Shown here one piece after another: positions 1-25,387 of a stretch of DNA of 25,387 bases. Source of the stretch: Actinomycetota bacterium (GTDB lineage Bacteria > Actinomycetota > Thermoleophilia > Solirubrobacterales > Solirubrobacteraceae); NCBI GenBank assembly GCA_009699615.1, contig WLNV01000001.1, positions 1-25,387 on the forward strand, written 5' to 3'. Made by a program: the position numbers and the translations under genes. The notes beneath the pieces were generated by a model, which was not told the DNA's origin, ran no database searches, and worked only from the letters and a program-made list of their open reading frames with translations. How positions within the stretch are numbered: the stretch's first letter is position 1; every line of letters starts with the position of its first letter.

Positions 1-314
1 GTTCGGGGGACGGGATAGCCAGTGCGCTGTTGACATTGGAGGCGCTCGCGGGAGAAGATTTGGCTGAGCGGTCGGCGATGCAGAAGCTGCCTCAGCGGCT
101 CGTAAACGTGAAGGTCGCAGACAAGGCCACCGCGCTCGCCGCCGTTGCCGGCCCCGCCGCCGACGAGAACAGCGCCCTGACCGGGCAGGGGCGAGTCTTG
201 GTCCGTGCCAGCGGGACGGAAGAGCTGGTCCGCGTGATGGTTGAAGCGCCTGACGACGCTCGATGCGAAGAGATTTGCGCGCGCCTCGTTGCCGTCGTCG
301 AAGCTGCCGGCTGA
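1..314 (+). CDS. glmM: Phosphoglucosamine mutase, C-terminal part (5' truncated by window edge)
   Basis: Frame is open from base 3: SGDGIASAL...PQRLVNV...GRVLVRASGTEELVRVMVEA, the typical GlmM C-terminus. It lies directly upstream of glmS. Confidence 0.93.
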   Translation, partial: SGDGIASALLTLEALAGEDLAERSAMQKLPQRLVNVKVADKATALAAVAGPAADENSALTGQGRVLVRASGTEELVRVMVEAPDDARCEEICARLVAVVEAAG

Positions 315-358
315 TCCCCAACGCGGTTCGCGGCACCCGCGCCATCTAGGCCACTAGC

Positions 359-364
359 TACGCT
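359..364 (+). promoter_or_regulatory. Putative -10 box (TACGCT), 7 nt before glmS ATG; leaderless signature
   Basis: TAnnnT-N7-ATG with no Shine-Dalgarno sequence. Confidence 0.55.
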
Positions 365-371
365 TCACAGC

Positions 372-2234
372 ATGTGTGGAATCGTTGGTTACGTCGGCTC
401 CAGGGCCGCAGAGGAGCTGCTGCTCGCAGGGCTCGCCAAGCTTGAGTACCGCGGCTACGACTCGGCCGGCATTTCGGTCATGTCGGGCGGCTCAATCGAA
501 GCCGTTCGCGCTGTCGGCAACTTGGCGCATCTGCAGACAGCCGTCGAGGCCAGGCAGGCCGCTGGCGGCGCCACGGCCACACTCGTTGAAGCGGCGACGA
601 TAGGCATCGGACATACGCGCTGGGCGACCCACGGCCGCGTCAACGAGCAGAACGCGCATCCGCATTTCGACACGGCTGATCAGGTCCACGTCGTCGTCAA
701 CGGCATCGTCGAGAACTACATGGAACTGCGCGAACGACTTATCGCGGACGGAGCCGAGTTCAGCTCCGAGACCGACGCCGAGGTGATCGCGCACCTGGTT
801 GCGACCCACCTTGACGGCGATCTCGAGAAGGCGGTGCGCGGCGCGTACGCCGAGCTGGAGGGCCACTTCGCGTTCGTCGCGATGGCGGTCGATTCGCCGG
901 AACTGCTGGTCGGTGCGCGCAAGGAGTGTCCGCTGATCATTGGAGTTGGAGACGGCGAGATGTTCCTCGCGTCGGCGGTCCCCGCCTTTCTCGCTCAGAC
1001 GAGACGCGTCCAGTACGTCGAGAATGAGGAAATTGTCGCTGTGACGCCGACGGGAGCGACCTTCTCGACTCCTGACGGCGTGCCGATCGAGCGTGAGGTT
1101 GTGACCGTCGATTGGGATGAAGAGACTGCCGAGAAGGGCGGCTACGAGACCTTCATGCTGAAGGAAATTCACGAGCAGGCCTACGCCGTCGCGGAGACGA
1201 TTGCCGACCGTACCATTCGCGAAGACGGCGTCGATCTAGACGACGTCGGTGCGCTGAGCGACGATCAGCTTCGTAGCGCGAAGAGGATCATCGTTGTGGC
1301 TTGCGGCACCTCCTACCACGCAGGACTTATCGGCCGCTACGCGATTGAGGAGCTCGCGCGAGTGCCGGTCGACGTCGAGATCGCCTCCGAATACCGCTAC
1401 CGCAACCCGATTGTCGGCCCTGGCGACCTTGTAATCGGGATCACGCAGTCGGGCGAAACCGCCGACACTCTGGCGGCAATGCGGATTGCCAAGGAGCGCG
1501 GAGCGACCGTGATGGCGATCACGAACATCATGGGCTCACAGGCCACGCGCGACGCCGACGGCGTGCTCTACACGCGCGCCGGACTGGAGGTCTCTGTCGC
1601 TGCAACGAAGACGTTCGTCTGTCAGGTCGCCGTCATGTACCTGTTGGCGCTGCGGCTCTCCGAGCTGCACGATGCCCTGCCGGTCGAAAGAAGGATCGCG
1701 CTGGTCGCCGATCTTAAGCAGATGCCGAGCCTGATCACGGAGTTGCTCGAATCGGTCGATCCGGTCGTTACGGCCGTCGCAGAACATGTCTGGGAGGCGA
1801 ACTTCTTCCTTTACTTGGGTCGCCACGCTGGGGTAGCGGTAGCCGATGAGGGCGCACTGAAGTTGAAAGAGGTTTCTTACATCTCGACAGACGCGTATGC
1901 GGCCGGCGAGATGAAGCACGGCCCGATCGCCCTACTTAGTGAGCAGACACCGGTCGTGACGGTGGCGACCGATTCACCGGTGCTCGAGAAGGTGATCTCC
2001 AACATGCAGGAGGTCAGAGCGCGAGGCGCCTATTTGATCGCGGTCGCGAGCGCAGGTAACACGACGATTGATCAGCAGGCCGACTCGGTCATCTCAATCC
2101 CTCAAACCGACTGGATTCTGCAGCCGCTGCTGGCCGTCATCCCGCTGCAGCTACTCGCCTACCGAATCGCACGCCTGCGGGGGCTCAACGTTGATCAGCC
2201 GCGCAATCTCGCGAAGACGGTCACGGTCGAATAG
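372..2234 (+). CDS. glmS: Glutamine--fructose-6-phosphate aminotransferase (isomerizing)
   Basis: N-terminal MCGIVG (Ntn Cys1), LEYRGYDSAG, GHTRWATHG, SQSGETADT, ALKLKE and C-terminal PRNLAKTVTVE. Confidence 0.98.
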   Translation: MCGIVGYVGSRAAEELLLAGLAKLEYRGYDSAGISVMSGGSIEAVRAVGNLAHLQTAVEARQAAGGATATLVEAATIGIGHTRWATHGRVNEQNAHPHFDTADQVHVVVNGIVENYMELRERLIADGAEFSSETDAEVIAHLVATHLDGDLEKAVRGAYAELEGHFAFVAMAVDSPELLVGARKECPLIIGVGDGEMFLASAVPAFLAQTRRVQYVENEEIVAVTPTGATFSTPDGVPIEREVVTVDWDEETAEKGGYETFMLKEIHEQAYAVAETIADRTIREDGVDLDDVGALSDDQLRSAKRIIVVACGTSYHAGLIGRYAIEELARVPVDVEIASEYRYRNPIVGPGDLVIGITQSGETADTLAAMRIAKERGATVMAITNIMGSQATRDADGVLYTRAGLEVSVAATKTFVCQVAVMYLLALRLSELHDALPVERRIALVADLKQMPSLITELLESVDPVVTAVAEHVWEANFFLYLGRHAGVAVADEGALKLKEVSYISTDAYAAGEMKHGPIALLSEQTPVVTVATDSPVLEKVISNMQEVRARGAYLIAVASAGNTTIDQQADSVISIPQTDWILQPLLAVIPLQLLAYRIARLRGLNVDQPRNLAKTVTVE

Positions 2235-2237
2235 AAT
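2232..2237 (+). promoter_or_regulatory. Putative -10 box (TAGAAT), overlapping the glmS stop and 6 nt before acpS ATG
   Basis: Near-consensus -10 at leaderless spacing. Confidence 0.6.
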
Positions 2238-2243
2238 CGCACG

Positions 2244-2615
2244 ATGAGCCCAGCTCCCCGCGTCGGTATTGATCTGCTTGAGATTGACCGGATGGAGCGC
2301 GCGCTGCAGCGGCGCCCGCGGCTGGCAGAGAGGCTGTTCACAGACGGAGAGCTCGCATATTCGGAGACTCAGGCTCGGCCGGTGCAGCATCTCGCGGCGC
2401 GCTTCTGTGCCAAGGAGGCAGCGACGAAAGCACTCGAGCTCACAGTCTTCCGACCGCTCGAGATAGAAGTCGAGTCGCGCGCCGGAGGATCGCCGCGGCT
2501 GATCCTCAGAGGAGCGGCGGCTGAACGAGCCGATCAGCTCAAGCTCCAGCTCGGCTGCTCGCTTACTCACTCCAAGTCGATGGCTGGGGCAGTAGTCGCC
2601 GGCGGCCCGGCATGA
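2244..2615 (+). CDS. acpS: Holo-[acyl-carrier-protein] synthase (4'-phosphopantetheinyl transferase)
   Basis: VGIDL, AARFCAKEA and SLTHS motifs; 123 aa. Confidence 0.95.
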   Translation: MSPAPRVGIDLLEIDRMERALQRRPRLAERLFTDGELAYSETQARPVQHLAARFCAKEAATKALELTVFRPLEIEVESRAGGSPRLILRGAAAERADQLKLQLGCSLTHSKSMAGAVVAGGPA

Positions 2616-4123
2616 GCGACTGGCTGATCGCCCTCTCGGACGCCGAGCGGTCGCGTGCGGCCGACTCTTGGGCGATCGAGTCGCTTGGTATTACGGGAAT
2701 GACCTTGATGGAGAGCGCCGCTTCCGGCCTCGCCGACTACGTCAATCGCTACATCCCGGAAGGCCTCATCGTCGTCGTCTGTGGCGGGGGGAACAACGGT
2801 GGCGACGGGTACGCTGCCGCTCGGATACTTCGCTCCTCTGGTCGCGCAGTGAGGGTTCTTCAAGCGGGAGATCCAGAGCAGCTAAGCGATGACGCGCGAG
2901 CGCAGCTGAACCTTCTCCCCGGGGAAGTTCCGGCACCGTTCGCTGACGGACTGCTCGCCGATGGCGCCGTGATCGTGGACGCGCTGCTCGGGACCGGCTT
3001 TCGCGGCAAGCCTCGCGGGGCGGTTGCCGAGGCAATAGCTGCGATCGCGCGCTGCGGGCATCCTGTGGTTGCCGTTGATGTTCCAAGCGGCGTCGACGCC
3101 TCCAGCGGCGAGGTCGTCAGCGAGGCCGTGAGCGCGCAGATGACCGTCACCTTCAACTCCGACAAGCCCGGGCTGCACATCAACCCGGGCCGCGACCACG
3201 CTGGCGCGGTCCGGGTTGTCGACATTGGCATCCCGCCGGGCGCTCCGGTCCCAGAGGCGTCGGTCGGTCTGATCATCGACGATCCGCTGCTCGCGCTCTT
3301 GCCAAGGCGTGGCGCACACTCGAACAAGTTCACGAGTGGCCACCTCTATGTTGCAGCAGGCTCGCGAGGGCTCACCGGGGCGGCTGTGCTGGCTTCAGCT
3401 GCGGCGATGCGAGGAGGGGCCGGCTACGTCACGGCCTGCGTTCCGGACAGTGAACAGCGCGTTGTCGCGAGCCATCTTCCCGAGGTGATGCAGATGGCCC
3501 TCGACGGCGATGACGGCCACCACTGCCGCGACGGCGCGAAGGATCTGCTCTCTGCCGTCAGAGAGCGAGAGGGCGTCGTCCTGCTCGGCCCCGGCCTTGG
3601 TGCCAGCAAGGGGGCCCGAGCATTCGCGCGCGAAGTTGCTGAAAAGGTCCAACAACCGCTAGTGATCGATGCCGATGGACTCGGGGCGTTTGTGGGCAGG
3701 CTCGATGAGCTGAGAAAGAGGAAGCATCCGACCGTCCTCACGCCACACGAAGGGGAGCTGGCACGACTCCTGGGCTGCAGCTCGGCAAAGGTCCAGGAGC
3801 GGCGGTTGAAGTGCGTCAGAGAGGTCGCCGATGCTGCCGGCGCGACCGTGATCTTGAAGGGCGTTGACAGTTTGATCTGCAGCCCTGACGGCCTCGTCGC
3901 GGTCAGTCCGGGAGCCTCCCCGGGATTGGCGACGGCGGGGACAGGGGATGTCCTCGGCGGCGTAGTTGGAGCGCTCCTGGCGCGCGGCGCCGAACCGTTC
4001 GTTGCAGCCGCCGCAGCCGTGCGCCTCCACGCCCGCGCCGCCGATCTCGCGGCAGAGCGGGTCGGGATTGAAGGCATGATCGCCAGCGACGTCGTTGCCG
4101 CTCTGCCTCTCGCGTGGACCTGA
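2612..4123 (+). CDS. nnr: Bifunctional NAD(P)H-hydrate epimerase/dehydratase (YjeF N+C)
   Basis: LME.AA, GGGNNGGDG, DALLGTG, DVPSG, GPGLG, DADG, LTPHEGE and ATAGTGDVL. ATGA overlap with acpS. Confidence 0.96.
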   Translation: MSDWLIALSDAERSRAADSWAIESLGITGMTLMESAASGLADYVNRYIPEGLIVVVCGGGNNGGDGYAAARILRSSGRAVRVLQAGDPEQLSDDARAQLNLLPGEVPAPFADGLLADGAVIVDALLGTGFRGKPRGAVAEAIAAIARCGHPVVAVDVPSGVDASSGEVVSEAVSAQMTVTFNSDKPGLHINPGRDHAGAVRVVDIGIPPGAPVPEASVGLIIDDPLLALLPRRGAHSNKFTSGHLYVAAGSRGLTGAAVLASAAAMRGGAGYVTACVPDSEQRVVASHLPEVMQMALDGDDGHHCRDGAKDLLSAVREREGVVLLGPGLGASKGARAFAREVAEKVQQPLVIDADGLGAFVGRLDELRKRKHPTVLTPHEGELARLLGCSSAKVQERRLKCVREVADAAGATVILKGVDSLICSPDGLVAVSPGASPGLATAGTGDVLGGVVGALLARGAEPFVAAAAAVRLHARAADLAAERVGIEGMIASDVVAALPLAWT

Positions 4124-4126
4124 CGG

Positions 4127-4132
4127 TAGGAT
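4127..4132 (+). promoter_or_regulatory. Putative -10 box (TAGGAT), 7 nt before the CBS protein ATG at 4140
   Basis: TAnnnT-N7-ATG; supports the start at 4140 over the track's 4095, which overlaps nnr. Confidence 0.6.
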
Positions 4133-4139
4133 TCTCGCC

Positions 4140-4607
4140 ATGAGCTCAACAGTCAGTCAGATCATGGATGCCGACCCGCAGAGCGTGGGTCCGGAAGACA
4201 GCGTCGAAACCGTTGTCCAGCAGATGCACGACCATGAACTTCCTGGCCTTCCAGTCGTTGATGAAGACGACATCCTCGTTGGGATCGTGACCGAGAGCGA
4301 CCTGCTGATGTTCGATGAGCAGGAGGATGTTGACCCACCGGCGCACGTCCAGATTATGGGTGGTGTGATCTACCTCGGTTCGGTCAAGCGCTGGGAGGAA
4401 CGGATTCGCAAGTCGGTCGCCAGCACCGTTGAGGAAATCATGACCGCCGAGCCGATCACGGTTAGCCCGGACGCCGACGCTCATGATGCAGGGCATCTGA
4501 TCTCAGAGCACGGCCACAACCGCTTGCCGGTAGTTGATGACGAGGGTCATCTCGTTGGCGTGGTAACGCGCGTCGATGTGCTCGAGGCACTGCTCGAAGA
4601 TCGCTAG
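4140..4607 (+). CDS. Stand-alone tandem CBS domain protein
   Basis: Two CBS repeats (LPVVDEDDILVGIVTESDLL; LPVVDDEGHLVGVVTRVDVL). Start reassigned to ATG 4140. Confidence 0.9.
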   Translation: MSSTVSQIMDADPQSVGPEDSVETVVQQMHDHELPGLPVVDEDDILVGIVTESDLLMFDEQEDVDPPAHVQIMGGVIYLGSVKRWEERIRKSVASTVEEIMTAEPITVSPDADAHDAGHLISEHGHNRLPVVDDEGHLVGVVTRVDVLEALLEDR

Positions 4608-4615
4608 TCGGTGGG

Positions 4616-5740
4616 TTGATCGCGTTGCGTGCGCTGGTTTCGGTCAATGTCGGCGCAATTGAACGCAACGTCGCGCTGCTTGCAGCGCAGGCACCAACTG
4701 CATTGCTCTGCGCCGTTGTAAAGGCCGACGGGTACGGTCACGGTTCATCCGAGGCGGCTACGGCCGCGTTGCGCGGCGGAGCGGCGTGGCTTGCGGTCTC
4801 AACGGCCGTCGAGGCGCAGACACTGCGTTCGGCTGGCATTGAGGCGCCGATCCTCGTAATGGGCGCGCTGACAGAGGACGAACTGAAGCTCGCGCTCTCG
4901 GCGGAGGCCGACGTTGTGGCCTGGAGCGAGTTTTTCGTCGAACGGCTAGCGGCGCTCGGGGGAGGTCGCGTCCACATCAAACTCGACACTGGGATGGGTC
5001 GCCTCGGCACGCGCGACCGCGAGCTCGCAACGCGGCTCGCTCAGCAGGCGGTCGAAGCCCCGCAGATCGAGCTCGTTGGTCTGATGACCCACTTCGCGAC
5101 CGCGGATGAGCTAGGAGACAGTTTCTTTGATCAACAGCTGGCGGCCTTCAGCGACTGGACCGAAGAGGTCGCCGCGACAGCTCCGGGGCTGATCCGTCAT
5201 GCGGCGAACAGCGCCGCCTTGTTGCGGGACAGCGCGTCGCATTTCGACCTCGTACGTCCGGGCGTCGCCTGTTACGGCCTCGATCCGTTCGGCCGCGATC
5301 CCGCCGGTCGGGGTCTTGAACCGGCGATGGAAGTGAGTTCCTATGTCGCCTGCATCGAGCAATGTGAAGCTGGAGAGAGCAGCGGTTACGGGCGAAGCTT
5401 CATCGCTGAGCAGGCCACCTTCATCGGTACGGTCCCAATTGGCTACGCGGACGGTTGGAAACGCGTCTTCTCCAACAATGCCGAGCTGCTGATAGCCGGC
5501 CGACGCTTTCCCGTCGTCGGCAACGTAAGCATGGACAACACAACGGTTGACCTCGGCGCCGATGGGGGAGGGGTCAAGCTCGGCGACCGGGTAACACTGC
5601 TCGGTACCGACGGGGATGCCCGGTTGCTAAGCGAAGAGCTGGCGACCCGGGCTGGCACGATCAACTACGAGATCGTGACTTCGTTCAGCGCGCGGGTGCC
5701 GCGCCGTTACTTGGCCGACGCACTCGGTGGCGATCGATGA
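4616..5740 (+). CDS. alr: Alanine racemase
   Basis: AVVKADGYGHG (PLP Lys), KLDTGMGRLG, HAANSA, SGYG (catalytic Tyr), GYADG and VSMD. TTG start. Confidence 0.97.
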   Translation: MIALRALVSVNVGAIERNVALLAAQAPTALLCAVVKADGYGHGSSEAATAALRGGAAWLAVSTAVEAQTLRSAGIEAPILVMGALTEDELKLALSAEADVVAWSEFFVERLAALGGGRVHIKLDTGMGRLGTRDRELATRLAQQAVEAPQIELVGLMTHFATADELGDSFFDQQLAAFSDWTEEVAATAPGLIRHAANSAALLRDSASHFDLVRPGVACYGLDPFGRDPAGRGLEPAMEVSSYVACIEQCEAGESSGYGRSFIAEQATFIGTVPIGYADGWKRVFSNNAELLIAGRRFPVVGNVSMDNTTVDLGADGGGVKLGDRVTLLGTDGDARLLSEELATRAGTINYEIVTSFSARVPRRYLADALGGDR

Positions 5741-7176
5741 AGTCCCCGGAGGATCCGCTCGCGATTGCGCGTGAAGCGCTCGCCGGCCGGCCGGTCTGGC
5801 TAGTCGGGGGTGTAATCCGCGACCGAATGCTCCGAAGCGGCGGTCAATCCGACACGGTTGATCTCGATCTAATTGTCGACGGCGACGCAGAGGAGGCGGC
5901 ACGGGCTCTGCGCAAGGCAGCACGCGACGCTGCGATCTTCACGCTCTCCGACCAGTTCGGTGCTTGGCGCGTCGTCAGCGGAGACCGGAGTTGGCAGATC
6001 GACTGTACGCCGCTGCAGGGAGCGACTCTAGAAGACGACCTCCGCGCTCGTGACTTAACGATCAACGCGATCGCCGAGCCGCTGGCAGGCGGAGAGCTGA
6101 TCGATCCGACCGGCGGAATTGAAGACTTTCGGCTGTCGAGTTTGCGGATGGTCAGCATCGAGGCGTTTGAGGCCGATCCGCTACGAGTCGTAAGGCTCGC
6201 ACGGTTCGCAGTTCAGTTGGGTTTTGAAATCGACGCGGCGACGCTCGAGTCGGCTCAGGCGCACTGCGCCGGGCTCGGCGCTGTTGCCGGCGAGCGGATC
6301 TTTGCCGAGCTGAACCTGATCATCTGTTCGCCGCAGGCGGTGCGCGGTTTCGAGCTGCTCGACGAAGTCGGGGCAAGCGCAGTCGTTCTGCCGGAGTTGG
6401 TCGCGCTCAAAGGGGTCGAGCAGACCGCGTACCACCACCTTGATGCCTACGAGCACACGCTCGAGGTGCTGGAACGCGCGATTGAGATCGAATCCGACCC
6501 CACCGCGTTGTTTGGCGACCATGAAGGTACGGCTGTGGCCGCCATCCTTGCCGAGCCGCTGGCCGACAGCCTCTCGCGTGCAGCAGCGCTGCGCTGGGGT
6601 GCCCTCTTGCACGACATCGCGAAACCACAGACGCGGGCCGAGTTCGACGATGGGCGGATCGGCTTCCCTGGCCATGCCGTTGAGGGAGCTGCAGTCGCCG
6701 GTGCGATCCTCCAGCGCCTGAAGGCGAGCGAGCGCCTGCGGGCTCACGTTTCGAAGCTGACGCTCGAGCACCTTCGTCTCGGCTTCCTCGTGCACGAGCA
6801 GCCCCTTACCGCGGAGGCCTTCTACCTCTATATGACCTCGTGCCAGCCGGTCGAGGTAGACGTAACGCTGCTTTCGCTCGCCGATCGGCTCGCAACTCGT
6901 GGGCGCAAGGCGGAGCAGGCGATTTCAGCTCACCAGGAGGTTGCGTTGGTTGTTCTGACCGAAGCGCTGCGCTGGCGCGAACAGGGGCCGCCCGAACCGC
7001 TGCTGCGCGGCGATCGCCTTGCCGCTGAGCTGGGAATCGAGCACGGACCGCTACTCGGTGAGCTGCTCGCTGCAATCGCGCAGGCGCAGTACTGCGGCAC
7101 CGTTGAGAGCGAGGATGACGCGTTTGGGCTCGCGCGCGGAATCATCAACGACGACGGTGGCGACTCAGCGGACTGA
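5737..7176 (+). CDS. cca: Class II tRNA nucleotidyltransferase (CCA/poly(A) polymerase family) with HD domain; likely CC-adding type
   Basis: VGGVIRD...DLDL (motif A), RARDLTINA (motif B), DPLR (motif D) and LLHDIAKP (HD domain). The stretch before motif B is short, lacking the usual flexible loop. Confidence 0.88.
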   Translation: MKSPEDPLAIAREALAGRPVWLVGGVIRDRMLRSGGQSDTVDLDLIVDGDAEEAARALRKAARDAAIFTLSDQFGAWRVVSGDRSWQIDCTPLQGATLEDDLRARDLTINAIAEPLAGGELIDPTGGIEDFRLSSLRMVSIEAFEADPLRVVRLARFAVQLGFEIDAATLESAQAHCAGLGAVAGERIFAELNLIICSPQAVRGFELLDEVGASAVVLPELVALKGVEQTAYHHLDAYEHTLEVLERAIEIESDPTALFGDHEGTAVAAILAEPLADSLSRAAALRWGALLHDIAKPQTRAEFDDGRIGFPGHAVEGAAVAGAILQRLKASERLRAHVSKLTLEHLRLGFLVHEQPLTAEAFYLYMTSCQPVEVDVTLLSLADRLATRGRKAEQAISAHQEVALVVLTEALRWREQGPPEPLLRGDRLAAELGIEHGPLLGELLAAIAQAQYCGTVESEDDAFGLARGIINDDGGDSAD

Positions 7177-7179
7177 GGT

Positions 7180-8376
7180 TCAGGCGTCGCGTCCGGCTGC
7201 CGCGACGTTGCGTAGCAGCCGCTCGCAGAGCAGCGTCGCGTCAACGACGCTTGAGTAGTCGACGTTCTCCGGCGTGTCGGTTGGCCAGTGGTAGTTGGAC
7301 GGCGCCTTGAAGCGCGAGATTGATCCGAGCATCAGCGTCGGGTAACCGGCTTGGAGCGAAATCAGCGCGTCTGTCGCGTTTCGGAAGCGGAGTCCGCGGA
7401 CGAGCTCAATCTCGAGTTCGGCCGCAGCGTCGGAGAATTGGCTTTTGAACTCTTCGTCGTAGTCGGCCATGCGCAGCATCCCTTCGCCTTCGAGCTGCAT
7501 CAATGTCGGTGAGCCGACGCTGTCAACGCATACGAAGCTGGTTGAGTCGGTCGGAAGCGAGCCGAAGTGCCTCTTGGCGAAGCCGCGCATCCCCTCCATG
7601 AACGATTCTTCGGAGCCTGTCGAGACGAGCAGAACTCGCACTCCATCGACCGGGTCTCGGCGCAGGATGTTGGCCAGCCCGGCAATTACGGCGACGCCGC
7701 TGAGGTTGTCATTGGCGCCTGGAACCACCGAGCGCGAGCCGATTTCCGCAAAAGTCAGCGCGCTTCCGAGCGAAAGGAAGGCCGCCGCGCGGCGCAGCAC
7801 CTTCGATCCCGTGAGTCCGCTGAGCAGTGTCAGCATCGGGCCTGCGAAGACGGGGAACATGATTGGCGGCGTCGTCTTCGAGCGTTCAAGCTGCTTCGGG
7901 AAGCGGTCGCCGAAAAACTCGGGGATCTGCGGCGCGAATAGAAGGCTCCAGTTGGCCGCATCGTGGTGAGCCACGAAGACGATCGTCTTGCTTGCCGTCC
8001 TGTCGCCGGTTTCGGCGACCACGTTCCATGTTGAGCGTCGCGGCAATACGGCGCGCCGGAACCACTGGCTGCCGCCGCTGATGTCATCGGCCAACGCGGC
8101 AGCGCTGAATGCACCGGTCGCCAGCCGGAGTAGCCGCGAGCGAGTCAAAGCGGCGAGTCCTGAGGCGAGTGTCAGCAGCCCGAGCGGCCACCAATATGTC
8201 CCGTGAGCTTGTTCGCGTTCGACTGCGGCGGTACACCCGTCGGCCGCGAGCCGGGAGGCGATCAGCTCTGCGGCGCGTCGCTCGCCGTCTGACGCAGAAG
8301 GGCGCTCAAATTCCGCGAGTTCGTAGATCAGATCTCGCGCGAGCGCTTGCAAGTCGCTCTGATCAGTTTTCGCCAC
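7180..8376 (-). CDS. M28 family metallopeptidase, membrane-associated
   Basis: AHHDAA, GANDNLSG, GSEE, DSVG and YHWPTD zinc-ligand motifs, plus hydrophobic segments. GTG start. Confidence 0.88.
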   Translation of the reverse strand: MAKTDQSDLQALARDLIYELAEFERPSASDGERRAAELIASRLAADGCTAAVEREQAHGTYWWPLGLLTLASGLAALTRSRLLRLATGAFSAAALADDISGGSQWFRRAVLPRRSTWNVVAETGDRTASKTIVFVAHHDAANWSLLFAPQIPEFFGDRFPKQLERSKTTPPIMFPVFAGPMLTLLSGLTGSKVLRRAAAFLSLGSALTFAEIGSRSVVPGANDNLSGVAVIAGLANILRRDPVDGVRVLLVSTGSEESFMEGMRGFAKRHFGSLPTDSTSFVCVDSVGSPTLMQLEGEGMLRMADYDEEFKSQFSDAAAELEIELVRGLRFRNATDALISLQAGYPTLMLGSISRFKAPSNYHWPTDTPENVDYSSVVDATLLCERLLRNVAAAGRDA

Positions 8377-8382
8377 CCCCAG

Positions 8383-8392
8383 AGGTTACGCT
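8383..8392. promoter_or_regulatory. Overlapping divergent -10 boxes: TAACCT (minus, 8383-8388) and TACGCT (plus, 8387-8392)
   Basis: The minus box is 6 nt from the peptidase GTG (8376) and the plus box is 7 nt from the HIT ATG (8400). The intergenic gap is only 23 bp. Confidence 0.6.
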
Positions 8393-8399
8393 TTGCCTC

Positions 8400-8807
8400 A
8401 TGACCGACTGCCTCTTCTGCTCAATCGCCGCCGGAGAGATCCCGGCACAGATCATTGCCGAGGACGAGCGGACCGTGACGTTCATGGACATCAGCCCGGC
8501 GACCGCCGGCCACGCATTGGTGATCCCGCGGGTTCACGCGGCCGATCTGTATGAGATCGATACCGCCGACCTTGCTGCCTGTGTTACCTCAGCACAGCGG
8601 ACTGCGCTGCTGGCTCGCGACAGACTTGGCGCCGATGGAGTCAACCTTCTCAACTCGTGTCGGCCCGAGGCATGGCAGACCGTCTTTCACTTTCACATTC
8701 ACGTGATTCCGCGCTACGACGGCGATCCGCTCCAGCTGCCATGGATTCCCGCGCCGGGGGACCCTGACTCGATAGAGCGTTGCGCTGCCCTATTACGCGC
8801 GCAATAG
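8400..8807 (+). CDS. HIT family protein (histidine triad nucleotide hydrolase)
   Basis: MTDCLFC (CxxC), GHALVIP and FHFHIHVIPR. True start is ATG 8400; the track's upstream extension is antisense to the peptidase. Confidence 0.95.
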   Translation: MTDCLFCSIAAGEIPAQIIAEDERTVTFMDISPATAGHALVIPRVHAADLYEIDTADLAACVTSAQRTALLARDRLGADGVNLLNSCRPEAWQTVFHFHIHVIPRYDGDPLQLPWIPAPGDPDSIERCAALLRAQ

Positions 8808-8930
8808 GGCTCCTGCAGCGTCAGAAATCGTGCAGCTGTTTGGCGCGTAAAGCCCGTCCTTATGGGGAATTTGCGTGGCTCGGGCGGAGAACCGGCTCAT
8901 TTTGGCGGCAGGTGCGCTTAGATAGTTCGT

Positions 8931-9608
8931 ATGCATAAACGACTAATTCCTCTGCTCGCACTGTTCTGCGCCCTCGCGCTGATCGGTTCCGGCGCCGCTT
9001 CGGCGCGCATTCTTGACGTCGGCGCTTTCGACACGTCGGTCAAACCTGGCTGTCCAGGCACTCCGTGCTACGCGATCAGCCGCACGACCGGCTACCAGTC
9101 GCGCAGCGGGTCGAACAAGGCGCCAATGGTCGTCTCGCACAACGGACGGATTGTCGCTTGGACGATCGCGCTCGGCAAGCCGACAACGAAGCAGATCGCG
9201 TTCTTCGACTCAAAGCTCGGTGGCGAGGCGACCGCCCAGCTGACAATCCTTTCTGTCACGAAGAAGACAAAGAAGACTCCGAAGGCCAAGAATGGCGCAG
9301 TCGTCAGCCGTCAGGGCGAATCTGTGAAGTTGAAGCCATACTTCGGTAGGACCGTCCAGATCGCCCTGCAGCGCTCAATCTGGGTCAAGAAGGGCCAGAT
9401 CATCGCGCTGACGGTCCCGACTTGGGCTCCTGCACTGGCGACCGGCCTCGATAGCTCAACGGCTTGGAACGCATCGCGCGGCAAGGGCCAGTGTGAAGAC
9501 ACCCAAGGCCAAACTTCGCAGTTGGCGGTCAAGCAGTTCTCGGACTACTACTGCAAGTACACGACGGCGCGGATTACCTACAGCGCCCAGATCGTCCCGG
9601 ACGCGTAA
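8931..9608 (+). CDS. Secreted hypothetical protein with four cysteines in the mature part
   Basis: Signal peptide MHKRLIPLLALFCALALIGSGAASA and coding-like codon usage. I do not recognise a catalytic motif. Confidence 0.8.
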   Translation: MHKRLIPLLALFCALALIGSGAASARILDVGAFDTSVKPGCPGTPCYAISRTTGYQSRSGSNKAPMVVSHNGRIVAWTIALGKPTTKQIAFFDSKLGGEATAQLTILSVTKKTKKTPKAKNGAVVSRQGESVKLKPYFGRTVQIALQRSIWVKKGQIIALTVPTWAPALATGLDSSTAWNASRGKGQCEDTQGQTSQLAVKQFSDYYCKYTTARITYSAQIVPDA

Positions 9609-9663
9609 GCCACAGCAGCGTTGGCTAGATCAGGGTTGGCTGAAACTCAGCGCTGAACTAGCG

Positions 9664-10026
9664 TCAGTTAGGGGTGATTCCGCCGGTATCGGCTGGAGTC
9701 CCGCCGCCACCGGTGTCGCCACCCGTGTCGCCACCCGTACCGCCGCCGGTGTCGCCGCCCGTGCCGCCACCAGTGTCAACACCGGTACCTCCGGTGTCGA
9801 CCCCTGTTGTGTCGGTTGAGCCGGTCGTATCGGTCGTCGTCGTCGGCGTTGTGGTTGTCGCGGCGCCTGTGCCACTCGCGACATCGTTGGCATCGGCCGG
9901 TGGAACTAGGGCCGGCGTTGACGTCGGGACCTGATCATACGGGCGACTGTCTCCACCACAGGCAGAAAGTCCGAGCGCGCAGGTGACTGCGAGCGTGCAG
10001 CTGGAAGCAACAAGGATTGAACGCAT
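9664..10026 (-). CDS. Lipoprotein with Thr/Gly-rich low-complexity tail
   Basis: Lipobox LSAC, then a Pro/Thr linker and DTGG repeats. TACCGT lies 7 nt upstream of the ATG. Confidence 0.78.
   Translation of the reverse strand: MRSILVASSCTLAVTCALGLSACGGDSRPYDQVPTSTPALVPPADANDVASGTGAATTTTPTTTTDTTGSTDTTGVDTGGTGVDTGGGTGGDTGGGTGGDTGGDTGGGGTPADTGGITPN
9676..9860 (-). repeat. Degenerate tandem coding repeat: poly-Thr followed by DT(G)n units
   Basis: Protein TTTTTPTTTTDTTGSTDTTGVDTGGTGVDTGGGTGGDTGGGTGGDTGGDTGGGGTPADTGG; repeated gtgtcgcc-like units on the plus strand. Confidence 0.75.
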
Positions 10027-10033
10027 GCAAGTA

Positions 10034-10039
10034 ACGGTA
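10034..10039 (-). promoter_or_regulatory. Putative -10 box (TACCGT), 7 nt before the lipoprotein ATG
   Basis: TAnnnT-N7-ATG. Confidence 0.5.
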
Positions 10040-10047
10040 GCGATTAC

Positions 10048-10314
10048 TTAGGCGGGAGGCGCCATACGACGGCCACAGGTGGGGCACTCGTTGAGATCAC
10101 GCTGTGCCATCGCCCCGCAGCAGTTGCAGAAGCGCAGGTTCTCAACCGCCCAAGGGAGTCTGGAGGTCGATGGCGCCAAGGGCAGCAACTCACCGACAAC
10201 CTCGAGAATCTCACCGTTCTGCTGGTCGCGGTAGACGACGTCAGGCTTTGCTTCGATCACTACCTCACGACCCGATGAGGGTTCGCGGAGCCGATAGCGC
10301 TGTCCTGAATCCAT
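10048..10314 (-). CDS. Small zinc-ribbon protein
   Basis: C-terminal CNCCG-x9-CPTCG; 88 aa. Confidence 0.78.
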   Translation of the reverse strand: MDSGQRYRLREPSSGREVVIEAKPDVVYRDQQNGEILEVVGELLPLAPSTSRLPWAVENLRFCNCCGAMAQRDLNECPTCGRRMAPPA

Positions 10315-10320
10315 TCGCGA

Positions 10321-10326
10321 ATCCTA
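10321..10326 (-). promoter_or_regulatory. Putative -10 box (TAGGAT), 6 nt before the zinc-ribbon ATG
   Basis: TAnnnT-N6-ATG. Confidence 0.55.
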
Positions 10327-10423
10327 GCGAGCGGGGCGGTTGCCTGCTGCGCCGTTCCCGCGGCTTGCGTCTAGGCGCCGAGCAGCAGTCTGCGGTCCCC
10401 TGTTCTCGATAACATCAGGCTTC

Positions 10424-11155
10424 ATGATTGAGGCACGACTAAATGGTCGCTGGCGCAGCGCGCTCAGCTTGGCTCTCGCCGCCGGTGCGACGCTCGCCGT
10501 CGCGGGCTGCACCAACGATTCGTCTCCAGCACAGAGCGCGAACCTCGTCAACGGCAAGCAGCTGTTCGTCCAGAAGTGCGGCGCCTGCCACACAATGGCT
10601 CGCGCCGGCAGCAAGGGAGTGACCGGCCCCAATCTCGATGAGGCCTTCGCCAGTGCCCGCCAGGAGAACTGGGGTGACGACGGGATTCGCGGGGTCGTCT
10701 ACGGGCAGATCCTTTACCCGAACCAGAATGCACCGATGCCGGCCAATCTTGTGACCGGCCAGGACGCTTCGGACGTGGCTGCGTACGTTTCAACTGTCGC
10801 CGCAAAGCCAGGTAAGGACGTCGGCCTGCTCGCGAGCGCGGTCGCTCCAGCCGGTGGCGGCAAGCCAGCGGTTGAGAAGAACGGCGTTCTCTCGATCTCG
10901 GCCGATCCGAATGGGCAGCTGCTTTACGTCGAAACAACTGCGACCGCAACGCCTGGCCCGGTCGAATTGGAGATGCCGAACGAGTCGGGCGTCCCCCACA
11001 ACATCGTGATCGAGAACGCCGGGATCGAGACACCAGTCATCAAGAACGGTGTCGCGAAGGCTAAGGGCACACTGAAAGCCGGCACGTTCGTTTACTTCTG
11101 CGCAGTCCCTGGCCACCGCCAGGCAGGCATGGTCGGCAAGCTCACCGTTCGCTAG
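10424..11155 (+). CDS. Lipoprotein fusing a monoheme cytochrome c to a cupredoxin (type-1 blue copper) domain
   Basis: Lipobox LAVAGC, heme motif CGACH and a candidate axial Met (APMPA). Cupredoxin ligands are PHN...YFCAVPGHRQAGM. Start set at ATG 10424, with TAACAT 8 nt upstream. Confidence 0.88.
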   Translation: MIEARLNGRWRSALSLALAAGATLAVAGCTNDSSPAQSANLVNGKQLFVQKCGACHTMARAGSKGVTGPNLDEAFASARQENWGDDGIRGVVYGQILYPNQNAPMPANLVTGQDASDVAAYVSTVAAKPGKDVGLLASAVAPAGGGKPAVEKNGVLSISADPNGQLLYVETTATATPGPVELEMPNESGVPHNIVIENAGIETPVIKNGVAKAKGTLKAGTFVYFCAVPGHRQAGMVGKLTVR

Positions 11156-11331
11156 AGCGCGCGAGCTACGACGACCGCAACGATCACCAGCAGGCAGCCG
11201 CCGACCACCCAAGCGAGGGCCTTGAAGGCACCGGACTCGGTGCGCACCGGCTCAAGGATCCGCGGAGGCGCTTTCTCAGCCTCCGAGAGCCGATCTGAGT
11301 CGTCGACCGGGGTCTCGCCATCGTTGACCAC
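11152..11331 (-). CDS. Small single-pass membrane protein at the end of the ctaC-ctaD-ctaE run
   Basis: GTG start at 11331, 11 nt after the ctaE stop; acidic N-terminus and C-terminal TM helix (ALAWVVGGCLLVIVAVVVA). The track's start overlaps ctaE. Confidence 0.6.
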   Translation of the reverse strand: MVNDGETPVDDSDRLSEAEKAPPRILEPVRTESGAFKALAWVVGGCLLVIVAVVVARAL

Positions 11332-11342
11332 AGAGAGAGCGC

Positions 11343-11957
11343 TTAGAGCACGTAGATCGTCGTGAAGACGACGATCCACATTGCGTCGACGAAGTGCCAG
11401 TAGATGCCTGGAACTTCAAGGCCGCGATGATTGTTGGGGCCAACCTTGCCCTTGAAGATCCGTACCGCCGACATCCAGAGCAGTAGCAGGCCGATCACGA
11501 CGTGGGCGCCGTGAAGGCCGGTTAGGCCGAAGAAGACGGATGCCGATGCGCTTGTCTCCGGTGTGAAGCCAAGGTGCAGGTATTCGTTGATCTGAATGAA
11601 GAGGAAGGTGCAGCCGAGCAGGAAGGTTGTAACGATCCCGACCCGCATCGCCATGTCGTTGCCGCGCTTGGCCGACACATCGGTCCAGTGCATCGTCACA
11701 GAGGACGAGAGCAGAATCGCGGCGTTGATTGCAGCGACTGCGACCGGGAGACCGTCTCCAGGAGGCCAAGCATCGGAGTTAACGACGCGGATGAAGAAGT
11801 AGGCGGCAAAGAATGCTCCGAAGAGCATAATCTCGGAGATGATGAAGAGCAGGATTCCGAGTACCTCAGAGTTGACCCGGGAGCTCTGGTTGGCAGTAGG
11901 CGGCCCGTGGTGGTGATCTTCGTGTGCAGCAGGGGTGGGGATCGAAGCGGCCTCCAT
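11343..11957 (-). CDS. ctaE: Cytochrome c oxidase subunit III (short form)
   Basis: LFIISEIMLFGAFF, FFGLTGLHGAHV and YWHFVDAMW. TAATG coupling to ctaD. Confidence 0.95.
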   Translation of the reverse strand: MEAASIPTPAAHEDHHHGPPTANQSSRVNSEVLGILLFIISEIMLFGAFFAAYFFIRVVNSDAWPPGDGLPVAVAAINAAILLSSSVTMHWTDVSAKRGNDMAMRVGIVTTFLLGCTFLFIQINEYLHLGFTPETSASASVFFGLTGLHGAHVVIGLLLLWMSAVRIFKGKVGPNNHRGLEVPGIYWHFVDAMWIVVFTTIYVL

Positions 11958-13849
11958 TAGTTCTCCTCACTTGCCGCGCCGACACCCGCGGCAACGGGAG
12001 TCTCGGCCGGTTGATCGAGAATTGCGTGCACCGCTCCCGGGACGCCGTACTCGTACGGCCCGCCGACGACAGATGGAATCGAGTCGAAGTTGAAGATCGG
12101 TGGCGGCGACGAGACCTGCCATTCGATCGTCAACGAGTTCCACGGGTTGGAGCCGGCCTTCGGGCCCGAACGCCAGGACACGATCATGTTGTAGAGGAAG
12201 ATCAGCGATGCGAAGCCGAGGATGAATGAAGAGATCGAGATGATCATGTTCCACGTCGCAAACTGGTCTGCGTAGTCCGAGACCCTTCGAGGCATTCCCT
12301 GGACCCCGATCAGGTGCATCGGCGCGAACGTCACGTTGAAAAAGACGAAGGTCAGCCAGAAGTGAATCTTGCCGAGGCGCTCGTTGTACATACGACCGGT
12401 CATCTTCGGGAACCAGAAGTAGATTCCGGCCATGATCGTGAACATCGAACCACCGAAGAGGACGTAGTGGATGTGAGCGACGATGAAGTACGTGTCGCTC
12501 ACGTGAATGTCGAGCGGGACCATCGCCAGCATCACTCCCGAGATCCCGCCGAGCGTGAACATTGAGATGAAGCCGACGGCCCAAAGCATCGGCGTATCCA
12601 TCTTGATGACACCGCGCCAGAGCGTCGCGACCCACGAGAAGATCTTGATCCCGGTTGGAATCGCGATGATCGCTGTCGTGATCATCATCGGGATTCGGAT
12701 CCAGTCCGACATTCCCGAGACGAACATGTGATGGGCCCAAACGGTAAACCCGAGCAGGACGATTGCGAGCAACGAGAAAGCCATCATGCGGTAGCCGAAG
12801 ACCGGCTTTCGGGCCCGCGTCGCGAGTACCTCGCTGATGATGCCAAAGCCCGGTAAGAGCATGATGTAGACGGCCGGATGCGAGTAGAACCAGAAGACGT
12901 GCTGGTACATCAGGATGTCGCCGCCGTTGGCAGGGTTGAAGAAGTTGAAGCCAAGAGCGCGGTCGAGCAGCACCATGAACTGCGAGGCCGCGATGAATGG
13001 AGTCGCGATCACGACAAGCAGTGAGGTCGAGAAGTTTGCCCAGACCAGCAACGGCATCCGGAAGAAAGTCATCCCCGGCGCACGCATCGTGATGATCGTG
13101 ACGAGGAAGTTGAGCGCTGTGGCTATAGAGGATGCGCCGGCGAACTGCACTGCGATCGTGAAGAACGCTTGACCTATTGGTGCATCGACGGAGAGCGGCG
13201 CATAGGCCGTCCAGCCGGCAGCGAAGGAGCCTCCCGGAGCGAGGAATGACAGCAGCATCATCGTGCCGGCTACTGGCAGCATCCAGAACGAGAGCGCGTT
13301 CAGGCGCGGGAAGGCCATGTCCGGGGCGCCGATCATCAGTGGCAGCACGTAGTTGGCAATTCCAGCGAACACAGGGATCACGAACAGGAAGATCAGCAGT
13401 GTTGCGTGGATCGAGAAGACTCCGTTGTAAGTGTTCGGGTCAACGAACTGACGGCCGGGGGAGGCCAGCTCGGCGCGCACGAGCATCGCCATCAGGCCGC
13501 CGATGAACATGAAGAAGAAGGAGACGCAGATGTACTGAATGCCGATTACTTTGTGGTCTGTGTTGACCTTGAAGTAGTCACGCCAGCTCTTCGCGCCGTG
13601 GTCTGCATGGTCGTCGACAACCGTCCGTCCACTTGCCCAGCGAAGCCAGTAGTCGAAGCAACCGATGCCGCCAAGGAAGAAGAGCGGCACCATCAGCAGC
13701 GAGATCTGGAGTACCGAGGTGCCGTCGTAGACGGGGTCGACCGAAAAAGCGGCGCGCAGCCCGGTGCTGAGGCCGAGGCAGACGAGGACGCCAAGGATTG
13801 AGAACGCAAGCGCTCTGTACCAGCCTGGCTGTCGGATCTTCGCGGCCAT
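11957..13849 (-). CDS. ctaD: Cytochrome c oxidase subunit I, A2-type (YSHPxV), with an N-terminal membrane extension
   Basis: TDHKVIG, HATL, GAPDMAFPRLN, WFYSHPAVY, WAHHM, PTGIK and AHIHY. Confidence 0.96.
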   Translation of the reverse strand: MAAKIRQPGWYRALAFSILGVLVCLGLSTGLRAAFSVDPVYDGTSVLQISLLMVPLFFLGGIGCFDYWLRWASGRTVVDDHADHGAKSWRDYFKVNTDHKVIGIQYICVSFFFMFIGGLMAMLVRAELASPGRQFVDPNTYNGVFSIHATLLIFLFVIPVFAGIANYVLPLMIGAPDMAFPRLNALSFWMLPVAGTMMLLSFLAPGGSFAAGWTAYAPLSVDAPIGQAFFTIAVQFAGASSIATALNFLVTIITMRAPGMTFFRMPLLVWANFSTSLLVVIATPFIAASQFMVLLDRALGFNFFNPANGGDILMYQHVFWFYSHPAVYIMLLPGFGIISEVLATRARKPVFGYRMMAFSLLAIVLLGFTVWAHHMFVSGMSDWIRIPMMITTAIIAIPTGIKIFSWVATLWRGVIKMDTPMLWAVGFISMFTLGGISGVMLAMVPLDIHVSDTYFIVAHIHYVLFGGSMFTIMAGIYFWFPKMTGRMYNERLGKIHFWLTFVFFNVTFAPMHLIGVQGMPRRVSDYADQFATWNMIISISSFILGFASLIFLYNMIVSWRSGPKAGSNPWNSLTIEWQVSSPPPIFNFDSIPSVVGGPYEYGVPGAVHAILDQPAETPVAAGVGAASEEN

Positions 13850-13852
13850 CAG

Positions 13853-14932
13853 TTATCCCTTTCCGTGCACGCTCTGGTCAATGTATTTGACCAGAGCGGC
13901 GAGCTCTGCCTTCGTCAAAGTCGTCGCGTAGTTAGCCGGCATGATGCCCTTGCTGTAGCCCGGGACGATCTCCTTGTTGGGATCGACGATCATCTCCATG
14001 ATCGCGGCCGCGTCGTCCTTCGTGAGCATCTCATCAAGGTTTGGCCCAGTAGCCGCGGTCGTCCCAGCGGCCTTCAGCGCATGGCAGGCGCCGCAGGCCG
14101 TCGCGCCGGTTGCGGGGTTGCCGGAGACGAACAGCTTCTCTCCGGCCACATCGGCTGCTGCGCCGCCGGCCGGTGGTTTCGCGCCGGATGCGCGAGCCAG
14201 CCCTGCCATCACGGTGGCGTAGCGCTCGGCGGTCAGAACGGTGACGGTCTGCCTCATGTAGGCGTGGCCGAGCCCGCAGAGTTCGGCGCAGACGACGTCG
14301 AAGGTGCCAAGCTTCGTAGGCGTCAAGTTGTAGGTCGTAGTGATTCCGGGGACAGCGTCGACCTTGAGGCGGAAAGCGGGGACCCAGAAGTCGTGGATTA
14401 CGTCCTTCGAGCGAACATTGAACTTGACCGGCTCGTTGATCGGCAGGTAAAGGCGACCGGACTTGACCGGTCCGGCTGGAGTCTCTGTCTCGAAGTCCCA
14501 AGCAAACTGGACGCCGTTGACGTTGACGACCCGTGTTCCCTTCGCTGGGGCCGCCTGAATGTCGACGAGCAGGATCGCGGCGTAGGTCGTGAGCGCGGCG
14601 ATCACGATCGTCGGAATGATCGTCCAGATCACTTCAAGTTTCGTGCTTCCGTGAATCGGTGGTCCGTCCAGATCCTCTTCGCCCGGCTTCTGACGCCAGC
14701 GCCAGACGCTGAACAGCAACATCGTCGTGACGGCAACGAAGATCGGGACGGAGACGATCACGAGCACATCCCAGAAGGTGTCGATCATCGGCGCGACGTT
14801 TGAGCCCTGCTCCGGGAACCAGTTCAGCGCGAGCATGAAGGCAATGCCGATCGCCGATGCGACGACGATGATCGCGAGCAGCGCGATCCAGTTCTTGGCG
14901 GTTACCGCGCCCCGATGGGATTGACCAGTCAT
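13853..14932 (-). CDS. ctaC: Cytochrome c oxidase subunit II with fused C-terminal cytochrome c (caa3-type)
   Basis: LEVIWT, CuA ligands DVIHDFW...CAELCGLGHAYM, and C-terminal CGACH...IMPANY. Confidence 0.95.
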   Translation of the reverse strand: MTGQSHRGAVTAKNWIALLAIIVVASAIGIAFMLALNWFPEQGSNVAPMIDTFWDVLVIVSVPIFVAVTTMLLFSVWRWRQKPGEEDLDGPPIHGSTKLEVIWTIIPTIVIAALTTYAAILLVDIQAAPAKGTRVVNVNGVQFAWDFETETPAGPVKSGRLYLPINEPVKFNVRSKDVIHDFWVPAFRLKVDAVPGITTTYNLTPTKLGTFDVVCAELCGLGHAYMRQTVTVLTAERYATVMAGLARASGAKPPAGGAAADVAGEKLFVSGNPATGATACGACHALKAAGTTAATGPNLDEMLTKDDAAAIMEMIVDPNKEIVPGYSKGIMPANYATTLTKAELAALVKYIDQSVHGKG

Positions 14933-14941
14933 TGGCCGAGA

Positions 14942-14981
14942 AGATTACCGGTAGCCGACGACTGCAGGCGTGCTCGTCGGC
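14942..14981 (-). promoter_or_regulatory. Candidate promoter of the A2 oxidase operon: TAATCT -10 plus an 8-bp inverted repeat
   Basis: TAATCT (14942-14947) lies 9 nt before the ATG. GCCGACGA-N12-TCGTCGGC (14954-14981) flanks the expected -35 position. Confidence 0.4.
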
Positions 14982-15034
14982 GTGTTCGACGCGCAGCCGC
15001 TCATCATTCTCGGAGAGTGGTCCGGGCGCGCGAG

Positions 15035-15430
15035 CTATGCCGCTGCCGCGACTGGCGCGTCAACGTTCTCGAAAGAAGCGGAAAAGCGTCCCGCAGACCG
15101 GTAATCGGACGGAGCGGCGCCATGGCGGCGCCGGAACGCCTTGGCGAACTGCGCGGGCTGACGGTATCCGACGTTGTGGGCGATTTCACGCACCGTGAGG
15201 TCGCTCCTGATGAGCATCTCCGCAGCTCGGTCCATCCGCACGCGGGTCAGGTACTGGCGAAAGGTCGTGTTGCCTACCTCGGCGAACGCGCGTTGCAGTT
15301 GGCGACGAGAGGAGGCAACGCGCTGGGCAAGCTCGTCGAGCGTCAGCTCGCTGGCGTATTCGAGCTCGACAATCGAGCTGACTTCGCTGTAGAGCTCTGT
15401 TCGAAGGGAGATTGTTGTTGGCCTCTGCAT
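15035..15430 (-). CDS. AraC-family regulator consisting only of the double-HTH DNA-binding domain
   Basis: LTLDELA...SRRQLQRAF...RMDRAAEML...VREIAHNVGY...FAKAFRRRHGAAPSDYR; 131 aa with no sensor domain. Confidence 0.92.
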   Translation of the reverse strand: MQRPTTISLRTELYSEVSSIVELEYASELTLDELAQRVASSRRQLQRAFAEVGNTTFRQYLTRVRMDRAAEMLIRSDLTVREIAHNVGYRQPAQFAKAFRRRHGAAPSDYRSAGRFSASFENVDAPVAAAA

Positions 15431-15539
15431 CGTGAAATGGATACGGCTACGAGCGGCTCTGAGATGACGGCATCTCGCTGTAGACAGGTCGTTCTATAGG
15501 CGTTATGGTCGAATGAGCGTCGAAAGTGGAGGTTTAGCC

Positions 15540-15968
15540 ATGACGATGAAGGTCAGCGAAGCGATGAGCGAGTCGGTTCTGACGGTTGGCCCCGGCCACA
15601 CTTTGCGCGAGGTCGCGACATTGATGGCCTCGCGGCATATCGGTTCCGCCGTAGTCCACGACCCTGAGCGGCAGGGGCCGGGGATCATCACTGAGCGCGA
15701 CATCATGCTCTCGCTCGGAGCAGGCGAATCGCCTGACGAGGAGCTCGTGGCCACGCACATGGCCAGCGATGTGATCTTTGCAGCACCGGACTGGTCGCTC
15801 GATGAGGCCGCGGAAGTGATGGTTCATCACGGCTTCCGCCACCTTGTCGTCGTCGATGGCGCGGAGCTTCGCGGGATGCTGTCGATGCGCGACCTTGTGC
15901 GCTGCTACGTCGAGATCGCCTCGGCCAGTTCGGCTACGGGGCCGGCCTCAAAGACCCGCGAGGGCTAG
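15540..15968 (+). CDS. Stand-alone tandem CBS domain protein
   Basis: GIITERD and RHLVVVDGAELRGMLSMRDL. GGAGG RBS at 15528-15532 supports the start at 15540. Confidence 0.9.
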   Translation: MTMKVSEAMSESVLTVGPGHTLREVATLMASRHIGSAVVHDPERQGPGIITERDIMLSLGAGESPDEELVATHMASDVIFAAPDWSLDEAAEVMVHHGFRHLVVVDGAELRGMLSMRDLVRCYVEIASASSATGPASKTREG

Positions 15969-16195
15969 TGGTCGTTACCGCTGGGCAGTTCGCGGTGCTC
16001 GCGAACCGCGTCGCGGACCCAGCCGTAGATCGCAGCGCCCATGATCAGCACGCCGATCACGCTTAGAGGCCAGAGGCCAAGGACGCCGATCAAAAGCAGC
16101 GAGAGCCCGACGGCAACAAGGACCGGCTGAAGGCTGTCACCAGGCAGGCGGATCTTCTCTCCGGCTGGTTCGGCGCTCTGTTCCTGTTCGGTCAT
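15965..16195 (-). CDS. Small two-TM membrane protein, possible oxidase subunit IV-like accessory subunit
   Basis: 76 aa with IRLPGDSLQP followed by two hydrophobic helices; last gene of the ctaC-ctaD-ctaB run. Confidence 0.7.
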   Translation of the reverse strand: MTEQEQSAEPAGEKIRLPGDSLQPVLVAVGLSLLLIGVLGLWPLSVIGVLIMGAAIYGWVRDAVREHRELPSGNDH

Positions 16196-16302
16196 GAGAC
16201 GTAGAGCGCGGCAGCGACGAAGGAGAGGCCGAACATCACGAAACCGACCGCTGTGATCAGCAGTCCGGCGCGGTTGTTCTTGCGGGCGAGGTTCTTGTCC
16301 AT
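16192..16302 (-). CDS. 36-aa single-TM small protein (absent from the ORF track)
   Basis: Manual translation MDKNLARKNNRAGLLITAVGFVMFGLSFVAAALYVS*. It starts 16 nt after the ctaB stop and has an ATGA overlap with the next gene. Confidence 0.72.
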   Translation of the reverse strand: MDKNLARKNNRAGLLITAVGFVMFGLSFVAAALYVS

Positions 16303-16318
16303 GGTTACGTAGTGAAGC

Positions 16319-17227
16319 TTACAGCCAGACGTCGGCGACCATCGCTGCGAACAGCACGGCCAGGTAGAGAAGTGAGAAGAGATAGAGACGGAGTGCCGAG
16401 GCGCGGTCCGCCCGGCGCCTCAACTGCCAGGCCATCACGATCAGCGTCAGGCCCAGTCCGAGCGAGACGATCAGGTAGGGGACGCCGAGTCCGCCAGCAC
16501 AGAACGGGAGCTGCGAGACGGCATACAGGAGAACCGAGTAGAGCAGGATCTGCCGCCGCGTTTCGTCCTCGCCTCGGACGACAGGGAGCATCGGGATCCC
16601 GGCCGCTGCGTAGTCATCCTTCATCAGAAGGCTGAGCGCCCAGAAGTGTGGGGGAGTCCAGAAGAAGACGATGAAGAAGAGGAAGATCGCGAGGCCACTG
16701 AGCGATCCGGTTACTGCGGCCCAGCCGACTAGGGGCGGGACGGCGCCGGCAGCTCCACCCCAGATGATGTTCTGCCAAGTGTTTCGCTTTAGCAGCATCG
16801 TGTAACCGACTGCATAGCCGAGGAAACCAGCGAACGAGAGTGCTGCAGCGAGCGGGTTGACCAGCAGTGTGAGCCAGACCAGCGAGGTGGCGCCCAGGAG
16901 AAGGCCGAAGGTGAGGGCGGCGCGGGGCGATATGCGGCCTGAGGCAACGGGTCTGTCGGCCGTCCTCTCCATTAGAAGGTCAACGTCACGGTCGTACCAG
17001 TGGTTGATCGCTCCCGAGCCGCCGGCCGACATTGCCCCGCCGATCAGCGTCGCGATGATCAGCGCGATCGACGGACGCCCCGCGATCAGCATCGCGGCTA
17101 GCGTCGTAAAGAGCAGCAGGCTTTGGACCTTTGGTTTAGTCAGCGCGACGTAATCGTTGACGCGTTGCCGCGCAACAGAGGGAGCGATTGCCGCAGCTGC
17201 GCCTGGTCCTGTGACTACTTGGGCCAT
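16319..17227 (-). CDS. ctaB: Protoheme IX farnesyltransferase (heme o synthase)
   Basis: LTKPK, NHWYDRDVDLLMERTADRP, GAVPPLVGW and WTPPHFWAL. Confidence 0.97.
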   Translation of the reverse strand: MAQVVTGPGAAAAIAPSVARQRVNDYVALTKPKVQSLLLFTTLAAMLIAGRPSIALIIATLIGGAMSAGGSGAINHWYDRDVDLLMERTADRPVASGRISPRAALTFGLLLGATSLVWLTLLVNPLAAALSFAGFLGYAVGYTMLLKRNTWQNIIWGGAAGAVPPLVGWAAVTGSLSGLAIFLFFIVFFWTPPHFWALSLLMKDDYAAAGIPMLPVVRGEDETRRQILLYSVLLYAVSQLPFCAGGLGVPYLIVSLGLGLTLIVMAWQLRRRADRASALRLYLFSLLYLAVLFAAMVADVWL

Positions 17228-17238
17228 CGCGGAACTCT

Positions 17239-18933
17239 CTAACTCCCGGCGCCTACGCCGGCTTCTTCGCCTACGCGATCCTGACGTTCAATCTGGCGGC
17301 GAATGTCCTGCATCGGCTCAACAGAGCGGACGCGCGGAACGACGTCGAAGTTGTTGACAGGCGGCGGTGACGGGGTGAACCACTCGAGTGTGTTCCCGCG
17401 CCATGGGTCGGGACCGGCCTTCGCGCCGTTCTTGAGGCTCTGGAGGATGTTGATGATTGTCAGGAGCACGCCGAGTGCGAGGATGAACGAGCCGATCGTC
17501 GAGATCATGTTGTAGAGCCCAAGGTTGTTGACGTCGGCGTACTCATAGACGCGCCGCGGCATGCCGCTGAGGCCGGCTGAGTGCTGAATCAGGAAGGTGA
17601 TCCAGAAGCCGCCGAGCGTCAGCGCGAAGCTGACCTTGCCGAGCTTCTCGTTCATCATCCGGCCCGTCATCTTCGGGAACCAGTAGTAGAGCCCGGCCAT
17701 CATCGCGAAGACTGCACCGCCGACGATCGTGTAGTGGAAGTGCGCGACGACGAAGTAGGTGTCGTGCAGCTGCCAGTCGACCGGGAACGTCGCCAGGAAG
17801 ATGCCCGTGATCCCTCCGAGCAGGAAGGTCGCAAGGAAGCCGATCGCGTAAAGCATCGCGACCGGGAATTCGATTGCTCCGCGCCACATCGTGAAGACCC
17901 AGTTGAAGATCTTGACTCCGGTTGGGATCGCAACCAAGTAGGTGCCGAGCATGAAGAAGATCATCAGGAAGAACGGCAGTGGCACTGTGAACATGTGGTG
18001 CGCCCAGACCAGCGTGCCGATCACGGCGATGCCCAGAGTGGCGGCGACGATTGCCTTGTAGCCAAAGATCGGCTTGCGCGAGAAGACCGGGAGGATCTCG
18101 GAGATGACTCCGAAGCCCGGCAGGACGAGGATGTAGACCTCGGGGTGGCCGAAGAACCAGAACAGGTGCTGCCAGAGCAGCGGTGAACCGCCGTTTGACG
18201 GGTCGTAGAAGTGGGTTCCGAAGTGGCGGTCGGTAAGCAGCAGCGTCACTGCACCGGCGATTACCGGGATCGAAATGATCAGCAGGATTGCCTGCGTCAG
18301 CATCGTCCAGACGAATAGCGGGACACGGCCCCAGCTCATCCCTGGGGCGCGCATGTTGGTGACGGTTACGAAGATGTTGAGTGCGCCGACGAATGACGAG
18401 ACGCCGACGAGGTGCACGAGGAAGATCCAAGAGTCGACGCCGTTCGATGGCGAGAAGGCGGTTTCGGAGAGAGGTGCGTAACAGGTCCATCCACACTCAG
18501 CCGGGCTGAAGAGCAGCGAGCCGTAGAAGACAAGGCCACCGGCGATGAAGAGCCAGAGTCCGAGCGCGTTGAGCTTCGGGAAAGCCATGTCGCGGGCGCC
18601 GATCATTAGCGGCACGGTGTAGTTGGCGATGCCGGCGATCATTGGCATCAGGAAGAGGAAGACCATCGTCGTGCCGTGCATCGTGAAGAGCGCGTTATAG
18701 GTCTGCGGCGAGAGCAGCGTGTTGTCCGGTACCGCGAGTTGGAGGCGAATCAGTAGCGCTTCGACGCCGCCGATCACGAGGAACATCCAGGAGGCGACGA
18801 TGTACATGATCCCGATCCGCTTGTGGTCGGTGCTCATCAGCCACGAGAGCCAGCCAGTTGGCCGGGGCGCCGCGGAGCTGGCAACCAGTTCAGGGATTCC
18901 TTGTGTCGTCGGGGCGGCGCTGGTCGTTGTCAT
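17239..18933 (-). CDS. ctaD: Cytochrome c oxidase subunit I, A1-type (GHPEV)
   Basis: STDHKRIG, MHGTTM, GARDMAFPKLN, WFFGHPEVY, WAHHM, PTGVK and AHFHY. Confidence 0.97.
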   Translation of the reverse strand: MTTTSAAPTTQGIPELVASSAAPRPTGWLSWLMSTDHKRIGIMYIVASWMFLVIGGVEALLIRLQLAVPDNTLLSPQTYNALFTMHGTTMVFLFLMPMIAGIANYTVPLMIGARDMAFPKLNALGLWLFIAGGLVFYGSLLFSPAECGWTCYAPLSETAFSPSNGVDSWIFLVHLVGVSSFVGALNIFVTVTNMRAPGMSWGRVPLFVWTMLTQAILLIISIPVIAGAVTLLLTDRHFGTHFYDPSNGGSPLLWQHLFWFFGHPEVYILVLPGFGVISEILPVFSRKPIFGYKAIVAATLGIAVIGTLVWAHHMFTVPLPFFLMIFFMLGTYLVAIPTGVKIFNWVFTMWRGAIEFPVAMLYAIGFLATFLLGGITGIFLATFPVDWQLHDTYFVVAHFHYTIVGGAVFAMMAGLYYWFPKMTGRMMNEKLGKVSFALTLGGFWITFLIQHSAGLSGMPRRVYEYADVNNLGLYNMISTIGSFILALGVLLTIINILQSLKNGAKAGPDPWRGNTLEWFTPSPPPVNNFDVVPRVRSVEPMQDIRRQIERQDRVGEEAGVGAGS

Positions 18934-18940
18934 CTGCTGA

Positions 18941-20179
18941 TCACTTTCCGTTTACGGCTTGATCGACGTATTTCACGAGAGCGTCAAGTTGCGCCTTGGT
19001 AAGCGAGGTTCCGTAGTTGGCCGGCATGATGTTCGCTGCGAAGCCCTTTGAGAGGATCGCGTTCGGGTTGAGGATCGACGCCTTGATCATCGCTGCGCTC
19101 TGACCCTTCAGAATCGCATCGAGCGAGGGTCCGACGGCAGCGTTGGTTCCGGCATCCTTCAGCGTGTGGCAGGAACCGCAGGCCAGTGCGCCTGTGGCCG
19201 GTACACCTGCAACGAAGATCTCCTTGCCGTCGACAGCGGCAACTGGGGCTGCTGGAGCTGCAGCATCTTTCGGTGCGGCCTTGAGCGCCGCTGCGTCCTT
19301 GGCGACCAGCGCGTTGCGGGCCGTGGCAGCCTCTTTCTCGGATGCCACGATTGCGGCCTTCTGCGCCGCGTACCAGAGCTTGAACTCTGCCGGTGAGACT
19401 GCCTTGACCGAGGCGACCATCGTCGCATGCCCTCGGCCGCAGAGTTCTGCGCACTGGCCGTCATAGACGCCAGGCTTGGTGATCTTGAACCACGTGTAGT
19501 TGGTGTATCCCGGAACGGCGTCAAACTTCCCGCCGAGCTCGGGGATCCACCACGAGTGCTGAACATCCTGAGCACGGATACTGAGACTGATCGTCGTGTT
19601 CGTCGGCACGACCATCTGCTCGTAAGAGAAAACGTTGTTGAGGTTGTTGGTGTCGGTGTCGGCGTATGTGTAGCGCCAGATGTACTGCTGACCGTTGACG
19701 TCGATGTTGAGCGAGCGGCCGTTCGGCGGCAGTGATGGTTTCGCAGGACCAGTGTTGAAGGAGATGTTCTGCGGTGTCGCTAGGCCGTTCGCGCTCGAGT
19801 TTGGCGGGTTCTTGATCTGGTCGAGCTTGAGGAAAGTGACTACAGAGATCAGGACCAGCAGTAGTGCAGCTCCGACTGTCCAACCAACTTCTAGACGGTT
19901 GTTGCCGCGAACCTGCTCTGCCACCGCCCCGGTGCTCGCGCGGTAGCGAACCAGGGTCCAGACGATCAGGCCGCCGACGCCGAAGAAGACGACGCAACCA
20001 AGTCCGAAGATCAGCAGGTAGAGCGAGCGGATCGCTTCGGCGTTCGGAGTGCCGCCGCCGGACTCGGGGGCGATCACGCCAGCGAACGCACCCGCGGCAG
20101 GGATCAGGAGCGCGGCGGTCACGACGATCCCGAAGAGGATGCCGTTCTTGGCTGGGCGAGGAGTCATCGGGAAGCGCAC
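18941..20179 (-). CDS. ctaC: Cytochrome c oxidase subunit II with fused C-terminal cytochrome c (caa3-type), second copy
   Basis: LEVGWT, DVQHSWW...CAELCGRGHATM, an Ala/Lys linker and CGSCH...IMPANY. Start is GTG 20179 or ATG 20167. Confidence 0.95.
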   Translation of the reverse strand: MRFPMTPRPAKNGILFGIVVTAALLIPAAGAFAGVIAPESGGGTPNAEAIRSLYLLIFGLGCVVFFGVGGLIVWTLVRYRASTGAVAEQVRGNNRLEVGWTVGAALLLVLISVVTFLKLDQIKNPPNSSANGLATPQNISFNTGPAKPSLPPNGRSLNIDVNGQQYIWRYTYADTDTNNLNNVFSYEQMVVPTNTTISLSIRAQDVQHSWWIPELGGKFDAVPGYTNYTWFKITKPGVYDGQCAELCGRGHATMVASVKAVSPAEFKLWYAAQKAAIVASEKEAATARNALVAKDAAALKAAPKDAAAPAAPVAAVDGKEIFVAGVPATGALACGSCHTLKDAGTNAAVGPSLDAILKGQSAAMIKASILNPNAILSKGFAANIMPANYGTSLTKAQLDALVKYVDQAVNGK

Positions 20180-20189
20180 GGGAAAGCCA

Positions 20190-20195
20190 ATCCTA
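20190..20195 (-). promoter_or_regulatory. Putative -10 box (TAGGAT) of the A1 oxidase operon
   Basis: TAnnnT in an AT-rich patch, 10 nt before GTG 20179. Confidence 0.45.
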
Positions 20196-20224
20196 TAAAG
20201 GAATCGGACGGGAGGAGTCGCGCC

Positions 20225-21046
20225 TCAGCGCCCGGTGAAGGATGTCTCTCGTTTTTCGATGAACGCGAGCACGCCTTCGGCGAAGTCGGCGCTCTCAACC
20301 ATCTCCTGTTGGATCGACGCTTCGAGCGCAAGCTGGGCGTCCAGCGAGCCGTAAACCCAACTGTTGATCTGCCGCTTTGTTCCGGCGTACGAGAGAGTCG
20401 GGCCCGATGCCAGCCGTTCCGCAAGTCCGTCAATCCAGTCGTCAAAGAGGTCGCGCTCGACTGTGCCGTTGATCAGTCCCCACTCCGCCGCCTTGATCGC
20501 GTCGACTCTTTCCCCAAGCATCGCCATCTCGGCCGCTCGCGCCGCGCCGACACGTGCCGGAATGAACGCCGACGAACCACCGTCGGGTACAAGTCCGATG
20601 TTCACGAACGCGAGCAGGAAGTAGGCGTCTGGCGTTGCGTAGACGAGATCAGCGCACAGTGCCAGCGACAGTCCTACACCCGCACAGGGTCCCTGCACCG
20701 CGCTGATGACCGGCTTCGGGAGGTTGCGCAAGCCGGTGATGACCGGGTGGTAGTTCTCGTGGAGCGCTCGTTCGAGGTCCGGCTTGCCGTCGGGGGTTGT
20801 GAGCCCGCCGGCTGCGCCGTCTTTCAAGTCGGCTCCGGAGCAGAAGGCTCGGCCCGTGGCTGCGATCACGACAGCCCTGACGTCATCGTCGTCGCGGACA
20901 GCCTCTACGGCGGCGAACAGGTCCTTGCTCATCTGACCGTTCCAAGCATTGAGCGAGTCGGGACGGTTCAGCTCGATCTTCGCCGCACCTCCCGCTCGGA
21001 GCAGATTGACGGTTTCAAACTCGGTCTCGATCTCAAACTTGGGCAT
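20225..21046 (-). CDS. Enoyl-CoA hydratase/isomerase family protein (PaaG-like)
   Basis: AFCSGADL, ISAVQGPCAGVGLSLALCAD, IGLVPDGG and DFAEGVLAFIEKR. Confidence 0.92.
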   Translation of the reverse strand: MPKFEIETEFETVNLLRAGGAAKIELNRPDSLNAWNGQMSKDLFAAVEAVRDDDDVRAVVIAATGRAFCSGADLKDGAAGGLTTPDGKPDLERALHENYHPVITGLRNLPKPVISAVQGPCAGVGLSLALCADLVYATPDAYFLLAFVNIGLVPDGGSSAFIPARVGAARAAEMAMLGERVDAIKAAEWGLINGTVERDLFDDWIDGLAERLASGPTLSYAGTKRQINSWVYGSLDAQLALEASIQQEMVESADFAEGVLAFIEKRETSFTGR

Positions 21047-21052
21047 CGGCGC

Positions 21053-21058
21053 ATCTTA
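21053..21058 (-). promoter_or_regulatory. Putative -10 box (TAAGAT), 6 nt before the enoyl-CoA hydratase ATG
   Basis: TAnnnT-N6-ATG. Confidence 0.6.
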
Positions 21059-21089
21059 TGTAGTTGCAGCAGTGATCGGACTTTGGCTC

Positions 21090-21095
21090 TAGCCT
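21090..21095 (+). promoter_or_regulatory. Putative -10 box (TAGCCT), 7 nt before the amidotransferase ATG
   Basis: TAnnnT-N7-ATG. Confidence 0.55.
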
Positions 21096-21102
21096 TGCGG
21101 CG

Positions 21103-21819
21103 ATGGCAGAGCGCAGACCCTTAATCGCGATCAGCGCCTACGTTGAGCAGGCGAAGTGGAGTCTCTGGGATATAGAGGCCGCGCTGGTCCCGCAGCTCTT
21201 CGTAGATGCCGTTCAGAAGGCCGGAGGCATTGCCTGCGTCCTGCCGCCCGACGCCTCGTTCGCGGATGGCGTCGCCGACCAGCTGATCGGAACGGTGGAT
21301 GGTCTCCTGTTGACTGGCGGCCCCGATGTCGATGCGGCGCTCTACGGCGCCGAAGCTGCGCCCGAGCACGAGGGCTCGCGGATAGAGCGTGACCTCAGTG
21401 AGATCGCACTGATCAACGCCGCGGTCGCCGCCGACAAGCCGCTGCTGGCTGTATGTCGGGGGATGCAGCTGCTGAACGTCGCCCGCGGGGGAACTCTGGT
21501 CCAGAATCTTCCAGCATTCCACCGCCCCAATCCGGGTTCATTCGTCGGCAGCGCGCACGACATTCGATTGACCGCCGACTCGCTTGCCGCTCTTGTCACC
21601 GGAGAGCTCGTTCACACCGGTATGCAACACCATCACCAGGGCATTGACCGGGTTGGAGATGGGCTTGACGTGACAGGCTGGGCGGTTGATGACGGTCTGC
21701 CTGAAGCGGTCGAGATGCCTGACCGTAGATTCGTGCTTGGCGTCCAGTGGCACCCTGAGGGCGACTCGGAAAGTCCCGTCATCGGGGCGTTCGTAAAGGC
21801 TTGCGCCGAGACGCTCTAG
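21103..21819 (+). CDS. Gamma-glutamyl-gamma-aminobutyrate hydrolase-like class I glutamine amidotransferase (peptidase C26)
   Basis: LLLTGGPDV, AVCRGMQLLNV (Cys nucleophile), HHQG and GVQWHPE. Confidence 0.92.
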   Translation: MAERRPLIAISAYVEQAKWSLWDIEAALVPQLFVDAVQKAGGIACVLPPDASFADGVADQLIGTVDGLLLTGGPDVDAALYGAEAAPEHEGSRIERDLSEIALINAAVAADKPLLAVCRGMQLLNVARGGTLVQNLPAFHRPNPGSFVGSAHDIRLTADSLAALVTGELVHTGMQHHHQGIDRVGDGLDVTGWAVDDGLPEAVEMPDRRFVLGVQWHPEGDSESPVIGAFVKACAETL

Positions 21820-22796
21820 CCCAGAAGCCCTTCGGCCCGGAGCCACTGCTCCGTCCGCCGCATTCCCTCATCAAAGTCGACTGCCGGGTTCCAGCCAAGC
21901 TGCTCGCGAGCGCGCGCGTTCGGGTAGACGGCTTGGCGTGAGACGTACTGAATAGCCTGACGGCTGACTGTCGGCGCGGTGCCGCGCAGCTTCGCGACGA
22001 TCTCTGCGGCGAAGGCGAAACCCTCGATCAGTGGCGCCGGCGCGGTCCGGACCTTCTTCTGCCCGAGCATCCGCGCATAGCGCCCGAAGAACTCGCCCGT
22101 CGTGATCGGTTCTCCGTCCCACGCCGTGTACGCCTGCCCTGCCGCGGTATCGGTAGTGAGCGCGAGCAGGATGCAGTCGACGAGGTCGTCGATGTAGACG
22201 AGCGTCATCAGGGCATCACCTTTCCCGGGCAGGGCGAATGTCCCGGCGCGAAGCGCCTCGATCGGGCGGATCGTCCACGGCACTGAGCCGGGTCCGTAGA
22301 CATCTCCGGGCCTAACGACAGCGGCTCCGCGCCGCAGCGCAAGGTAGTCCGAAGCCGCCTTGGTATCGGCGTAGGGCGCGCCGCTCGCGCGCGGAGAAGC
22401 ATCCTCTTCAAGGTCGCCAGTGAATTCGTAGCCCCAGCTGGCGACCGAGGAGAGGTGAACGAGTCGGCCGACGCCTGCTGCTTCGGCGGCATCGAAGACG
22501 GAGCAGCTGCCGCGCACATTGACCTCGATGAACTGCTCCATCGAGCCCCAGTCGCCGACTATCGCTGCGGTGTGGATTAGTCCGTCGCAATCCTGCAGTG
22601 CGTCGGCGATCGCGCCGGAGTCGAGCACATCGGCGCGGACAAATCGCGCGCCGGTCGCTTCGACCTGCGCCCTCGCATCATCACGACGGTCGATTCCGAC
22701 CGGCAGCGCGCCTTCGGCCGCGAGCCGCGCGCAGAGCGCCTGGCCAATGAAACCGCCAGCGCCGGTTACTGCGATTGTTTGCCCGCCAAGCTGCAT
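21816..22796 (-). CDS. NAD-dependent epimerase/dehydratase (extended SDR)
   Basis: VTGAGGFIG, HTAA, LSSVA, YADTK (YxxxK) and RPGDVYGPG. Start set at ATG 22796. Confidence 0.92.
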   Translation of the reverse strand: MQLGGQTIAVTGAGGFIGQALCARLAAEGALPVGIDRRDDARAQVEATGARFVRADVLDSGAIADALQDCDGLIHTAAIVGDWGSMEQFIEVNVRGSCSVFDAAEAAGVGRLVHLSSVASWGYEFTGDLEEDASPRASGAPYADTKAASDYLALRRGAAVVRPGDVYGPGSVPWTIRPIEALRAGTFALPGKGDALMTLVYIDDLVDCILLALTTDTAAGQAYTAWDGEPITTGEFFGRYARMLGQKKVRTAPAPLIEGFAFAAEIVAKLRGTAPTVSRQAIQYVSRQAVYPNARAREQLGWNPAVDFDEGMRRTEQWLRAEGLLG

Positions 22797-22802
22797 CCCG
22801 CA

Positions 22803-22812
22803 ACCGTATACT
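22803..22812. promoter_or_regulatory. Overlapping divergent -10 boxes: TACGGT (minus, 22803-22808) and TATACT (plus, 22807-22812)
   Basis: The minus box is 6 nt from ATG 22796 and the plus box is 9 nt from in-frame TTG 22822. Confidence 0.55.
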
Positions 22813-22821
22813 CCGCCAACC

Positions 22822-23766
22822 TTGCGCACCTCTAAAGCCCTGCGGATAGCGGCAATGGCAGTGGTAGCCGTAGGCGCCGCCGCTCCGCTTCTGCGACGCC
22901 GTGTTGAGCTGCCGAAGGCGGCAGTCCTCGGAGCGGCGTGGAGTGCGCCGGTCGCACTTTGCGTAGCGGCGCCAAGGTCAAAGAAGCGCGACGTCGGCGT
23001 CTGTGTTCTCCAGATGTGGGCCTACTTCGCGACCTACGAGATGCCGGCAGACGACCCTCAGGAGCTGGAAGACAGGGCATTCGTCGATTACCCGGTGACG
23101 GTCGATCGCTGGCTTGGGCTTGGCGAACTCCCAGGCGTTCGCCTGCAACAGGCGTTCGCCGACCCCGGCAACATCCGCGCGCCCGAGAAGGTTCTGGTCT
23201 GGGCCCACTGGATCTGGTTTCTGGTTCCTCACGCAACCGTCGCATATGTCTTCCTGCGTCGCCGTGAACAGTTCCCGCGCGCTGCGGCGATGATCTATGG
23301 AACCTTCGACCTCGGCTTGATCGGCTACTGGCTGGTGCCGACTGCCCCTCCTTGGTACGCGGCGCAGAAGGGCCGCCTTGGCGGCGACGTCGCACGCACC
23401 AAGCTTGGACTGCGCCGGATGATGATCGACTACGGCGAGCAGTTCTGGCGCGGTCGCTGGCCCGCGCTTTACGATGGGCTGGCAGGCAATCCATTGGCCG
23501 CCATGCCCTCACTTCACTTCGCAACATCGGTGATGTCCGCTCACGTCCTCTCTGGCGTCGGTCGAACCGAGGGATCTGTCGGCTGGGTCTACGCCGGGAC
23601 TCTCGGCTTCGCGCTTGTGTATCTCGGCGAGCACTATGTAATCGATCTGCTTGCAGGGTTGGCGCTGGTCGAGGGGATTCGCGTCTTGGCCCCAAGCGCT
23701 GCGCCGTTCGCGGAAGCCCTCTCGCGGGCCGTTCAAGGCCTTGAACACAGGGCCCAGGGTGCCTGA
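22822..23766 (+). CDS. PAP2-superfamily membrane protein, AUR1/inositol phosphorylceramide synthase-like
   Basis: PTAPPWY, AAMPSLH and HYVID motifs with multiple TM helices. Start is uncertain (TTG 22822 or ATG 22855); the track's start at 22519 overlaps the SDR gene. Confidence 0.85.
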   Translation: MRTSKALRIAAMAVVAVGAAAPLLRRRVELPKAAVLGAAWSAPVALCVAAPRSKKRDVGVCVLQMWAYFATYEMPADDPQELEDRAFVDYPVTVDRWLGLGELPGVRLQQAFADPGNIRAPEKVLVWAHWIWFLVPHATVAYVFLRRREQFPRAAAMIYGTFDLGLIGYWLVPTAPPWYAAQKGRLGGDVARTKLGLRRMMIDYGEQFWRGRWPALYDGLAGNPLAAMPSLHFATSVMSAHVLSGVGRTEGSVGWVYAGTLGFALVYLGEHYVIDLLAGLALVEGIRVLAPSAAPFAEALSRAVQGLEHRAQGA

Positions 23767-24893
23767 TGGAGCTGCCTCAGGAAGAGGTTGAAGCGCTTGT
23801 ACCAGAGGTCACCAGCGACGAGCAGATGCCTACTCGGCGCCTCTCGCGGCGCCATGCATTACTTGCCGGCTTCTTTGCCCTTACGGTCGTCGTCTTCCTC
23901 TACTTCGTCCTCCCGCAGATCGCCGGCGTCAACAAGACCTGGGATCGGATCCAAGACGGAGACCCCAAGTGGCTGATCGCTTGCGCGCTCTTTGAGCTGA
24001 TCTCGTTCGGCGGCTACATCTGGCTCTTCCGAGGCGTCTTCGTGCGAGGCAGCACGCGAATCAGCTGGGCCGTCAGCTACCAGATAACGATGGCCGGTCT
24101 TGTGGCGGCGAGGCTTTTCGCTGCCGCCGGCGCCGGCGGTGCAATCCTCACCGCTTGGGCGCTACGTCGCTCGGGAATGCCCGGCCGTACGGTCGCCACC
24201 CGGATGATCGCCCAATACGTGATCCTCTACGCGGTCTACATGTTCACGCTGCTGATTGCCGGCGTCGGCTTGTACATCGGGGCCTTCAATGGCAGCAGAG
24301 TGTTTGCGCTGACGATGGTTCCGGCGATCATCGGTGGCGTGGCGATTCTGCTGTCACTGGCGTTCACGCTGCTGCCGGAGCAGATAGATAGGCGAATCGA
24401 GCACTGGGCGAAGGATTCCGGTCGCGTAGGAACGATCATCGCCCGGTTGGCGACGGTGCCGGACACCGTCGCGGTCGGTGTCCGCGAGGCATTGATCATC
24501 GTGCGCGAGCGCGACGGGGCTGTCTTTGGCGCAGTGATCTGGTGGTACTTCGACATCTTCACGCTCTGGGCCGCGTTCCATGCCTTCGGCGATCCACCGC
24601 CCTTTGCCGTTCTCGTGATGGCCTACTTCGTAGGCATGTTCGCCAATCTTTTGCCGCTGCCGGGAGGGATCGGCGGCGTCGAGGGCGGAATGATCGGAGT
24701 CCTCGTGGCGTTCGGAGTACCCGCGAGCTTGGCGATCGTCGCCGTTCTTAGCTACCGCGCCTTCTCCTTCTGGCTACCAACAATTCCCGGAGCGATCGCC
24801 TACTTCCAACTACGCCGCACGGTTCAGGGCTGGCGAGAGGAAGGGCGCGACCAATCGGCTACGCTATACAAAGTAAAGTCACCTGCGACCTGA
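23766..24893 (+). CDS. Lysylphosphatidylglycerol synthase TM region / UPF0104 flippase-like membrane protein
   Basis: Multi-TM protein with LPLPGGIGGVEG and VLSYRAFSFWLP. TGATG coupling to the PAP2 gene. Confidence 0.88.
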   Translation: MELPQEEVEALVPEVTSDEQMPTRRLSRRHALLAGFFALTVVVFLYFVLPQIAGVNKTWDRIQDGDPKWLIACALFELISFGGYIWLFRGVFVRGSTRISWAVSYQITMAGLVAARLFAAAGAGGAILTAWALRRSGMPGRTVATRMIAQYVILYAVYMFTLLIAGVGLYIGAFNGSRVFALTMVPAIIGGVAILLSLAFTLLPEQIDRRIEHWAKDSGRVGTIIARLATVPDTVAVGVREALIIVRERDGAVFGAVIWWYFDIFTLWAAFHAFGDPPPFAVLVMAYFVGMFANLLPLPGGIGGVEGGMIGVLVAFGVPASLAIVAVLSYRAFSFWLPTIPGAIAYFQLRRTVQGWREEGRDQSATLYKVKSPAT

Positions 24894-24905
24894 GTGGAGA
24901 AGTTC

Positions 24906-25387
24906 ATGGCTGAGATTGAAAACGTAATCATTGTGGGTAGTGGTCCGGCTGGCTATACGGCGGCCTTGTACACGTCGCGCGCCAATCTCTCGCCGCTCTT
25001 GATCGAGGGCTGGCAGTGGGGCGGTTTGCTCCAGCAGACGACCGAGGTTGAGAACTACCCGGGTTTCCGGGACGGCATTCAGGGCCCCGAGCTGATGCAG
25101 ACGATGCGCGACCAGGCCGAGCGTTTCGGCACTCGCTTCATTACAGATCTGGCAACCAAGCTTGAACTCTCCGACGAGCCCGGCGGAGTGCACCGCGTCT
25201 GGGTTGGTGAGCAGCAGTATCAGGCCCGCACTGTGATTCTCGCGATGGGCGCCGAACACAAGAAGATCGGCGCGCCGGGCGAGGACGAGCTCTCAGGCCG
25301 CGGCGTTTCATACTGCGCGACCTGCGACGCCGCCTTCTTTGTCGACAAGGAGACGATCATTGTCGGCGGCGGCGACTCAGCGATGGA
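24906..25387 (+). CDS. trxB: Thioredoxin-disulfide reductase, N-terminal part (3' truncated; absent from the ORF track)
   Basis: Manual translation: [22 protein letters not shown]...[10 protein letters not shown]...[11 protein letters not shown]...[16 protein letters not shown] at 24896-24900. Confidence 0.96.

Follow-up and report, generated by a model that had tools for sequence, protein, structure and literature searches.

Sequence analysis of a 25,387-nt stretch of a freshwater Solirubrobacteraceae genome (the window), in which two cytochrome c oxidase operons are adjacent, indicates that it probably carries a conserved respiratory island of this family with two A-family cytochrome c oxidases, separate old paralogues that are both intact and proton-pumping. 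The source is a metagenome-assembled genome (MAG), 77% complete and in 257 contigs. The two ctaC-ctaD pairs, one of type A1 and one of type A2, are both on the minus strand and are separated by 2.3 kb, and all features listed in a first-pass annotation of this DNA are present as described, to the base (Table 1). These include a single ctaE and a single ctaB and, between the sets, an AraC protein, a CBS pair and two small membrane ORFs of 36 and 76 aa. Given the incompleteness of the MAG, the count of only one ctaE was cross-checked in near-complete and closed relatives.

Table 1. Genes of the two oxidase sets and their neighbors, with positions in the window.
Feature	Position	Strand	Evidence
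Cytochrome c and type-1 cupredoxin fusion, lipobox	10340-11155	+	Pfam Cytochrom_C, Copper-bind
59-aa single-helix protein after ctaE	11152-11331	-	read from sequence
ctaE, five-helix subunit III (helices 3-7)	11343-11957	-	PF00510 122 bits, profile positions 78-255/258
ctaD of A2 set, subunit I, 630 aa	11957-13849	-	TIGR02891 687.2 bits
ctaC of A2 set, subunit II	13853-14932	-	Pfam COX2, COX2_TM, Cytochrom_C; TIGR02866 173.7 bits
AraC-family protein, 131 aa, DNA-binding domain only	15035-15430	-	HTH_18 88.5 bits
Stand-alone CBS-pair protein	15513-15968	+	Pfam CBS x2, E = 5e-24
76-aa two-helix CtaF-like protein	15965-16195	-	PF12270 27.4 bits, profile positions 70-128
36-aa single-helix microprotein	16192-16302	-	ATGA overlap with next gene
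ctaB, haem O synthase	16319-17227	-	NF003349 362 bits; TIGR01473 335.7 bits
ctaD of A1 set, 12-helix subunit I, 564 aa	17239-18933	-	TIGR02891 706.6 bits
ctaC of A1 set, subunit II	18941-20179	-	Pfam COX2, COX2_TM, Cytochrom_C; TIGR02866 169.5 vs cut-off 147.7

Organization and conservation of the locus

Gene spacing and one conserved upstream element, from which promoters and any regulation are also deduced, suggest two transcription units that are separated by the CBS-pair gene on the opposite strand. Unit 1 would consist of ctaC-ctaD (FGHPEVY)-ctaB-36 aa-76 aa, and unit 2 of the araC-like gene followed by ctaC-ctaD (YSHPAVY, 14 helices)-ctaE-59 aa. The conserved element, GGTAATnT, is located just upstream of the ctaC_A2 start, and a separate promoter region for unit 2 probably follows the AraC gene, which encodes an HTH domain only. 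A generic scan for sigma-70 promoters and terminators gave no more matches than shuffled controls.

Within unit 1, ctaB starts 11 nt past ctaD_A1 and is the single match in the window's own genome, and the 36-aa microprotein, with a dN/dS of 0.28-0.40, is kept in seven related loci (L016, L017, L018, L019, L021, L022, L025). The CBS-pair gene, which converges on the A1 operon and is separated from the divergent AraC gene by 82 nt, is conserved in position throughout the order. The AraC-family gene lies 102 nt upstream of ctaC_A2, and its product, for which orthologs of 61-78% identity are found in Solirubrobacteraceae, is of the MarA/SoxS type, i.e., it has two HTH motifs only (HTH_18 at residues 34-112) and lacks a ligand or dimerisation domain. 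The 59-aa protein at the end of unit 2 carries an RxExxAF motif followed by a helix, an arrangement that is likewise found after ctaE in seven other loci (L016, L122, L119, L120, L036, L037, L031). Convergent with the A2 operon is the gene of a cytochrome c-cupredoxin fusion with the sequence features LAVAGC, CGACH and CxxPGHx4M, which is conserved beside ctaE in Solirubrobacteraceae and also present in Gaiellales, and is a candidate electron carrier.

The same gene order is found in loci L016-L026, including that of the cultured Solirubrobacter taibaiensis KCTC 29222, as well as in at least 12 congeners and five of five other high-quality genomes of the family, so the pairing recurs across the Solirubrobacteraceae. 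In S. taibaiensis, ctaB is followed by a 4.3-kb insertion, and the A1 subunit II has no cytochrome c domain. A literature search on oxidases of Thermoleophilia or Solirubrobacterales found nothing specific.

Two intact oxidases from separate clades

Both subunits I exceed the curated TIGR02891 CtaD_CoxA cut-off (687 and 707 bits vs 670.75) and retain the six His ligands (two for haem a, one for haem a3 and three for CuB), the helix VI His-Tyr pair with its cross-link Tyr, GAxDMAFP and PTGxK, with the alignment signature HDN..H.YHH.KHH. Both are thus A-family enzymes and intact, as had been proposed. The two CtaC proteins combine a CuA site, CxExCx3Hx2M, with a C-terminal CxxCH domain and are therefore of the caa3 type. 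A1 enzymes are defined by XGHPEVY with the D-channel Glu and A2 enzymes by YSHPXVY, in which Tyr-Ser replaces this Glu (PMC8361435). Exactly these motifs separate the two subunits I: the A1 protein has FGHPEVY at 18133-18153 (residues 261-267), together with GARDMAF at the D-channel entrance and PTGVKIF in the K-channel, and the A2 protein has YSHPAVY at 12866-12886 (residues 322-328), together with GAPDMAF and PTGIKIF. The A2 subunit I additionally carries a 95-aa N-terminal extension with two extra helices, which is conserved across Thermoleophilia, contains invariant FDYW and DHxxHGAxSW, and has no Pfam match; a relationship to the 76-aa family was considered and rejected (hhalign probability 2%).

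The two subunits I are ~48% identical. Phylogenetically, the A2 gene falls into a 100* Thermoleophilia clade (the window protein plus 22 other Thermoleophilia A2 sequences) and the A1 gene into a separate 99-100* clade, rather than both into one subfamily. Judged by this identity and these clades, they are old paralogues, and a recent tandem duplication is rejected, in agreement with the earlier statement that the arrangement is not a simple duplication. Both ctaD genes are under purifying selection (dN/dS 0.12-0.26), with values of 0.12-0.14 for A2 and, against congeners, 0.20-0.26 for A1, for which dN is ~1.6 times that of A2.

The first-pass annotation had regarded the two D-channel types as the distinguishing property of the pair. 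Both types are indeed present and intact, but the motif difference is weakened as a functional point because Glu and Tyr-Ser are labile at this locus: the ortholog of the A1 gene in one relative, G029, bears YSHPAVY via three point changes. Gene conversion was rejected as the source of this Tyr-Ser, since the flanking residues remain of the A1-locus type.

Subunit II of the A1 set comprises, besides its CuA site and an Ala-rich linker, cytochrome c as a C-terminal domain (CGSCH, IMPAN), and that of the A2 set a CuA site and a C-terminal cytochrome c domain with CGACH. Among A1-locus orthologs, only those of the window, L016 and G002 carry the cytochrome c domain; the others are aa3-type. The cytochrome c domains of the two CtaC are 58% identical, compared to 32% for the whole proteins, and the A1-locus domain nests among the A2 domains of the genus with moderate support (82/95, 110 columns). 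These comparisons identify the A1 domain as a recent acquisition inside the genus, most likely a copy from the neighboring A2 ctaC.

A subunit III apparently split across two operons

The ctaE gene is joined to ctaD_A2 by a TAATG overlap and encodes the only COX3 in the genome. In 41 relatives, ctaE occurs only where the A2 set occurs, and always just downstream of A2 ctaD, so that by gene content CtaE travels with the A2 enzyme. Conversely, a 99% complete congener (G022) has the A1 set only and no COX3, and G029 likewise has no COX3; from the gene content of these two genomes, the A1 enzyme would function without CtaE. Experimental removal of subunit III leads to suicide inactivation in model enzymes (PMC8361435).

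The 76-aa protein, one of the two small membrane ORFs of the first-pass annotation, contains the motif HLPGxSxxP and matches subunit III in its helices 1-2. A profile built from 19 orthologs matches CtaF residues 78-125, residues 5-66 of subunit III from cattle and Rhodobacter, the C-terminal helices of QoxB and CyoB, and residues 547-597 of the Thermus I+III protein. The profile thus finds the helix 1-2 element of subunit III in solved oxidases of five kinds, with each match to subunit III being weak by itself (E = 0.001 to 0.2); phmmer with the 76-aa protein alone found no match among solved structures. If the 76-aa protein is equivalent to these helices, one subunit III is therefore split across two operons, and the core III inventory for both enzymes together comprises a single five-helix CtaE plus a single two-helix piece. 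In mycobacteria, CtaE and CtaF jointly make up subunit III (PMC8361435). A predicted complex of CtaD_A2, CtaE and the 76-aa protein, folded without alignments, had a score of 0.00 and speaks neither for nor against binding.

The earlier proposal that the two sets have shared parts is thus only partly retained: ctaE tracks the A2 set alone, a single copy of ctaB is normal because it encodes an enzyme, and the 76-aa protein could be shared.

Electron supply to the oxidases

As previously noted, the window contains no qcr genes. A search of the whole genome identified a cluster for a Rieske protein, a split cytochrome b6 and a subunit IV-cytochrome c fusion on contig C46; besides this bc-type complex, cytochrome bd and ctaA are encoded elsewhere in the genome. 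The locus is also unlike the standard actinobacterial bcc-aa3 arrangement, as the first reading had suggested: the actinobacterial NCBIfam models score below their cut-offs (NF050116: 596 and 645 vs 880; NF050117: 141 and 112 vs 250; NF050119: 126 vs 190), the bc complex resembles that of Bacillus and has a split b6, and the dihaem QcrC, unsplit QcrB and cytochrome c-free CtaC of the bcc-aa3 supercomplex are not found. Electrons would pass from menaquinol via the Rieske/b6/subunit IV-cytochrome c complex, with the lipoprotein cytochrome c-cupredoxin fusion as a possible relay to the subunits II and their cytochrome c domains. Thermoleophilia would accordingly respire via a Bacillus-like chain of b6c and caa3 rather than via the textbook actinobacterial bcc-aa3 supercomplex.

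Two enzymes or one module

Assuming two separate oxidases, the A2 enzyme would be a full-core oxidase (I, IIc and split III), and the enzyme of the A1 locus would consist of I, IIc and small subunits and lack helices 3-7 of subunit III. Because the only ctaB lies in unit 1, this unit would be transcribed whenever either oxidase is made. Since unit 2 in addition appears to have its own promoter region, the A2 enzyme most likely supplements the A1 enzyme and does not replace it. A more far-reaching version, which we put forward tentatively and consider possible rather than probable, is that the A1 enzyme works without helices 3-7 of subunit III, sharing the two-helix III fragment and haem O synthase with the A2 enzyme, and that the locus forms, across extant relatives, a series from full oxidase to III-poor enzyme, Glu/Tyr-Ser flip and cofactor-less pseudo-oxidase. 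The last member of this series comes from sister families, which encode cofactor-less homologues of subunits I and II at the syntenic position. These homologues form sister clades of the A1-locus clade; by this comparison, the locus has become a cofactor-less pseudo-oxidase in other families.

The first-pass annotation had instead envisaged one switchable module with shared parts and an intervening regulator. In such a module, the catalytic pairs would alternate, share CtaE and CtaB, and be chosen by the AraC and CBS proteins for the Glu or the Tyr-Ser pathway. Both this genome and those of closed relatives contain a single ctaE and a single ctaB, the DNA between the two sets encodes a regulator as well as a nucleotide-sensing CBS pair, and the location of the 76-aa subunit III piece in the operon opposite to CtaE would allow some sharing of parts. 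We nevertheless regard a switch as unlikely: CtaE tracks the A2 set only and G022 maintains the A1 set without any COX3, the A1 unit cannot be silent during A2 synthesis with ctaB inside its operon, and a Glu/Tyr-Ser flip by three substitutions within the A1-locus lineage argues against a deep functional divide here. Moreover, the AraC gene does not follow the pair, as it is absent from family f3, where both sets are kept, and is retained in G022 despite loss of the A2 set.

It is far less probable still that the A1 set is losing its function and has entered the decay that is further advanced in the sister families, which would leave the A2 enzyme as the sole working haem-copper oxidase. The cofactor-less sister clades, the higher dN of A1 ctaD and the fact that the A1 set lacks helices 3-7 of subunit III would fit such a decay, but all ligand and channel residues are intact, dN/dS remains at 0.20-0.26, the subunit II of this lineage has recently gained a cytochrome c domain, and G022 kept the A1 set and discarded the A2 set. 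Finally, an assembly or binning chimera of oxidase operons from two organisms has a negligible chance. In its favor one could cite the 257-contig MAG, breaks of short-read contigs within conserved parts of COX1 and, in Logan contigs, a few cross-joints of low depth that link one ctaD gene to the other. It is refuted by single-run contigs from three lake studies that reach from ctaD_A2 to ctaD_A1 (spans of 13307-17595 for X2 and 13304-17233 for X3) or bridge the ctaD_A2/ctaE junction (X1 and X2), by the identical gene order in closed and isolate genomes, and by the even GC content along the stretch. The juxtaposition of the two sets is real, and two separate oxidases remain the preferred reading.

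Comparison with known oxidases

Multiple terminal oxidases and the co-occurrence of A1 and A2 enzymes are well known, and the headline finding is therefore not surprising: the pairing is one of ordinary terminal-oxidase paralogues, somewhat unusual in how their subunits are allotted. However ordinary the pair, a single locus occurs in this family in closely related natural versions, with Glu or Tyr-Ser, with or without a fused cytochrome c, without subunit III helices 3-7, or cofactor-less, and hence a comparative set for the contributions of the D-channel terminus and subunit III that would be useful to bioenergeticists. Annotation pipelines will label all such loci "cytochrome c oxidase" and miss the split subunit III as well as the dead paralogues of the sister families.

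The structural reference for the A2 subfamily is Thermus thermophilus caa3 (PMC8509429, PMC8361435), whose structure (PDB 2YEV) matches the A2 subunit I of the window with E = 9e-149. Like the A2 set, it has Tyr-Ser in place of the D-channel Glu, a cytochrome c-fused subunit II, a subunit III and small extra helices. In contrast, Thermus subunits I and III are fused into one chain, whereas the window encodes a five-helix CtaE and a two-helix protein from the neighboring operon, and the N-terminal two-helix extension of the A2 subunit I is specific to its clade.

The best matches of both subunits I among solved structures are actinobacterial aa3 oxidases (Corynebacterium glutamicum 7Q21 and Mycobacterium smegmatis 6ADQ/6HWH; E = 1e-164 and 4e-169), in which subunit III is divided between CtaE, with helices 3-7, and a piece of the CtaF type (PMC8361435), as it apparently is in the window. 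Unlike these enzymes, both subunits II of the window carry cytochrome c, and the CtaF-like protein corresponds to the C-terminal two helices of actinobacterial CtaF only. In place of the actinobacterial QcrCAB with its dihaem QcrC, the genome also encodes a split b6 and a subunit IV-cytochrome c fusion that is monohaem.

In Bacillus subtilis, the QcrABC b6c complex feeds the caa3 oxidase CtaCDEF, and a second A-family oxidase, aa3-600, is present. The genome analyzed here resembles this situation in leading from a Rieske/b6/subunit IV-cytochrome c complex to caa3 and in having two A-family oxidases. The second Bacillus oxidase is a quinol oxidase that has a subunit III of its own and is encoded at a distant locus, whereas both enzymes of the window are cytochrome c oxidases encoded in tandem, and only one of them has subunit III helices 3-7. 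Acidithiobacillia likewise combine A1 and A2 enzymes in one lineage and have haem A genes linked to the oxidase clusters, similar to the window; in contrast to the window, their A1 enzymes are quinol oxidases encoded away from the A2 cluster (PMC8528912).

Tandem oxidase sets in a conserved gene order

All genes, motifs and coordinates claimed for the two-oxidase cluster by the first-pass annotation were found in the window, which is one whole contig (25.4 kb) of a 1.74-Mb MAG of 77% completeness. Both subunits I exceed the curated cut-off of TIGR02891 and keep the six His ligands, the cross-link Tyr, the D-channel Asp and the K-channel Lys, and both subunits II carry a full CuA motif and a C-terminal CxxCH/Met cytochrome c domain. 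The observation is thus confirmed, and the earlier interpretation of it is partly supported. We read the cluster as tandem paralogous A-family oxidases in which subunit III is divided between operons, one enzyme probably lacks most of this subunit and a cytochrome c domain was captured recently.

Features of the oxidase cluster and an example of the cofactor-less locus in sister families
Feature	Coordinates	Strand	Remarks
cytochrome c-type-1 cupredoxin fusion, lipoprotein	10340-11155	plus	convergent with A2 operon, beside ctaE
59-aa single-helix ORF	11152-11331	minus	
ctaE	11343-11957	minus	COX3 profile match
ctaD of A2 set	11957-13849	minus	YSHPAVY at 12866-12886
ctaC of A2 set	13853-14932	minus	CuA motif, C-terminal cytochrome c domain
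AraC gene, HTH-only	15035-15430	minus	
CBS-pair gene	15513-15968	plus	between the two oxidase sets
76-aa ORF	15965-16195	minus	match to subunit III helices 1-2
36-aa ORF	16192-16302	minus	
ctaB	16319-17227	minus	
ctaD of A1 set	17239-18933	minus	FGHPEVY at 18133-18153
ctaC of A1 set	18941-20179	minus	CuA motif, C-terminal cytochrome c domain
enoyl-CoA hydratase gene	20225-21046	minus	end 45 nt upstream of ctaC of A1 set
cofactor-less locus	L036:18145-19821	minus	also about 28 other loci (L028-L071, L116-L121)

An assembly chimera of the two sets, named earlier as a finding that would refute the cluster, is ruled out by independent bridging contigs and a recurring gene order. Logan contigs from single lake-metagenome runs of different studies bridge the sets at 13307-17595 (X2) and 13304-17233 (X3), and a third covers 14355-17233 (X1). 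The order enoyl-CoA hydratase-ctaC-ctaD-ctaB-small ORFs-CBS-AraC-ctaC-ctaD-ctaE-cytochrome c-cupredoxin also occurs in at least 12 congeners, and it is shared by five further high-quality genomes of the family and by the isolate Solirubrobacter taibaiensis. Purifying selection acts on both ctaD genes (dN/dS 0.12-0.14 for A2 and 0.20-0.26 for A1). The position of the enoyl-CoA hydratase gene upstream of ctaC_A1 is kept in at least four families of the order, and this gene may be co-transcribed with the oxidase.

Two public contigs under Bifidobacterium MAG names (L025, L076) carry Solirubrobacteraceae oxidase genes, with 95% and 80% identity, respectively, to the A2 subunit I of the window; they probably reflect mislabelling or contamination during binning. 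In a further public contig (L021:7447-13374), ctaD_A2 appears twice at a distance of 4 kb, with a partial ctaE in the interval. This is due either to a genuine tandem duplication or to an artefact of long-read assembly.

Two subunit I lineages and a labile D-channel motif

The two subunits I are only ~48% identical and fall into separate starred clades in a tree of 85 sequences, in agreement with the earlier view that the cluster is not a simple duplication. A2 ctaD belongs to a Thermoleophilia clade (Solirubrobacterales, Gaiellales and Thermoleophilaceae) in which every member has YSHPAVY, and A1 ctaD to a clade that we named "A1 locus". The assignment to A1 and A2, subfamilies defined by motif (PMC8361435), therefore holds, and the alternative that both belong to one subfamily fails because of the separate clades.

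Both D-channel motif types are present, as had been noted, but the motif itself is labile. In a relative of 84% completeness (G029), the syntenic A1-locus ctaD (L109, G029:C5:623852-625414; 59% identity to the A1 ctaD of the window) carries YSHPAVY where FGHPEVY is expected. The flanking residues are still of A1-locus type, so the motif state was flipped by three point substitutions. Neither a Thermoleophilia-type A2 set nor COX3 was found in G029. This flip shows that Glu versus Tyr-Ser does not mark a deep divide among these proteins, and the two enzymes are unlikely to differ in function mainly through this motif.

The first 95 residues of the A2 subunit I (window 13565-13849) form an N-terminal two-helix extension that is kept across Thermoleophilia, with the invariant motifs G-x-G-x-FDYW and DHxxHGAxSWxDY. 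No Pfam family matches this extension, and it is unrelated to the 76-aa family; its cluster of His and Asp residues might bind a metal.

A proposed division of subunit III between two operons

The ctaE product covers only positions 78-255 of the COX3 profile, i.e., helices 3-7. A profile of the 76-aa protein, built from 19 orthologs, was matched against solved oxidases. The matches are individually weak (E = 0.001 to 0.2), and in five kinds of oxidases they all point to one element: residues 78-125 of actinobacterial CtaF, residues 5-66 of bovine and Rhodobacter subunit III, the extra C-terminal helices of QoxB and CyoB, and residues 547-597 of the Thermus I+III fusion. The 76-aa protein would thus represent helices 1-2 of subunit III, which in mycobacteria are supplied by CtaF (PMC8361435). 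Together with CtaE, this suggests one subunit III encoded by two genes of different operons.

The first-pass annotation had regarded ctaE as shared by both sets, which does not agree with its distribution. Among 41 relatives, a COX3 gene occurs solely in genomes with A2 ctaD, always just downstream of it. A 99%-complete congener (G022) retains the A1 set, ctaB, the 76-aa gene and AraC (L112, G022:C15:119000-133000), with clean losses of ctaC_A2, ctaD_A2, ctaE, CBS and the cytochrome c-cupredoxin gene. Based on this co-occurrence and the lack of COX3 in G022 and G029, we conclude that CtaE is most plausibly part of the A2 enzyme and that helices 3-7 of subunit III would be missing from the A1-locus enzyme. 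A single ctaB was indeed found, and is unremarkable as a shared part because its product is an enzyme; contig C84 of the same genome carries ctaA.

All relatives examined (L016:11911-12747, L005-L015), even one with 93% identity, have ctaD_A2 and ctaE separated by a 278-aa tandem gene of the universal-stress-protein (USP)-like type. Neither the window nor the rest of its genome has this gene; here, ctaD_A2 and ctaE are joined by a TAATG overlap (11955-11959) at a junction bridged, and thereby confirmed, by other independent Logan contigs. In Gaiellales and some Solirubrobacterales loci, a USP domain follows ctaE, fused to a small RxExxAF membrane helix.

Gain of a cytochrome c domain at the A1 locus and cofactor-less pairs in sister families

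The two subunits II of the window share 32% identity overall and 58% in the cytochrome c domain. Among A1-locus orthologs, this domain is present only in the window, locus L016 and genome G002; all others, including those of the congeners L017 and G022, stop directly past the CuA domain. In a domain tree, the three A1 domains nest among the A2 domains of their own genus (support 82/95). This restricted distribution and nesting indicate that the A1-type caa3 is a young, sub-genus invention, its cytochrome c domain most likely copied from the neighbouring gene.

In sister families, many other Solirubrobacterales carry an altered gene pair at the site syntenic to the A1 set, and ctaB, the two-helix gene and CBS still come after it. 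Its subunit I homologue (~545 aa) is an intact ORF without the six His ligands, the Tyr, the D-channel Asp and the K-channel Lys, and its subunit II homologue (~236 aa) lacks both CuA and cytochrome c. In the subunit I tree, 29 cofactor-less sequences form clades sister to the intact A1-locus clade, and the pair represents a conserved pseudo-oxidase.

Transcription units and regulation

Gene spacing suggests two transcription units, with gaps of 7, 11 and 16 nt and a 4-nt overlap in the A1 unit. Because ctaB sits in this unit, the A1 unit would have to be on whenever either enzyme receives haem A, which would favour adding the A2 enzyme to the A1 enzyme over swapping the two. The AraC gene and CBS point away from each other, with 82 nt between them, and ctaC_A2 starts 102 nt downstream of the AraC gene. 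Its target is uncertain, since AraC is absent from a family (f3) that retains both sets and present in G022, which has lost the A2 set. A GGTAATnT element directly before the ctaC_A2 start codon is kept in five of six relatives; a generic promoter and terminator scan gave no more hits than shuffled controls. Coexisting A1 and A2 oxidases are already known (PMC8528912).

The remaining respiratory chain

Contig C46 of the same genome (6266-8493, locus L102) encodes a Rieske protein, a split cytochrome b6 and a subunit IV fused to a monohaem cytochrome c, next to ubiE/menG, a polyprenyl synthase gene and the haem genes ahbAB and hemB. This cluster is predicted to encode a Bacillus-like menaquinol:cytochrome c reductase. 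All scores to the NCBIfam models of actinobacterial aa3 subunits are below cut-off. The chain therefore resembles the b6c and caa3 chain of Bacillus, in contrast to the bcc-aa3 supercomplex with QcrCAB of model actinobacteria, which bears out the proposed departure from the standard arrangement. A cytochrome bd oxidase is also encoded in this genome. The lipoprotein gene beside ctaE, with a class I cytochrome c, is conserved in Solirubrobacteraceae and has weaker homologues in Gaiellales; its product is plausibly an electron carrier.
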